A stretch of 64,000 nucleotides of DNA, taken from the NCBI GenBank assembly GCA_944393235.1, contig CALXZJ010000001.1:14096-78095 (forward strand), in the 5' to 3' direction. Below the pieces are notes generated by a model. It made no database searches and was not told where the DNA came from. It saw only the letters and a list, made by a program, of their open reading frames with translations. The stretch comes from an uncultured Alphaproteobacteria bacterium. GTDB lineage: Bacteria > Pseudomonadota > Alphaproteobacteria > RF32 > CAG-239. Both the position numbers and the translations under genes were made by a program. Below are positions 1 through 64,000 of this stretch, one piece after another; the first letter of the stretch is position 1, and every line of letters begins with the position of its first letter.

Positions 1-252
1 CATCGCCGCCAATCCAATTCCGGTATTTCCCGATGTCGCCTCCACAAAAACCGTTTCCGGTGTAATTTTATCGGCGTCTATTTTTTCCAACATCATCAAC
101 GCCACTCTGTCTTTAACCGAAAAAACCGGATTATAAAACTCGCATTTACCCCAAATTTTGGCTTTAAGCTTATGTTTTTCCGCCAACTGATTAAGCTGTA
201 CCAGCGGCGTGTGACCGACAAGTTCCGTAATGGATTGATATATCTTAGCCAT
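1..252 (-). CDS. cysK: cysteine synthase (O-acetylserine sulfhydrylase), N-terminal part; gene continues beyond window start
   Basis: Reverse translation from ATG at 250-252 gives MAKIYQSITELVGHTPLVQLNQL...SVKDRVALMMLE...EATSGNTGIGLAAM. These are the PLP-binding lysine motif and Gly-rich loop of CysK/CysM. The ORF runs off the window edge. Confidence 0.7.
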   Translation of the reverse strand, partial: MAKIYQSITELVGHTPLVQLNQLAEKHKLKAKIWGKCEFYNPVFSVKDRVALMMLEKIDADKITPETVFVEATSGNTGIGLAAM

Positions 253-277
253 TGCCTTACCTCCGGAATTAAAAACC

Positions 278-943
278 TCACAACACTTCTTTTGCTTCTT
301 TAATCAGTGAATCAACAAACGCCGGCAATCCGACTTGCCGCACACGTTTCATTCTCTCGCAGGAAATAATTTTTTGCACTTTGTAAATCGTATCTTCTAC
401 GTTTTCATTTACAATGACATAATCAAACTCGTTCCAATGCTCAATTTTTTCAACAATCATATTCATACGCTTATCTATCACCTCTTTAGAATCCGTGCCG
501 CGGTTGATAAGCCGTCGATGCACTTCTTTAACCGAAGGCGGCAGCAAATAAATCGTCACCACATCATCCGGTGCTTTTTGCCGCATTTGCCGAACACCAA
601 CCCAATCCATATCAAAAATAACATCCTGCCCGACATTAATAAAGCTGTCCACTTCCGAACGCAGCGTGCCATAACGTGAACCGTATTGCGAATCAACGTA
701 TTCATAAAAAGCGTCTTGTGCCAAATATTCATTATATTGTTCATCAGTGATATAATAATAATCAACCCCCTCTTGCTCGCCCTCGCGCTTGGCGCGAGTT
801 GTGACCGATACCGAAAACTTCAAATTGGAATCTCTTTTCAACAATTCTTTAATCACCGTGCTTTTGCCGGTTCCCGACGGTGCTTCAACAATAAACATGG
901 CGCCTTTACGGGTTTTTCTCAAAACATCAATAACATCAGCCAT
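278..943 (-). CDS. gmk: guanylate kinase
   Basis: Carries GTGKST P-loop and the TTRxxRxGE guanylate kinase signature. GGAG RBS sits about 10 nt upstream of ATG at 943. Confidence 0.9.
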   Translation of the reverse strand: MADVIDVLRKTRKGAMFIVEAPSGTGKSTVIKELLKRDSNLKFSVSVTTRAKREGEQEGVDYYYITDEQYNEYLAQDAFYEYVDSQYGSRYGTLRSEVDSFINVGQDVIFDMDWVGVRQMRQKAPDDVVTIYLLPPSVKEVHRRLINRGTDSKEVIDKRMNMIVEKIEHWNEFDYVIVNENVEDTIYKVQKIISCERMKRVRQVGLPAFVDSLIKEAKEVL

Positions 944-948
944 AATTT

Positions 949-1851
949 TTACTCCACATTTTGTACTTGTTCGCGAAATTGTTCAATAAAAGCTTTTAGA
1001 GCCATACCGCGATTTGTTTGTTCAATATCCATAGACTTGGAGCATAACGTATTTGCCTCGCGGTTGAGTTCTTGGCACAAAAAATCCAAACGCCGACCAA
1101 CCGGATTATTCTCTTCCAAAAGTTCTTCCGCGGTTTTAAGGTGCGCTTCCAAACGATCCAACTCTTCTTTAACATCAGCGCGCATAATCAAAAGCAAAGC
1201 TTCCTGATTGAGCCTGTCTTCGGAAACCGCGGCATCATCAGCCAGTTCTTTAATCTGTCGCCAAATTTTTTCTTTGATTTTTTCCGGTGCTTTTTCGCTA
1301 ATCTGCCGAACTTCTAAAACATTCTTCCGAATTTGCGCCAAAATCACCTGTAAAGCTTGTCCGATTTTTTCACCTTCACACTGCCGCGATTCTTTCAACG
1401 CCAGAGCTGCCTTTTCAAAACTCTGGCACAAGACCTTTCCCAATGCCGCCGTTTCTTCATCATCGGGCGTATTTTCGGCAGCTTTAATTACACCGTTTAT
1501 TTTCAAAAATTCAACCGGAGATGGTTTTGCAAAAAAATCAGGCTCAGTCTTGCAAACTTCACGGGCTTTGTCAACCAATGCCGCCAAAAGCCCCTCATCA
1601 ACCATCAATGACGGATTGGTATTTTCAACTTCCAACATCAGGTTGATATTGAATGTACCGCGCGAAAAAACACGCATGCATATGTTTTTAACATCGTTTT
1701 CCAGCATATCCAACCACTGCGGCAATCGGATTTTAACATCGGTGTTTTTGGCATTTACGCTTTTGATTTCCCACACCCACATATACCTTTTGTCTTGATA
1801 CGCAAAATCGGCTTTTTGTCGGGCAAAACCGGTCATACTGGATAAATGCAA
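949..1851 (-). CDS. yicC: YicC/YloC family stress-induced protein
   Basis: N-terminus MHLSSMTGFA parallels E. coli YicC MIRSMTAYA. AAGGAG RBS sits 7 nt upstream of the TTG at 1851. Conserved yicC-gmk adjacency. Confidence 0.8.
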   Translation of the reverse strand: MHLSSMTGFARQKADFAYQDKRYMWVWEIKSVNAKNTDVKIRLPQWLDMLENDVKNICMRVFSRGTFNINLMLEVENTNPSLMVDEGLLAALVDKAREVCKTEPDFFAKPSPVEFLKINGVIKAAENTPDDEETAALGKVLCQSFEKAALALKESRQCEGEKIGQALQVILAQIRKNVLEVRQISEKAPEKIKEKIWRQIKELADDAAVSEDRLNQEALLLIMRADVKEELDRLEAHLKTAEELLEENNPVGRRLDFLCQELNREANTLCSKSMDIEQTNRGMALKAFIEQFREQVQNVE

Positions 1852-1923
1852 AACTTTTCTCCTTTTATTTTTGATTTTATGTAGTATAGTTTGTATCGGT
1901 TAATATATTACTAGGAAATTCTC

Positions 1924-2688
1924 ATGAATAAAAACATAAAAAACATTTTAATAACAGGTGCCTCATCCGGCATCGGCGAAGCTTTGGCTCTATATTACGC
2001 CGGACAAGGAGCCGAACATTTGTTTTTATGCGGCCGCAACGCTCAAAGATTAAACAACGTTGCCGGCGAATGTTCGCGTTTGGGTGTCAAGGTGCATACT
2101 GAAATTTTAGATGTCACCGACCGCCAAAAAACCGCTGAATGGATTGAAAAATGCGAAAAAATTTCCCCACTTAACTTGATAATCGCCAACGCCGGCGTTT
2201 CCACCGGCGCAGAAACGCCCGAAAACATATACAACACCTTTAATACCAACATTTTTGGCGTTTTAAACACCATTACCCCCGGCATTGAAATATACCGCCG
2301 CCGCAATTCCGCAGAAAAAGCTGTTTTGGCAATTGTTTCCTCTATCGCCGGCTACCACGGCTTGGCCGGTTGCCCCTCATATAGCGCATCCAAAGCCTGT
2401 GTCAAAGCTTATGGCGAAGCCATGCGGATTCGCCTAGCCAAAGAAAACATCCAACTCAATGTCATCTGCCCGGGATTCGTTCGTTCACGCATCACAGACA
2501 AAAACACCTGCCCAATGCCGTTTTTCATGGAAGCCGAAAACGCCGCCGCCATCATTGCCGCCGGCATAGAAAAAAACATCGGGCTGATAACTTTCCCATG
2601 GCCGATGCGGCTGGCAGCGTGGCTGGGCGCAATTTTGCCCAACTGTATCAGTAATTTTATTTATGGCAAACTCCCCTACAAGGTCTGA
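1924..2688 (+). CDS. SDR family NAD(P)-dependent oxidoreductase
   Basis: TGASSGIG Rossmann motif. YxxxK catalytic pair follows (YSASK). Confidence 0.8.
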   Translation: MNKNIKNILITGASSGIGEALALYYAGQGAEHLFLCGRNAQRLNNVAGECSRLGVKVHTEILDVTDRQKTAEWIEKCEKISPLNLIIANAGVSTGAETPENIYNTFNTNIFGVLNTITPGIEIYRRRNSAEKAVLAIVSSIAGYHGLAGCPSYSASKACVKAYGEAMRIRLAKENIQLNVICPGFVRSRITDKNTCPMPFFMEAENAAAIIAAGIEKNIGLITFPWPMRLAAWLGAILPNCISNFIYGKLPYKV

Positions 2689-2696
2689 TTAAAAAA

Positions 2697-3215
2697 TCAA
2701 CTGCGTTTACGCCGCAAAAGCAAACACAAAGCGCCCGCACCGCCCATTTTTTCTTGCGGATGAATATAAGTCAGAATAAGCTGCTTTAAATTATCCTGAT
2801 TAAGCCATTGCGGCACCCGCTCACGCAACACACCTTTGGGCTGAAAAACATCTTCATCGGCATGATAAAGACCTTTACCGGTAATAATCATCACACAACG
2901 TTTGCCCGAAAGATACGATTCGGTCACAAACCGCCGCACCGCCTCATAAGCTTTGTCTTCCGTATAGCCATGCAAATCCAACACGCCTTCCACCGGAAAC
3001 GCGCCGCGTTTAAAACGCCGCATGGTGTTGCCGTCAATATCCGCGTGCGTGCCTAATTTCAAGTCATGTTTAATCAACTTAAGCGGTACGGCTTCTTCCC
3101 GTTCCCGCAATTGCAGTTTCTTTTGTTTTACCGGCGCGGCAATTTTATTTTCCGGCAACCGTTGAACATCACGAACACTTTCTTGCCAGAATTCTTCATC
3201 TTCATTATCGGTCAC
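2697..3215 (-). CDS. Smr domain protein
   Basis: LDLHGYTEDKAYEAV...IITGKG matches the Smr/MutS2 C-terminal domain. GTG start with GAGGTG RBS. Confidence 0.7.
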   Translation of the reverse strand: MTDNEDEEFWQESVRDVQRLPENKIAAPVKQKKLQLREREEAVPLKLIKHDLKLGTHADIDGNTMRRFKRGAFPVEGVLDLHGYTEDKAYEAVRRFVTESYLSGKRCVMIITGKGLYHADEDVFQPKGVLRERVPQWLNQDNLKQLILTYIHPQEKMGGAGALCLLLRRKRS

Positions 3216-4380
3216 TGATTTTCACCTCGGCATGACGCGGCAACAGAATATAATAACGCCCGACCGCATTCATTTTTCCGGCTGAAAGCAAAGCTTCTTC
3301 GCCGTGTCCCCAAAAATAATCGCCGCGCACCGCGCCTTTAATGGCACCGCCAATATCCTGCGCAGCCATCAATTTTTCAATCGGCTCTTTATCCGGACCG
3401 GTTGTTTCCAACCAAAGCAGGCTGCCGAGCGGAATATAACGATTATCCACCGCCAGACTTCTGCCTGCGGTCAACGGCACGCCCAAAGCGCCGATAGGAC
3501 CTGTCGCGTCTGACAACCTATGAAAAATAAAACGCGGGTTTTCATCCATGCTTTCTTTTGCCTTTTGCGGATTCTCTTTGAGCCAATCGCGGATTTTATC
3601 CATAGATGCCTGCCCCGGCTTTAACAAGCCTTTTTTTAACAAAATGCTGCCGATTCCTACAAATTTATGTCCGTTATTGTCGGCATAACGGATTCGCACC
3701 GCCGTTCCGTCATCCAAAACCGCCACTGCCGAACCCTGAATCTGCATCAAATAAATGTCCACCGCATCATCGCCCCACAACACCACCGGCGCATCAACAC
3801 CGTTGCGGCTGATTTCCGCACGGGTATAATACGGCACGACTTGATTGTTTTTCACCCGTCCCAACAAACGTTGACGCGGCAAACTTTCATCAAAATCACG
3901 CAAATTTATCTCAAGTAAATCGTTAGGCTTACCATAAATGGGATGTTGATATTTGCCGTGTTTATGCTTGGAAGCTCTGATCTCCGCTTCATAATAAGAC
4001 GTAAATTTCCCCTGCGGATTAAGATTTTCCATCACCAGATAAGGACGGAAATTTTCAATCAAAAAACGCCGCATGGCACGATTGCTTTTAACATCTTCCG
4101 TCACAAAACGCCGACAAATTTTAAGATAAGCTTCCGGTGCAATTTTTATTTGCGCCGTATTTAAAAGTTCCGGCTTTTTCTGCACAGCCTCACAACTCAA
4201 GCGCCACGCCGGAATAATTTGCATCAAATCATCATCGGCAAAATGACGCAAATCAGACCAACTTGCCGGTTGCAATTCCACCCCGCGTTCGGTCCCGACA
4301 ATAATTTGCGGTGAAGTTTTTTCTTTCACGCTGCAGGCAAACAACCCCAAAACCAACAATATAAGTCCGATTCGTTTCAT
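3205..4380 (-). CDS. mltA: membrane-bound lytic murein transglycosylase A (lipoprotein)
   Basis: Lipobox LGLFAC. MltA/3D-domain-like sequence. Start trimmed to MKRIGLI at 4380; the ORF-track start at 4428 would overlap the Tim44-like gene. Confidence 0.75.
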   Translation of the reverse strand: MKRIGLILLVLGLFACSVKEKTSPQIIVGTERGVELQPASWSDLRHFADDDLMQIIPAWRLSCEAVQKKPELLNTAQIKIAPEAYLKICRRFVTEDVKSNRAMRRFLIENFRPYLVMENLNPQGKFTSYYEAEIRASKHKHGKYQHPIYGKPNDLLEINLRDFDESLPRQRLLGRVKNNQVVPYYTRAEISRNGVDAPVVLWGDDAVDIYLMQIQGSAVAVLDDGTAVRIRYADNNGHKFVGIGSILLKKGLLKPGQASMDKIRDWLKENPQKAKESMDENPRFIFHRLSDATGPIGALGVPLTAGRSLAVDNRYIPLGSLLWLETTGPDKEPIEKLMAAQDIGGAIKGAVRGDYFWGHGEEALLSAGKMNAVGRYYILLPRHAEVKISDR

Positions 4381-4394
4381 AAAGCCCTTTCTTT

Positions 4395-5069
4395 TTAAGG
4401 ATGTTTTTTGGTTGAAACCAAAAGCCATGCCGGAGATTTTGCATTAAGGTCACGTTCAAAAGTCCACACATCCGTAATTTTCTGCACGAAATTTTCATCG
4501 CCTTCAATCACTTCTCCGGCAGCATTTTTCAACAAATTAATCTGTTCGCTGATAAACTTGACCACAATTTGAGCGATTCCTTTAGAAGAAATTTTTGCAT
4601 CTTCAATATTCATTTCATCAACTTTGATTAAATCCGTTTCGGCAACAATTCCCTCTTCGGTGCGCTGTTTGATAATTTCCTGAAATTTAGCAAACAACTT
4701 TTTACCGGTCAGCATTTTTAACGTTTCTTCATCACGGTTGGCAAAAGCACTCAAAATCATCTCAAAAGCCTTGCTGCAGCGGCGGCAGAAATCCGCCCTG
4801 TCAAAATGCGGAATAGAACACAAAACTTTATCCACACCTTCTGCTTCTTCAACATTTTGCGCTGTTTTTGTTACCGGCGCCAAATTCATTTTTTCTTCAA
4901 TTTCATGGCGCATTTTTTCATAAGCTTTTTCAAAATCCTCGCGTGAAACAATTCTCACCTCAGGCTTTCCCTCATCCGGTCTGGTTCCCAAAACACTCCG
5001 CAAACGGGCAAAAATCAAAACCGCAACAATAAGCAAAAAAATTATATCCAAATAAGCTGACATTTTCAT
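4395..5069 (-). CDS. Tim44-like domain protein
   Basis: N-terminal TM helix plus Tim44-like C-terminal region. Position between secB and mltA is conserved in alphaproteobacteria. Start could be 5069 or 5063. Confidence 0.7.
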   Translation of the reverse strand: MKMSAYLDIIFLLIVAVLIFARLRSVLGTRPDEGKPEVRIVSREDFEKAYEKMRHEIEEKMNLAPVTKTAQNVEEAEGVDKVLCSIPHFDRADFCRRCSKAFEMILSAFANRDEETLKMLTGKKLFAKFQEIIKQRTEEGIVAETDLIKVDEMNIEDAKISSKGIAQIVVKFISEQINLLKNAAGEVIEGDENFVQKITDVWTFERDLNAKSPAWLLVSTKKHP

Positions 5070-5131
5070 ACCTCTTTATTTAACCTAACTATATATATAA
5101 AAACTTTTCTTAACATTATCAACTATTATAT

Positions 5132-5160
5132 TTGACGGATTAGAATATTTGCGCTATGTA
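5132..5160 (+). promoter_or_regulatory. candidate sigma70 promoter for secB (TTGACG -35, 17-nt spacer, TATGTA -10)
   Basis: Hexamers read directly from the sequence about 45 nt upstream of the secB start. Confidence 0.35.
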
Positions 5161-5202
5161 ATACGGTAGAATTTTGTTTTGATTAAAAATAAGGAAAAAA
5201 AG

Positions 5203-5676
5203 ATGAGTGAAAACAATCAACAACCTGCTATTATGATTAATAGTCAATATATAAAAGATTTATCGCTTGAAATTCCGCACGCACCATCAATTTTTGCCAA
5301 GATGAACAAGCAGCCGACTTTAAAAGTTGATATCAATGTACAATCACAAAAACTGGAGAACTCAAGTTACAATGTAACATTAAATCTGGCTCTAAACGGC
5401 GACATTGAAAATGAAAAATTATTTATTCTGGAGCTTTCCTATGCCGCCGTTGTCACCTTAAACCTCCCTGAGGAGCACATTGAACCGGTTTTAGGCATTG
5501 AAATTCCGCGGCTGTTGTTCCCCTTTGCCCGCAACGTCATCACACAATGTTTAACCGAAGGCGGACTACCGCCCTTTATGTTAAATCCAATTGATTTTGC
5601 CGCCGTTTACAACGCACGTAAAGCAGCCGAAAACAACACGGCAAACAATACGACAAACGCTGCCAATAATGTTTAA
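5203..5676 (+). CDS. secB: protein-export chaperone SecB
   Basis: SecB family sequence. AAGGA RBS sits 7 nt upstream of ATG 5203; the ORF-track start at 5179 is a TTG extension. Confidence 0.85.
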   Translation: MSENNQQPAIMINSQYIKDLSLEIPHAPSIFAKMNKQPTLKVDINVQSQKLENSSYNVTLNLALNGDIENEKLFILELSYAAVVTLNLPEEHIEPVLGIEIPRLLFPFARNVITQCLTEGGLPPFMLNPIDFAAVYNARKAAENNTANNTTNAANNV

Positions 5677-5727
5677 ATCTGCGCGGCTGTGCACCAAATG
5701 GACAGCCGCAATTTATTGAGTTTATAT

Positions 5728-6201
5728 ATGCGTTTGGCTCTTTTTCAACCCGATATTCCCCAAAACACCGGCACGTTATTACGTCTTGGCGCATGTCTAA
5801 ATTTTCCGTTAGACATTATTGAACCCTGCGGTTTTATCTTCAATGAAAAAGCCATGCGCCGCGCCGGTATGGATTATCTTGAGCTGGCGCAATACCGCCG
5901 TCACAACTCATGGACGGATTTTTTGGAATACCGTCAAACGCACCCGCAAGAATACGGACGGATTGTTCTGTTAACCACCCACGCCTCAAAACCTTATACA
6001 GAGTTTTCGTTTTGCCCCAATGATATTATTTTAATGGGACGCGAAAGCGCCGGCGTCCCGCAGGAGGTTCATGAACTTGCTAACGCACGCCTTTTAATCC
6101 CGATGGCACCACAAGCACGGTCGGTCAACATGGCGGTTTCAGCAGCCATGGTCGTCGGCGAAGCCTTGCGTCAAACAGGTTTGTTTCCGCCGCAAGTCTG
6201 A
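5728..6201 (+). CDS. trmL: tRNA (cytidine/uridine-2'-O)-methyltransferase TrmL (SPOUT)
   Basis: MRLALFQPDIPQNTGTLLR parallels E. coli TrmL MLNIVLYEPEIPPNTGNIIR. Alternative starts exist at 5689 and 5698. Confidence 0.8.
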   Translation: MRLALFQPDIPQNTGTLLRLGACLNFPLDIIEPCGFIFNEKAMRRAGMDYLELAQYRRHNSWTDFLEYRQTHPQEYGRIVLLTTHASKPYTEFSFCPNDIILMGRESAGVPQEVHELANARLLIPMAPQARSVNMAVSAAMVVGEALRQTGLFPPQV

Positions 6202-6307
6202 TTGTTTTAAAAAAATCATTTTTTTTCATTTTAGGGGTAGATTTATGTCCAAAAATATGGTATATTCCAAACTGTTCTAAACAAAACACCAAACAAAAGG
6301 AGAGCTT

Positions 6308-6814
6308 ATGAGCACCAAAAAAACGCCGTCTCTGGCTTTTAATGCCGGAGAATATGTTGTTTACCCGACCCACGGCGTCGGCAAAGTTTCCGACATCTCC
6401 AAACAGACCATTGCCGGAAGCGAGCTGGAGCTGTTGGTGGTTAATTTTGACAAAGATAAAATGACTTTGCGGATCCCTGTTTCCAAAGTTGAACATGTCG
6501 GCTTGCGCAAAATTTCGGAAGCATCAACCATCAATGACGCTTTAACGACATTAAAAGGAAAACCTAAAGTCAAAAAAATTATGTGGTCGCGCCGCGCGCA
6601 GGAATATGAAAATAAAATCAATTCCGGCAATCCGGTTGCCATTGCCGAGGTCGTGCGTGATTTATACCGCCACGAGAATCTGGCCGAGCAATCATACAGC
6701 GAACGCCAAATTTATGAGCAAGCGCTTGACCGTTTAGCAAGTGAAGTTGCCGTTTTTGACAACACTTCGCTTGATATCGCCAACAAAAAGATTTTAGATA
6801 TCTTGGCAAAATAA
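6308..6814 (+). CDS. carD: CarD family transcriptional regulator
   Basis: YVVYPTHGVGKV N-terminal RNAP-interacting domain. AAGGAG RBS. Confidence 0.85.
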   Translation: MSTKKTPSLAFNAGEYVVYPTHGVGKVSDISKQTIAGSELELLVVNFDKDKMTLRIPVSKVEHVGLRKISEASTINDALTTLKGKPKVKKIMWSRRAQEYENKINSGNPVAIAEVVRDLYRHENLAEQSYSERQIYEQALDRLASEVAVFDNTSLDIANKKILDILAK

Positions 6815-6828
6815 TTTCAGTCATCAAA

Positions 6829-6863
6829 TAAAAAAACGACGTTAGCAAAACGTCGTTTTTTTA
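6829..6863. terminator. bidirectional rho-independent terminator between carD and rnd
   Basis: A-run, AACGACGTT/AACGTCGTT hairpin, then T-run. Confidence 0.6.
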
Positions 6864-8039
6864 TTTTTCTTTTTTGCCGCAATCAATAACAACTTCCTTA
6901 TCAATGGTGTCATACCTGATAGCTGCCAACCCTTTGCGAAAAGCCAAGGCATATTGTCCGAAAATTTCATAACGCCAACCATTTAACGCCGGATTTGTTT
7001 TATCATTCGTGCCACAGGCGATGTCGCGTAAATTTTTTTCCGAAGCCACAACACTTGAAACCACATCGTTTTGTTCGCTTTTGATTTTTAACAGCAGGCG
7101 CAGCACTTCCACCAAAGCGCCGACAGAACTTGGAACATTGACTTGGCGTTCACGGTCAATCTTTCTCAATTCGCTGCCAAAAGGCATTTGCCGCGCCTTG
7201 TCCAAAACTTCTAAGATTTCTTTCCCCAACTTGCCCTTGACGACATCTTGATGAATATTGCGCACTTTTTCCATATCCTCAGGCGTCTTCGGCGCCACCG
7301 CGGCAATATTGACAAGCATTTCGTCTTTTAAGATTGACTGCCGCGGCATATTACATTTCATGGCGCGCCGTTCTCGCCAGGCTGCCAACTCTTTAAGCAT
7401 TGCCAAAAACTGCGGACTATGCGCCGAATGGCGTATTTTAAGCCACACGCTATCCGGATCCGGCTTGTAAAGATTTTCATCGCACAAAGCGGCGGTTTCT
7501 TCATCAATCCAATGTTCGCGCCCGTGTTCCCGCAAATAAGCAGCAAGATATTGATAACACGGAATCAAAAACGTCACATCACGCAAAGCATATTCCAGCT
7601 GTTTGGTTGCAAGCGGTCGTTTGCTCCAATCAGTCAAGCGGCTGGATTTATCCAAATCAACTTTGGTAATCGCACGCACTAAATTGTCATAACTGATGGA
7701 AGGACCAAACCCGCAAACCATAGCAGCAATTTGCGTATCAAAAATCGGCGTCGGAATTTTGCCGCTCATATTATAAAAAATTTCAATATCCTGCCGACCG
7801 GAGTGAAAAACTTTCAAAATTTTTTCATCCGCCAAAACATCAAAAAACGCCGCAAAATCCATATTCGGCGCCAACGGGTCGACAATTGCGGCATCATCAA
7901 CCCAACCGATTTGCAGCAAACACAATTTCGGATAATATGTTTTCTCGCGCACAAATTCTGAATCCACAGTGATAAACGATTGTTGCCGCAGCTCCGAACA
8001 AAGTGCATTCAAGGTTTCTGTATTTTCAATTATTCTCAT
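6861..8039 (-). CDS. rnd: ribonuclease D
   Basis: DEDDy 3'-5' exonuclease domain (ITVDSEF...) plus HRDC-like C-terminus. Confidence 0.85.
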   Translation of the reverse strand: MRIIENTETLNALCSELRQQSFITVDSEFVREKTYYPKLCLLQIGWVDDAAIVDPLAPNMDFAAFFDVLADEKILKVFHSGRQDIEIFYNMSGKIPTPIFDTQIAAMVCGFGPSISYDNLVRAITKVDLDKSSRLTDWSKRPLATKQLEYALRDVTFLIPCYQYLAAYLREHGREHWIDEETAALCDENLYKPDPDSVWLKIRHSAHSPQFLAMLKELAAWRERRAMKCNMPRQSILKDEMLVNIAAVAPKTPEDMEKVRNIHQDVVKGKLGKEILEVLDKARQMPFGSELRKIDRERQVNVPSSVGALVEVLRLLLKIKSEQNDVVSSVVASEKNLRDIACGTNDKTNPALNGWRYEIFGQYALAFRKGLAAIRYDTIDKEVVIDCGKKEK

Positions 8040-8166
8040 CTGTATCTCTCATTGGTTGATTTAAAATACGCCTGATTGCTTAATATTTTTTTAATTTTAT
8101 TGTTGCTTTTCTCGCAAAACGGCTCTAAAAACAAAAAAGCTGTTTTAATAAAAAATTGAGGAAAAA

Positions 8167-9933
8167 ATGAACGAATATCGGACTCACACCTGCGGCGAAC
8201 TGCGCCGCGAAGACGCCGGCAAACAAGTCAAGCTGGCCGGCTGGATTCATCGCAAACGCAATTTGGGAAATTTGTGTTTCGTTGATTTGCGCGACCATTA
8301 CGGCATAACCCAATGCGTGGTGGATTCCTCGTCCGATTTGTTTGAAAAAATTGAAAACACCCGTGTAGAAAGCGTGGTCGGTTTTGTTGGCGAAGTCGCC
8401 GTGCGTGAAAGCATCAACAAAAACATGCCGACCGGCGAAATCGAACTCAAAGCAAAATCCATGGTGGTGTATTCCGCCGCTGATGTTTTGCCGATTCAGG
8501 TTTTTGGCGAAGATGACGCCCCTGAGGAATTGCGCTTAAAATACCGTTTTTTGGATTTGCGCAAAGAACGCATTCATAACAACATTATCCTGCGTTCAAA
8601 AGTGATTGCCGAAATGCGCCGTTTGATGACCGAACAAGGTTTTACCGAATATCAAACGCCGATTTTGACAGCCTCGTCGCCGGAAGGCGCGCGCGACTTT
8701 TTGGTGCCGTCACGCATCAACCCCGGCAAATTTTACGCTTTGCCGCAAGCCCCGCAACAATTCAAGCAATTATTGATGGTCTCCGGTTTTGACAAGTATT
8801 TTCAGATTGCCCCGTGTTTCCGTGATGAAGACCCGAGAGCCGACCGCAGCCCGGGAGAATTTTATCAACTGGATATGGAAATGTCTTTTGCCACGCAAGA
8901 AGATGTTTTTAAGGTTTTGGAACACACCATGGGCGGCATTTTCAACAAATTTGCCAACGGCAAAAAAGTCGATCAAGCGCCGTTTATCCGGATTCCGTTT
9001 AAGGAAGCAATGTTAAAATACGGCTCCGATAAACCGGATTTGCGCAATCCGCTGGTCATTGCCGACGCAACCGCGTTTTTTAACAATTCCGGCTTTGGGC
9101 TATATGACACAAAAGCAGCAAACGGCGAACAAATCCGCGCCATAGCCGCACCGAATGCCGGCGACAAGCCGCGTTCGTTCTTTGATAAGTTTGACGCTTT
9201 TGCCAAAGAAGAAGGAATGGGAGGCATAGCTTATGTCGCCTTTTCTTCCGCCGGCGCCAAAGGTATCGCCAAGTTTTTATCCGAAGAAAAATTAAACGAA
9301 CTGAAGCAAACATTTGGTATCAATGACGGGGATGCGGTATTGTTTATGGGCGGCGCCCCGAAGCTTATCAATAAATTTGCCGGCAAAGTCCGCAACAAAC
9401 TCGGCGAAGAACTGGGCCTGTTTGATTATAATGCGTTCAAACTCTGCTGGATTGTTGATTTCCCGATGTATGAAGAAAACGAAGAAACCGGCGAAGTCGA
9501 ATTTTCGCATAATCCGTTTTCCATGCCGCAGGGCGGTTTAGACGCTTTATTGAATAAAAATCCGCTGGAAATTTTGGCTTATCAGTATGACATGGTCTGC
9601 AACGGGGTAGAACTTGCCTCGGGCGCGGTCAGAAACCATCAACCGGAAATCATGTACAAAGCGTTTGAAATTGCCGGTTACGACCACAGCGTGGTAGATA
9701 ACAAGTTCGGCGGCATGATTAATGCTTTCAAATATGGTGCGCCGCCGCACGCCGGCTGCGCGCCGGGCATTGACCGCACGGTCATGCTTTTGCTTGACGA
9801 GCCGATTATCCGCGATGTGATTATTTTTCCGCTCAACGGCAAGGCGCAGGATTTGATGATGCAGGCGCCGAACACCGTCACCGAAAAACAGCTGAAAGAA
9901 TTACACATCAAGCTGGATTTGGAAGATAAATAA
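8167..9933 (+). CDS. aspS: aspartate--tRNA ligase
   Basis: 588 aa. Class II aaRS motifs ([10 protein letters not shown]..., [15 protein letters not shown]). Confidence 0.95.
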
Positions 9934-9957
9934 AATAAACGTTTAGCAACAACCATA

Positions 9958-9988
9958 AGCACCTGGAAATCTCAGGTGCTTTTTTTTG
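9958..9988 (+). terminator. rho-independent terminator after aspS
   Basis: AGCACCTG/AGGTGCT hairpin followed by T8. Confidence 0.6.
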
Positions 9989-10062
9989 TATAAAAGTTCT
10001 TGCTTTTTGTACAAAAATACATATTATATAAAACATACAAACCAATTATTAAATTACGCATT

Positions 10063-10659
10063 ATGGACATTATGAATTTAAATGATGAAATAATCTTTCT
10101 ACAACGTAGAGGTTATGACGAAGAAAAAGTTCGTGAAATTTTGTTAAAAAAGTTACAGTTAGAACAACAAGAAGTAAACCTTCCGCAACCGGAAGCCTTG
10201 ACCTTGGCAAGACGGATACGTCCGATTATAAGTGTCAGAAATGAAGCGGCCATAGCCTCAGACGAACCTGAAAATGAATATAGTTTACCAATAAACGGCA
10301 AACCTTATGGTAAAAAATATTGGATTGATGGTTTAAAAATTCGCACCCAAAGCTATGTGCTCGGGAATCATCTGTCAAAGAAACAGTTGCTTTGTCCCGC
10401 ACACAAATTAACGCCGATAACAGAAATCGAAACTTACCATCGGTGCGGCTATTGGGCATTTCTTAAACCTTCGGTTTATGAGGTTTTATACCAAATCCCG
10501 GAAGTGTTGCGAGATAAAGTCTGTGCTTTTGAACTTTATGCCGATTCTGAAAACGGCTTAAGTTTATACGACATGGATCTAGGGCGGCATCGTCTGCATT
10601 GCATTCTCTACCAAGGAGAAATACCGTTTATTGTTTCCTGCCGTAAAATAGAATGGTAA
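10063..10659 (+). CDS. hypothetical protein
   Basis: 199-aa ORF with no recognisable motif. No RBS; start uncertain (10000 TTG or 10063 ATG). A terminator follows. Confidence 0.4.
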   Translation: MDIMNLNDEIIFLQRRGYDEEKVREILLKKLQLEQQEVNLPQPEALTLARRIRPIISVRNEAAIASDEPENEYSLPINGKPYGKKYWIDGLKIRTQSYVLGNHLSKKQLLCPAHKLTPITEIETYHRCGYWAFLKPSVYEVLYQIPEVLRDKVCAFELYADSENGLSLYDMDLGRHRLHCILYQGEIPFIVSCRKIEW

Positions 10660-10667
10660 TCTAATCA

Positions 10668-10690
10668 AACGCCCGCTTGGGCGTTTTTTT
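10668..10690 (+). terminator. rho-independent terminator
   Basis: ACGCCC/GGGCGT hairpin followed by T7. Confidence 0.55.
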
Positions 10691-10840
10691 GTATATAAAA
10701 CTAACCTTATACACCTGTTTCTAGCCAAATGTTTAGATTAAATTTTCAAAATCCGAACTTATTTTTAAGAGCGCAAACACAAATTGCGAACAACTGAAAA
10801 AGCATTAAAATTTTTATTAACAAAATATCAGGAGGAGATT

Positions 10841-10984
10841 ATGGAAAAACAAAAAGGAAATATGCAAGCCTCAACCAAGGAAACCTCAAAAGCTTCTGCC
10901 AAAGGCGGTTGCGGCTGCAAATCTTCAAAACCATCAGACGATGAAGAAATAATAGAAATTGAAGAAGAGGAATGGAAATATTAA
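10841..10984 (+). CDS. small acidic protein (47 aa) with GGCGC motif
   Basis: CAGGAGGAG RBS. A terminator-like hairpin at 11010..11040 follows. Sequence is MEKQKGNMQASTKETSKASAKGGCGCKSSKPSDDEEIIEIEEEEWKY. Confidence 0.4.
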   Translation: MEKQKGNMQASTKETSKASAKGGCGCKSSKPSDDEEIIEIEEEEWKY

Positions 10985-11150
10985 AAATCCAAAACCAATA
11001 ATTTCAAAACCCCGTTCACCATAAAAGATGAGCGGGGTTTCATATTCAATAGCGGCAAAATTGTCGCTTGTTTTCCGTTGCTTAACCAAAATTTAAGCAA
11101 AAACCGCTAAACATAACACAACTGATCATATCTTTTCCTGAGGAGTCGCC

Positions 11151-14100
11151 ATGACCGTTCCATTTTTCAAAAAAGCAATCTGTTTGCTTTTAATGCCGCT
11201 GTTAATCATCAGCACGGCGATTCCGCCGGCAAGCGCTGCTTATAACAAACTTGCGCCCCATGATTTTTATGAAATGTATGCACTTGCCGCCAATGGCAAA
11301 ATTTCCAAATTAAGCAACGCCATCCACCGCGGTTTGGACATTGATGCCGTAAACCAAAACGGCGACACCGGTTTATGCGTTGCAGCCAAACAAAAAAATG
11401 CCAAAGCATACAACACCTTTCGGAACTTAGGCGCCAACCCCGCGCATCCTTGCACCCGGAACATTCCTCACTATCAGTCATTTGTCAATTCGCGTGCCGT
11501 GCAAGCCGGTGCTTTTTGGCAAGAAAGCAGCTATGCACCGCCGGCATACAACATGGAAAACTCCAGCTCCGACAAATGGAAACTCGCCGGCCTTTTATTA
11601 CTATTAGGCGGCGGAGCCGCAATCTTATTAAGCGGCGGCGGTGGTGGCGGCGGTAGCGATGATGAACCTGCTGAAAACCCGGGCTTGAGCTGCGAATACG
11701 GCTGCGCCGAAGAAGACGAAAACGGCAACTGCCTTGTCTGCAATGATGCCCCGGATCCTGCAGATCCCTGTGAAGAAGATCCGTGTGCGGAAGGTTGTTA
11801 TACCAATATTACCTGCGGTCCGGGTGAAACCTGCAGTCAGCAAAATGCTTGCGGCGGTTGTGAAGCATGTACGGCAACGGAAGAGCCTCCGGCCGAAGAA
11901 TGGGAGGAATTTGCCTTACAATTTTACATGTCTTCCAGCCACACAAGCTTTGAAAATGAAGAAGATATATATCATGAAAAGCCTGAAGATGTTTATGCCG
12001 AAATGGGGTATTGGGGGGGAATTAATGCTGGTCAGGGTTTTCTAACAAATACCGGAAACATAACTTTGACATCATCCGATAGTTTTTCCAGTACATGGGG
12101 GTTTGGGATTTTTAAAGGAAACTTCGACGACCGCTCTGATCTTTTAACCGATACAATGTGGAGTGCTGATTATGGTTTGACAAATTCCGGGGATATTACA
12201 ATTGATGCCCCTTCCGCTGCAACTTTGGGCATATTTACCCAAACACTTGGACAAATGGGGGATCGTGTCTTGGAGAAAATAGAATCTTTGGTAAATGAAG
12301 GAAAGATTACAATAACCGGAACCAACTCCAGCGGTATTATGCTTGTCGGCAACGGCAAACTTGACAATTCCGGTGCGATTAACATAAGCGGTCAGATGAA
12401 AAAGTCTAGACAGGGAGCTTTGTATAGTATGTATGGAACATATTCTACTCAAGCCGTTGTTGATGATAATTATATTTATCAATATGTTATGCCCACATTT
12501 CGCAATGCTGGTATATTTTTTGCCAACCATGACAGGGGGTATGGTATTGAATCGGTAATGAACAACAGCGTTACCAATTCCGGTGATATTACCTTAAATC
12601 TGGATAGTGATACCATAGATTTGGATACGCCTTTTGCGTCTGTCGGCGAAGATGAAGAGTTTCAAACCGCTGCCGGTATCAGCGTTGATTATTCGCCTCT
12701 AAATGAATATGACTTGTTAACGGTTTCAAATTCCGGCAATATTGATATTAATTTTACGTCCAGCCTGCTGGAAGAGAGTGAAGCTGATGCTGAGGCTATA
12801 TTTGCCGCACGGAAACGCTATTATATTGTCGGCTTAAATATTTCTTCTACAGAAGAAGGCAAAGATTTACTTAATGTTGAAAATACCGGAACTATATCTT
12901 TATCCGGTAATGGCTCAATGCATGGCATTGCTGCCAAAAATGCCGTTATTGAAAACAAAGGCAATATTTTTATTGATATGAACAGTCAAAAGTATGATGC
13001 CGAAACCCGTAATTTTGTATCTGTCGGTATACTGGCACAAGATTCTGTTATTAATCAATATGCCAATATTGACTATCAAATTTCCGGTGCCGGCGGTTCT
13101 TTTTATTCCGCGGCCATGTACAATAGTACCTTGAATGTCGGTCCTGATGCAAAAATTTCCGGCACCGTTGCTGCATATAACAGTACCGTTAATAATCTCG
13201 GAACAATTGAAGTGTCCGGGCAATCTGCAGATGAGAGTACTTACGGTCTTTGGCTGACCGGTGATTCCGGCGGCTATAATGAAGGGGTTATCCATGTTGA
13301 TGCATCCCAAAACGGTATTGGTGTTTATGCCGAACAAACAGAAACTGACGGTTTCGAAAACAAAGGTAGTATTATAGTTAATTCAACCAATGGCATCGGC
13401 ATGTATGCTAACAGCTATGAAGGCGGTATTCACGACCGTTATGTCAGACTTATCAACAGTGGTACGATTTCGGTTACCGGGGATAACAGTGTCGGTATGT
13501 ATGCCAACGGTGCCAATTCCGTTATTGTTAATACCGGAGAAATTATTGTTTCCGGCAATAACAGTCAGGAAACAGATACTGCGAATCGCGGTACATTTTC
13601 AGACGGCAGTAAAACAGAGGCACAGGCGTTCAGGCTTGTAAACGGTGCAGCGCTTTATAACCTTGGCACGCTGGAATCCGATGGTAATCTGGATTTTGAT
13701 GCTCTGACGGATAATCAAAGTAAAGTTATTGCTGGAAAAAGTTCTGTTATTAAGGCCGAAAGTGTTAACGGAACATTGTATGCAAGTGCAGATATTACCA
13801 CCGGCAGTAATGAGGATTATTATGAAAGCCGTGTGATTGAGGCAGAAGAAAACAATGCTACAGCAGCCTCCAACAGTGCCATGTTTGCTGCAGAAATGGC
13901 TGGCGATAAAATGGTCATGACGCGCTATGATTTTAATGAAATCGTAGCAGATAAAAATTTGGCGGCATATCTTGAGAATAATTATCAACAAGGTAACAGA
14001 GTTGATTTGTATGATACGTTTAAAGCTGCCCAAGATACTGAAGTTTTAAACAGCACAATCAGTTCTATGCTGGGAGCAGATTTTGTGCCGGCATTGGCGT

Positions 14101-14975
14101 ATCAGAATCTTGAGCGCGTACGTTATATTAACCGCACAATGGCGGATTTGATGCAGAACAATCAGTCCGATAAAGACGAACGCGTGAGTGTTATTTCCAA
14201 TAATTATTATCATGATATCAAAGCGCACGGCGGTGTCAGCGGTTATGAGGAAAAGCTGTTCGGTTTCAACGGCTTGTTTGATAAAAAAATTAATAATAAT
14301 TTTCGTTACGGCATTGGTTTGGGGCTTTACCGGGTAAATGTTGATTTTGATGACGGAATTGACCGCAATGATAATTTGTTTGAGGTTTATAATCCGTACT
14401 GGTTTGATTATGAACGCTGGGGCGCGCTTATTATGCCGTATGCCGGTTACAGCGACGGCGATTATGACCGCCGGGAAAATTCTAAAAAATACAGCGCGGA
14501 TTTAAAAGCCTGGTATTACGGCTTAAACAACCGTATTTACCTTAAAAATCAGGCTGCCGGTTTAGAAATCCGGCCGACGGCAGAATTAAACCTGAACGGC
14601 ATTTATCAGGATAATTTCAGCGAAGATGACGGGCTTTCGGTTAAAGGCAAAAATATGTTTTCAGCCGAGGCCGGGTTAGGCGCTTATGTTTCCAAGGCGG
14701 CGGATTTTGGCACCAAAGGCAAGCTCAACCTTAAAGCCGGCGCCATGTATTACTACGAGCTAAATGATGATGCCTACCAAAGCATTAATGCCCGTTTTGC
14801 CGGCATGAACGGCATGTATTATCTTGACGGATATGATAACCGCCGCAGCCGCGGCATTGTCAGCTTAAAAGCCAATTACCAATTCAAAGGTTGGAATTTG
14901 TATGCCGAAATCACACGCCTGCTTGAACATAACGACAATATGGTATATAATGCCGGCTTAAAGTACAGCTTTTAA
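11151..14975 (+). CDS. autotransporter outer-membrane protein with ankyrin-like repeats, Cys-rich module and repetitive passenger
   Basis: GAGGAG RBS. AxA signal peptide, 2 ankyrin-like repeats (NQNGDTGLCVAAKQKNAKAYNTFRNLGANP), hydrophobic/Gly segment, 14-Cys module. Passenger repeats of NSGDIT/NTGTISLSGN type. C-terminal amphipathic beta-strand region ends in the aromatic residue YSF. Confidence 0.8.
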   Translation: MTVPFFKKAICLLLMPLLIISTAIPPASAAYNKLAPHDFYEMYALAANGKISKLSNAIHRGLDIDAVNQNGDTGLCVAAKQKNAKAYNTFRNLGANPAHPCTRNIPHYQSFVNSRAVQAGAFWQESSYAPPAYNMENSSSDKWKLAGLLLLLGGGAAILLSGGGGGGGSDDEPAENPGLSCEYGCAEEDENGNCLVCNDAPDPADPCEEDPCAEGCYTNITCGPGETCSQQNACGGCEACTATEEPPAEEWEEFALQFYMSSSHTSFENEEDIYHEKPEDVYAEMGYWGGINAGQGFLTNTGNITLTSSDSFSSTWGFGIFKGNFDDRSDLLTDTMWSADYGLTNSGDITIDAPSAATLGIFTQTLGQMGDRVLEKIESLVNEGKITITGTNSSGIMLVGNGKLDNSGAINISGQMKKSRQGALYSMYGTYSTQAVVDDNYIYQYVMPTFRNAGIFFANHDRGYGIESVMNNSVTNSGDITLNLDSDTIDLDTPFASVGEDEEFQTAAGISVDYSPLNEYDLLTVSNSGNIDINFTSSLLEESEADAEAIFAARKRYYIVGLNISSTEEGKDLLNVENTGTISLSGNGSMHGIAAKNAVIENKGNIFIDMNSQKYDAETRNFVSVGILAQDSVINQYANIDYQISGAGGSFYSAAMYNSTLNVGPDAKISGTVAAYNSTVNNLGTIEVSGQSADESTYGLWLTGDSGGYNEGVIHVDASQNGIGVYAEQTETDGFENKGSIIVNSTNGIGMYANSYEGGIHDRYVRLINSGTISVTGDNSVGMYANGANSVIVNTGEIIVSGNNSQETDTANRGTFSDGSKTEAQAFRLVNGAALYNLGTLESDGNLDFDALTDNQSKVIAGKSSVIKAESVNGTLYASADITTGSNEDYYESRVIEAEENNATAASNSAMFAAEMAGDKMVMTRYDFNEIVADKNLAAYLENNYQQGNRVDLYDTFKAAQDTEVLNSTISSMLGADFVPALAYQNLERVRYINRTMADLMQNNQSDKDERVSVISNNYYHDIKAHGGVSGYEEKLFGFNGLFDKKINNNFRYGIGLGLYRVNVDFDDGIDRNDNLFEVYNPYWFDYERWGALIMPYAGYSDGDYDRRENSKKYSADLKAWYYGLNNRIYLKNQAAGLEIRPTAELNLNGIYQDNFSEDDGLSVKGKNMFSAEAGLGAYVSKAADFGTKGKLNLKAGAMYYYELNDDAYQSINARFAGMNGMYYLDGYDNRRSRGIVSLKANYQFKGWNLYAEITRLLEHNDNMVYNAGLKYSF

Positions 14976-14991
14976 GTAAAGGAGAAGCGTT

Positions 14992-16758
14992 TTGAACATA
15001 ACAAACAACAAACGGCTGACGGTATGGCAGTTTGTATGGAAATATGTTGTACAGGCAAAATATCAGCTGATTGCTTTTATCATAATTTTCTCATGTATGG
15101 CATTTATAATGCGGCTGCAAAACTATATTGCTGCTGAAATAATCGGCGTTGTTTCAAACACGGAAGCTTACCCGAACGTGGCGCAAACTTTGGCAAAATA
15201 TTTAGGCTTTATGCTGTTGGCGTTGTTCATTACTGCCGGAATTGAAATTATCCGACGCATTTTGGAAGCAAATTTCGTTCCGTTTGCCACGCTGAAAGTT
15301 TCCAAAGATTTGTTTATGATGGTACACAAACACTCCACCCGTTTTTTTGAAGAAGAGCTTTCCGGCAATATCTCCGGCAAAGTACGCAACATTATCAACA
15401 TGGTTGAACATTTTTATTTCAGTGTTTTGTTTGGTTTTTCTCTACCGATTATAGAAATTACCATGAGCCTTTGCTTTATCGGCACGGCTGATAAAAAACT
15501 GGCGTTGATTTTAGGCGGCGTCAACTTGTTCTTTTTGCTTATAGCAATTTATTTTCGCAAACAAGTCACCCCGTATACGGCAATGAAAGCCAAACTAAAC
15601 GCTGCCGCCAACGGCATTTTCGTAGACGGCGTCACCAACAGCCAACTGGTTAAAAGCTTTGCCAATTATTTTTACGAAAAGCGGCTTTATTTCAAAGCGG
15701 CGCGCGAAGCAGCCATCGCGCAAAGACGTGAGATGAACAAAGACATCTTTGTCCGCACGATTTCACAGTTTGTTTTTGATATATTAACAATTTTTTCATA
15801 CGCACTCATTCTTTATTTTTGGTATCGTTACAATTTAAGCATTGCCGATGTGGTGTTGTGCATTTCTTTGGTGCTCTCGCTGGTCGGCAACGTACGCGGC
15901 ATGAGTTATTATGCCAGCAATTTTGCCCAAGTTTACGGCACAATCCAAGACGGGCTTGATTTGTTGGCAACACCCAACGAGGTTGTGGACAAACCTGATG
16001 CTAAAATCTTAAAAATCAAAGAAAATCGTATTGATTATGATAAAATCACTTATCATTATAAAGATAGCAAACCGCTATTTAAAAATTTCAGCCTGCACAT
16101 TGCCCCGAACGAAAAAGTCGGTCTGGTCGGTCATTCCGGCAGCGGAAAATCAACCTTGATTAAACTTTTAAGCCGTTATTATGATTTACAAAAAGGTCAA
16201 ATCTTAATCAGCGGAAAAAACATTGCCGACGTTACACAGGAAAGTCTGCGTAAAAACATTGCCGTTATTCCGCAAGAAAGCACTTTATTTAACCGCACCA
16301 TCATGGAAAACATCCGTTACGGCAACCCCAAAGCCAGCGACAGACAAGTGATTGCCGCCGCCAAAAAAGCCTTTATTCATGATTTTATTATGAGCCTGCC
16401 CAACGGTTACCAAAGCAAAGTCGGCGAAAGAGGCGTCATGCTTTCCGGCGGCGAACGGCAGCGTATCGCCATTGCCCGGGCAATTTTGAAAAACGCCCCG
16501 ATTTTGATATTAGACGAAGCAACTTCGGCTTTAGACAGCGAAAGCGAACGCTATATCCAACGTTCACTCAAAAGTCTGATGCAAGGCAAAACCGTGATTG
16601 CCATTGCCCACCGGCTTTCCACCTTAAACGAAATGGATCGCTTGGTGGTCATGGACAAGGGCAAAATCGTCGAAACCGGCAAGCACCAAGAACTTTTGGC
16701 TAAAAAAGGCGCCTATTACAAATTTTATGAAATGCAAGCTTCCGGCTTTGAGCGATAA
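14992..16758 (+). CDS. ABC transporter, fused permease/ATP-binding protein (MsbA-like exporter)
   Basis: 6 TM N-terminal region. Walker A GHSGSGKST, signature LSGGERQRIAIARA, Walker B ILILDEATSALD. TTG start with AAGGAG RBS, 17 nt after the autotransporter stop. Confidence 0.85.
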   Translation: MNITNNKRLTVWQFVWKYVVQAKYQLIAFIIIFSCMAFIMRLQNYIAAEIIGVVSNTEAYPNVAQTLAKYLGFMLLALFITAGIEIIRRILEANFVPFATLKVSKDLFMMVHKHSTRFFEEELSGNISGKVRNIINMVEHFYFSVLFGFSLPIIEITMSLCFIGTADKKLALILGGVNLFFLLIAIYFRKQVTPYTAMKAKLNAAANGIFVDGVTNSQLVKSFANYFYEKRLYFKAAREAAIAQRREMNKDIFVRTISQFVFDILTIFSYALILYFWYRYNLSIADVVLCISLVLSLVGNVRGMSYYASNFAQVYGTIQDGLDLLATPNEVVDKPDAKILKIKENRIDYDKITYHYKDSKPLFKNFSLHIAPNEKVGLVGHSGSGKSTLIKLLSRYYDLQKGQILISGKNIADVTQESLRKNIAVIPQESTLFNRTIMENIRYGNPKASDRQVIAAAKKAFIHDFIMSLPNGYQSKVGERGVMLSGGERQRIAIARAILKNAPILILDEATSALDSESERYIQRSLKSLMQGKTVIAIAHRLSTLNEMDRLVVMDKGKIVETGKHQELLAKKGAYYKFYEMQASGFER

Positions 16759-16786
16759 GAAAATTGCCCTGCGCACCTTTTTTACA

Positions 16787-18523
16787 TTAAGCTTTGAGCA
16801 TAGCTTCCGGCGCTTCAATACCTAAAAGATAAAGCAGTTGTTTTAACATATCGCGCACCAAACGCGCCAATTTCAGGCGTGAGGCTGCAATTTCCGCAGT
16901 TTGCGCCGTCATAATCGGGCAGGTATTATAAAAATTGCTGAAATTCTGCGCCAACGTATAGGCATAATCAGTGATAACGCTGGGCTCTTTTTCTTCATGC
17001 GCCCGGAAAATAATATTGCCGAACTGCAAAAGCTTCAAAGCCAACGAACGCTCGTCATCGTTTTCAATAACAATATCGCCTTCCTCTAGATTTTGCGCCT
17101 TGGCTTTACGCAAAATAGAGTTGATACGGGCAATGGCATATTGAATATAAGGGCCGGTTTTACCGTCAAACTTGGCAAAATCTTCCAATTCAAAAACATA
17201 ACCGGAGCCGATATTGTTTTTTAAATCTTGAAATTTGATAGCGCCCAAGGCGATTTGCGAAACCAGTTTTTCAATCTCGTCAGCGCCGTAACCTTCAACT
17301 TCGCCGGGTTTAGGCATAGATTGACGCACTTTTTCTTTGCTTAGCTCAATCAAATCTTCCAAATTCATCACGCCGCCGTCGCGGGTTTTGAAAGGCTTGC
17401 CGTCCGTGCCGTTAACCGTGCCGAACCCGATGTGCGTCAACTTGACATTATCAGCAATACCGAGCATCTGCGCCACTTGAAACACCTGTTCAAAATGCAG
17501 CGTTTGCCGTTTGTCCACCACATAAATGATTTCATCGGCATGCAAATCTTCCACCCGCATTTTGATGGTAGCAATATCGGTTACCTGATAACCAACCCCG
17601 CCGTCCGATTTGACCAGAATAACCGGCGGCATCGGTTTGTTTGTTTCTGGCAGACGAACAATCGTTGCCCCTTCATCAACTTCCGACAACCTTTTTTCTT
17701 GCGCCAGTTTGATAACTTCGCCGCAAGCCGCATGAGCATCGCTTTCGCCGAGCCATAAGTCAAAATGCGCATCCAATTCGGCATAAATTTTCTTGACATC
17801 CGCCACCGACACATCGCGTAAATATTTCCAAGCCTTGCGGTATTCCGGATTGCCGTTTTGCAAATCGGCCGTTATCTGTCGTGCAATTTCTTTGGCTATC
17901 TCATCTTCTTTGCAACGAATATTCGCTTGCTTATAAAAAGCGGATATGGCGGCGACATCATAAGTTTCCACCTTGTCAAGATTACCGTCTTGACGGATAA
18001 TTTCGGCAATAATCATCCCCATCGGCGTTCCCCAATCGCCAAAATGCACGTCGGAAACCACCTCATTGCCGACAAATTGCTCAATCCGACGGATAGATTC
18101 GCCAACCACAGCCGAGCGCAAATGCCCAACATGTAAGGCTTTAGCGACATTCGGCCCGCCAAAATCCATCACAACTTTACTCGGGCTTGCGCTTTTTTCA
18201 CAACCAAAACGCTCATCTTGCGCTATCGAGTCGGCAAGTGCGCCGATAAAGCCGTTTTGCAAACTGATGTTGATAAACCCCGGACCATCAACAGAAACCG
18301 CGGCAATATCAGCATCTGCTTTGAGCTGCTCAGCAATATTCCCGGCAATTTCGCGCGGGTTTTTATGCAAGGTTTTAGCCAGTGCCAACGCGCCGTTACA
18401 TTGAAAATCGCTCAAATCAGGACGGTCAGACGGCTTCACGAAAGCAAATTTTGCGTCCAGTTCAAGTTCTTGAAATATTTTTTCCAGTTTTTGGTTCAGT
18501 TTTTGTTCTATGGATAAGCTCAT
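16787..18523 (-). CDS. argS: arginine--tRNA ligase
   Basis: 578 aa. Class I HIGH (HVGHLRS) and KMSK-like motifs. AAGGAA RBS. Confidence 0.95.
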   Translation of the reverse strand: MSLSIEQKLNQKLEKIFQELELDAKFAFVKPSDRPDLSDFQCNGALALAKTLHKNPREIAGNIAEQLKADADIAAVSVDGPGFINISLQNGFIGALADSIAQDERFGCEKSASPSKVVMDFGGPNVAKALHVGHLRSAVVGESIRRIEQFVGNEVVSDVHFGDWGTPMGMIIAEIIRQDGNLDKVETYDVAAISAFYKQANIRCKEDEIAKEIARQITADLQNGNPEYRKAWKYLRDVSVADVKKIYAELDAHFDLWLGESDAHAACGEVIKLAQEKRLSEVDEGATIVRLPETNKPMPPVILVKSDGGVGYQVTDIATIKMRVEDLHADEIIYVVDKRQTLHFEQVFQVAQMLGIADNVKLTHIGFGTVNGTDGKPFKTRDGGVMNLEDLIELSKEKVRQSMPKPGEVEGYGADEIEKLVSQIALGAIKFQDLKNNIGSGYVFELEDFAKFDGKTGPYIQYAIARINSILRKAKAQNLEEGDIVIENDDERSLALKLLQFGNIIFRAHEEKEPSVITDYAYTLAQNFSNFYNTCPIMTAQTAEIAASRLKLARLVRDMLKQLLYLLGIEAPEAMLKA

Positions 18524-18544
18524 AAGTTGTTCCTTGTCGTAAGA

Positions 18545-18877
18545 TTATTTAACACATTTGTAATAAGCGTGTGAAGGTAAAAACAGTTTGCATGAAAATG
18601 AAGTTTTCTTCACCCATTCGGCGTGTGTGCCGGTCTTGTGTTTTTTGCATTCGGCATCGGCCAAATTTTGCAAAGTTTGTTTATCTGTCCACAAGCCGTT
18701 ATAACAAACCGCCGGTGCTGCCGGTTTGGATTTTCCGACATAAAGGCGGCTGATATCCTGCGCGCCGGCATTGCGTCGTCGGTCAACAAACGGCTCAAAA
18801 AGCGAACAGGCGGAAAGTCCGCACAAAATTAAAACCGCAAGAGTGATTTTTAGACTGGACAATTTCAAAAACTCCAT
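18545..18877 (-). CDS. hypothetical lipoprotein
   Basis: Lipobox LSAC after a hydrophobic h-region. Five further Cys. Confidence 0.5.
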   Translation of the reverse strand: MEFLKLSSLKITLAVLILCGLSACSLFEPFVDRRRNAGAQDISRLYVGKSKPAAPAVCYNGLWTDKQTLQNLADAECKKHKTGTHAEWVKKTSFSCKLFLPSHAYYKCVK

Positions 18878-18923
18878 TAAATTAATAACAATGTTTAAGC
18901 ATAATATACAAAGAAGATTTTAA

Positions 18924-19526
18924 ATGCAAAGCGAAAATGAATATATCGGCGACGATAAGTTTAAAAAGTTTTTGGAGCACTATGAATGCCCGATGCCGTT
19001 GAATGTGGTGAAAATGCGTTTTGCCGGCGCCGTCTGCAGCCCGAACTTAAACCTTCGCCCGACCGACGTTATTTCCTCATTATGGGCAGAAAATCAAGCG
19101 CCGAGGTTGGAAACCAAAAAAGAGGCCGAGCTGTTTTTCAAGTTTTTTATGGGTTTATGGGATGAAATGTTTAAACTCGTCCGCGCCAACAGGCTCACGC
19201 TGCCCAAGCTTGGCAAATCCGCAGCGGCAGATTTGAGTTTAAGATGCCGCAACCGGCATGAAGAACTGGAACAAGGCTATCTTGAAGGTTTTTGGGGCGG
19301 AAAAGAAGATTTGAACATTCCGGCTTATATTGCCGAAATTTTGGATTCTCTTTCCGAACTTGCCGATGTTTATGCGGCTTTAGCAAAAAAAGCAACCGGC
19401 AAAGCTGATGATGAATTGTTAAAAACCGCTGCACATACCGACAAAATGGCAGAGCGTGCCATCGGTTTCATCATAGAAAATTCCGTACTGCCGCGGATTG
19501 AAGAATTGCAAAGAAAAGTCAATTAA
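18924..19526 (+). CDS. UPF0149 (YecA/YgfB-like) family protein
   Basis: GAVCSPNLNLRPTDVISSLW resembles the UPF0149 N-terminal motif. AAGAAG RBS. Confidence 0.45.
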   Translation: MQSENEYIGDDKFKKFLEHYECPMPLNVVKMRFAGAVCSPNLNLRPTDVISSLWAENQAPRLETKKEAELFFKFFMGLWDEMFKLVRANRLTLPKLGKSAAADLSLRCRNRHEELEQGYLEGFWGGKEDLNIPAYIAEILDSLSELADVYAALAKKATGKADDELLKTAAHTDKMAERAIGFIIENSVLPRIEELQRKVN

Positions 19527-19548
19527 TTTTTCACAAGGAGTTGAAGTT

Positions 19549-20085
19549 ATGGAACTTTTAGAAGGACTTTTAACCAGACGTTCGGTGCGTCAATTTGCTG
19601 CGGATAAAAAAGTCAGCAAAAAAGATATTGAAGAAATCTTAAAAGCGGCATCGTACGCGCCATCGGCGCACAACAAACAGCCATGGGAGTTTGTGGTGAT
19701 TGAAGATCCTGAAAAACGGGCGGGCTTCCGAACGGTACAACCTTGGACAAGCTTTGCTAAGAACGCCTCTTGCGTGATTGTTGTGTGCGGCAACACCGAT
19801 GAAACTTTCCATCGTGAAAAAGAAAACGAACACTGGAACTTTGCCGATGTGGATTGCGCTTTGGCGGCGCAAAACATTTTGCTTGCTTGCCATGCCAAAG
19901 GTTTGGGCGCTTGTTTCTGCGGTGCAGCACCGATGCCGTTGGTGATTGACGGTGTTCGCAAATATTTGAATTTGCCGGAAAACATCCGCCCGCTGGCAAT
20001 TATCCCGATTGGTTATCCGGCAGAATCCCCCAAGCAACCGGAAAACCGCTATAATCCAGCCAAAGTCCACTGGGAAAAGTGGTAA
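19549..20085 (+). CDS. nitroreductase family protein
   Basis: LLTRRSVRQF...APSAHNKQPWEF nitroreductase fold motifs. AAGGAG RBS upstream of MELLEG. Confidence 0.8.
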   Translation: MELLEGLLTRRSVRQFAADKKVSKKDIEEILKAASYAPSAHNKQPWEFVVIEDPEKRAGFRTVQPWTSFAKNASCVIVVCGNTDETFHREKENEHWNFADVDCALAAQNILLACHAKGLGACFCGAAPMPLVIDGVRKYLNLPENIRPLAIIPIGYPAESPKQPENRYNPAKVHWEKW

Positions 20086-20136
20086 CATTTTTTTGCAATT
20101 ATAAATTATAAGGGTGGGGATAACTTACAATCTATC

Positions 20137-20500
20137 GTCATGCCACTGCCGAGCAATGCTCGGCAGTTCAGGCATCTCTTCCTTTTTTCTCTGTCATGCC
20201 TCCGAGGTGTTGAAAACACCGAGGATAAGGCATCTCTTCCTTTTTTCTCTGTCATGCCTCCGAGGTGTTGAAAACACCGAGGATAAGGCATCTCTTCTCT
20301 ATATGTGCAACAGACGCCTAACCTCGAGTGCTGCGCACTCTCAAGGCGTGACAGAGAGGAACGAGCCGACGGCCACACACACCCTCGTCACCCCACGAGG
20401 ATACGCCAGCCCCACACCCTCGTCACCCCACGAGGATACGCCAGCCTCTAACCCCGTCACCCCACGAGCCGACAACGTCGGCGAGTTTAGGGGTCTCCCC
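20137..20500. repeat. modular palindromic repeat array A (downstream of pilin-like gene 1)
   Basis: Perfect palindrome CTGCCGAGCA-A-TGCTCGGCAG at 20146..20166. 58-bp tandem repeat at 20171..20286. Hairpin repeats CCTCGTCACCCCACGAGGATACGCCAGCC x2 at 20380..20446. GAGTTTAGGGGTCTCCCC at 20483..20500. All modules recur at 48463..48680. Confidence 0.75.
20171..20286. repeat. 58-bp perfect tandem direct repeat (2 copies plus partial third)
   Basis: GGCATCTCTTCCTTTTTTCTCTGTCATGCCTCCGAGGTGTTGAAAACACCGAGGATAA repeated head-to-tail. Contains a GGTGTT-GAA-AACACC hairpin. Confidence 0.8.
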
Positions 20501-20663
20501 TCCTTATCTAAAAGCAAACTCCCGCAACTTTTGTTACGAGAGTTTTTTTAGGGGAAAATATTATTTTTTTACGGCTAGGGAACCGATAAATAATATTTCC
20601 GTTTTTTTATGCCTCAAAGCCGCGTATAGGGATTGCCGCTCTCAAGCATAAAACACTCTTATA

Positions 20664-21320
20664 TTAGTAATATTTCCAAGCCACAGCGTTGGTAGAACCC
20701 GATCCAGCACATAAACCAACAGCTTTAGTAACGGTCATCGGTGTTCTTTGAGTTGCAGTTGTTGCACCAGGAATACTTACATCATCATTGCCGTCTGCAG
20801 TGGTGGTAAAAATATTCGCTAACTTGCCACTAGGCACGCCCTTACCGCCATTAGTTGTTGCAGTACCGGCAGATATACCAATCAAGCCGGAAGCCTGACC
20901 GGAACCCCAGTCACCGGTTGCAATCGTCACACAAGCTTCAGAAGACAAACCGGCATATTCAATAATGAAAGCTTCATTATCATTTAAGGCGCGGCCACCA
21001 GCTGCAGCAATGGTTACATCACCGCCAAAGGCATTTGTAATGTCGGATGTGCTGGCTGAACCGGCATTATACATATCTTCCGGAACCACACCGAATTTAA
21101 TGGCTTGTGCATTACTTAACCCCTGATAATTACCCTGTGAAGAGAACAACGTACGGATGTTGGCAACCAACATGGAAACTTGGTCTGTTGTTTTGTTGAT
21201 TTTGTATTTGTTCATGGCTTTGGAATAACCGGCAATACCACCAACCGACAGAACGCCGATAATCGCCAAAACGCCCAACATTTCGACCATCGAACGGCCG
21301 TTTTCATTAATATGTTTCAT
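20664..21320 (-). CDS. type IV pilin-like protein (prepilin-type N-terminus), paralog 1
   Basis: MKHINENG|RSMVEMLGVLAIIGVLSVGG has Gly before a hydrophobic helix and Glu at +5, as in class III/type IV prepilins. C-terminal Cys pair. AAGGAAGG RBS. The ORF-track start at 21398 is a 26-aa over-extension. Confidence 0.7.
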   Translation of the reverse strand: MKHINENGRSMVEMLGVLAIIGVLSVGGIAGYSKAMNKYKINKTTDQVSMLVANIRTLFSSQGNYQGLSNAQAIKFGVVPEDMYNAGSASTSDITNAFGGDVTIAAAGGRALNDNEAFIIEYAGLSSEACVTIATGDWGSGQASGLIGISAGTATTNGGKGVPSGKLANIFTTTADGNDDVSIPGATTATQRTPMTVTKAVGLCAGSGSTNAVAWKYY

Positions 21321-21844
21321 AGTAACCTTCCTTTTTTGTAAGTAAAAATCCTTAAAAAAAATCGCTTTCAAAAACCAAAAGCGACCGGAAGTAGACAACT
21401 ATGACAACGATATAGCGCGGTATATTGACCGCAAGGCTTATTCTACCGCCTTCCGGTCATTTTATAACAAACAACCAGTCGGCGTATAATGTTTAACGTC
21501 CTATACTTGCAGACGCGTTGTCATGGAATGTCTAATTCCCAGACGGCCAACACAGCCATCTTGCCTATAAGCATAAAAAAAATAGCAGAAAATGTCAATC
21601 AGACAATAGGCATATAACTTTGGTCATACCTTATCAAACAATCAATAGGCAATAATGCCTTCGAGGGTGCTGTCCTTTTTCTATCGTTAAATCTCCGAGG
21701 CACTAAAAGCGCTAAAGATTTGCATCGCAAACCAAACATCATATGCTCACCTGTTTATATGTTAGAAATTTTAGCTTGCAAATTTGAAAGGTTGCCTTAT
21801 ATTCTGCATAGAATTTATAGTAATTTTTAGTTAAGGAGAATGTT

Positions 21845-22879
21845 ATGCCTTTGATTTCTATGCGTCAAATTCTGGATCACGCAGCCGAAAACGGTTACGG
21901 CGTTCCGGCTTTTAACATTAATGATATGGAACAGATTATTGCCGTTTTGCAAGCCGCGCGCAAAGTTAACGCACCGGTGATTTTGCAAACCTCAACCGGT
22001 GCACGCAAGTTTGCCGGCGACCCGATGATTCGTCATATGGTCAAAGCCGGGATTGAAATGTTCCCCGAACTGCCGATTTGTCTGCATCAAGACCACGGCT
22101 CATCAGTTGATATTTGCCAATCAGCATTGGTAAACGGTTATTCTTCGGTAATGATGGATGGTTCTTTGGAAGCAGACGGCAAAACCCCTTCCTCTTATGA
22201 ATACAACGTTCATGTCACCAAAGAAGTCGTAGCGCGTGCACACGCCGTCGGCGCTTCGGTGGAAGGCGAATTGGGCGTTATCGGCTCATTAGAAACCGGC
22301 AAAGGCGATAAAGAAGACGGTCATGGCGCCGAAGGTGTGATTGATAAAAAACGTTTGGTTACCGATCCGGATGAAGCCGCACGCTTTGTGGCTGAAACCA
22401 ACGTAGACGCCTTAGCGGTTGCGGTCGGCACCTCACACGGAGCATATAAATTTACCCGCAAACCGGATGGAGATATTTTGGCAATTGATGTGATTGAAAA
22501 AATCCATCAAAAATTGCCCAATACCCATATGGTCATGCACGGTTCATCTTCAGTTCCGCAAGAATTGCAAGATTTAATCAATGCCTATGGCGGCACCATT
22601 CCGCAAACTTACGGCGTACCGGTGGAAGAAATCGTCCGCGGCATTAAATCCGGCGTGCGCAAGGTCAATGTCGATACCGACTGCCGTATGGCTATCACCG
22701 GCGCCATCCGCCGCTTGTTTGTCGAAAACCCGAAAGAGTTTGACCCGCGCAAATACTTAAAACCGGCAATTGAAGAAATGCAAAAAGTTTGCGAAGCGCG
22801 TTACATTGCTTTTGGCGCCGCTGGTCATGCCGATAAAATCAAGGTTATACCGCTTTCCGAAATGGCTAAGCGTTATTAA
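21845..22879 (+). CDS. fba: class II fructose-bisphosphate aldolase
   Basis: 344 aa with class II FBA metal-binding His motifs. AAGGAG RBS. Confidence 0.9.
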
Positions 22880-22899
22880 TCGCCAAAATCTCAACCACA

Positions 22900-22930
22900 A
22901 AAAATGCAGCATTAATGCTGCATTTTTTAT
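22900..22930. terminator. rho-independent terminator after fba
   Basis: TGCAGCAT-TA-ATGCTGCA hairpin followed by T6. Confidence 0.55.
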
Positions 22931-22986
22931 TTTACTTTTTTTCACACTGCCCTAATATATCATATTATAACCATTTTTAGGAGAAT

Positions 22987-24597
22987 ATGATGCATACCGT
23001 TATTATCGGCGGCGGCGCCGGAGGTTTAAGCTGCGCCGCACGTTTAAGAAGACTGGACAATTCCGCCCAAATCACCGTTTTGGAAAGAACCGATGAAGTT
23101 TCCATCGCAAGCTGTGGTTTACCCTATTACATCAGCGGCGTTATCGCCGAACGGGCTAATATGCAGGTTGCTTCCGCCTCTATGCTCAAAAAAGTGTTTG
23201 ATATTGATGTGCGCTTATCCTGCGGCGTTACCGGCATTAATCCGCAAACCAAAACCGTACGCCTGCAAGACGGCAGCGAACTTTCCTATGACAAACTCGT
23301 CTTAGCCCCCGGCGCCAAAGCGTTTGTGCCAAACATCAAAGGGACGGAGAATCCGCGTTGTTTTACGGTCAAAAGCTTAACTGATGCTGATAACATCAAA
23401 CAATACATCACAACACATAACGTCCGCACGGCGGCCGTTGTCGGCGGCGGATTCATCGGTGTTGAAGTGGCTGAAAACCTGCATGAAATGGGCATCAAAA
23501 CCACCCTTGCCGAAGCCGCAACACAAATACTGCCGCCTTTAGATTCGGACATTGTCTGCCAACTGCATACCCATCTGCGCCAAAAAGGGCTTAACCTTTG
23601 CCTTAACGATGGCATAAAAGAAATCACTTCTACCGGCATTATCTTAAACTCCGGCAAAGAAATTGCCTCTGATATTATCATTTTAGCCATCGGCGTCCGA
23701 CCGGACACGGCATTCTTAAACAATAGCGGCATAGAATTGACCGAAAAAGGCCTGATTAAAACCAACGAATATATGCAAACCAATATCGCAGATGTTTACG
23801 CCTGCGGCGACAGCGTGGCGGTCAAAGATTTTGTTTCCGACAAACCGGCAATGATTGCCCTTGCCGGCCCCGCCAACCGCCAAGGCCGGCTGATTGCTGA
23901 CCATATCGCCGGCAAGCCGTATCCGTACAACGCCTCGCAGGGCACCGGCATCGTTAAGGTTTTTGACCTGACCGCCGCTTTTGCCGGCAACAATGAAAAA
24001 CAACTGCAAAATAACCATATACCATACGAAAAAATGCTGATTTGGGCATCTTCGCACGCCGGTTATTATCCGAATGCCACGCCGCTTGCCTTAAAAATTT
24101 TATATAATCAGGAAGGAAAAATTTTGGGCGCGCAAGCTATCGGGGCTGAAAATGTTGATAAAATCATTGATGTTATCGCCACCGTTATGCGCTTGGACGG
24201 AACAACCGCCGACTTGCGCGATGCCGAGCTTTGTTATGCGCCGCCTTATTCTTCCGCCAAAAGTCCGGTTAATTTGATTGGCATGGCGGTTGAAAATATC
24301 CGTCAAAAACTGATTAAGCCGTATTTTGGCACGGATTTTTCCAATATGTTTGTGTTAGACGTTCGTCCGCCGCAAAATTATGAAGCCGAGCACATTAAAG
24401 GCGCCGTTAACATTCCCGCCGCCCAAATCCGCGCACGCTTAAACGAGCTGCCCAAAGACAAACCGATTTTGGTACACTGTTTTAAGGGCTATACCAGCTA
24501 TGTTATTTGCCGGATATTAATGGCTAACGGTTTTAACAATGTGTACAGCTATGCCGGCGGCTGGCAGCAATACAAAGCTGAAACAAACGATAAGTAA
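22987..24597 (+). CDS. CoA-disulfide reductase family oxidoreductase with C-terminal rhodanese domain (CoADR-RHD)
   Basis: FAD motif GGGAGG. Active-site SIASCGLPYY. C-terminal rhodanese-like domain with Cys (VHCFKG). Confidence 0.85.
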   Translation: MMHTVIIGGGAGGLSCAARLRRLDNSAQITVLERTDEVSIASCGLPYYISGVIAERANMQVASASMLKKVFDIDVRLSCGVTGINPQTKTVRLQDGSELSYDKLVLAPGAKAFVPNIKGTENPRCFTVKSLTDADNIKQYITTHNVRTAAVVGGGFIGVEVAENLHEMGIKTTLAEAATQILPPLDSDIVCQLHTHLRQKGLNLCLNDGIKEITSTGIILNSGKEIASDIIILAIGVRPDTAFLNNSGIELTEKGLIKTNEYMQTNIADVYACGDSVAVKDFVSDKPAMIALAGPANRQGRLIADHIAGKPYPYNASQGTGIVKVFDLTAAFAGNNEKQLQNNHIPYEKMLIWASSHAGYYPNATPLALKILYNQEGKILGAQAIGAENVDKIIDVIATVMRLDGTTADLRDAELCYAPPYSSAKSPVNLIGMAVENIRQKLIKPYFGTDFSNMFVLDVRPPQNYEAEHIKGAVNIPAAQIRARLNELPKDKPILVHCFKGYTSYVICRILMANGFNNVYSYAGGWQQYKAETNDK

Positions 24598-24602
24598 AAA
24601 CT

Positions 24603-24634
24603 AAAAGGCTCTGGTTGTTCATCAGAGCCTTTTG
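24603..24634. terminator. bidirectional terminator shared by convergent CoADR and rubredoxin-fusion genes
   Basis: AGGCTCTG/CAGAGCCT hairpin with flanking A/T runs. Confidence 0.6.
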
Positions 24635-24659
24635 CTTTATTTCATCAAATTATAGAAGT

Positions 24660-25322
24660 TTAACGCAATTCAAATTGGTCTTTACCAACGCCGCACAACG
24701 GGCAAACCCAATCTTCCGGCAAATCTTCAAACGGCACATCGCCATCATAAACATAACCGCACACAATACATGTCCATTTTTTATCTTCCATAACATTTTC
24801 TCCTTTCTGTTTCAAATTAGGTTGTTTTTTATATTTTTCAAAAGCTGTCATAACTTTATCTTTAAACCCGTCGCGATACATTTTATAAGTCAGCGGCTCG
24901 CCGGCTTGGCTGCCAAAAGCATCAACAACTTTAGCAAAAAACACTGTGTTACTCGGATATTCCAAGCTTTCTGTTACCTGACAGCGAATTTTTGCCAAAG
25001 CCTGACGCAAATACATCATACCGCCTTGCTCAATTCCATCAACTGCCGCCCATTTATCAGCATTGCGGCTGCTTTGATAACCAAAAATCCCTACCGTTAA
25101 AGGGTTAATATCCTGTGGCAAAACACTCAAAGCAAACTCTCCGGTTTCTTCCACCACCTTTTTTGTATAACTGCCGTTCATACAAGAAACCATCAAAAAA
25201 TCCGGATTAGCCGCTACTTGGCTTACGGCATCAATCAAAGAACCGACAAAACGCCCATTCTCTTCCTTTGCCGATAATATATATAATCCGTTAGAAATCG
25301 CAAACAATGCTTCCGGCTGCAT
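24660..25322 (-). CDS. flavin reductase-like domain / rubredoxin fusion (high-molecular-weight rubredoxin)
   Basis: N-terminal FMN-binding split-barrel-like region. C-terminal [10 protein letters not shown]...[11 protein letters not shown] rubredoxin CxxCG/CPxCG. AAGGAGG RBS. Confidence 0.8.
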
Positions 25323-25418
25323 ATTTCCTCCTTTGCTATAAAATATAAATAAAGCATAATGATTTTAAATAGCAATGTAAACTTAAAACTTCCACTTTCT
25401 AAGCATAAAAAATATCCC

Positions 25419-25466
25419 TTGACAAATGCCGTCAATCAGATAATATAGAGTATAGGGGTATATACT
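25419..25466 (+). promoter_or_regulatory. candidate sigma70 promoter plus G-tract dyad operator (AGTATA-GGGG-TA-TATACT) upstream of the csoR/rcnR-family gene
   Basis: TTGACA at 25419..25424. AT-rich -10 region. Dyad at 25449..25466 resembles RcnR/DmeR-type G-tract operators. Confidence 0.4.
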
Positions 25467-25481
25467 ATATAGGAGTTTGTT

Positions 25482-25760
25482 ATGACTTTCTGTTGTAATG
25501 ATGAAGAAAAGAAAAAATTAAAAATTCGCTTAAACCGCATAGAAGGTCAAATCCGTGGTATTAACAAAATGGTAGCGGAAAACCGCGATTGTATGGAAAT
25601 CTTAAACCAAATTGTTTCTTGCCAATCCGCCTTAAAAGGCGTCTGGAAAGAAGTTGTCCGCGGTCACTTGCAAAACTGCATTACCGATGCTTTAAAAACC
25701 GGCAAAAACAGCGCCGCTTTGATTGATGAATTGGTAGAACATCTGGAAAAAATGAAATAA
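25482..25760 (+). CDS. CsoR/RcnR/FrmR family metal-sensing transcriptional repressor (DmeR-like)
   Basis: 92 aa. Conserved Cys/His/Cys positions (C37, H62, C66). AGGAG RBS. Confidence 0.8.
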   Translation: MTFCCNDEEKKKLKIRLNRIEGQIRGINKMVAENRDCMEILNQIVSCQSALKGVWKEVVRGHLQNCITDALKTGKNSAALIDELVEHLEKMK

Positions 25761-25770
25761 GGAAAAGAAA

Positions 25771-26427
25771 ATGGATAATGAAATCTTAAAAAACAAAACG
25801 CTTTTGGTGATTATTGTCACTTTATTAACGATGTTTGCTGAAATCGGTTTCGGCATTTACACCAAATCCATGGCATTAACCGCCGACGGTTTTCACATGG
25901 GCACGCATGCGCTTGCTTTATCCATCACTTTTTTTGTTTGCATTATCGTTGCTCGCTACAAAAACCGCGAAGAAACCTTAAACGCTTTGGGCGGCTATAC
26001 CAGTGCCCTGTTTTTGGGTTTAACCTCTTTAGGGATCCTCTATGAATCAATTGAACGCTTCATTCATCCGCAATCCATTTCCTTTAATGAGGCAATTTTG
26101 GTCACCGTTATCGGGTTAATTGTCAACATCGTCTGCGTTTTGATTATGTCTGAAAACCACATTCATTGCCACACACATCAAGAACATACCAAACACACGC
26201 ACAAACACAAAGAAAACCTCAACTTCAAAGCGGCTTATCTGCACATTCTAGCCGACGCTTTAACCTCGGTTATGGCAATCATAGCCTTAACCTGCGGCAA
26301 ATATTTCGGTTGGGTGTTTTTAGACCCGTTAATCGGCATCGTGGGCGGACTCATCATCTTAAAATGGTCAGTCGGTTTAATTAAATCATCTTTTAACATA
26401 CTAATCGGTTCACCGCTCAAAAAATAA
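25771..26427 (+). CDS. cation diffusion facilitator family transporter (DmeF-like, short form with His-rich loop)
   Basis: CDF TM helices and His-rich loop HIHCHTHQEHTKHTHKHKE. Lacks the usual long C-terminal cytoplasmic domain. Confidence 0.7.
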   Translation: MDNEILKNKTLLVIIVTLLTMFAEIGFGIYTKSMALTADGFHMGTHALALSITFFVCIIVARYKNREETLNALGGYTSALFLGLTSLGILYESIERFIHPQSISFNEAILVTVIGLIVNIVCVLIMSENHIHCHTHQEHTKHTHKHKENLNFKAAYLHILADALTSVMAIIALTCGKYFGWVFLDPLIGIVGGLIILKWSVGLIKSSFNILIGSPLKK

Positions 26428-26493
26428 ACTTGAAAAACGAACCCCTCTTTGCTTATATTAATTTCGGCTGAAATGGATATGAGGACAAAAGCG

Positions 26494-27342
26494 ATGCGTA
26501 GTTGTTTAATTTTGGAAGGTGGCGCCAAACGAGGTATATACACTGCCGGCGTTTTGGATGTATTGTTAGAAAATAACATTATGACCGACGGCGTTATCGG
26601 CGTTTCCGCCGGCGCTATTCATGGCTGTTCCTATGTTTCAAAACAAATCGGTCGCAGCATTCGCTACAACTTAAAATACAATGACGATTATCGTTTTATG
26701 AGCTTCAAATCTTGGCTCAAAACCGGCAATATGGTTGATACTGATTTTGCCTACAACGAATTGCCTGAAAAATTAGATATATTCGACCACAAAACCTTTG
26801 AAAACAATCCGACAAATTTTTATGTCACTTGCTCTAATCTTAAAACCGGCAAAGCCGAATACATCCGTTGCCCTGAGATGAAAGACAAATACATGGACTA
26901 CCTGCGTGCTTCCGCCTCCATGCCGTTTGTTTCCAAAATCGTTGAGATTGATAACAAATCCTTCCTTGACGGCGGCATCACCGATAGCATCCCCTTACAA
27001 GCTGCTTTTGACCTTGGTTATGACAAAAACATTGTTGTTCAAACCCGTCCTGAAGGATATTCTAAAAAGCCTTTCACTTTAACATGGTTAGCTAAACTTG
27101 TTTACAAAAAGTTCCCTCAATTCATTAAAGCTTTGCAAAACAGACACACAATGTATAATCAGGAATTGGCACAAATTAACAAACTGCAAAAAGAGGGAAA
27201 AATTTTTGTTATCCGCCCAAGCCGCCACGTAAAAATCAGCCGGCTTGAAACCAACCCCGATATTATCAAAGAAATGTACGAACTCGGCCGATACGACGCA
27301 TCTGCCGCGCTTATGAAACTGAAAACATTTTTAAAAAAATAA
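26494..27342 (+). CDS. patatin-like phospholipase
   Basis: GGxKG oxyanion motif (GGAKRG), GxSxG (GVSAG), and an Asp of the dyad. GAGGA RBS upstream of MRSC. Confidence 0.85.
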   Translation: MRSCLILEGGAKRGIYTAGVLDVLLENNIMTDGVIGVSAGAIHGCSYVSKQIGRSIRYNLKYNDDYRFMSFKSWLKTGNMVDTDFAYNELPEKLDIFDHKTFENNPTNFYVTCSNLKTGKAEYIRCPEMKDKYMDYLRASASMPFVSKIVEIDNKSFLDGGITDSIPLQAAFDLGYDKNIVVQTRPEGYSKKPFTLTWLAKLVYKKFPQFIKALQNRHTMYNQELAQINKLQKEGKIFVIRPSRHVKISRLETNPDIIKEMYELGRYDASAALMKLKTFLKK

Positions 27343-27374
27343 AACCGCCTTGTTTTTCAAAGCGGCAAAATTAC

Positions 27375-27671
27375 TTAATCTTCTATATCTGCCTCATAGG
27401 CATAAACAATTTTACTGTCTTCTTCATTTTCCGTATTGCTCAACTCGCAAACCAAAAGTTTGTCGGCATCTGCCAAACTGTCAAATATATTGTCCGGCAC
27501 GCCGTCTAAGACGATAGATTCGTTTTCATTACGAAAAAGTTCTGCCGAATTGTTTTCCACATCTAAAACAATTTTTGCATCTGCCGGTTTATTTTCCCCG
27601 GCATACAAAAGCAACATAACTTCATCTTCATCATTAACAACAAAATCATAAGTAGCCGACTTATCCATCAT
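27375..27671 (-). CDS. hypothetical acidic protein
   Basis: Strong AAGGAGG RBS. 98 aa, very acidic, no known motif. Confidence 0.5.
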   Translation of the reverse strand: MMDKSATYDFVVNDEDEVMLLLYAGENKPADAKIVLDVENNSAELFRNENESIVLDGVPDNIFDSLADADKLLVCELSNTENEEDSKIVYAYEADIED

Positions 27672-27808
27672 TGCCTCCTTAAAACATCACTTTGCATATT
27701 ATATTCAAACGATTCGATAATTACAAGAATTTCTTTTGACTTTGTATTTATGTTGATAGTTTCATGAAAATTGCTGTACTTATAAAAAATAAATGGTAAT
27801 TAAAATAT

Positions 27809-28471
27809 ATGTCAAAACTTTTAGATAAAATAATCAACCTTTTTAAGTGGCCAATAGCCGTATATATGTTAATATCTATTCCGGCATTGTTTTCTTCCAT
27901 TGATTTTTTTAATTTTGGAAATTTTAAATTTTTAGCTTTTGGGGCCGGTTTTTTTATGTATTTTGTCGGTCGAACCATGGCAGATTCGTCGGTTAAAGTA
28001 TCCATGCAAATAATTGCACATGAACTCACGCACACTTTTTTTGCTTTACTAACTTTACACAAAATTGAACACATTCGCCTAAACCCCGATGACAGTGGCG
28101 GCGAAATGGGTTTTAAAGGCAGTGGTAACTGGTTGATTATTATTGCGCCATATTTTTTCCCATTATTTGGTATGTTTTATATGATACTAATGTGTTTTTT
28201 CCCAAACAACTTAATATTTAATGGAATATTAGGCTACTTTTTAGGCTATCACGCCGACACAGTCGCTTCACAAATTCACGACAAACAAACAGATCTTCCC
28301 AAAGTAACCTATACTTTCTGCTGGATGTTTTTACCTGGAGCAAACTTATGGATTATTGGCAGCTTTTTGGCTTTCAACAGCCGCGGTTGGGACGGCATTA
28401 CCGTTTATTTTGATTTGATAAACCAGCTTAATTTACAGAATTTTCAATATGTTTTAAATATGATTTTTTAA
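27809..28471 (+). CDS. membrane protein with HExxH motif (putative zincin-like/M50B-like metallopeptidase), paralog 1
   Basis: Multiple TM helices. IAHELTHTFF zinc-binding HExxH sits in a TM region. Paralog at 32272..32829. Confidence 0.5.
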   Translation: MSKLLDKIINLFKWPIAVYMLISIPALFSSIDFFNFGNFKFLAFGAGFFMYFVGRTMADSSVKVSMQIIAHELTHTFFALLTLHKIEHIRLNPDDSGGEMGFKGSGNWLIIIAPYFFPLFGMFYMILMCFFPNNLIFNGILGYFLGYHADTVASQIHDKQTDLPKVTYTFCWMFLPGANLWIIGSFLAFNSRGWDGITVYFDLINQLNLQNFQYVLNMIF

Positions 28472-29349
28472 TATTCTACTTCACACTTATCGGCGTTTAA
28501 CAAAACTTTTCCGCCAATTGGCAAAATAAAGCGGCTTTTTTGATGCCCGTAAGGAAAATATGCCACAATCGGGACATTGGCTTCTGCTGCAAAATCTCGC
28601 AAAATTTCTTCTATTGTTCCATCTCCGGCATCGGCTTCCGCACAATTAACAAACTGCCCGAAAACAATCCCTTTAATTTTGGAAAATCCTGACTGTAACC
28701 TGATTTGCCCGAGCATGCGCTCTATCCTATAAGTTTTTTCACCAATATCTTCAAGCAGCAAAATCTTATCCTCTAAATTCGGAAAATAAGGCGTTCCGCA
28801 CAAACTGCAAAAAACGCTCAAACACCCACCAACCATCACGCCTTCTGCTTGTCCTTTCTTAAGGCATTTGCCGCCTTTAACATATTGCCTTTCACCAAAC
28901 AAAACATGTTTTAACGATTCTTCAAGTTGCGCATCCAACGCTCCATCATTAAAATCATAAACCGGCAAAAAACCTGTGTATGAAACATTACCTGATTTTG
29001 TATAAAGTGCATTTTGCAATGCTGTTGAATCGCTCAAACCAAATACAGGTTTAGGCATTTTCTGAACGGCAGAATAATCGATTTTATCCAAAAGATTCAA
29101 ACTTCCGGCACCGCCGCGCACACAAAACGCCGCCTTAATATCTTCTCTCGTAAAACATTCATTAATATCGGCAGCTCGTTCAACATCTATACCGCCCATA
29201 TTTCGATATGTTGAAAAAACATGTGGCATAATTTCGGTACAGATTCCTTTATCTGCAAACCATTTTTGAGCCGCTGACAAATCAGTCTTTTTAATTGCTG
29301 ATGATGGAGCGATAAAAGCAACTTTGTCATTTTTTGCAATTAAACTCAT
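28468..29349 (-). CDS. ldcA: LD-carboxypeptidase (muramoyltetrapeptide carboxypeptidase, S66)
   Basis: S66 family sequence. Start trimmed to MSLIAK at 29349 (GAGGAG RBS), which overlaps the mpl stop as ATGA. Confidence 0.8.
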   Translation of the reverse strand: MSLIAKNDKVAFIAPSSAIKKTDLSAAQKWFADKGICTEIMPHVFSTYRNMGGIDVERAADINECFTREDIKAAFCVRGGAGSLNLLDKIDYSAVQKMPKPVFGLSDSTALQNALYTKSGNVSYTGFLPVYDFNDGALDAQLEESLKHVLFGERQYVKGGKCLKKGQAEGVMVGGCLSVFCSLCGTPYFPNLEDKILLLEDIGEKTYRIERMLGQIRLQSGFSKIKGIVFGQFVNCAEADAGDGTIEEILRDFAAEANVPIVAYFPYGHQKSRFILPIGGKVLLNADKCEVEY

Positions 29350-30716
29350 TTTTTCAACTCCTCTAAAATCTGTCGGCAAAAATCAGACAAAGTATTATCT
29401 CTTGCCCCCATAACAACAATTCTATCCTTAGGTTTTGCCAACTCTAACAAACGTGTTTTAATTTCATCTCGAGTTTGATAAAATTCCGCTTTAACACCCA
29501 AAGAAACAGCATAATCAATTAAATCTCTTGAAGAAATATCTTTTTTGACTGTTCCGCCGGCATAATAAATTTCCGGAACAAACAATCTATCATTCGGCGA
29601 CATAGCCTGCGCAAAACTTTGTATAATCTCTTTGCCCATCATACGCATTGGTGAAAATCCGTGCGGTTGAAACATAATCAACAAGCGCCCGTCATAATCA
29701 CGTAAAGCACTCATAGAAGCGGCAACTTTACTCGGATTATGAGCAAAATCATCAATAACCGTCACATTATTTTGGCTGCCGACAACATCAAGCCGACGTT
29801 TTGTTCCGGCAAATTTTTCCAAAACGGCTGCCGCTTCAAATTTATCTATCCCAAAAAACTGACATACTGCCATAGCCGCCAACGCATTAGCCACATTAAA
29901 ACGTCCGGGAATTTTTAACTTAAAAACTTTACCGTCCATTTCATAAACAACCCCGTCAGGCAATGGCTTTATATTATAAGCATACACATCAGCTTGTGGG
30001 TTTATAACTGAAAAAGTAACCACATGCGCATTCTTATTCAAAAACATTTTTGAATTTGGGCAATCTAAATTAACCACAGCACCGCTCATAGCTTTTGATA
30101 CAAAATCGGCAAAAAGCTTTTGCAGTTCCGCAAGACTTTTATGGTCAAGCGCCACATTATTCACCACAGCCACATACGGATTATATTTTTCAATAGAGCC
30201 GTCACTTTCATCGGCTTCTACCACGCAAATATCGCCAGAATTTAAAATAACATTTGGAATTCCCGGTTTGTCGGCATAATTTTTAAGCAAACCGCCGTTA
30301 ATCACCAACGGTTTTTTCCCCAAACTGTCAAGCACAAAACCAACCATGGCCGTAACGGTTGTTTTCCCGCTGGTTCCGCCAACCGCAACGCCGTATTTAT
30401 GCGCATTAAAAATTTCTGCCAACAAATCCGAGCGTTTTTTTATCGGAACATGTTTATCAAGCGCGGCCTTAACATCCGGAATTGAATCTTCCACCGCCGT
30501 TGAAACATACAAACAATCCAAATCCTGGACAATTGCCGACCCGTCTTGCGGATAAATCTTTATACCGATATTTTCCAGTGCATTTTTTTGTTCTGCATCC
30601 TTGCCCTGGTCAAAGCTGCGATCCGACCCGCTAACCTCATAGCCTTCTGCTTTCAACACTTGTGCCAATGCACTCATGCCGCTGCCGGATATGCCGCAAA
30701 AACTGACCTTTTTCAT
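29346..30716 (-). CDS. mpl: UDP-N-acetylmuramate:L-alanyl-gamma-D-glutamyl-meso-diaminopimelate ligase
   Basis: Mur ligase family. N-terminus MKKVSFCGISGSGMSALAQVL is typical of Mpl. GTSGKTT ATP motif. Confidence 0.85.
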   Translation of the reverse strand: MKKVSFCGISGSGMSALAQVLKAEGYEVSGSDRSFDQGKDAEQKNALENIGIKIYPQDGSAIVQDLDCLYVSTAVEDSIPDVKAALDKHVPIKKRSDLLAEIFNAHKYGVAVGGTSGKTTVTAMVGFVLDSLGKKPLVINGGLLKNYADKPGIPNVILNSGDICVVEADESDGSIEKYNPYVAVVNNVALDHKSLAELQKLFADFVSKAMSGAVVNLDCPNSKMFLNKNAHVVTFSVINPQADVYAYNIKPLPDGVVYEMDGKVFKLKIPGRFNVANALAAMAVCQFFGIDKFEAAAVLEKFAGTKRRLDVVGSQNNVTVIDDFAHNPSKVAASMSALRDYDGRLLIMFQPHGFSPMRMMGKEIIQSFAQAMSPNDRLFVPEIYYAGGTVKKDISSRDLIDYAVSLGVKAEFYQTRDEIKTRLLELAKPKDRIVVMGARDNTLSDFCRQILEELKK

Positions 30717-30735
30717 GATAAAGTCCTTTGAATTA

Positions 30736-31557
30736 TTACAGCGCGTTATATAAATCTTCCATTTCTTTCCGACCTGCTGTTAAGTTTTTATAATCAACCA
30801 CAATATATGTTTGATTATTACCGTCAGCAAGCAATGCCAATGTTACACCAACTGTTGCATTTTCAAAAGTAGAATACAAGGTTGCCTCGCCGCTTGCCAG
30901 CTTTTGCAAGAAACCATCGGAGCCTCTGGGCATTTCTTTTTGCACCAGATTAACCTTCGTTGTACCATCTGCTGCAGTTATATTTTCATCAACATTAACC
31001 ACGGCAGGAACATAAAACTCATGTGCATTTCCATACTTTTTTGCCAACAATCTATAATATTTTTCATACTCTTTTAAGCCTTTGGCAGCCGTACTGTCAT
31101 CATCAATAAATTTACCATATGCCTCGATTCGCCACAAAGCATCATCTTCACCGAAACTTATGATAACTTCCCTAAATGCCGAAACCGGATTAGGCAAATT
31201 CGTTGCAATATAAGAATTCGGCAAATCTTTACGCTCAATTGATTGCAAGCGCACATGTAAATACTCTATTTCCTCAACGGTTGCCAACCATTTCAAGCCC
31301 AAAGGCGCCGGTTCGCGAACGATTGGTGCGGCTTTTTCGGTTTCCACTCTCTCTACCCGAAGTTTTTTACGTTCCACTTTCAAAGCCTTAGGTTTACTAT
31401 CCAAAATTTTCCCGGCATCAAACTGCCCGGAGATACTTTCTTGTTCTTGTTTTATCTCTTCAGGCACGATAAGATCACCAAAAAAATCTTCTTGAGCATA
31501 AGCTTGGCTCAAAAAAAGCAAATTTATCAGAAAAACAAAACCAAAAAATTTTCTCAT
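30736..31557 (-). CDS. hypothetical secreted protein
   Basis: AAGGAG RBS. Signal peptide MRKFFGFVFLINLLFLSQAYAQE. No known motif. Confidence 0.5.
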   Translation of the reverse strand: MRKFFGFVFLINLLFLSQAYAQEDFFGDLIVPEEIKQEQESISGQFDAGKILDSKPKALKVERKKLRVERVETEKAAPIVREPAPLGLKWLATVEEIEYLHVRLQSIERKDLPNSYIATNLPNPVSAFREVIISFGEDDALWRIEAYGKFIDDDSTAAKGLKEYEKYYRLLAKKYGNAHEFYVPAVVNVDENITAADGTTKVNLVQKEMPRGSDGFLQKLASGEATLYSTFENATVGVTLALLADGNNQTYIVVDYKNLTAGRKEMEDLYNAL

Positions 31558-31661
31558 AAAAATCTCCTTGTATCTTAAAGAAAAAAATTGAACAGTGTTC
31601 ATTTTTATTATAATGTAAGTTATAATACATAAAATTTGTTAATTTAGATATAAGATTTGAC

Positions 31662-32255
31662 ATGAACAAAGACAATATACAAGAAAATCTGGTTAATAAA
31701 GGCCGTGAGCTCATCAAAGAAAAAGGTGCTGAATTTTTAACAGCCCGGAAACTTTCCGAAGCTTCCGGATATTCTGTTGGCACTATTTATAATCAATTCG
31801 GAAACATGGACAATTTTGTTCTTATCCAAAACTATCTTACACTAGACAATTTATACGCTCGTCTGGCAAAATTACGCGCTTCCGGCACTGCTTATCAGCG
31901 CTTAAACCTTTACACGCAGGAATTTATTGATTTTGTTTTGGAAAATAAAAACTTATGGTTTTTGGTTCATAACTTTCATTTGCATAACAATAACCGGCGT
32001 TTTTCTAAAATATACTTACGCCGTGTGGTGCAGATAACCCAGTTGGTTGAAAGCGCATTTAAAGCACTTTTTCCCGACATTCCGTTGCCGGAACGAATTC
32101 TATCCTTACAGGTTTTGTGGATTTCGCTTTTTTCTTTAAGCGCATTTTTAACAACCGACACATTAGACAGCTTCAGCAAAATCAACAAACGTTCCTTGTG
32201 CGAGCTGCTTTTAAACACTTACCTTGCCGGCATGAAAGTTTTGGAAAAGTTATAA
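31662..32255 (+). CDS. TetR/AcrR family transcriptional regulator
   Basis: N-terminal HTH LTARKLSEASGYSVGTIYNQF. Confidence 0.75.
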   Translation: MNKDNIQENLVNKGRELIKEKGAEFLTARKLSEASGYSVGTIYNQFGNMDNFVLIQNYLTLDNLYARLAKLRASGTAYQRLNLYTQEFIDFVLENKNLWFLVHNFHLHNNNRRFSKIYLRRVVQITQLVESAFKALFPDIPLPERILSLQVLWISLFSLSAFLTTDTLDSFSKINKRSLCELLLNTYLAGMKVLEKL

Positions 32256-32271
32256 TTTCAACGGAGATGAC

Positions 32272-32829
32272 ATGGATTTTGCCAGATTATTTTTTCATAA
32301 AATTGGTTTATTCCTGAGCAGTCCGGAAACTTTAAGCATGGCGGTCAATAACCGCTTTTTGCTGATACTGCTGGTTATCGTTTTGCTAAAAATGAAATAC
32401 GCCACTTATTCCAGCATGTGGATAAGCGCTCTGATTAATATTCCCGGAACAATATTGCACGAAAGCATGCACTTCATTGTCGGCCTCCTTTTAAATGCCT
32501 ATCCCACAAGTTTTGACTTAATTCCCCGCAAAGATGGCTTCGGCAACTATGTTATGGGCAGTGTCGGTTTCCGCAATGTAACTTTTTATAATGCCCTGCC
32601 TGCAGCTTTGGCGCCCTTGTTCTTACTGCCAATAGGCTATTATTTCAACCATTGGTATTTCAACAACATAGACATCACACTCGGCAACTATTTATTATAT
32701 ATTTTATTACAAACCGTCATTATTGAAAATGCCGTCCCTTCCATGACCGATTTCAAGGTTGGTTTTTCATATCCCGCCGGAGTTGTTTTATATGCAGCAG
32801 TCTTCGTTTTGGCGGTAATATTCATATAA
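32272..32829 (+). CDS. membrane protein with HExxH motif (putative metallopeptidase), paralog 2
   Basis: ILHESMHFIVGLLL in a TM helix. Architecture similar to 27809..28471. GGAG RBS. Confidence 0.5.
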   Translation: MDFARLFFHKIGLFLSSPETLSMAVNNRFLLILLVIVLLKMKYATYSSMWISALINIPGTILHESMHFIVGLLLNAYPTSFDLIPRKDGFGNYVMGSVGFRNVTFYNALPAALAPLFLLPIGYYFNHWYFNNIDITLGNYLLYILLQTVIIENAVPSMTDFKVGFSYPAGVVLYAAVFVLAVIFI

Positions 32830-32838
32830 GGATAAAAA

Positions 32839-33420
32839 ATGCAAATTTTATGGAAACTTTTTACCTCGTTTTTCAAAACCGGTTTATTTACTTTCGGCGG
32901 CGGCTATGCCATGCTGCCGCTTTTAAAAGCCGAAGTGGTTGAAAAACAAAAATGGGCAACCGAAGACGAACTGTTGGATTACTTTTCCATTGGTCAATGC
33001 ACGCCGGGAATTATCGCCGTCAATGTTTCCACTTTTTGCGGTTATAAGCTCAAAGGCGTCATTGGTGCCATCACCGCCACCACCGCTATTATTTTACCTT
33101 CTTTGATTATTATTACCTTAATTGCCGCCGTGCTGGAAAAATATATGCATCTGCCGGCAGTTGCCAGCGCTTTTGCCGGAATACGCTTGGGCGTAACCGC
33201 CCTGCTCGTCAATCTGATTTTTGATATGGGCAAAAAGATTTTTACAAAAAATCCGCATTGGCGTTTACATGCCGCCATTTTCAGCATTGCCTTTGCCTTG
33301 CTGATGTTCGGCGATGTTTCCGCTGTTCTGATTGTGATTATGGCGGCGGTTTTCGGATTTGTCCCAAATTTGTTCGGTAAAAACAAAATCCCTTTTATCA
33401 AAAGAGGCAATAAAAAATGA
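32839..33420 (+). CDS. chrA: chromate transporter family protein (CHR, short form, N-terminal-type half)
   Basis: FTFGGGYAMLPLL CHR family motif. AAGGA RBS. Confidence 0.8.
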   Translation: MQILWKLFTSFFKTGLFTFGGGYAMLPLLKAEVVEKQKWATEDELLDYFSIGQCTPGIIAVNVSTFCGYKLKGVIGAITATTAIILPSLIIITLIAAVLEKYMHLPAVASAFAGIRLGVTALLVNLIFDMGKKIFTKNPHWRLHAAIFSIAFALLMFGDVSAVLIVIMAAVFGFVPNLFGKNKIPFIKRGNKK

Positions 33421-33935
33421 TTTACTGGCTTTTGTTTTATGAATTTTTCAAAATCGGATTGTTTGCCATTGGCGGCGGCGCGGTCACCATTCCTTTTTTG
33501 TTTGATTTGGGTGAAAAATACCATTGGTTTACCACCGAACAGTTGGTTAACATGATTGCCGTTTCAGAATCAACCCCCGGTCCGATGGGCGTGAATATGG
33601 CAACTTTTACCGGCTACCAGACCGCCGGTATTTTAGGCGGCGTTATTGCCACCTTTGGACTAACGTTGCCTTCCGTCATCATTATTATCTTAATTGCCAA
33701 GCTGCTAAACCGTTTTGCTGATAATACTTATGTACAAACCTTACTTGCCTCAATCCGCCCCGGGGTTTTGGCTTTAATTATCTTTGCCGGTTGGCAAATT
33801 GCCCGCATCAGCATCACTGACTGGCTTTCCGCCGCCATTTTCACCGGCATTTTAATTGCCAGCCGCTTTTTCAAATCAAGCCCGATTTTTTATATTCTTT
33901 TGTCGGCAATTGTTGGTATTGTCTTGCAATTATAG
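33417..33935 (+). CDS. chrA: chromate transporter family protein (CHR, short form, C-terminal-type half)
   Basis: FAIGGGAVTIPFL CHR motif. ATGA start/stop overlap with the upstream half. Confidence 0.8.
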   Translation: MIYWLLFYEFFKIGLFAIGGGAVTIPFLFDLGEKYHWFTTEQLVNMIAVSESTPGPMGVNMATFTGYQTAGILGGVIATFGLTLPSVIIIILIAKLLNRFADNTYVQTLLASIRPGVLALIIFAGWQIARISITDWLSAAIFTGILIASRFFKSSPIFYILLSAIVGIVLQL

Positions 33936-33971
33936 ACTTTATGCATATAAATAAAGAGTAAGGAGATAAAC

Positions 33972-34988
33972 ATGAAAGATACGGATACGATTTATGATGT
34001 TGTCGGCATCGGCAACGCAATGGTTGATGTTTTAGCCAAAGTCGGCGACGGCTTTTTAACCGAAAGAAACTTGCATAAAGGCGGCATGACCTTGCTTGAC
34101 GCCGCCACAGCCGGTAAAATCTACCAAGACATTGTTCCCGAGCGTGAAGTTTCCGGTGGCTCAGCAGCCAACACTGTTGCCGGTATGGCTTCGTTAGGAG
34201 CGGATTGCGCCTTTATCGGCAAAGTCCACGATGACGAACTCGGGCAAAATTTTCGCCGCGATGTCGGCGCCGCCGGCATAGATTTTTTCACCCCGCCTTT
34301 GTTAGAAGGTCCTGCCACCGGACGCAGCATCGTTTTGGTCACGCCTGATGCCGAACGCTCCATGTTCACCTACTTGGGCGCCGCCACGCGTCTGACCGCC
34401 GATGACATAGATGAAAACATCATTAAAGCGTCAAAATACGTTTATCTGGAAGGATATCTTTGGGATGAAGACAGCTCTAAAGAAGCGGTTTTAAAAGCTT
34501 GCGAAATTGCACATAAACATAACCGCAAAGTTGCTTTTACGCTTTCCGACAAAGGCTGCATTGCTCGCCATCAACCTTCCATATTAGATTTAATCAAAGA
34601 CCATGTAGATATTTTGTTTGCCAATGAAAAAGAAATCAAAATCCTGTTTAACAGCGATGATTTTATGGCTACTCTTGACCTAGTTAAGCCGATGGTCGAA
34701 ATTGCCGCCGTCACCCGCGACGCCCGCGGTTCGGTAATTGTTAACGGTCGAGTTAAAATCTTTGTGGAAGCCGAAAAAATTGACAATGTGGTGGATTCCA
34801 CCGGCGCCGGCGATATGTACGCCGCCGGATTTTTATACGGCATGAACACCGAGCGCAGCCTTGGCACTTGCGCCATGATCGGCAGCATTGCCGCCTCGGA
34901 AATCATCACGCATTACGGCGCTCGTCCGGAAGTTTCGCTGCGTGGTTTTGTCCGCAACAAGCTTTTGCAATACGGCAAAAAGTTTTAA
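33972..34988 (+). CDS. PfkB family carbohydrate/nucleoside kinase (adenosine kinase-like)
   Basis: GGSAANT and DTTGAGD ribokinase-family motifs. AAGGAG RBS. Confidence 0.8.
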   Translation: MKDTDTIYDVVGIGNAMVDVLAKVGDGFLTERNLHKGGMTLLDAATAGKIYQDIVPEREVSGGSAANTVAGMASLGADCAFIGKVHDDELGQNFRRDVGAAGIDFFTPPLLEGPATGRSIVLVTPDAERSMFTYLGAATRLTADDIDENIIKASKYVYLEGYLWDEDSSKEAVLKACEIAHKHNRKVAFTLSDKGCIARHQPSILDLIKDHVDILFANEKEIKILFNSDDFMATLDLVKPMVEIAAVTRDARGSVIVNGRVKIFVEAEKIDNVVDSTGAGDMYAAGFLYGMNTERSLGTCAMIGSIAASEIITHYGARPEVSLRGFVRNKLLQYGKKF

Positions 34989-35125
34989 TAATAATATCAT
35001 CTGATAAATTTGAAAATTGTAAACTATCTGATAAATTTCAATGGAAGGATGGTTTTATTATTGACGTTTTTAACATTTTATTTTATTGTAAAAAAAGTTA
35101 TTAATTAGTCTAAAATTATTAATAT

Positions 35126-35395
35126 ATGGAATGGATTTTTTTTGGTCTCCTTATTTTATTCTGTCTCCCTCTTTCGTTAAGCAGTTTTATTCCGCGAATA
35201 AAAATTCCTGTTAAAGAAGGAACGGCCGTTTTAGTATATAAAACTGCGGAAGATTATGTTTGGATTTGTGAATACAAGAAAAACGACCAAATTTGTGTTG
35301 CTTTAGTATCTTGCTACAAAAAACACAAAATCGGCGATGAGATTGAGATAAAAGAAAAATCTCAAATAGTCATTTCCGTTTTTCAGGAACTTTAA
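35126..35395 (+). CDS. hypothetical small secreted protein
   Basis: 89-aa ORF with a signal-like N-terminus, followed by a strong terminator. No RBS. Confidence 0.35.
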   Translation: MEWIFFGLLILFCLPLSLSSFIPRIKIPVKEGTAVLVYKTAEDYVWICEYKKNDQICVALVSCYKKHKIGDEIEIKEKSQIVISVFQEL

Positions 35396-35424
35396 AAAAA
35401 GCTGCTTTAAGCAGCTTTTTTTTA
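35394..35424. terminator. bidirectional rho-independent terminator
   Basis: A7-GCTGCTT-t-AAGCAGC-T8. Confidence 0.6.
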
Positions 35425-36087
35425 ATCCAATAGTTCTAAAGTCTTTTTTTGTAATTCCAAAATCCGTGCATAATTTTTCTTATCTTTAGCATAACTATAA
35501 ATATCCAAAAGCCGCGCACAAATCGTCAATGTATTTTTACATTTTTCAAAAACAGACACATTTTCATGCGTAACAAAATTCAGCGCGTGCTCCAAATATT
35601 TAGCCTGCAATTTCAAATCATCCGTATTATTTGCCAACTCTGTAAATGCTTGGCGTTTCATATCATCATCTTGGATTAAAGCCATTTGCTCATGAGTTTT
35701 ACGCCACCCTTGTTCATCTTGTAGTTCACCGTAAATATGAGAAATTTTCTCCAAAACATGATGTTTATCACTAATATTTTTTGTAAATTCCAAAGCGTTT
35801 TGATAATATTCAACAGCATAAAGATAATTATGCGCATCCATATGTTTATGATTTTTTTCTAAAAATATATCTCCAATACTATTATAAGTCCAAAACAAAA
35901 TCTGATTACGCTTAATACTGTCATCAAGTTGACATTGCTTAGAATGAGAACAATAATCAATCACCTCATTATAAGCCAACAACTTATCATCAGCATCGCG
36001 GAAATATTTAGATTTTTCATATGCTGCGCGATAGATTTTCAATAAATCATTTGCACTTTGAAAAGGTCTATCGGTATATTTAAACAT
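35422..36087 (-). CDS. hypothetical protein (TPR-like helical repeats)
   Basis: AAGGA RBS upstream of MFKYTD. Helical-repeat-like composition. Confidence 0.5.
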   Translation of the reverse strand: MFKYTDRPFQSANDLLKIYRAAYEKSKYFRDADDKLLAYNEVIDYCSHSKQCQLDDSIKRNQILFWTYNSIGDIFLEKNHKHMDAHNYLYAVEYYQNALEFTKNISDKHHVLEKISHIYGELQDEQGWRKTHEQMALIQDDDMKRQAFTELANNTDDLKLQAKYLEHALNFVTHENVSVFEKCKNTLTICARLLDIYSYAKDKKNYARILELQKKTLELLD

Positions 36088-36107
36088 TTTATATCCTTGG
36101 CAATTTA

Positions 36108-36383
36108 TTATAGACCACCTGTTTTCAAACAATATTCATGCCTGCATAAATGATACTTCTGAAAAACCGAACACTTTTCACACAAACAGCCACGATCCAA
36201 ATGAATACAATTACTTTTTTCAAAAGCACAAAACATTTTTTCGTAATGCGTTTTATTGGCAAGACTTTCAGTCGGCTGATTAACATTGTTCGGCGCATTT
36301 TTTAATTTACAAACTTGCGAATACGATGGGCAATACATACAAATACATTGAGCAACATTTTCTGCCGTTTTTTCAACTTTCAT
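36108..36383 (-). CDS. DUF2769-like cysteine-rich small protein
   Basis: CICMYCPSY...FCAFEKSNCIHLDRGCLCEKCSV...YC spacing matches the DUF2769 family as I recall it. AAGGAG RBS. Confidence 0.55.
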   Translation of the reverse strand: MKVEKTAENVAQCICMYCPSYSQVCKLKNAPNNVNQPTESLANKTHYEKMFCAFEKSNCIHLDRGCLCEKCSVFQKYHLCRHEYCLKTGGL

Positions 36384-36475
36384 TCATTTTCTCCTTTTAC
36401 CCTTTTCAAAAATAATTCGGATAAAAAGAAAAACAAGCTGTCCCTAACATAAGTCTATGTTTTAAGCAAACTGTT

Positions 36476-36763
36476 TCAAATTCGCTCAAAAACACCATCT
36501 TCAATAGGCGGAAGAAAAAAATTCGTCCTTTCAGGCAAAAAAGCCACATTATCAACTCTTGCCAACAACGGACCATGGTAACAAGAAAGCACCATTTGCT
36601 CAATTTTTTCATCAGCGCCGCGCATAAAAATTTCTACACTTCCATCTTCGGCATTACGCACCCAACCGGAAATATCCCCGATTTTTTGAGCCTGGCGTTC
36701 CGTCCATCGACGAAAACCAACACCTTGCACTCTACCACTGATTTTAAGATAAATTTCTCTCAT
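36476..36763 (-). CDS. acyP: acylphosphatase
   Basis: VxGxVQGVGFR and GWVRN motifs. Confidence 0.85.
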   Translation of the reverse strand: MREIYLKISGRVQGVGFRRWTERQAQKIGDISGWVRNAEDGSVEIFMRGADEKIEQMVLSCYHGPLLARVDNVAFLPERTNFFLPPIEDGVFERI

Positions 36764-37257
36764 TGCCTCAAATATTTCTCTACAGCAACAATACTTTTCT
36801 TCAAATTATCGCGCCGTTTTTCTGCTTCCGGAACTTTTCCCCATTTTTGCGCCTGATACAATTCTTCCAACTCAGACATTTCAAAAGCCTGCTCTGCATT
36901 AATAAAACCTTTTACCAATGCCAAAGCCAGCAGAACTGAGCGCATATTTAATGCTGCAATATAAAACGCTGCCAGCTCTTTATCTGAAAATTGATGAATA
37001 TATTTACTTAACTCCAGTGCCGATTCGGCATTAATTGCAGGCGTATCAATCCCCGAAGTTGTTTTAAATCGGGCATTAACATTTTCATCAACCCAATGAA
37101 TAACCGGCATCCACTTTTTCTCCTGCTCATGCCGCAAATCTTCATCGCTGCTCCAAAACAACAAAACATCATTAAGTGAAAATTTAACCAAGCGCTCAAT
37201 TAATTCTTCACGATGCTGACGAATATCTTCTTCAATTTTGGTCCATTCGTAGTTCAT
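36760..37257 (-). CDS. ATP12 family ATP synthase F1 assembly chaperone
   Basis: C-terminal LLALALVKGFINAEQAF matches the ATP12 family core. Common in alphaproteobacteria. Confidence 0.6.
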   Translation of the reverse strand: MNYEWTKIEEDIRQHREELIERLVKFSLNDVLLFWSSDEDLRHEQEKKWMPVIHWVDENVNARFKTTSGIDTPAINAESALELSKYIHQFSDKELAAFYIAALNMRSVLLALALVKGFINAEQAFEMSELEELYQAQKWGKVPEAEKRRDNLKKSIVAVEKYLRQ

Positions 37258-37259
37258 TA

Positions 37260-39401
37260 TCAGTTCTTTCTTTTAAACATATTCAAAACATCTTTTGCTG
37301 TATTTGTCAAAGCGTCAACACTGTCTGAGATAGCCTCACTTGTTCCCTGATAAACACCTTGTCCGGCCGCCTTGGCACCTTTTGGCGCCGGGAACATATC
37401 TTGATAAGCAGTCCCTTTCAAGGCTGTATAACACGGGGATTCATCGACATCCAGCATCATTTGTGAACCCAAAAACGCAGGACCTGCAGCAGCCACACCA
37501 ACCACGTTTTTAATCACAGCCGAATCATCAATAGCAATTTTAGGCTCTTCAACCGTCCCTGCCACCTTAATCATGGAAGAAATCGCCTGAACCACATTTG
37601 TATCAGCCAGCTTACCGTTAAATGGATTGATTGTGAAATCAATTTTATCATTTTTCAAATTAACCGCGCCGTCGCTAACAATTGCCAATTGTTTAGAATT
37701 AAAGACAATGCCTTTGGGAAAAGAAGCTTTTCCGCTGCCAATATCCGTGCGAACAACGGCACAACTCAATTCCAAATTCTTTTTTTGTTTATCAATTTTC
37801 AAAGTCTTAAGCAATTGCGTTACAAAATTACCGGTCAAATATTTTAGCGCCCCAGTCTGAATTTTAGATTCATCGACAATAGCCACCACTTGTCCGTCTA
37901 AACTTTCGACCATTTGACGCAAAGTTTTTCCTTGCCCGCTCAACTGAACTGAAAGTGTAGTGTTTCCCCCTGAAATAATACCAAACGTACCGGCATCCGT
38001 TGCCGCCAAACCTTTCCACAAATTTTGCAACACAACATCTTTACCGGTTAAAGTCAAATCAAACGCATTGTTTGTTGCCGCAACTGAGAACATTCCGTTA
38101 ACATCGCCACCCCCGGCATTAAGCGACAAAGGGGACACATTCAGCTTGCCATTTTGCAAAACAGCCTTCACTTGAACATTTTCCAAAACCAAATCCGGAT
38201 TAACAATCAACGACTTTACATCTGCCGATGCTTGCGCATTAACACTATTTAAGACCGACAAATCAAGCGGTGTATTCGGCACATATTCTGCCGCCGCAGC
38301 AACAGGAATTAAAGCAAAAGATGCTGTCTTCACCGGCGTTGCCGTCAATGTCTGCAAATTAAGGCTCGTGCTGTGCAAAGCCGCCTTTATATTGGGTTTA
38401 TTACCGTTTAAATCCACATCAGCTGTACCGTTAATAACATTTCCGGCCACGTTTAACGAATTGATTTTAAGAGCAATGTTTTTAGGTGTTCCGGAAAATT
38501 CTGCTTCCAAAGAAACAGCCGGAGCGCCAAAATTTCCGGATGGATTTTTCAGCACTGCCGAACCGTTAAAGCCCAAATCAGTCATCATATTTGTTAAAAC
38601 GACATCTGCTTGAGCCTTTGCACCAAAAGCCGCCACTTCTGCTTTTACGGGATACTTTTCCGCACCTTGCAAAATCGCATTAATTGAGCCCGCCGTTGCC
38701 GTGCCGGAAATTTCCTCGCCGTTAAACACCAAATCAAAAGCAATATCCAAATCCGCATTCATACTTTCTGTGCGCAAAGTCAATGAATTAACCTGTAAAT
38801 TGGTAACAGAACCCGTCGTCATGTCTTGATAAATCAGCTTAGCATTTTCAATATTAACTTGCTTAGCCAAAAAGCCCGCCAGCAAAGGCGCGGCATTCGT
38901 TGTTGAATTTGCAGAAGTTTCCTGTTCAACCGCAATTTCTACCATGGTGTCAACATCGCCTTCAACCGTACTAATCTGATTATTTTCAGCTTTAACCTGC
39001 GGCTTGGAAAATTCCCAGTTTGCCTTACCATCGGCATTGACGGCTAAATAAACTTCAGGCTCAATCAGATTAACCGTATCAATCACCACTTCTTTATGCA
39101 ACAAGGGCATGATGGAAACCGCCACTTCCACACTTTTAGCTTTTATCATTTCCGGCTCTTCCGCCCAAGAAGCATTGCTAAAACTTACATCATTTAAAAC
39201 AACTGTTGGTATTAATGATATTTTTAAGCCGGCATCGCCTGTCAATGATAATTTCCGACCGGTCTGCTCATACGTAATTTTTTCCACGTATGACTTGTAC
39301 TTGTTCAAATCAAACGTCTTAATAAAAACAAATCCGCCGACAATCACAATCAATAACAAAACCATGATTGTCCAAAAAATAAATTTCAGAAATTTTTTCA
39401 T
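37260..39401 (-). CDS. asmA: AsmA family protein
   Basis: N-terminal TM anchor then a long periplasmic beta-rich region, typical of AsmA. Confidence 0.75.
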   Translation of the reverse strand: MKKFLKFIFWTIMVLLLIVIVGGFVFIKTFDLNKYKSYVEKITYEQTGRKLSLTGDAGLKISLIPTVVLNDVSFSNASWAEEPEMIKAKSVEVAVSIMPLLHKEVVIDTVNLIEPEVYLAVNADGKANWEFSKPQVKAENNQISTVEGDVDTMVEIAVEQETSANSTTNAAPLLAGFLAKQVNIENAKLIYQDMTTGSVTNLQVNSLTLRTESMNADLDIAFDLVFNGEEISGTATAGSINAILQGAEKYPVKAEVAAFGAKAQADVVLTNMMTDLGFNGSAVLKNPSGNFGAPAVSLEAEFSGTPKNIALKINSLNVAGNVINGTADVDLNGNKPNIKAALHSTSLNLQTLTATPVKTASFALIPVAAAAEYVPNTPLDLSVLNSVNAQASADVKSLIVNPDLVLENVQVKAVLQNGKLNVSPLSLNAGGGDVNGMFSVAATNNAFDLTLTGKDVVLQNLWKGLAATDAGTFGIISGGNTTLSVQLSGQGKTLRQMVESLDGQVVAIVDESKIQTGALKYLTGNFVTQLLKTLKIDKQKKNLELSCAVVRTDIGSGKASFPKGIVFNSKQLAIVSDGAVNLKNDKIDFTINPFNGKLADTNVVQAISSMIKVAGTVEEPKIAIDDSAVIKNVVGVAAAGPAFLGSQMMLDVDESPCYTALKGTAYQDMFPAPKGAKAAGQGVYQGTSEAISDSVDALTNTAKDVLNMFKRKN

Positions 39402-40339
39402 TGACTTCTATGCTCCCTAAAATTCAAACCCAAAAACCTGATGTCTTCTTTAAAATAATCCGGCAAAGGCGCTTTGACAACAAACTTTTTGCGATATACC
39501 GAAGATAAATCAATTTGGTAAGCATGCAAATGCAATTTTTGGCTTAAATTTTGCAAACGGTATCGTTTAAGACCAAAATATTTATCATCGCCCAAAATGG
39601 GGCAGCCGATATACTCCAAATGTACTCTGATTTGATGCGTTCTGCCGGTCAAGGGCTCTGCGGCAATCAAACAAAACTTTTCACCAACGGTATCTAAAAC
39701 TTCAAATGTCGTAACCGCTTTTTTACCACCGTCCGTCACTTGCATTTTTTCGCCGATTTTTTCCAACGGCGCTTTTATTTCGCCGTTTTTTTGCAAGGGT
39801 ATGCCGACGCACAACGCCAAATAAGTTTTTTGCAAATCATGTTCCCGAAAAGCCTTGGTCAAAATTTCGGCATATTTTCTGTTGCGTGCCAAAACTAAAA
39901 TTCCGCTGGTATCTTTATCAATCCGGTGCACCAACTTGGGTCGTTCATTCAACTCATAGGCCAACGCATCCAACATGCCGTCAAGATGTCTTGTCGTCTT
40001 GGTTCCGCCCTGCACGGCAAGCCCCGAAGGCTTGTTTAAAACAATAATGTTTTCATCTTTAAACAAAACCAATGAACGAACAAAATCCACATCTGTTTTT
40101 GATACAACTTTCTCATTTTTTACAGCTTTTTCATTATCTAACGGCGGTAAACGGATTTCTTGCCCGGCACACAAACGCAAACTTGTCTCGGCTTTTTTGC
40201 CGTCAACCTTAATTTGCTTGGTACGCAGCAACTTCTGCAACCTGCTTAAAGATAAAGACGGGTATTCACGTAAAAACCACCGATTTAAACGTATACCATC
40301 ATCTTCTGGTTTAATTTTGATAAACGTAACTCCGGACAT
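39398..40339 (-). CDS. RluA family pseudouridine synthase (RluC/RluD-like)
   Basis: S4 domain plus catalytic HRLDKDTSG motif. Confidence 0.85.
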   Translation of the reverse strand: MSGVTFIKIKPEDDGIRLNRWFLREYPSLSLSRLQKLLRTKQIKVDGKKAETSLRLCAGQEIRLPPLDNEKAVKNEKVVSKTDVDFVRSLVLFKDENIIVLNKPSGLAVQGGTKTTRHLDGMLDALAYELNERPKLVHRIDKDTSGILVLARNRKYAEILTKAFREHDLQKTYLALCVGIPLQKNGEIKAPLEKIGEKMQVTDGGKKAVTTFEVLDTVGEKFCLIAAEPLTGRTHQIRVHLEYIGCPILGDDKYFGLKRYRLQNLSQKLHLHAYQIDLSSVYRKKFVVKAPLPDYFKEDIRFLGLNFREHRSQ

Positions 40340-40351
40340 TTCTTCCCTGTC

Positions 40352-40648
40352 TTAGCGTAAATATATATTATTTTGTTCCTTGTTCGTCTGATGATTTGCC
40401 AAAGACGATAAACGATAATTCAATCGATGCAACATAACATTGCCTTTAGCCGCATTTATACCTTTTGGCAAAACCGTATTAAGCCGTTTAACATCTTCTG
40501 ATGACAACCCTTTCGACAACGGCAGCAAGCCATTTTCATTGCAAACGACGATTCCCACGCCATACCTGCTGGCATTTTTCCTAAGCTCATCTGAGATTTT
40601 ATCGGCTATATCTGGTTGAACCAACAGAACATGATCATATTCAGTCAT
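40352..40648 (-). CDS. hypothetical protein
   Basis: AGAGG RBS. 98 aa, no confident family assignment. Confidence 0.45.
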   Translation of the reverse strand: MTEYDHVLLVQPDIADKISDELRKNASRYGVGIVVCNENGLLPLSKGLSSEDVKRLNTVLPKGINAAKGNVMLHRLNYRLSSLANHQTNKEQNNIYLR

Positions 40649-40766
40649 TTTTTACCTCTACTTTTCTTTGCTTGTTTTTTTCTTTCCGCAGATTATCAAA
40701 ATAATCTACCCTCTTTTTTATTTCCCGCTCAAAGCCTCGTTCAACCGGATAATAAAGCTTAACCCG

Positions 40767-41972
40767 TTAAATTCCGTCCGGGAAATAATTCTGTCCGGAA
40801 AAACCGTCGTCCAAATCCTGATCATAAATATAACCGTCATGATAACCCAATTGTTTCATCAATTTAGTCGGCGCATTCAAAATATGTTTGGGCGGCATCA
40901 GCGAACCGGTTTTTTTAGCCAAGGCAAAAGCTTTGTCCATAGCCTTGTACACCGCTGCTGATTTCGGTGCCGTTGCCAAATAAGCCGTCAACTGCATAAT
41001 AGCAAGTTCGCCTTCCGGCGAGCCGAGCCGTTCATATACTTCAGCACAAGCCAAAGCCTGTGTCACCGCATTTGGGTCTGCCAAAGACACATCTTCTACC
41101 GCAAAACGTATCAAACGTCGCAAGATATAACGCGGATCTTCTCCGGAAGCGAGCATGCGCGCCACCCAATACAAGGCGGCGTCCACATCTGTTCCGCGCA
41201 AAGATTTATGCACAGCCGAAATCAGATTATAATGCCCGTCGCGGCCTTTGTCATATACCGGCGCCCGTGAACGGATAACGTTGATAATATTGTCTTTATT
41301 AAAAATTTCACCGTCTTTGGCATACGCCCACACGCTTTCGGCTAAATTAAGAATATAACGCCCGTCGCCGTCTGCCGTATCTTTCATCAACTGACGAGCT
41401 GCCTCATCAACCGGAAGTTTCTTGCCCATTTCTTTTTCTGCCCGCTGCAGCAGCACTTCAAAATCATCTGCCGTCAAACGGTTAAGCACAAACACCTGAC
41501 AACGCGAAAGAAGCGCGGCATTAAGCTCAAATGACGGATTTTCCGTTGTTGCGCCCACCAAAACAACCGTGCCGTCTTCCACATAAGGCAAAAAGCCGTC
41601 TTGTTGCGATTTATTAAAACGATGAATTTCATCAACGAACAACAATGTTCCCTTACCCTGATTGGCACGACGTTCCTGCGCATACTGAAACACGCGTTTC
41701 AAATCTGCCACGCCTGAAAAAACAGCTGAAATTTGTTCAAAATAAAGATTTGTATGTTCAGCAATCAGACGAGCAATTGTGGTTTTGCCGCACCCTGGCG
41801 GTCCCCATAAAATAAAAGAAGATATTTTTCCGGTTGCCAACATCCGCCCGATAGGAGAATCCTTGCCGACCAAATGATTCTGTCCAACCACCTCGTCCAA
41901 CGTGCGGGGACGCAGTCGATCTGCCAGAGGTCTTTTCACCTGATTTGAAAACAGCGTATCTTCCATAATCAT
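40767..41972 (-). CDS. rarA: replication-associated recombination protein A (AAA+ ATPase)
   Basis: GPPGCGKTT Walker A, DEIHRFNK Walker B, and the RarA C-terminal domain. Confidence 0.9.
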   Translation of the reverse strand: MIMEDTLFSNQVKRPLADRLRPRTLDEVVGQNHLVGKDSPIGRMLATGKISSFILWGPPGCGKTTIARLIAEHTNLYFEQISAVFSGVADLKRVFQYAQERRANQGKGTLLFVDEIHRFNKSQQDGFLPYVEDGTVVLVGATTENPSFELNAALLSRCQVFVLNRLTADDFEVLLQRAEKEMGKKLPVDEAARQLMKDTADGDGRYILNLAESVWAYAKDGEIFNKDNIINVIRSRAPVYDKGRDGHYNLISAVHKSLRGTDVDAALYWVARMLASGEDPRYILRRLIRFAVEDVSLADPNAVTQALACAEVYERLGSPEGELAIMQLTAYLATAPKSAAVYKAMDKAFALAKKTGSLMPPKHILNAPTKLMKQLGYHDGYIYDQDLDDGFSGQNYFPDGI

Positions 41973-42112
41973 TTACCGGTTTAATTTTCAAGATATTAAG
42001 TCAAAATATTCCGACAATCGCAATCATATTGCGATTCGCCGGAATAAAGCAAAAAGATAATACCACAAATTTTATGTTCAACAACCTTTATTTTTAAAAT
42101 TTTTTCTTAAAA

Positions 42113-43366
42113 TCAACCACGCTCGCGCTGCCCTCGGCTACGCATCATACTTATCTGATCAAAAACAGCCTGCTCAAAAACTTTGTTTTTTCCGGAATCA
42201 TCTTTCGACTGCCGCAATTTATTTTCTTGCTCGATTTTTTTAGCCTGCTCATATGCTGCATAATCCGTAATATCAATATGTTGCGGCGTTGGATTTTCCT
42301 TATCTTCAGAACGACTGGCCATAACTTCGCGTTTATGTTTTTCAATAATTTTTCGCATTTCGCTATTATGTTCTTTGGCAATAGAATCCTGCTTTTCATC
42401 ACGAGCCTGATGGAACTGCTCCATAATTTCTTCATCTTTCGGATCCGGTCGTCCCACCACGGCATTATAAAGTTGTTTGCCGGATTTCAACAACTGTGCC
42501 ACCGTAATTCCCGGATGCTTAGTTAAATCCCAAACACCGGCGGTACCGCGCCCATCAAAAAATTCTGTAAAATCGACACCCCTGAATTTCTTCTTTTTTC
42601 TTTTAGGCGCCAAAATCTGGCGCAGTTCTTTCGGTGTCGGCATCCGCCCCAACGCTTGCGCTATTTGTTCAGGGCTAATAATACATTCGCTTAAATCCAA
42701 TTCATAAACATTAACACCGGTAAAATCGACACCCGTAAAATCAACCCCTCTTAAGTCAACCATACTCAAATCGATTCGAGAGAAATCAAGCAATGTCAGA
42801 TTCATCCGTCTAAGATTTAATTTATGCGGATAATAAACAGCTAAAAACTCCACCAATGCCTGCAATTCTTCAATTGCCAGCGCATCCATTTCCACATCAA
42901 GCAAAATGGCATCTTGAATATCGGCATCAACCAAAACCACGCCATTCATCTTGGCGCCGGTAAAATTAGTTCCGCGCAGCCGAGCACCCGTAAAAACCGC
43001 CCCGTTCAGGTTTGCGCCGCTTAAATTAGCGCCTGACAAATCGGCATCCGAAAAATCTGCTCCATCTAATTTAGCATGAGAAAAATCCGTTTCTCTTAAA
43101 TCAGCACCGGAAAAAACCGCTTTTTGCAAATTTTCACCAGCATATTTCCCGCCGCACAACACTTTTCCGCTAAAATTAAAATCATTGTTTTGCAAAGAAG
43201 CTGAAATTTCTGATATGGATTTTGGTTCTGTAACAGCTTTTGAAATTGCCTGCCAGGAAAAATTATTTTGATACATCCTTTCGACATCGACATCATCATT
43301 CCGCACCGCTTTAACCTTATTGCGGATAGCCGGAATATGAAATGTTTTTTTGTCGTTTGCTGACAT
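42113..43366 (-). CDS. pentapeptide repeat-containing protein
   Basis: Two blocks of A(D/N)LSG-type pentapeptide repeats (ADLSGANLSGANLNGAVFTGARLRGTNFTG...). K-rich patch KRKKKK. C-terminal charged region. Confidence 0.8.
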   Translation of the reverse strand: MSANDKKTFHIPAIRNKVKAVRNDDVDVERMYQNNFSWQAISKAVTEPKSISEISASLQNNDFNFSGKVLCGGKYAGENLQKAVFSGADLRETDFSHAKLDGADFSDADLSGANLSGANLNGAVFTGARLRGTNFTGAKMNGVVLVDADIQDAILLDVEMDALAIEELQALVEFLAVYYPHKLNLRRMNLTLLDFSRIDLSMVDLRGVDFTGVDFTGVNVYELDLSECIISPEQIAQALGRMPTPKELRQILAPKRKKKKFRGVDFTEFFDGRGTAGVWDLTKHPGITVAQLLKSGKQLYNAVVGRPDPKDEEIMEQFHQARDEKQDSIAKEHNSEMRKIIEKHKREVMASRSEDKENPTPQHIDITDYAAYEQAKKIEQENKLRQSKDDSGKNKVFEQAVFDQISMMRSRGQRERG

Positions 43367-43434
43367 TTTAAAAACCCCGCATTCAAAACTTTTTTCTAGT
43401 TTAACTCATTTTTCCTTGTTTGACAAACAAATAA

Positions 43435-44721
43435 TTACTTTTGCCGTTGCCACAACCATTTCACGGCATAAATACCCGGCAAACTAAACATCGCGGCAAT
43501 AACAAAAAACACCGACCATGAAACCGCTTCCGCCAGCAACCCGCTTGTCGCCGCAAAAACATCGCGCGCCAAGCTCATCAATGACGAAAGCAAAGCATAT
43601 TGCGTTGCTGTATAAAGCACATTACACAAAGATGATAGATATGCCACAAAAGCCGCCGTCGCCATGCCGGAAGAAAAATTCTCGAGCGTAATAATACCGG
43701 TCAACATCCACAAATTATGTCCGGCCATGGCTTGAAATGCAAACAACAATGTTGTTAAACCTTGTATAATACCACAAATATAAAGCCCTTTAAACAAACC
43801 GGTTTTTTTAAGCATAATCCCGCCAAACAAACCGCCGGCAATTGCCGCCGCCATACCGTAAATTTTGATAACATAAGCAATTTCGGTTTTGCTAAAACCC
43901 ATATCATCATAAAAAACAAAAGCCATCGGCGCAAAATATGCATCACCCATCCGATAAATAAAAATCAAAAAAACAATCATCAGCCAATGCGGTTTATTAA
44001 TAAAATCAGCAATTGGATTTTTCACGGCTTTTACAAAAAAATCTTTTGCATTAAGCGTTGCCGTTTTTTTCTTTTTTGTTTGATATTTAAATTTTGTTTT
44101 AGGCTCTTTAACAAGCAAAATTGTAACCAACCCAACCAAAGAGCCTGTTGACATCAACAAATAAACCAAATTCCAGCTCAAAAAATCTGCCAGCCACAAA
44201 GCACCCGCGCCGGAAAAAATCAATCCCAAACGATACCCCAAAACAAACACGGCAGCTCCGGCAGCCTGCTCATCTTCATGACGTTGAAAACTTTCCACGC
44301 GGTACGCATCCAAAACAATATCCAGCGAGGCGGAAGCAAAACTTACCAAAGAAGCCCACAACCATATCATAAACGGCTTTTCGGCAGGGCTACTCCCTGC
44401 CATAGCCGCAACAAACACCAACAGTAAAACCTGCATTAAAAATGCCCAACTGCGCCGCCGTCCCAACCGCCACAACAACGGAAGTTTCAAATTATCCAAC
44501 AATGGCGCCCACAACCATTTAAATGCATATGGAATTTTCACCAACGAAAAAGCGCCAATGGCGGCATAAGTCCATCCGGCATCTTTGAGCCACCAGCTTA
44601 ACGTGCTAAACACTAACAAAAACGGAAAACCGCTGGCAAAACCAAGGGCAACCATCGCCGCCATGGTTCGATTTCCATAAACTTGCCAAACATTCTTCAA
44701 TTTATCTATCATAAAAATCAT
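43435..44721 (-). CDS. ampG: AmpG family muropeptide MFS permease
   Basis: LGFASGFPFLL and KFLWAPLLD motifs parallel E. coli AmpG. Confidence 0.85.
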   Translation of the reverse strand: MIFMIDKLKNVWQVYGNRTMAAMVALGFASGFPFLLVFSTLSWWLKDAGWTYAAIGAFSLVKIPYAFKWLWAPLLDNLKLPLLWRLGRRRSWAFLMQVLLLVFVAAMAGSSPAEKPFMIWLWASLVSFASASLDIVLDAYRVESFQRHEDEQAAGAAVFVLGYRLGLIFSGAGALWLADFLSWNLVYLLMSTGSLVGLVTILLVKEPKTKFKYQTKKKKTATLNAKDFFVKAVKNPIADFINKPHWLMIVFLIFIYRMGDAYFAPMAFVFYDDMGFSKTEIAYVIKIYGMAAAIAGGLFGGIMLKKTGLFKGLYICGIIQGLTTLLFAFQAMAGHNLWMLTGIITLENFSSGMATAAFVAYLSSLCNVLYTATQYALLSSLMSLARDVFAATSGLLAEAVSWSVFFVIAAMFSLPGIYAVKWLWQRQK

Positions 44722-44768
44722 TACACATCAAACGGCTTAAATTTAAGTTAAAGCTGCAAATATATTAC

Positions 44769-44790
44769 AAAAAAAGCGCCCGAAGGCGCT
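44769..44790 (-). terminator. rho-independent terminator after lipoprotein gene
   Basis: AGCGCC-CGAA-GGCGCT hairpin with a T-run on the minus strand. Confidence 0.55.
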
Positions 44791-44817
44791 CCGCAAATTT
44801 TGTTGCATCGGCAAGAT

Positions 44818-45435
44818 TTAATATTCCCTGATAACCTGATTATCTTTCACATACATATTTAAGTATTGATGAATATTTTCTTCCATCCGCAAATTAAATT
44901 CTTCAAACAATTTATAGACCATCTCATTCCAATATTTCTCTTTATCTTCAATACTGGTATCAATCGGCATTATCAGCTCACGCCAAGCCTCAATGGATGT
45001 CTGAGCCTGCGACTGACCATTCGCCGAACTGATTTTCAACACAACCGCCAATGTTGCCCGATATTTCAAACTGTCTTTATAAAACAATTGCGATGCTTTT
45101 TCTTCAACCTCTGTCACACTGGCGTCTTTAATAATAAATTCTGCCACGCGGTTTGAAGCAAAATCGACTGCTTCCAAGCGGTCGCGCGCCCATATACGGG
45201 CTGCTCTTTCAATAGAAACCGGAAAAAGATGTTCAACATTCGGACGCGTAAACGACGGGGTAAATTCAGATATAACATCAATTTTATTCACTTCCAACTC
45301 AATTTTTGGCTGATCATCAAAACGCGGTTCGACATAACGCCGTGTTTCAGCCACATCCTGATTGCTGGCGCAAGCACTCAAAAAAGCCACGGCAGCGGCT
45401 GCAAAAAACTTATTCAAACTTCTCATCATTTTCAT
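44818..45435 (-). CDS. hypothetical lipoprotein
   Basis: Lipobox FLSACAS. Confidence 0.5.
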   Translation of the reverse strand: MKMMRSLNKFFAAAAVAFLSACASNQDVAETRRYVEPRFDDQPKIELEVNKIDVISEFTPSFTRPNVEHLFPVSIERAARIWARDRLEAVDFASNRVAEFIIKDASVTEVEEKASQLFYKDSLKYRATLAVVLKISSANGQSQAQTSIEAWRELIMPIDTSIEDKEKYWNEMVYKLFEEFNLRMEENIHQYLNMYVKDNQVIREY

Positions 45436-45514
45436 CCGTTGTTAAACCCAAAACACGTCCCCTTCGGCGACATCTTTTTTTTAATACATTTTTTCAGCCG
45501 ATGCAAGCACTTAA

Positions 45515-46438
45515 TTAATGTTTTAGCAATTCGTCTGTATCAAAAACATATTTTTCCGAACAAAAACTGCAAGTGGCGGTAATTTTTCCGTTATCAGACA
45601 TCTCTTCAATTTCATCCTTACCAAAACCGCTCAGAGTCGAAAACAACTTATCGCGGCTGCAGCGGCATCCGAATTCATACCTCTTTTCTTTGCCGATTTC
45701 CAACTTATGGGCATGAAACAAACGATACAAAATTTCTTCCGAACTTAAATCGGCATTAAAAATCTCATCGGCGGACAAACTGCCGATAAAGACCTCTGCT
45801 TCGTTCCATACTTCTTTCAAAACGTCTTCATCTTCTAAAAATTCTTTGCCGCCTTTGACCGGCACTTTTTGCAGCAAAATCCCTGCCGCCTGCCAGCTTT
45901 GGCTCTCGCCTTGCGGATGCTTGACGAACAACTTCAAAATCGTGTCGATTTGTTCCGATTGTTTAAAATAACGCAACGCCAACTCGGTCAAATTTTTTCC
46001 CTGCAAATCAACCACGCCTTGATAAAGCTCGGTTTCCGGTCCCTGATCAATGGTAAAAGCCATATAACCGCCGCCCACCAGATGCGGAACTTCCTCAATT
46101 TCATCTTCCGTTTTGCGTAAAGCTTTGGCTTGGTCAAGCTTATCTTCATCAAATTTGGCTGAAGCGCGCACTTTTCCTTCTGAGGTTACATCGGCAACCA
46201 ACAGCGAAACCGGTCCATTGCCTTGAATTTGCAGCGTAAACAATCCTTTATATTTCAAAGCATTTGCCAGCAGCACCGCCAATGCCGTCGTTTCGGACAA
46301 AGCCGCTGACACGTTTACGGGGTAATCATGGCGTTTCAAAATATCTTGCAAAACATCGTTTAAGCGCACCAAGCGACCGGCAAACGCACCGTTATGAATA
46401 TGAAAAGACACACAATTGTCAAAATTTTTGTTACTCAA
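45515..46438 (-). CDS. hslO: Hsp33 family redox-regulated chaperone
   Basis: C-terminal CxC...CxxC zinc centre (CRCSRD...CSFCSEKY). TTG start with AAAGGA RBS. Confidence 0.9.
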   Translation of the reverse strand: MSNKNFDNCVSFHIHNGAFAGRLVRLNDVLQDILKRHDYPVNVSAALSETTALAVLLANALKYKGLFTLQIQGNGPVSLLVADVTSEGKVRASAKFDEDKLDQAKALRKTEDEIEEVPHLVGGGYMAFTIDQGPETELYQGVVDLQGKNLTELALRYFKQSEQIDTILKLFVKHPQGESQSWQAAGILLQKVPVKGGKEFLEDEDVLKEVWNEAEVFIGSLSADEIFNADLSSEEILYRLFHAHKLEIGKEKRYEFGCRCSRDKLFSTLSGFGKDEIEEMSDNGKITATCSFCSEKYVFDTDELLKH

Positions 46439-46505
46439 TTTTTATAATTCCTTTATATTATCAAACATTCGTGTACAATTTAGGAAAAATAAAAGGAATT
46501 TTCAA

Positions 46506-47051
46506 GTGTTAGAAGAAGCTCAAAACAAACCCCGCCAAAAAGCGCCGCGCAAAATAACGCGACAGCGCCTAAAAAACATTGGCTTATATTATCTAAAACG
46601 TTTTGAATCTTCGGTTGAAAACCTGCGCCGTGTTTTGAAACGCCGAGTCGATGATTACGCCCGCCAAACGCCTGATTTTAACAAAGCCGAAGCTTATGGC
46701 TGGATTGAAGAACTCTTACAAGAGTTTGAAAGCTGGCATTATCTGGATGACGAGCGCTATGCCGAAATCAAAATCCGCGATTATTTAAGCGCCGGCAAAC
46801 CCGAACGCTACATCAAAACCAAGCTTTTCCAAAAAGGCATTGCCGAAGAAACCATCAACCGTCTTTTGAACAATCAGGAATACGACCCGCGCGAGATGGC
46901 TCTAAAACTTGCCCGCAAGAAAAAAATCGGTCCTTTCCGCCCCGATGATGAAAGCCGCAGGCAAAATCGTCAAAAAGACATGGCTGCGCTTGTCCGCGCC
47001 GGTTTTGACTATGACCTCGTCTGCGACATTTTAAATGAGGATTTTTCTTAA
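46506..47051 (+). CDS. recX: regulatory protein RecX
   Basis: RecX three-helix repeat family. GTG start preferred (AAGGAA RBS); the upstream TTG at 46416 would overlap hslO. Confidence 0.65.
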   Translation: MLEEAQNKPRQKAPRKITRQRLKNIGLYYLKRFESSVENLRRVLKRRVDDYARQTPDFNKAEAYGWIEELLQEFESWHYLDDERYAEIKIRDYLSAGKPERYIKTKLFQKGIAEETINRLLNNQEYDPREMALKLARKKKIGPFRPDDESRRQNRQKDMAALVRAGFDYDLVCDILNEDFS

Positions 47052-47105
47052 AAAAACAAAATTTTCCCGTCGATTCTGCCGATAAAGCTGCACCACCGCT
47101 GCAAC

Positions 47106-47588
47106 TCAACGCCGCGGCGCATTGCGAAAATGGGCATGGGTAATGGCAATTGCCAACGCATCCGACGAGTCGTTATTTTTCGGCTTACATCCGGGGAGCA
47201 AAACTTTAACCATTGTTTCTACCTGATCTTTAGCCGCCTTGCCGACGCCGACCGTCGCCTTTTTGACCTTGTTCGGCTCATACTCAAACAGCGGAATACT
47301 ATACGTCCCCGGCGCCAAAATCACCACCCCGCGCGCCATGCTTAATTTTAAAGTGGAATGCGGATTCGTATTGAGAAAAACAATTTCGATTGCCGCCTCA
47401 TCGGGCTTGTAAGTTTCAATCACATTGCAAATGCTGCGATAAAGAAAATCCAACCGCTGTTCAATCGGAAGTTTAGCATCTGTTGGGATAAAACCGTCGG
47501 CGATATAACGCAGACGGTTGTTTTCCACCTCAATAACCCCCCATCCGGTAGAGGAAAGGCTGGGGTCAAGTCCCAACACTTTAACCAA
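47106..47588 (-). CDS. ruvC: crossover junction endodeoxyribonuclease RuvC
   Basis: VLGLDPSLSSTGWGV N-terminus with catalytic Asp residues. Confidence 0.9.
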   Translation of the reverse strand: MVKVLGLDPSLSSTGWGVIEVENNRLRYIADGFIPTDAKLPIEQRLDFLYRSICNVIETYKPDEAAIEIVFLNTNPHSTLKLSMARGVVILAPGTYSIPLFEYEPNKVKKATVGVGKAAKDQVETMVKVLLPGCKPKNNDSSDALAIAITHAHFRNAPRR

Positions 47589-47591
47589 AAT

Positions 47592-48347
47592 TTATTCCTG
47601 TTCCAATTGCGCCATCACCTCGTCGGCGATTTCCGCATTGTGATAAACGTGTTGCACGTCGTCATCTTCTTCCAACGCGTCAATAAATTCCAAAAACTTT
47701 TTCGCCGTTTCCAAATCGGTGATTTCGGTTTTAACCATCGGTTTCCAGTCCAAACGCGAAACCGAAGGCGTACCGAATTGTTTTTCCAACGCATCGGTAA
47801 CGGCTGACAAATCATCCGGCAAAGTTTCGATTTCATGAAATTCTTCATCTGAAACCACATCATTAGCACCGGCTTCCAAAGCCGCCTCAAACATTTTATC
47901 AGCTTCTGCTGCCGCCGCCGGATATTGAATATGGCCGATTCGTTCAAAATTAAACGTCACCGAACCACTTTCACCCATCGCACCGCCACGCTTACCGAAA
48001 ATCGTGCGGACATTGCCGGCTGTACGGTTTTTATTATCAGTCAAAGCTTCAACAATAACAGCGGCTTTGTTGGGCGCATAACCTTCATAACGCATGCTGA
48101 CAAAATCAGCGCCGCCGGCAGTTTGCGTAGCTTTGGCAATAGCACGTTCAATATTGTCTTTGGGCATACTTTCCGCACGTGCGGCTTGAATCGCCAGACG
48201 CAAGCGCGGGTTTTTATCAGGCTCCGGCAAGCCGCTTTTGGCAGCCACCGTAATTTCTCGAGCCAATTTGGCAAACACACGGGCTTTTTTGGCGTCTTGT
48301 GCGCCTTTACGATACATAATATTTTTAAACTGCGAATGTCCGGACAT
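47592..48347 (-). CDS. yebC: YebC/PmpR family DNA-binding transcriptional regulator
   Basis: MSGHSQFKNIMYRKGAQDAKK N-terminus. Conserved yebC-ruvC adjacency. Confidence 0.9.
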   Translation of the reverse strand: MSGHSQFKNIMYRKGAQDAKKARVFAKLAREITVAAKSGLPEPDKNPRLRLAIQAARAESMPKDNIERAIAKATQTAGGADFVSMRYEGYAPNKAAVIVEALTDNKNRTAGNVRTIFGKRGGAMGESGSVTFNFERIGHIQYPAAAAEADKMFEAALEAGANDVVSDEEFHEIETLPDDLSAVTDALEKQFGTPSVSRLDWKPMVKTEITDLETAKKFLEFIDALEEDDDVQHVYHNAEIADEVMAQLEQE

Positions 48348-48462
48348 TTTTCATATTCTCCTAAAAAACTGTTCTTTGTAAGCTGCTTATAAACCATGAC
48401 ATTGTTTTCGGCAACATTTTTTTTCATGCAAAACAAAAAAATTATTTTCCGCCACATCATCC

Positions 48463-48680
48463 ACAACCCAACCTCATCACCCCATGAGGATACGTCAACC
48501 CCTAACATCCTCACCCCACGAGGATACATTAGCATCCGAGTTTAGGGGTCTCCCAAAGGACGCCTTAATCGCCACGTAATAGCGCGTCGGTGGCGTGACA
48601 GCACAAAACGTCATGCCACTGCCGAGCACTGCTCGGCAGTTTAGGCATCTCTTCCCTTGTGCGTGCAACAGCCGCCCTGC
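48463..48680. repeat. modular palindromic repeat array B (downstream of pilin-like gene 2)
   Basis: CCTCATCACCCCATGAGG and CCTCACCCCACGAGG hairpins. GAGTTTAGGGGTCTCCC at 48538..48554. Palindrome CTGCCGAGCA-C-TGCTCGGCAG at 48619..48639. GGCATCTCTTCCC and TGTGCGTGCAACAG. Same modules as array A in a different order. Confidence 0.75.
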
Positions 48681-48742
48681 GTAATAAAAATAGAACCGGC
48701 AAGCCGCCCCTAAAATTAACTTATTTGCCTTTTTTAACAACA

Positions 48743-48772
48743 AAAGACTCCCTTGCAAAAAGGGAGTCTTTT
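48743..48772 (-). terminator. rho-independent terminator 28 nt downstream of pilin-like gene 2
   Basis: 11-bp stem AAAGACTCCCT / AGGGAGTCTTT with a 7-nt loop and flanking T-rich sequence. Confidence 0.6.
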
Positions 48773-48799
48773 GTTTCGGTAAAAACCTAACCAATCGGC

Positions 48800-49456
48800 T
48801 TAGTAGTATTTCCAAGCCACCACATTGGTAGAACCATCACCATTACAAGCAGCAACGGCATTGGTAATTGTCATCGGTGTCGGGTAAGTAGCATCACCCG
48901 GAATAGCTATTGCCGCAGTACCAGTGCTACCGGAAGTATAAATTGTATCCAACGCGGTACCAACACTTGACAATTCACCGGCTTCCGCATTTTCATCAGC
49001 ACCGGCAGTAATAGCAATCAAACCGGAACCTTGACCGGAACCCCAGTCACCGGTGGCAACCGTCACACAAGCTTCAGATGTCAAGCCGGCATATTCGATA
49101 ATGAAAGCTTCATCAGCCTGACCAGCACGAGCCGGAGAAGCTTCAATTGTCACTGCACCGTTAAAAGCATTGTGCATGCTCAAACCACCTGAAGAACCGG
49201 CTTCATACATATCTTCCGGAACCACACCGAATTTAACCGCTGCACTATTGTCCAAACCGTCATAATTGCCCTGTGAAGAGAACAATGTACGGATGTTGGC
49301 AACCAGCATGGAAACTTGGTCTGTTGTTTTGTTGATTTTATATTTGTTCATGGCTTTGGAATAACCGGCAATACCACCAACCGACAGAACGCCGATAATG
49401 GCCAGAACGCCTAACATTTCGACCATCGAACGGCCGTTTTCATTAATATGTTTCAT
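48800..49456 (-). CDS. type IV pilin-like protein (prepilin-type N-terminus), paralog 2
   Basis: First ~65 codons nearly identical at the nucleotide level to 20664..21320. Conserved EAFIIEYAGL...TGDWGSGQ and C-terminal VAWKYY blocks are separated by divergent segments. Confidence 0.7.
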   Translation of the reverse strand: MKHINENGRSMVEMLGVLAIIGVLSVGGIAGYSKAMNKYKINKTTDQVSMLVANIRTLFSSQGNYDGLDNSAAVKFGVVPEDMYEAGSSGGLSMHNAFNGAVTIEASPARAGQADEAFIIEYAGLTSEACVTVATGDWGSGQGSGLIAITAGADENAEAGELSSVGTALDTIYTSGSTGTAAIAIPGDATYPTPMTITNAVAACNGDGSTNVVAWKYY

Positions 49457-49730
49457 AATATTTTCCCCTAAAAAAATATTTCTGTTTACACTTTACATTA
49501 AAAACTATACTGCAAAACATCAATCCCGGCAAGCCTATCTTTAGTCATAAAGAAAGATATATAACCTTATTATCTGGATTAACCCACACAGTACATACCA
49601 AACTGAACATAGTCTTAACTTTCTTAAAAAAGCTTTAATTTTATCTGACTTTTTAAGACAACGGACTTGACTTAAACGCTTAATGTTATACTATCCTGCC
49701 ATACTTGAGATAAATAATTAAGGAGCAAAA

Positions 49731-50531
49731 ATGACTTTTGAAGAACTCGGTTTGAGCGAACAAACCATTAAAGCCATCAAAGAACTTGGCTTTGAATGCC
49801 CGACCACCGTACAAAAAGATGTTATCCCCTCTGTTTTATCCGGCAAAGATATATTTGCCATTGCCCCCGGTCGTTGCGGCAAAACCTGTTCTTATGTTTT
49901 TCCGCTTATAGACATCATCTCCCGCAAACAAGGGCAAAATATCTTGATTATAACTGCCGATTCCAAACAATCGGTTATTGTTTCTGACCGCTTGGCAATC
50001 TTCAATAAATATCACGAAATTAATGAAGAAACTCTGCAGGAAAATACCCAAGACATCAACAATGAAGCCAATGTGATTATTGCCGCACCGGATTTGCTTT
50101 TAGACATTGCCGCCGAAGGCAAAATCGACCTTTCCAAAATCAACATTTTGGTAGTTGATGATATCAATCTCATTAAAAAGAAACACCAATTGTCAAACTT
50201 AGAAAAAGTGTTAGAAATGCTCCCGGCTGAAAAACAAAACATTGTTTTTACCAACCGCCGCTCCAAAGAAACACAAGATATTTTAGATAAAATATTAAAA
50301 ACCCCGGCAGAAATCAAAGTTGACCGTGCCAAAGAAGATGAAGCTTCTTTTGAAGTTTCTGCCGCCGACAAAACAAAAACAGCAGACAAACAAACTGTTC
50401 CAACCCCGACAGCACCCAAACCACAGGTTGATCAAGAAGCTGTCAGCTTAATGAACCAATATAAAACTTTTGGTGATAAAACACCTGCTTTTCTGCTGGT
50501 AAAATGCGAGCTGGCACAAAACGAAAATTAA
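49731..50531 (+). CDS. DEAD-box helicase-like protein, degenerate (RecA-like domain 1 only, low-complexity C-terminus)
   Basis: Q-motif/motif I-like region (PTTVQKDVIPSVLSGKDIFAIAPGRCGKT). DEAD replaced by VVDD. No second helicase domain. K/E/T/P-rich tail. AAGGAG RBS. Confidence 0.55.
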   Translation: MTFEELGLSEQTIKAIKELGFECPTTVQKDVIPSVLSGKDIFAIAPGRCGKTCSYVFPLIDIISRKQGQNILIITADSKQSVIVSDRLAIFNKYHEINEETLQENTQDINNEANVIIAAPDLLLDIAAEGKIDLSKINILVVDDINLIKKKHQLSNLEKVLEMLPAEKQNIVFTNRRSKETQDILDKILKTPAEIKVDRAKEDEASFEVSAADKTKTADKQTVPTPTAPKPQVDQEAVSLMNQYKTFGDKTPAFLLVKCELAQNEN

Positions 50532-50602
50532 TGACAACGCCCTGAAAAAAACGCCGTTATCCTAAAAGATAGCGGCATTTTTTTGTTTTGTTTTTTTAAA
50601 AA

Positions 50603-51004
50603 TTAATTCAATCGGGAACCGTTTTCATAACTCCCGATTAATTGAACCGCCGGAATTTTAATGTCTTTAACAAGATTTTGTTCTTCTTTGACGATTCGGC
50701 AGCTACCGTATAAAACCGCCATTGCCGATTTAACCGGTGCACTGCTGGCAAACTCAAAATATTCTCCCGGTTCAAGTTCCGGAATTTCCCCTTTAAATCC
50801 CGGCGCATTGTCGCAAAAGCTGTTGCCGCGATCGTCAGTAAAATTAAAATCTTTGCCTAATATCTGGATTTTTTCATCTGAATTATTTTCGATTCGCAAA
50901 TAATAACTGCAGCTGTCTGCCTCATCTTCTTCCAAAAAAGCCTGACAAGCCGAAATCACAATATCATCGGTTTGCGCCGTCACATATTCTATATCAAAAT
51001 CCAT
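50603..51004 (-). CDS. apaG: ApaG (DUF525) domain protein
   Basis: About 130 aa. YYLRIENNSDEKIQILGKDFNFTDDRGN...GEIPELEPGEYFEF fits the ApaG pattern. AAGGA RBS. Confidence 0.6.
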   Translation of the reverse strand: MDFDIEYVTAQTDDIVISACQAFLEEDEADSCSYYLRIENNSDEKIQILGKDFNFTDDRGNSFCDNAPGFKGEIPELEPGEYFEFASSAPVKSAMAVLYGSCRIVKEEQNLVKDIKIPAVQLIGSYENGSRLN

Positions 51005-51154
51005 GGCATAATTCCTTCATCACAATTAAGCTTTGTGTTAACTATTAATTAACTTTTTATGATTCGCAACCACCGAAACATTTTGTTCACAATTTTATAC
51101 ACAACAAAAAACGGAGCTGTTTAAGCCCCGTTTTTTGTTATATTTTTTGCGTTT

Positions 51155-51517
51155 TTATACCCGTCCATAGACGTCTTCAAAACGGACGATATCATTTTCA
51201 TCCAAGTTATCGCCGGTCTGAATTTCAATAAAAACCACATCAGATTTACCATCATTCTGGATTCGGTGTTTTGTTTCTGCCGGAATATAAACCGATTCGT
51301 TTGCTTTGCGGACAAATTTTTCTTCGCCCAAAGTCACCACGGCTTCGCCACAAACAATAATCCAATGTTCGGCGCGATAATGATGCATTTGCAAAGACAG
51401 TTTCCCGCCGGGGATAACACATATCTTTTTAACGCAATAACTTTCGCCGGCTTCCAAAACTTCCCACGTTCCCCACGGACGTGTATCCTTACTACCTTTT
51501 TTATATTTATTTTCCAT
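51155..51517 (-). CDS. cupin domain protein (mannose-6-phosphate isomerase type II C-terminal-like)
   Basis: Cupin motifs G(X)5HxH(X)3,4E (MHHYRAEHW) and a second His motif (PAETKHR). Confidence 0.6.
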   Translation of the reverse strand: MENKYKKGSKDTRPWGTWEVLEAGESYCVKKICVIPGGKLSLQMHHYRAEHWIIVCGEAVVTLGEEKFVRKANESVYIPAETKHRIQNDGKSDVVFIEIQTGDNLDENDIVRFEDVYGRV

Positions 51518-51661
51518 CTCAATAATACGTTAATTATGTTAAAACCAATTTAGACTATATTCTTTTTTGTCTTTAAAATCAAGGTAAAAACAAAGTTTGC
51601 ACTTGATGAAAATAAATATAAATAATATAAAGGAAGAAACAAAATTAAAACGGGAAAAAAC

Positions 51662-53890
51662 ATGCAGACAAATGCGGCAAACAAAGCAATGGATATTCTC
51701 AAACGGATTCAACAAGCCGTTTCTGAAAATGACGAACCTGCCGTCAAGCTTGAAAACACCATGCACATTCTAACCGAAAGTTTTGCTTCTGATGCAGCCG
51801 TTTGTTATGTAACCGTTGATGACAACTACCTTGAGCTTTTAAGCCAATATGGCGCTTCTGCAGATGCCTTCAAACGCAACATTCGTTATGGCGAAGGGTT
51901 TGCCGGCAACATTGCCGCCAGTCGGCGCTCACTGTTTCGGGTAGATAAAGGCAATCACCTGTATCAAGCCACGCTTGGCGTGCCGCTTTTGCGCTGGAAC
52001 CGTACCGCCGGCATTATCATAATTGCTCACAAACAAGCATATCAATATACCCAAACAGAAGTCGAAACACTCGAAACGGTTGCTTTGTTCTTAACGGCAA
52101 CACTTTCCAGTGAAGAAATGATTAATTATAAAAAGAAATTAATCAAATCACGCGGCTTAAATTTAAAAGACCGGCTAAAAGGCGTCATCTTAAACAAAGG
52201 CTACGGCGTCGGCAATGCCGTTGTTCATCAGCGCCGCCAAGCCCTAACCAAAATCTTTGCTGAAGACAAAGCCAAAGAACTGGCGCGCTTAGAAGACGCT
52301 AAAGAACGCATGAATAAAAGCTTGGATGAAAAATTTAATACCACCCGTTTAGGCTTAGGCGAACACACCGACATTCTGGAAACTTACCGCATGTTTGCCC
52401 GCGACAAAGGTTGGTATCAAAAAATTTCTGATAACATAGAAAACGGTTTAACAGCAGAAGCCGCCGTTGAACGCGCTTATGAAGACGCATGGAACCGCCT
52501 TTCCGGCAGCAGCGACATATATTTAAAAGAACGCCTGCATGACTTGCGCGATGTTGCTGATCGGCTGCGCTTATTTTTAAGCGGCGATAATGAAAAGATT
52601 AATCCGGAACAAACCAATGATGACATTATCATTGTTGCTCAAACCATGGGACCGGCAGATTTAATGGATTACGACTATAAAAAAATCCGCGGATTAATTA
52701 TTGAAGACGGCACGCCGACCATGCATGTTTCTATTGTTGCCAAAGCCTTAAACATTCCGGTCATTGCCAAAATCCGCGGCATTTTTAAAGACGTTAAAGA
52801 AGGCGAAAGGCTGGCATTGGACGGACAAGAAGGCTATGTTTATATCAATCCTGCCGACGATATCGTCCAAAAATTCAAATCCCGCCAAAAAAACATGGCG
52901 CTTTTACTGGAGCAGCTGCAAAAACTAAAACGTTTTCCAAACAAAAGTTTAGACGGCGTTAAAATCAATTTAAGCATCAACGTCGGTCTTGATTTTGATT
53001 TTGATTATCTCGATTCGACCAAATGCGACGGCGTCGGCTTGTACCGTACTGAAATCCCATTTATGTCATCTGAAAAAATGCCGGGCGTACAAGATCAGGT
53101 TGAATTTTATAAACGTTTGCTGGAAAAAGCCGGACGAAAAAAAGTTATTTTCCGTAGCCTGGACGTCGGCTCTGACAAACTTTTGCCATACTGGAACGAT
53201 ATGAAAGAAGATAACCCTGCCATTGGCTGGCGTTCCATTCGTATCACACTTGACCGCCGCGCCATTTTACGCCAACAAATGAAAGCTTTTTTAAAAGCCG
53301 CCGCGGGTGTTGAACTCAATGTTATGTTTCCGATGATTGCTAGTTTGGAAGAATTTCTAGAAGCCAAAGAAACACTGCTTTTAGAGCTCGAAAAAGAAAA
53401 ACGCCGCGGCGAAGAAGTCCCCAAAAAAGTCAATGTAGGTTTAATGATTGAAGTTCCTTCCATTATCTTTCAGCTTGATGACGTTTTAAAAGAGGCTGAT
53501 TTCATATCTGTCGGCACCAACGATTTAGCACAGTTTATTTTTGCCTGCGACCGTGGCAACCCGCGCTTGAGTGATCGCTATGACGTATTATCGGCACCGT
53601 TTTTAAGAGTAATGCGCGAAATCGTCAAAAAAGCGGACAAAGCCGGTGTTTTATGTTCGGTTTGCGGCGAAATGGCAAGCAATCCTGTTGAAGCTATGGC
53701 TCTTATCGGCTTAGGCTTTCGCCGATTATCCGTTGCCGGTTCTGCCTATGGCAACGTCAAAAGCATGATTCGTTCGTTGCAGGTTCAAGATATCACCGAT
53801 TACGTGCAAACACTGCTTAAATCACCTAAAAGGACATTGCGACCACAATTATTAGCATATGCTTGCGATCATGGTATTGCAATCTCATAA
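51662..53890 (+). CDS. ptsP: phosphoenolpyruvate--protein phosphotransferase PtsP (GAF-domain enzyme I-Ntr)
   Basis: N-terminal GAF domain plus enzyme I PEP-utilising domains. Catalytic His region GLYRTE. 742 aa. Confidence 0.9.
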   Translation: MQTNAANKAMDILKRIQQAVSENDEPAVKLENTMHILTESFASDAAVCYVTVDDNYLELLSQYGASADAFKRNIRYGEGFAGNIAASRRSLFRVDKGNHLYQATLGVPLLRWNRTAGIIIIAHKQAYQYTQTEVETLETVALFLTATLSSEEMINYKKKLIKSRGLNLKDRLKGVILNKGYGVGNAVVHQRRQALTKIFAEDKAKELARLEDAKERMNKSLDEKFNTTRLGLGEHTDILETYRMFARDKGWYQKISDNIENGLTAEAAVERAYEDAWNRLSGSSDIYLKERLHDLRDVADRLRLFLSGDNEKINPEQTNDDIIIVAQTMGPADLMDYDYKKIRGLIIEDGTPTMHVSIVAKALNIPVIAKIRGIFKDVKEGERLALDGQEGYVYINPADDIVQKFKSRQKNMALLLEQLQKLKRFPNKSLDGVKINLSINVGLDFDFDYLDSTKCDGVGLYRTEIPFMSSEKMPGVQDQVEFYKRLLEKAGRKKVIFRSLDVGSDKLLPYWNDMKEDNPAIGWRSIRITLDRRAILRQQMKAFLKAAAGVELNVMFPMIASLEEFLEAKETLLLELEKEKRRGEEVPKKVNVGLMIEVPSIIFQLDDVLKEADFISVGTNDLAQFIFACDRGNPRLSDRYDVLSAPFLRVMREIVKKADKAGVLCSVCGEMASNPVEAMALIGLGFRRLSVAGSAYGNVKSMIRSLQVQDITDYVQTLLKSPKRTLRPQLLAYACDHGIAIS

Positions 53891-53937
53891 TTTTTATGCT
53901 TAAATACTAAAAATTTTAAAATTTAAGGACAACCGCA

Positions 53938-54864
53938 TTGGAAAAACAAAACGATACACCGGAAACAAATTTTGAAAATGCCGCTTCTGTCGGGGCTTCT
54001 TTAAAACGTGCACGGCTGGCTCAAAAAAAGACATTAGACATTGTCAGCAAAGCGCTATGCATTCGTAAAATTTATATTAAAGCCATAGAAGAAAACAACT
54101 ATGATGAACTGCACCCCGTCCCGTATGGCATTGGTTTTGTGCGCTCATATGCCGAATATTTAGGTTTAAACAGTGAGCCTATCGTCCAACGCTACAAAGA
54201 AGAAGCTATGCCGCAAAAGAAGGAAGAAAGTTCAAAAAACACCTCCGTATCTTCCCACAAAATTGTAACCATGCCCAATCGGCGGCAAATTTTAATTGGT
54301 ATTTTTATCATTTTCGGCATCTACTTAATATGGCTGCTTTCCTATTGCCAAACAGAAACCGAAATGGAACAAACAAATTTACAGACCATCAAAACCGTAG
54401 AAACACCAACAGATACAGAAAAAGATTTTCCTTTGCCGGAATTGCCGATTTTAACCATACCTGATAAAAATTCCACCATAACTGAAGATGTTGCGACAGA
54501 TGCTGAAACATCCGCCCCAACCACAGAAGATACAAATGAAAATTCTGCCCAAATATCACAAATAAAAATAACTGAAGAAAGTTACGACGATACATCAATA
54601 AAAGCAAATTTGCCGGAAACAAATTCCAGAGTCGTGGTTAAATTTAAAGGTGAATCATGGCTTGAAATTCGCGACGACAAAAAAATCTACATTACTGGCA
54701 TTTTTGAAAAAGACTACGTTTATAACGTACCTGACCTGCCGGGGCTCAAGCTCTCTGTCGGGCGATACTACAATGTTGATATATACATTGACGGCAAGCT
54801 GACAACGGTTGCCCGTCCACGCAAGCAAACAAACATTGATTTAGATTCGTTTTTAAACCATTAG
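53938..54864 (+). CDS. rodZ: RodZ-like cytoskeleton protein (HTH, TM, DUF4115)
   Basis: XRE-type HTH, then a single TM (ILIGIFIIFGIYLIWLL), then a C-terminal DUF4115-like beta region. TTG start. Confidence 0.65.
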   Translation: MEKQNDTPETNFENAASVGASLKRARLAQKKTLDIVSKALCIRKIYIKAIEENNYDELHPVPYGIGFVRSYAEYLGLNSEPIVQRYKEEAMPQKKEESSKNTSVSSHKIVTMPNRRQILIGIFIIFGIYLIWLLSYCQTETEMEQTNLQTIKTVETPTDTEKDFPLPELPILTIPDKNSTITEDVATDAETSAPTTEDTNENSAQISQIKITEESYDDTSIKANLPETNSRVVVKFKGESWLEIRDDKKIYITGIFEKDYVYNVPDLPGLKLSVGRYYNVDIYIDGKLTTVARPRKQTNIDLDSFLNH

Positions 54865-54945
54865 ATTAATCAAAATTCAAGAGATGGCTCAGTTTTTGCT
54901 GCGCCGTTTCTTTGTTTAAATGATTAAAGAAGTTAGGAAAAAGAT

Positions 54946-56178
54946 ATGGAAAAATTACAAAATGTTCGCGGCACATATGACCTATACGGTACTGCCAAAA
55001 GAAAAGCCAAAAAAGTGATTGCAACAGCTTCAGAAGTTGTTGAAAAGTACGGTTTCGACGAAATTGAAACGCCGATTTTCGAATTTACCGAAGTTTTTGC
55101 GCGCAATTTAGGCGACACAACCGATATTGTCACCAAAGAAATGTACTGTTTTGAAGACCGCGGCGGCGAAAGCCTGACCCTGCGCCCCGAAGGTACGGCC
55201 GGTGTCGTCCGTTCATTTATCTCCGAAGGCATGCAACAAAACCTGCCGGTCAAATTATATTACGCCGGTCCGATGTTTCGCTATGAACGGCCGCAGAAAG
55301 GACGCCAACGCCAATTTACCCAATTTGGTGTGGAAATGCTCGGTGTAGCAAGTCCGCAAGCCGACATTGAAGTCATTGCCATGGCTTATGAATTTTTGGA
55401 AAATTTAGGGCTTGCCGGTGCCGTAACCGTTGAAATCAATTCTTTAGGCGATGCCGAAAGCCGCAAGGCATACCGTGAAAAGCTCGTCAATTATTTAAAA
55501 CAACATTATGACGAATTGTCGGAAGACAGCAAAAACCGGCTGGAGAAAAATCCGCTGCGCGTGCTGGATTCCAAAGAAGAATGCGATAAAAGAATTGTTG
55601 AAAACGCACCGCTTTATGCCGACAGCTTAAACGAGACTTCCGCCGCTTTCTTTCAAGAGGTGTTAAAAGGTTTGGATTCGCTCGGCATTAAATATCGCGT
55701 TAACAACCGGTTGGTCAGAGGGCTGGATTACTATTCGCACACCGTTTTTGAACTGACAACCGATAAACTCGGCGCGCAAGGAACGGTTTTGGCCGGCGGT
55801 CGCTACGACGGTCTGGTTGCCCAAATGGGCGGCGGCGATGTTCCCGGTATCGGTTGGGCTTGCGGCGTGGAACGTTTGAGCATGCTTTTGGATAAAGATG
55901 TTGATTTACCTCGACCGATAACCGTCATACCGGTCGGTGACGATGCTCAAGAAGCAGCGCTCAAAATTGCTTATGATTTGCGTAAAGCCGGTTTCAGGGT
56001 TGAACACGGCTATTCCGGAAACCTAAAAAAACGGATGATAAAAGCTAACAAAGTCAATGCTTACAAAGCCGTCATCATCGGTTCGGAAGAATTAAACACA
56101 GGCTTTGTTACCGTTAAAGATCTGGACAGCGGCGAACAAAAAAGCATTAATCTGGAAAATCTGATTAAGGAAATTTAA
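54946..56178 (+). CDS. hisS: histidine--tRNA ligase
   Basis: Class II aaRS motifs ([24 protein letters not shown]) and an anticodon-binding domain. Confidence 0.95.
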
Positions 56179-56179
56179 A

Positions 56180-57250
56180 ATGAATTTTGAAGAAAAACTA
56201 GATGGCGTTGTCCGCCGCCATGAAGAAATTGAAGCTCTTCTTGCCGCCGGCGCCGGCGGTGAAGAATTGGTCAAACTCAACAAAGAGTTTGCCACCCTGT
56301 CCCCAATTGTCGAAGCCATCAAAAAATACCAAAAATGCTCTCAAGATGCCGAAGACGCCAAGCAAATGATGGAAGATACTTCCCTAGATAAAGAAATGCG
56401 CGACATGGCAGAAATCGAATATTACGAACTCAAAGAGCAACTCCCGAAAATGGAACACGAAATCAAAATTTTACTGCTGCCAAAATCAGAAGACGATGAA
56501 AAAAATGCCATTTTGGAAGTTCGTGCCGGCACCGGCGGCGACGAGGCTGCCTTATTTGCCGCCGTCTTATTTGAAATGTACCAACGTTATAGCCAAAAAC
56601 AAGGCTGGAAATTTGAAGTGATTGACGCCAATGAAAATGGCTTAGGCGGTTATAAAGAGGCATCAGCCAAAATCACCGGCAAAGATGTATTTGCCAAGCT
56701 CAAGTTTGAATCCGGCGCTCATCGCGTTCAACGTGTTCCGGTAACCGAATCTCAAGGACGCGTTCACACCTCGGCGGCAACCGTTGCTGTTCTGCCTGAA
56801 ATTGAAGAAGTCGATTTATACATCAATCCGGCAGATTTAAAAATTGACGTATATCGCGCATCGGGTGCCGGCGGACAACACGTTAACCGAACGGAATCAG
56901 CCGTACGCATCACCCATATTCCAACCGGAATTGTTGTACAATGCCAAGACGACCGTTCGCAATACAAAAACAAAGAAAAAGCCATGAATCACTTGCGTGC
57001 CAAACTGTACGATATGCAAAAAGAGGCTATCGACAGCAATTATTCCGAAAAACGCAAAGCTATGATTGGCTCCGGCGACCGCAGTGAACGTATCCGCACT
57101 TATAACTATCCGCAAGGACGCGTTACCGACCACCGCATTAACTTAACTTTATATAAATTAGATGAAGTTGTATCCGGTGAAGCTTTGGGTGAAATTATTG
57201 ATGCCCTTATAACCGAAGACCAAGCACAGCGTTTAGCAGAATTAGAATAA
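56180..57250 (+). CDS. prfA: peptide chain release factor 1
   Basis: GGQ motif (SGAGGQHVN). RF1-type PxT tripeptide (PVT). Confidence 0.9.
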
Positions 57251-57305
57251 TTTCCGGTTCTAACCTCAACCCCCGCTCTTTTAACAAGAGCGGGGTTTTA
57301 AGTTA

Positions 57306-57557
57306 TTAATTATCAATAACATCTTCAAAGCGGATAACGACACGTTTTTCAAACGCAGCGGCGATGAGATACAGATAATATAAATCAAGATACCCTTTAC
57401 CGATTTCCCAACGTTCAATGATTATCGGCGGAACGTTCGCTTTATGACTTAAAACATCCAAACTTATTCTATGCTGTCGGCGCAATTCGTATATTTGCTG
57501 CCCGATTTCCCGAATGGTTTGTTTGCGGTTTTTAATTGAAGTTTTTTTATCAAGCAT
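57306..57557 (-). CDS. XRE family helix-turn-helix protein
   Basis: AAGGAG RBS. HTH LRRQHRISLDVLSHKANVPPIIIERWEIG. Confidence 0.6.
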   Translation of the reverse strand: MLDKKTSIKNRKQTIREIGQQIYELRRQHRISLDVLSHKANVPPIIIERWEIGKGYLDLYYLYLIAAAFEKRVVIRFEDVIDN

Positions 57558-57803
57558 TTTTATAAGCTCCTTTTTTGTTAAATTAAAACAAAACCGCTTT
57601 GAAAAATTCCAAAGCGGGGAGCCGTAAAACTGTAACTACTCAGTCCTCGTTATTCGTGCATAGCCTTATTTCCGAGACTCCCCTAGAAAGGAGTTTTGTA
57701 GTTAAGATGTCTTATGGACACCACCGCCAACCGGCGACATGACTTATATTAAAGAAAACCACATATTTTTCAAGGATAAAGTATAATCTAAATTTTAAAA
57801 TAT

Positions 57804-57830
57804 TAAAAAAACCGGCACAACGCCGGTTTT
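57804..57830. terminator. rho-independent terminator after gpsA
   Basis: A7-CCGGC-ACAAC-GCCGG-T4. Confidence 0.6.
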
Positions 57831-57853
57831 CCCATACTTAAAAACAAAAAGTA

Positions 57854-58831
57854 TCAAACATTTGCATAATCAAACTCTTTTTTCAAGCTGCGCTCAAACA
57901 TTTCTCGAATGGTTGCTTTAATATCTGCATCCTCATAAATAACTTTATAAAGCGCCTGACAAATCGGCATATCAATATTTTCTTTATCGGCAATAATTTT
58001 AACCGCTTTAAGTGTTGCCACACCTTCTGCCAGTTTACCGAAACGCTCGCCTTTGGCAAACATTTCACCATACATACGGTTATGGCTGTGTTTAGAGAAC
58101 AAAGTTGCCTCATAATCGCCCAAATGCGCCAGACCATAAGCTGTAAACGGATTGCCGCCAAAATGTTTGATGAGCCGCCCAACCTCAACCGGCGCACGCG
58201 CCATCAAAGCACCTTTCAACCCGTACCATTCCAACCCGTCCAAAATACCGGCAGCAATACCTACCACATTTTTCAAAGCCGCCCCTATTTGATTCCCGAT
58301 AACATCATTACCATAATAAAACCGAATCAAATCACTCTGTAATAGTTTAATCCAATTATCTTTTGCATTTTCATCATAGCTGTCTATCACTGCGCAAGAG
58401 GGAACTTTTTTCATATAATCTTGCACATGCCCCGGACCGCCTAAGCACGCCACCTGTACATTTTGCTTGATTTCTTCATTAAAAACATCAACCAAAGTTT
58501 TAGCACTTGGTTCTTCCAGCCCTTTCATTGCAAGCAAAAAGCTTTTACCATTCAAATCATAGCCATTTAATTGTTTGGCTAAATCGCGCAAATGCTGGCA
58601 ACCGATAGAAATGATAATATAATCGTTTTGCAAAATCTTGTTCAAATCCGGAGTCAAAACCATATTATCACTCAACTCCAAATACGAATTGCGCCGTGTA
58701 TCTTGAAGCTCAACAAAATTAGGCGATGTCGGAATATCATAAAGGACAACGCTGTCAACACAGTAATTGGCGGCATACCAACCCAAAAATGTCCCCCAAC
58801 GACCACAACCGATAACTGATATTTGTTTCAT
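57854..58831 (-). CDS. gpsA: NAD(P)H-dependent glycerol-3-phosphate dehydrogenase
   Basis: MKQISVIGCGRWGT NAD-binding N-terminus. GAGGAT RBS. The ORF-track start at 58855 is a TTG extension. Confidence 0.85.
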   Translation of the reverse strand: MKQISVIGCGRWGTFLGWYAANYCVDSVVLYDIPTSPNFVELQDTRRNSYLELSDNMVLTPDLNKILQNDYIIISIGCQHLRDLAKQLNGYDLNGKSFLLAMKGLEEPSAKTLVDVFNEEIKQNVQVACLGGPGHVQDYMKKVPSCAVIDSYDENAKDNWIKLLQSDLIRFYYGNDVIGNQIGAALKNVVGIAAGILDGLEWYGLKGALMARAPVEVGRLIKHFGGNPFTAYGLAHLGDYEATLFSKHSHNRMYGEMFAKGERFGKLAEGVATLKAVKIIADKENIDMPICQALYKVIYEDADIKATIREMFERSLKKEFDYANV

Positions 58832-58956
58832 AACATCCTCTGCAAACAATGACAAAACATGGCTATTAGTTTAATGACAATCTCAAACTATTGCAACGAT
58901 GAATATCAAAAAGTTAACAAGCTGTTTAATCACCCAGAACAAAGAACATCAATGCT

Positions 58957-59316
58957 TTACAAATGAGTTTTTTTCATTCTTTGCCGACCGATAATGGCAT
59001 TAATATAATCAAAATTTTGGAAAGACTGATAAGCATGATCAAAACTTTTCTTATCATAAATATAAAAAACTTTATTAGCCATACTTTTTATGGCGTTATC
59101 TATTTTTCCAAACGCCTCATTATAATCTTTATTGTAATTATTTTTAGCTTTTTTCTGAACAATATCATGATAAGCGGCAATCACTTTAGCTGTTTCATCA
59201 GCAGAATTTGCATAACCTTTTTCTTCAAAATCATGCATAATCTGCGCCGTCATCTGATAAAAGCATTTATTTGTTAAAATATTTCTTTGCAAAGTATCAT
59301 TGCTATTGATAATCAT
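58957..59316 (-). CDS. hypothetical protein
   Basis: 119-aa ORF with no recognised motif. Confidence 0.4.
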   Translation of the reverse strand: MIINSNDTLQRNILTNKCFYQMTAQIMHDFEEKGYANSADETAKVIAAYHDIVQKKAKNNYNKDYNEAFGKIDNAIKSMANKVFYIYDKKSFDHAYQSFQNFDYINAIIGRQRMKKTHL

Positions 59317-59475
59317 GGCAAATAAATAACCTTTCCCAAAAAATCACTATTTACATATCACATTTTTTATTAAAATGCAAGTAAGTTATATACAGCTTTT
59401 TTCAAATCAAAAGACAAACATCCGTCCGTTATGGGCGGATGTTTGCAATTTTTTGGTAAAAATCAATCAGAAAGA

Positions 59476-60444
59476 TTAACCATCCAAACATCTTTTAGCA
59501 GAAGAATCATACGGGCAAGCGACATATCTTCCGGTACAAGATTTATCCGTATAACCCAATTCTTCACAAACCGTGCTCTTTTGAGAATTACATTTTGCAG
59601 TAAAATCCCAATATCCGTTATCACAAGAACAGGTCTTTCCACAAACCCCTTTCAAACCTGAAAAAGTTTCAGCACAAACAACATGCGCCGGAATAGAACC
59701 TTTATAATCATAGTAATCATCTGAGCAATCGTTAACGCAATTGCCGCTATAGCTGTAACCACAAATACAATCAGGTATCGAGCAAACTTTACATCTATAA
59801 ACTGTTGAGGAAACTTTTGAGCCGTTTATATTTGTACAAGAAGCATCAACACCACAGCAACAATCATTGCTACTGGTTACCCAACCATCAGCGCTTGTCG
59901 GACACACGCATCTTTCATACTTCAGTCCTTCTTCATCCTCACATGTGGCCCCCTCGCCTTTAGCAGAACTGGCACATTCATGATATTCAGACGAACATTT
60001 ACAAGTTTCATAATACTTCACACCGTCCGCACTGACACAAGCTTCACCGACACCTTCTTGGCCTTGATTTTCACAAGCAATCCAATCTTCATCACATACA
60101 CATTTTCCTACTTCACAACCCATGTACGAACCGGTGCTTGCTGAACCGATACATGTTTCACCTGTACAAACTTCGCCGGGACCATTACAATCTTCATAAA
60201 GACTGCCGTTAGAACAACAATCTTCCGGAAGATAATAATTTTCACCACCGTCTGTACAAGACTTAGCTGAACTGCTTGGAATAGTACATGTTGCATAACC
60301 GGGGCAAGCACTACTAAACGCAGCCGTCGTTAAGCAATTACTGGTATCACCACTGTCTGCCAAAAAACAAACTCGTGCTTGAGCAGGAATGCTTAACAAC
60401 AACACTCCTGTCAAAATTAAGAAGAATTTACTAATTTTAAGCAT
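59476..60444 (-). CDS. cysteine-rich secreted protein (about 46 Cys in 320 aa)
   Basis: Signal peptide MLKISKFFLILTGVLLLSIPAQA. Dense Cys pattern including CNGPGEVCTGETC. Own promoter and RBS. Confidence 0.6.
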   Translation of the reverse strand: MLKISKFFLILTGVLLLSIPAQARVCFLADSGDTSNCLTTAAFSSACPGYATCTIPSSSAKSCTDGGENYYLPEDCCSNGSLYEDCNGPGEVCTGETCIGSASTGSYMGCEVGKCVCDEDWIACENQGQEGVGEACVSADGVKYYETCKCSSEYHECASSAKGEGATCEDEEGLKYERCVCPTSADGWVTSSNDCCCGVDASCTNINGSKVSSTVYRCKVCSIPDCICGYSYSGNCVNDCSDDYYDYKGSIPAHVVCAETFSGLKGVCGKTCSCDNGYWDFTAKCNSQKSTVCEELGYTDKSCTGRYVACPYDSSAKRCLDG

Positions 60445-60480
60445 CACAGCCCCCGATAATAAACAACCATACATACTACA

Positions 60481-60509
60481 TATCTTACTAGAAAAAGCCA
60501 AAAATGTCA
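60481..60509 (-). promoter_or_regulatory. candidate sigma70 promoter of the Cys-rich protein gene (TTGACA -35, 17-nt spacer, TAAGAT -10)
   Basis: Read on the minus strand about 35 nt upstream of the start codon. Confidence 0.4.
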
Positions 60510-60607
60510 ACTGTCCTTTTATTTAGACGCAAACACCAAAGCATTACTTTAAATCAACTAATGCCAACCGGTAAATTTTTGGTTGGCATTATTGTATTGC
60601 AATGCAA

Positions 60608-61204
60608 TTACTTGCTTTTTTCTCGCAAATTAGCAATCAAACCATCAACACCGTCCGGTGATTTTTTAATAAATGCGGCATATTCGTTACGTGCCGTAAT
60701 TGCCAAACTGACATTTTCAATAATAATATCAACTATCTTAAATTTTCCATCATCTTCTTTAACCCGCCAAACAACCTTTGCCGGCGCACCTTGCTCCATT
60801 GGCACTTCAGTATTTACAAAAATCTGACCGGCTGAATTTGATGGCGTCGTTCCCTTAAAAACAAAAGTTTTGCCCTTAAACTCATCAAAACGTTTTGACC
60901 ATGTTTTAATATTCATCTCTCGATAAACATCAATAAATTCCGTACGCTGCTTGGGTGTTGAAGTTCGCCAATAACGCCCCAAAACAAAGCGCCCGATAAA
61001 ATCCAGGTCCAGATATTCATTAAAAAGTTTGGCAAAGCGGGCATCTTTTTCTTCCACAGACACATCAGAATTAATAATTTCTTCAATTCCCTGCGTTGTA
61101 ACCTTTTTAATAAAGTCTTCGGCTTTTTGTGCATTAACTTCGGCTTGAGCCAAACCTGTCGACAACAAAAAAACCGCTGCCATAAAAGTCAACAATTTCC
61201 GCAT
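60608..61204 (-). CDS. mlaC: MlaC/Ttg2D family phospholipid-binding periplasmic protein
   Basis: Signal peptide plus Ttg2D-family sequence. AAGGAG RBS. Confidence 0.8.
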   Translation of the reverse strand: MRKLLTFMAAVFLLSTGLAQAEVNAQKAEDFIKKVTTQGIEEIINSDVSVEEKDARFAKLFNEYLDLDFIGRFVLGRYWRTSTPKQRTEFIDVYREMNIKTWSKRFDEFKGKTFVFKGTTPSNSAGQIFVNTEVPMEQGAPAKVVWRVKEDDGKFKIVDIIIENVSLAITARNEYAAFIKKSPDGVDGLIANLREKSK

Positions 61205-61225
61205 ATTTTCATCTCCTTAAAAAGT

Positions 61226-62017
61226 TTATTCCATTTCTTCATCAAAGGCATCATCATAGCCAAAGTCAAAATCATAGCTTAAAGCATCTTCATCGGCGTT
61301 ATTCTCTGCGCACAAGCTGGTAAATTTTTGCCGATTTTGTAAAAAGGCAGACTTCATCGTTGCATAAAAATCAACCGAACCCTCTTCCAAGCTTTCCAAC
61401 AATCCCATATTTTCGGCATAAATATTAATATATTTAAGCCCTGTTGCACCGACAACTGCTGCATCAACCCCATCATCTTCCACATCTATCAGCGCCCAGA
61501 ACAACGGACTGGCATAGGCATCAGCCGACCAGCCGATAACATACCGCGGTGTTGCCGGACCGATAATCGGCAAAATAAAGAAAGGGCCGTCCGGCACACA
61601 ATACTTTGCCATTGTTTGGTCAAAGCTGTTCTTTTTTTTCTCAAGCCCCCAACCGGCAGCCACATCAAAAGTGCCGGCCAAACCCAAAGTTGTATTAATC
61701 AAAAAGCGCCCGACAGAAACGCCGCTGTTTTTGATTTCGCCTTGGAAAAGATTGTTTACAAAATAAGCCGGCTCTTCCAGGTTATTAAAAAAAGCACTAA
61801 CCCGGTCGCGAAAAAACTGATTTGTAACGCTTTTATACCCCTCTGCCACCGGTTTCATAACCTTTTTATTAAATTGATAATTAAAATTAAACATGGCACG
61901 GTTATAATATTCCACCCCTGATTCCTCATCATCGGCAGACAATTTGCTTCCATCCGGATTCGTGGCGCAAGCAGCAAGACTAAAAATCAAAAACACTAAC
62001 AGGGAAATTTTTTTCAT
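61226..62017 (-). CDS. mlaA: MlaA/VacJ family outer-membrane lipoprotein
   Basis: Lipobox LAAC. VacJ-family sequence. Start trimmed to MKKISLL at 62017. Confidence 0.8.
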   Translation of the reverse strand: MKKISLLVFLIFSLAACATNPDGSKLSADDEESGVEYYNRAMFNFNYQFNKKVMKPVAEGYKSVTNQFFRDRVSAFFNNLEEPAYFVNNLFQGEIKNSGVSVGRFLINTTLGLAGTFDVAAGWGLEKKKNSFDQTMAKYCVPDGPFFILPIIGPATPRYVIGWSADAYASPLFWALIDVEDDGVDAAVVGATGLKYINIYAENMGLLESLEEGSVDFYATMKSAFLQNRQKFTSLCAENNADEDALSYDFDFGYDDAFDEEME

Positions 62018-62222
62018 AAGCTTATCCTTCTTCATCCTGCTCAAATTGCTATAAATATATCAACTCCGCTGATTAAATCAATAAAAATATAAAAAACCTT
62101 GATGATATATTAGTATGGAAAACATTTTTTTGTTACAATCAAGAAATATCTTGTGTGTTGCATCAATAATATAAGTAACCTATTATCACACCCAGTTTTG
62201 AACTTTATTAAAGGATAGAAAA

Positions 62223-63383
62223 ATGACAAACAAACCTTCTAAAAAAATTAATTTATTTGACTGCGCCACATCACAAAACATTATCGGCCGTGGTAAAATT
62301 ATGGCGGCATTAGAAAAAGTTTTGGAACATGGTGCTTATTGTCAAGGCCCTGAAACCAAAGAACTGGATGAAAAATTAGCACAATACTCCGGCACCAAAT
62401 ATTGCGCAACCTGTGGTTCCGGCACTGATGCCCTCACTTTGGCCTTAATGGCTTGGGATGTCAAACCGGGCGATGCTGTTTTTGTTTCATCGTTTACGTT
62501 TGTATCTTCTGCTGAAGCGCCGGTATTGCTTGGCGCCACGCCGATTTTCATTGATTCCAAACCAGATACCTACAACATGGATCCTGAAGATTTGAAACGC
62601 GCCATTGCCGAAGTCAAAAAAGAAGGCAAGCTCAATTTAAAAGCCGTTATTCCGGTTGATATTTTCGGTTCACCTTGTGAATTGGATGAAATCATCAAAA
62701 TCGCCCATGACAACGGCATGAAAGTTCTTTCCGACTCTTGCCAATCTTACGGTTCGGTTTATCATGGCAAAAAAGCCGGCTCAATTTCTGATATGACCGC
62801 CACCTCATTTTACCCAACCAAACCCTTAGCCGGTTACGGCGACGGCGGTGCAGTTTTCACCAACGACAGCAAAGAAAATGACTTGGTTGTATCTTGCCGC
62901 GTTCATGGCATGAGCCCTGAAGATCATTATGATAACGTTCGTTTAGGCATGACCGGCCGTATGAACTCTTTCCAGGCTGCGGTTATTTTGCAAAAACTGA
63001 CGGTTTTTGATAAAGAACTGGAAGATCGTTACCGCATTGCCAAACGTTATGATACGGAATTAAGCCCGTACTTCGGCAAACAGCGCATTTTGGACAACTG
63101 CCGCTCGGCTTATGCGCTTTATACCATTAATTGCGAACATCGTGATGAACTGATGGCTTATTTAAAAGAAGCCGGCATTCCCTGCGGTGCATATTATCCG
63201 CGTCCGGTCAACACCCAAACAGCGTATGAAAAATGGAATACCCGTTCGGTTCCGGTCTGTGAAAAACTTTCCAAAACCGTATTAAGCATTCCGATGCATC
63301 CGTACTTGGAAGAAGACGAACAGTCTTATATCATTGAAACGATGAATAAGTTTGCTGATAAATATTCAGCCAAAGCGGCTTAA
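62223..63383 (+). CDS. DegT/DnrJ/EryC1/StrS family PLP-dependent aminotransferase
   Basis: N-terminus aligns with DegT IPFLDL...GxGTDAL. PLP-Lys region present. AAGGA RBS. Confidence 0.85.
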   Translation: MTNKPSKKINLFDCATSQNIIGRGKIMAALEKVLEHGAYCQGPETKELDEKLAQYSGTKYCATCGSGTDALTLALMAWDVKPGDAVFVSSFTFVSSAEAPVLLGATPIFIDSKPDTYNMDPEDLKRAIAEVKKEGKLNLKAVIPVDIFGSPCELDEIIKIAHDNGMKVLSDSCQSYGSVYHGKKAGSISDMTATSFYPTKPLAGYGDGGAVFTNDSKENDLVVSCRVHGMSPEDHYDNVRLGMTGRMNSFQAAVILQKLTVFDKELEDRYRIAKRYDTELSPYFGKQRILDNCRSAYALYTINCEHRDELMAYLKEAGIPCGAYYPRPVNTQTAYEKWNTRSVPVCEKLSKTVLSIPMHPYLEEDEQSYIIETMNKFADKYSAKAA

Positions 63384-63502
63384 TTTTCCCCGCTTCTATA
63401 ACGCCTGTCTTTAAAAAGGCAGGCGTTTTTTTATATGTTCATTGATTTTTAATAAAAAAATTTCTATATTATTTCTCAGGTAAATTTTTTAAGGAGAAAA
63501 CT

Positions 63503-64000
63503 ATGGAAACAAAAACTTATACTTCAGCTGTAGAAAGAAGCGGCGTTGACGAAGGTTTACGCGGCTTTATGCTTAAAGTATACAACTACATGGCAGCCGG
63601 TTTGTGTTTAACTGCCTTGGTAGCATATTTGATTGCCAACACCGGCTTAATCAGATTGTTTTTCAACTTCAACCCGGCAACTAACACCCCCAGCATGTCC
63701 GGACTTGCTTGGTTGGTTTTGATTGCACCGCTGATTTTGGTTTTTGCTTTCAACTGGGCAATCACGCGCGGTTCAACAGCACAAGTTCAAGGCATATTTT
63801 GGGCTTATTCCGCTTTAATTGGTGCGTCATTAACACCGATTGTTCTGGCATACACAGCCTCCAGCTTAACCCGCGTCTTTTTAATTACCGCCGGCACTTT
63901 TGGCGCTATGAGCTTGTATGGTTACACCACCAAGCGTGACTTAACAGGCTTGGGTTCGTTTATGATTATGGGCTTGTGGGGCGTTATCATTGCCAGCATT
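63503..64000 (+). CDS. Bax inhibitor-1/YccA family membrane protein (partial, runs off window end)
   Basis: AAGGAG RBS. Multiple TM helices. GYTTKRDLT motif typical of the BI-1 family. Confidence 0.75.
   Translation, partial: METKTYTSAVERSGVDEGLRGFMLKVYNYMAAGLCLTALVAYLIANTGLIRLFFNFNPATNTPSMSGLAWLVLIAPLILVFAFNWAITRGSTAQVQGIFWAYSALIGASLTPIVLAYTASSLTRVFLITAGTFGAMSLYGYTTKRDLTGLGSFMIMGLWGVIIASI

Follow-up and report, generated by a model that had tools for sequence, protein, structure and literature searches.

The open reading frame at 59476..60444 on the minus strand of the window (the whole 64,000-nucleotide stretch of DNA that was analysed) is a real gene with an export signal and its own conserved promoter, and its product is modular and fast-evolving, with a cysteine pattern that fits structural disulfides. 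It is a member of a family, so far undescribed and evolving fast, that is restricted to a clade of gut Alphaproteobacteria without cultured members. We consider it somewhat probable that the product is an exported, fully disulfide-bonded, rod-like scaffold facing the environment, of which the window species carries the core-only form.

Gene, product and expression signals

A first-pass annotation of the window had placed a gene at this position, with a clear signal peptide and about 46 cysteines. Both the gene and the signal peptide (Sec-type, by inspection and by conservation among homologues) stand, while the cysteines number 40 in the 322-aa product (12.4%), all of them within the mature form of roughly 30 kDa. 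Among the other 45 open reading frames of at least 200 aa in the window, the median cysteine content is 1.1% and the runner-up reaches 4.0%. CxC and CC(C) motifs occur in the product, together with a single CxxC, no CxxCH, two histidines and 28 aromatic residues, and the motifs quoted in the annotation, CNGPGEVCTGETC (aa 86-98), CKCSSEYHEC (aa 148-157) and CCCGVDASC (aa 195-203), were all found. The gene and its surroundings carry the following features, in the order in which the minus strand is read:

61226..62044, minus strand: mlaA (Pfam MlaA, 5e-59)
60608..61204, minus strand: mlaC (Pfam MlaC, 4e-39)
60559..60591, no strand assigned: hairpin between mlaC and the promoter, likely terminator of mlaA-mlaC (hairpin scan)
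60482..60510, minus strand: sigma-70-type promoter, TTGACA-17-TAAGAT (consensus scan, 10/12 matches)
60450..60454, minus strand: Shine-Dalgarno sequence GGGGG, 5 nt upstream of the ATG (read from sequence)
60376..60444, minus strand: signal peptide, aa 1-23, cleaved between AQA and R, signal peptidase I type (sequence and family conservation)
59476..59478, minus strand: stop codon of the core-only form, at which the protein terminates 3 residues past module B
59415..59445, no strand assigned: GC-rich 14-bp hairpin with T-runs on both sides, likely terminator of the cysteine-rich gene (hairpin scan)
58957..59316, minus strand: downstream gene for a 119-aa protein, followed by gpsA (no Pfam or PADLOC match)

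The signal peptide, MLKISKFFLILTGVLLLSIPAQA, has a lysine n-region, a hydrophobic core and an AxA site, and is followed by RVC (mature start RVCFL); AxA and then [RK]VC are kept across the family homologues. A lipobox of the form [LVI][ASTVI][GAS]C is absent: the site reads A-R-V-C, with Val at -1 and Arg at -2 unfit, and it is preceded by AxA. Beyond the Sec signal, no signal for outer-membrane secretion or anchoring and no beta-barrel was recognised in the protein, so that retention in the periplasm is possible. We place the start at the ATG at 60444 and not at an upstream TTG or ATG because of the position of the Shine-Dalgarno sequence and because homologues start at the equivalent MLKI or MxKI residues. 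Upstream starts are chosen by some gene callers (P0001, P0109) and would fall within or just past the promoter.

The annotation had also given the gene a near-consensus promoter of its own, bounding hairpins and a position downstream of mlaA and mlaC on the same strand, and each of these was recovered. The promoter, TTGACA-17-TAAGAT at 60510..60482, recurs as TTGACA-17-TAnnAT at a distance of 31-39 nt from the ATG in each of eight divergent orthologous loci (8/8), whose proteins are 40-50% identical, and CGGGGGCTGT is kept just ahead of the start in these loci. Hairpins lie at 60559-60591 and 59415-59445; on the minus strand, the tail of the latter reads TCTTTTGATTTG. Hairpin and T-run elements are found at the position equivalent to 60559-60591, between mlaC and the promoter, in L001, L007, L008 and L009. 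From the conserved promoter and Shine-Dalgarno sequence, therefore, the cysteine-rich gene is its own transcription unit, and probably a well-expressed one.

In all close relatives the order is degT (facing away), then mlaA, mlaC, the cysteine-rich gene, the 119-aa gene and gpsA. Distant relatives keep the 119aa-gpsA pair without the cysteine-rich gene or mlaAC alongside, and in L027 a related gene is placed after fabZ. The synteny with mla is no specific functional evidence, because every neighbour is equally syntenic. Nothing pointed to a phage or mobile origin: phage genomes searched by tblastn and an IMG/VR scan gave no match, nor did PHROGs or PADLOC, and the GC content of the gene is normal. 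A search with Rfam placed no RNA family in the window.

A cysteine-rich family and its modular anatomy

A word-indexed search found 5 homologues, and a profile search run exhaustively over 1.84 billion representatives returned 104 matches, 21 of them at E <= 1e-30, with some 20 of the strongest covering the full core (about 21 full-length clusters). In the genome collection, 5 loci encode the core, all in metagenome-assembled genomes of uncultured Alphaproteobacteria (one labelled Azospirillaceae), and the taxonomic confinement of the family is judged from those members that could be placed. The identical window protein is present on 9 contigs in NCBI, ENA and Logan assemblies. As the gene belongs to a lineage-restricted family with homologues outside its own genome, the fallback offered in the annotation, an orphan low-complexity open reading frame, is rejected. 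A literature search yielded nothing specific to the family, the sole relevant paper being the one that defines the SCREP architecture discussed below (PMC6262176).

Conservation within the family centres on the cysteines. All 40 are invariant (40/40) in the 14 members of the 90% cluster, at 96-100% identity, and across 20 homologues at 35-50% identity 25 are invariant and a further 12 are at least 90% conserved (37/40). Beyond cysteine, conservation falls mostly on glycines and aromatic residues, and on a few other positions that include Pro, Asp and, in the N-terminal signature, RV..FL. Of 20 members, 18 have an even number of core cysteines (40, 38 or 36), with a binomial tail of 2e-4 for sequences that are not independent of one another. 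Near query positions 163 and 176, two extra cysteines appear jointly in 4 homologues, always the same ones, and another pair, C293 and C303, has been lost jointly from one homologue. We take the cysteines to form structural disulfides because at least 90% conservation (37/40), even counts and paired gain and loss coincide. This pattern indicates that about 20 putative disulfide bonds hold the exported protein together.

AlphaFold2 (AF2), run on 20 sequences, predicted an all-beta-hairpin chain with a pLDDT of 83 and a pTM of 0.51, superseding an earlier run on 6 sequences with a poor pLDDT of 60. The modest pTM is as expected for loosely coupled modules, arranged like beads on a string. Along the mature protein, the alignments, hidden Markov models (HMMs) and AF2 delimit the following parts:

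60331..60375, minus strand: mature N-terminal signature RVCFL-x8-C, aa 24-38 (alignment; low AF2 confidence)
60190..60330, minus strand: N-terminal cysteine-rich region, aa 39-85, CPGY..C..P......C......Y.PEDCC (conserved Cys/Pro/Tyr; pLDDT ~90)
60076..60189, minus strand: degenerate module-A-like unit, aa 86-123, which holds CNGPGEVC (weak module A HMM sub-matches)
59977..60075, minus strand: module A copy 1, aa 124-156, C..GQEGVGEAC......YYETCKCSSEY (HMM, aa 124-154, E = 3e-6)
59893..59976, minus strand: module A copy 2, aa 157-184 (module A HMM, E = 2e-4)
59593..59892, minus strand: family-specific middle, aa 185-284, with 14 cysteines (alignments; matched by full-length members only)
59488..59592, minus strand: module B, aa 285-319, C.......CEELGYTDKSCTGRYVACPYDSSAKRC (HMM, aa 293-319, E = 2.7e-14)

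In the N-terminal signature, R24 and V25 are nearly invariant (at least 90%), and C26, F27, L28 and C37 are invariant. Its core, [VI]CF[LI], lies within the first 110 aa of roughly 35 of 105 profile matches, mostly at the mature N-terminus, the fuller form being [RK][VI]CF[LI]-x(2-10)-C; a 706-aa cysteine-rich protein in L012 also bears it. The region at aa 39-85 is common to other proteins that match profile positions 1-95 only. Beta-hairpins are predicted by AF2 for the degenerate unit, in which the GPGE residues are unconserved, for module A copy 1 (a hairpin with pLDDT >90) and for the family-specific middle (pLDDT 75-92), which has the conserved motifs CTN...VYKC, CxCGY and C.D..Y.Y.G.IP. 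The extra cysteine pair of the same 4 homologues sits in module A copy 2.

Module A follows the pattern C-x(3-6)-G-x-G-x2-C-x(1-7)-[YF]-x2-C-x-C-x3-[YFW], and module B the pattern C-x2-[LIM]-G-[YF]-x(3-5)-C-x(5-7)-C-P-[FYW]-D-x(4-5)-C, which takes the form CxxLGYTxxxCxGxxxxCPYDxxxKxC in the window protein. The HMM for module A was built solely from arrays in unrelated proteins, and that for module B from 50 instances in other proteins. Both modules recur in other uncharacterised, large proteins that look extracellular. Long arrays of module A are found in P0026 and P0035; in P0027 it flanks an above-threshold Lcl_C domain (PF07603), and in P0032 it accompanies a sub-threshold Lcl_C match. By eye, P0030 resembles P0027 and P0032. 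Module B directly follows the signal peptide in many small proteins, and proteins like P0050 have two copies of it before domains resembling tail collars or tail fibres. The genomic contexts of these module-sharing proteins were uninformative.

Searches for known domains and folds gave no assignment. The product had no match in Pfam (E <= 1), NCBIfam, PHROGs or PADLOC, a profile search of PDB sequences gave a sole match at E = 0.13, attributable to chance, and Foldseek against PDB and BFVD gave nothing at E <= 0.001; none of the Pfam, NCBIfam, PHROGs, PADLOC, PDB sequence or Foldseek (PDB, BFVD) searches, which also took in relatives carrying the modules in the case of the first four, has a model or match for the modules either. 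No binding or enzymatic domain was recognised in the product. The resemblance to eukaryotic extracellular domains (EGF, TNFR, laminin-type) raised by the annotation thus found no support in these searches, with zero Pfam matches at E <= 1 and no significant fold match.

The annotation had further suggested a possible lineage-specific domain, marked by CxGPGExC, common to the cysteine-rich protein and the N-terminal module of an autotransporter. The open reading frame at 11151..14975 does encode an autotransporter (PF03797, 5e-20), whose 12-cysteine module (aa 181-240) contains CGPGETC at aa 222-228, and GPGE(V/T)C lies within cysteine-rich stretches of both proteins. BLASTP, however, aligned the two at E = 1.9, on the GPGE motif, the family profile reached a probability of 0.04% when compared with the module by hhalign, and the HMMs for modules A and B had no match there even at E <= 100. 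NGPGEVC is not conserved in the family, where SSTGKVC, ANGQKCM and others stand in its place, and the relatives of the autotransporter N-terminus form a separate set with no overlap with the family, two of them carrying Laminin_EGF (PF00053). These results refute the shared domain, which we now regard as extremely improbable; what holds of the original suggestion is that the protein belongs to a lineage-restricted family.

Evolutionary rate and variation among orthologues

The cysteine-rich gene is the fastest-evolving one of an otherwise highly conserved chromosomal neighbourhood. Between the window and L007, amino-acid identity is 50% for the cysteine-rich protein, as against 97% for DegT, 96% for GpsA, 95% for the 119-aa protein, 86% for MlaC and 82% for MlaA; across the loci where the cysteine-rich proteins are 40-50% identical, the 119-aa protein keeps 85-95%. 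Between species, dN is 0.42-0.50 for the cysteine-rich protein and 0.02-0.12 for its neighbours, and we claim no between-species ratio because dS is near saturation. Within the species (window versus L015 and L016, pS ~0.04), pN/pS is 0.43 for the cysteine-rich protein and 0.00-0.11 for the neighbours (Fisher p = 4.5e-4 for L015 and 1.2e-5 for L016). Overall, its rate of evolution exceeds that of the neighbours 4-20-fold, with variability that is uniform over all modules and no hypervariable segment. Diversifying (positive) selection is not claimed, since omega (pN/pS, dN/dS) is below 1 overall and between-species dS is saturated; with omega below 1, relaxed constraint and diversifying selection explain the rate equally well.

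Family members also differ in what follows the core. Core-only forms include those of the window, L010, L019 and P0008, among others, and other members carry a cysteine-rich C-terminal extension of ~200-1200 aa made of C-x-G-Y...C...G-W...C-x-C units; in the L001, L005, L007 and L008 orthologues this extension is ~200-260 aa. For the L002 species, the extension forms an overlapping open reading frame of its own, out of frame, with a G9 tract at the core/extension junction, and G8 in place of G9 would fuse the two frames. Three independent assemblies of this species all have G9, with no variation in tract length. L007 has a G8 tract at the same junction and an extension in frame. These two tracts are the only G/C runs of at least 8 in the 281 kb examined. 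In the window gene and its flanks, G/C runs stay below 7 and A/T runs below 9, and no extension follows the core; the lead towards phase variation therefore concerns the orthologues only, and poly-G slippage there would alter the C-terminal extension and not switch off the whole protein.

In the L007 species, alleles are mosaic, with a swapped C-terminal tip of ~70 aa. The L007 extension (>90% identical) also stands behind a different signal peptide and module B in a second gene, located at the h119-gpsA position of another genome. Cassette exchange and slippage are features associated with surface-exposed proteins; the exchange and the possible slippage are leads for these orthologues and not for the window gene.

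Interpretation and comparison with known systems

In our preferred reading, that of an outward-facing disulfide-bonded scaffold, the protein would be transcribed alone, from a strong promoter conserved across species, exported by Sec and cleaved after AQA. Once outside the cytoplasm, its 40 cysteines would be oxidised to about 20 intramolecular disulfides, fixing a chain of the RVCFL loop and cysteine-rich region, module A (two clear copies and one degenerate), the family-specific middle and module B. The result would be a rigid, protease-resistant scaffold outside the cytoplasm, facing outward and either attached to the surface or released. Constraint would be limited to the skeleton of disulfides, glycines and aromatic residues, with exposed residues free to change quickly, and in sister species the core would carry the variable cysteine-rich C-terminal array as a likely ligand-binding or antigenic end. 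We infer a location beyond the periplasm and a role as scaffold, adhesin or coat; the exposure at the surface and interaction with the host proposed in the annotation are, from the sequence, a plausible inference.

Other functions would account for parts of the same evidence. The protein could be a periplasmic accessory of the Mla lipid-asymmetry pathway, acting with MlaA and MlaC, and the gene order mlaA-mlaC-gene, kept in 8/8 close species examined, as well as a Sec signal unaccompanied by any outer-membrane targeting feature, suit such a role. Its own conserved promoter and the terminator hairpin after mlaC speak against it, however, as do the equal synteny of all neighbours, evolution 4-20 times faster than that of MlaA and MlaC, the distant relatives that keep 119aa-gpsA without the gene or mlaAC, and the L027 relative after fabZ; Pfam and NCBIfam gave no match to an Mla component. 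We consider this role unlikely. We give slightly more weight, though still little, to a multi-headed, disulfide-stabilised protease inhibitor that, in the manner of ecotin, would shield a gut bacterium's envelope against proteases of host or microbial origin. Small tandem disulfide-rich modules, a fixed cysteine scaffold that evolves fast and strong expression signals are typical of such inhibitors, and a homologue, P0005, has a weak Bowman-Birk match (E = 0.3). That match falls short of significance and has no counterpart in the window protein, Pfam, PDB and fold searches returned no inhibitor family, and the uniform variability contains no hypervariable hot spot of the kind expected of a reactive loop.

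With cysteines at 12.4% and CxC and CC(C) motifs, a metallothionein-like metal-binding or thiol-buffering protein might also be considered, but the evidence makes it very unlikely. Metallothioneins are small and aromatic-poor and hold reduced thiolate clusters, and the product does not fit this description: it is exported to an oxidising compartment, is 322 aa long with 28 aromatic residues, and has one CxxC and 2 His. Even cysteine counts in 18/20 members, the paired gain and loss of cysteines and the confidently predicted beta-hairpin fold also point away from metal binding. 

A wider form of the scaffold reading, which we put forward tentatively, is that modules A and B and the RVCFL loop are the marks of a bacterial superfamily, as yet undescribed, of disulfide-rich building blocks for extracellular proteins, and that the gene at its fixed locus encodes a variable surface coat or adhesin which diversifies by rapid substitution, by swaps of C-terminal cassettes and, in some species, by poly-G slippage through which the distal array is gained or lost. 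By analogy, such a superfamily might be a functional counterpart of eukaryotic EGF-type repeats, and the diversification of the gene might work like that of the Giardia VSPs or the Neisseria contingency loci.

Bacterial proteins with ~20 disulfides in 300 residues are rare. If exposed, this one would be a candidate player in the encounters of these organisms with host proteases, immunity, mucus or phages, and the interest would be greater if surface exposure and phase or cassette variation were confirmed. Reused as they are in many uncharacterised secreted proteins, modules A and B are worth defining as new domain families, and the compactness of their disulfide frameworks makes them attractive as stable protein scaffolds.

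Several known systems offer partial parallels. Phase-variable contingency genes with poly-G tracts are known from Neisseria, Haemophilus and Campylobacter, and the L002 (G9) and L007 (G8) orthologues resemble them in having a homopolymer exactly at the core/extension junction; the window gene, in contrast, has no tract, and tract length in the L002 species is invariant in three assemblies. The variant-specific surface proteins (VSPs) of Giardia are defined by numerous CXXC motifs together with a transmembrane anchor and a CRGKA tail. The likeness here is one of analogy (~12% cysteine, a protease-rich gut, a fast or variable sequence on a fixed cysteine framework), and the window protein differs in having one CxxC, no anchor and no homology to them. 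With the Legionella Lcl-type surface proteins (DUF1566; Lcl_C, PF07603) it shares module A, through the giant proteins that bear Lcl_C (P0027), but it lacks both an Lcl_C domain and collagen-like repeats, so that only the spacer-like module is common.

EGF-like, laminin-EGF, TNFR and CCP repeats are likewise beads of disulfide-pinned beta-hairpins that serve as rigid spacers in extracellular proteins. The top Foldseek matches were to NEL and to CCP proteins of complement, none of them significant (E >= 0.15, TM <= 0.16). The window protein differs from the EGF type in its cysteine spacing and in having no Pfam match at E <= 1, and sub-threshold cEGF matches occur only in the extensions of homologues. 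Maxwell et al. (Front Pharmacol 2018, PMC6262176) introduced the secreted cysteine-rich repeat proteins (SCREPs) as a class of architecture, and note that many unreviewed SCREPs are bacterial. The window protein resembles them in having a predicted N-terminal signal peptide followed by tandem small disulfide-rich units, at least two of which are tandem copies of the same cysteine-rich kind (module A x2). SCREP is an architecture label and not a homologous family, however, and the modules of the window protein match no described family; its units are also heterogeneous (A, B and unique parts) and not one repeated domain. The closest known kind is the SCREP architecture, and the nearest functional parallel is the EGF-like spacers.

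Poly-G tracts and possibly exchangeable C-terminal ends

Orthologues of the Cys-rich gene from other assemblies carry poly-G tracts between the conserved core and the variable C-terminal extension:

L002:3880-3888, G9 tract at the core/extension junction (likewise in L003, L004 and L011)
L007:6969-6976, G8 tract at the core/extension junction

Both tracts lie at the exact boundary of the conserved core and the Cys-rich extension, which is out of frame with G9 in L002 and stays in frame with G8 in L007. As these junction tracts were the only G/C runs of at least 8 in the 281 kb of DNA scanned, they are candidates for slipped-strand phase variation.

The cluster of the L007 protein (P0160-P0164) has two alternative C-terminal tips of ~70 aa each, on alleles that are ~98% identical elsewhere. 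In P0162 (345 aa), the same extension as in the L007-cluster proteins stands behind a different signal peptide and module B (the CxxLGYTxxxCxGxxxxCPYDxxxKxC unit), with 95% DNA identity between the extensions of its gene and the L007-type gene. Together, the swapped tips and the extension common to P0162 suggest cassette exchange.

L027:400-1437, gene of P0162, between fabZ and the 119aa-gpsA pair

A shared mature N-terminus

window 60331-60375, signature [RK][VI]CF[LI]-x(2-10)-C, aa 24-38 of the Cys-rich protein

This signature, over which confidence of the AF2 structure model was low, also occurs in ~35 other proteins (P0002-P0104, L012:117-2237) and is kept at the mature N-terminus across many differing Cys-rich exported proteins; perhaps it serves as a signal for sorting or anchoring.

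In contig L012 (CAVGVF010000007.1), a gene for a 706-aa Cys-rich protein starting AQARVCFL adjoins one encoding a FadL/TodX outer-membrane protein (PF03349, 1e-95). The source organism is likely Gram-negative. The record labels the bin as uncultured Eubacteriales, which is probably wrong.

Neighbouring genes and the autotransporter

window 58957-59316 (-), 119-aa protein gene, always directly upstream of gpsA
window 57306-57557 (-), HTH_3-like small protein of 83 aa, between prfA and gpsA
window 11151-14975 (+), autotransporter ORF of 1274 aa (PF03797)

The 119-aa protein lacks a signal peptide, had no Pfam or PADLOC match and is 85-95% identical between species. Within the species, the HTH_3-like gene is the most variable neighbour, with 3 non-synonymous and 7 synonymous differences from L015.

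The autotransporter carries a distinct module of 12 Cys (aa 181-240), with a poly-Gly linker before it. The N-terminal 183 aa of the autotransporter had no Pfam match. Precomputed Laminin_EGF (PF00053) matches were present in two relatives of this N-terminus.
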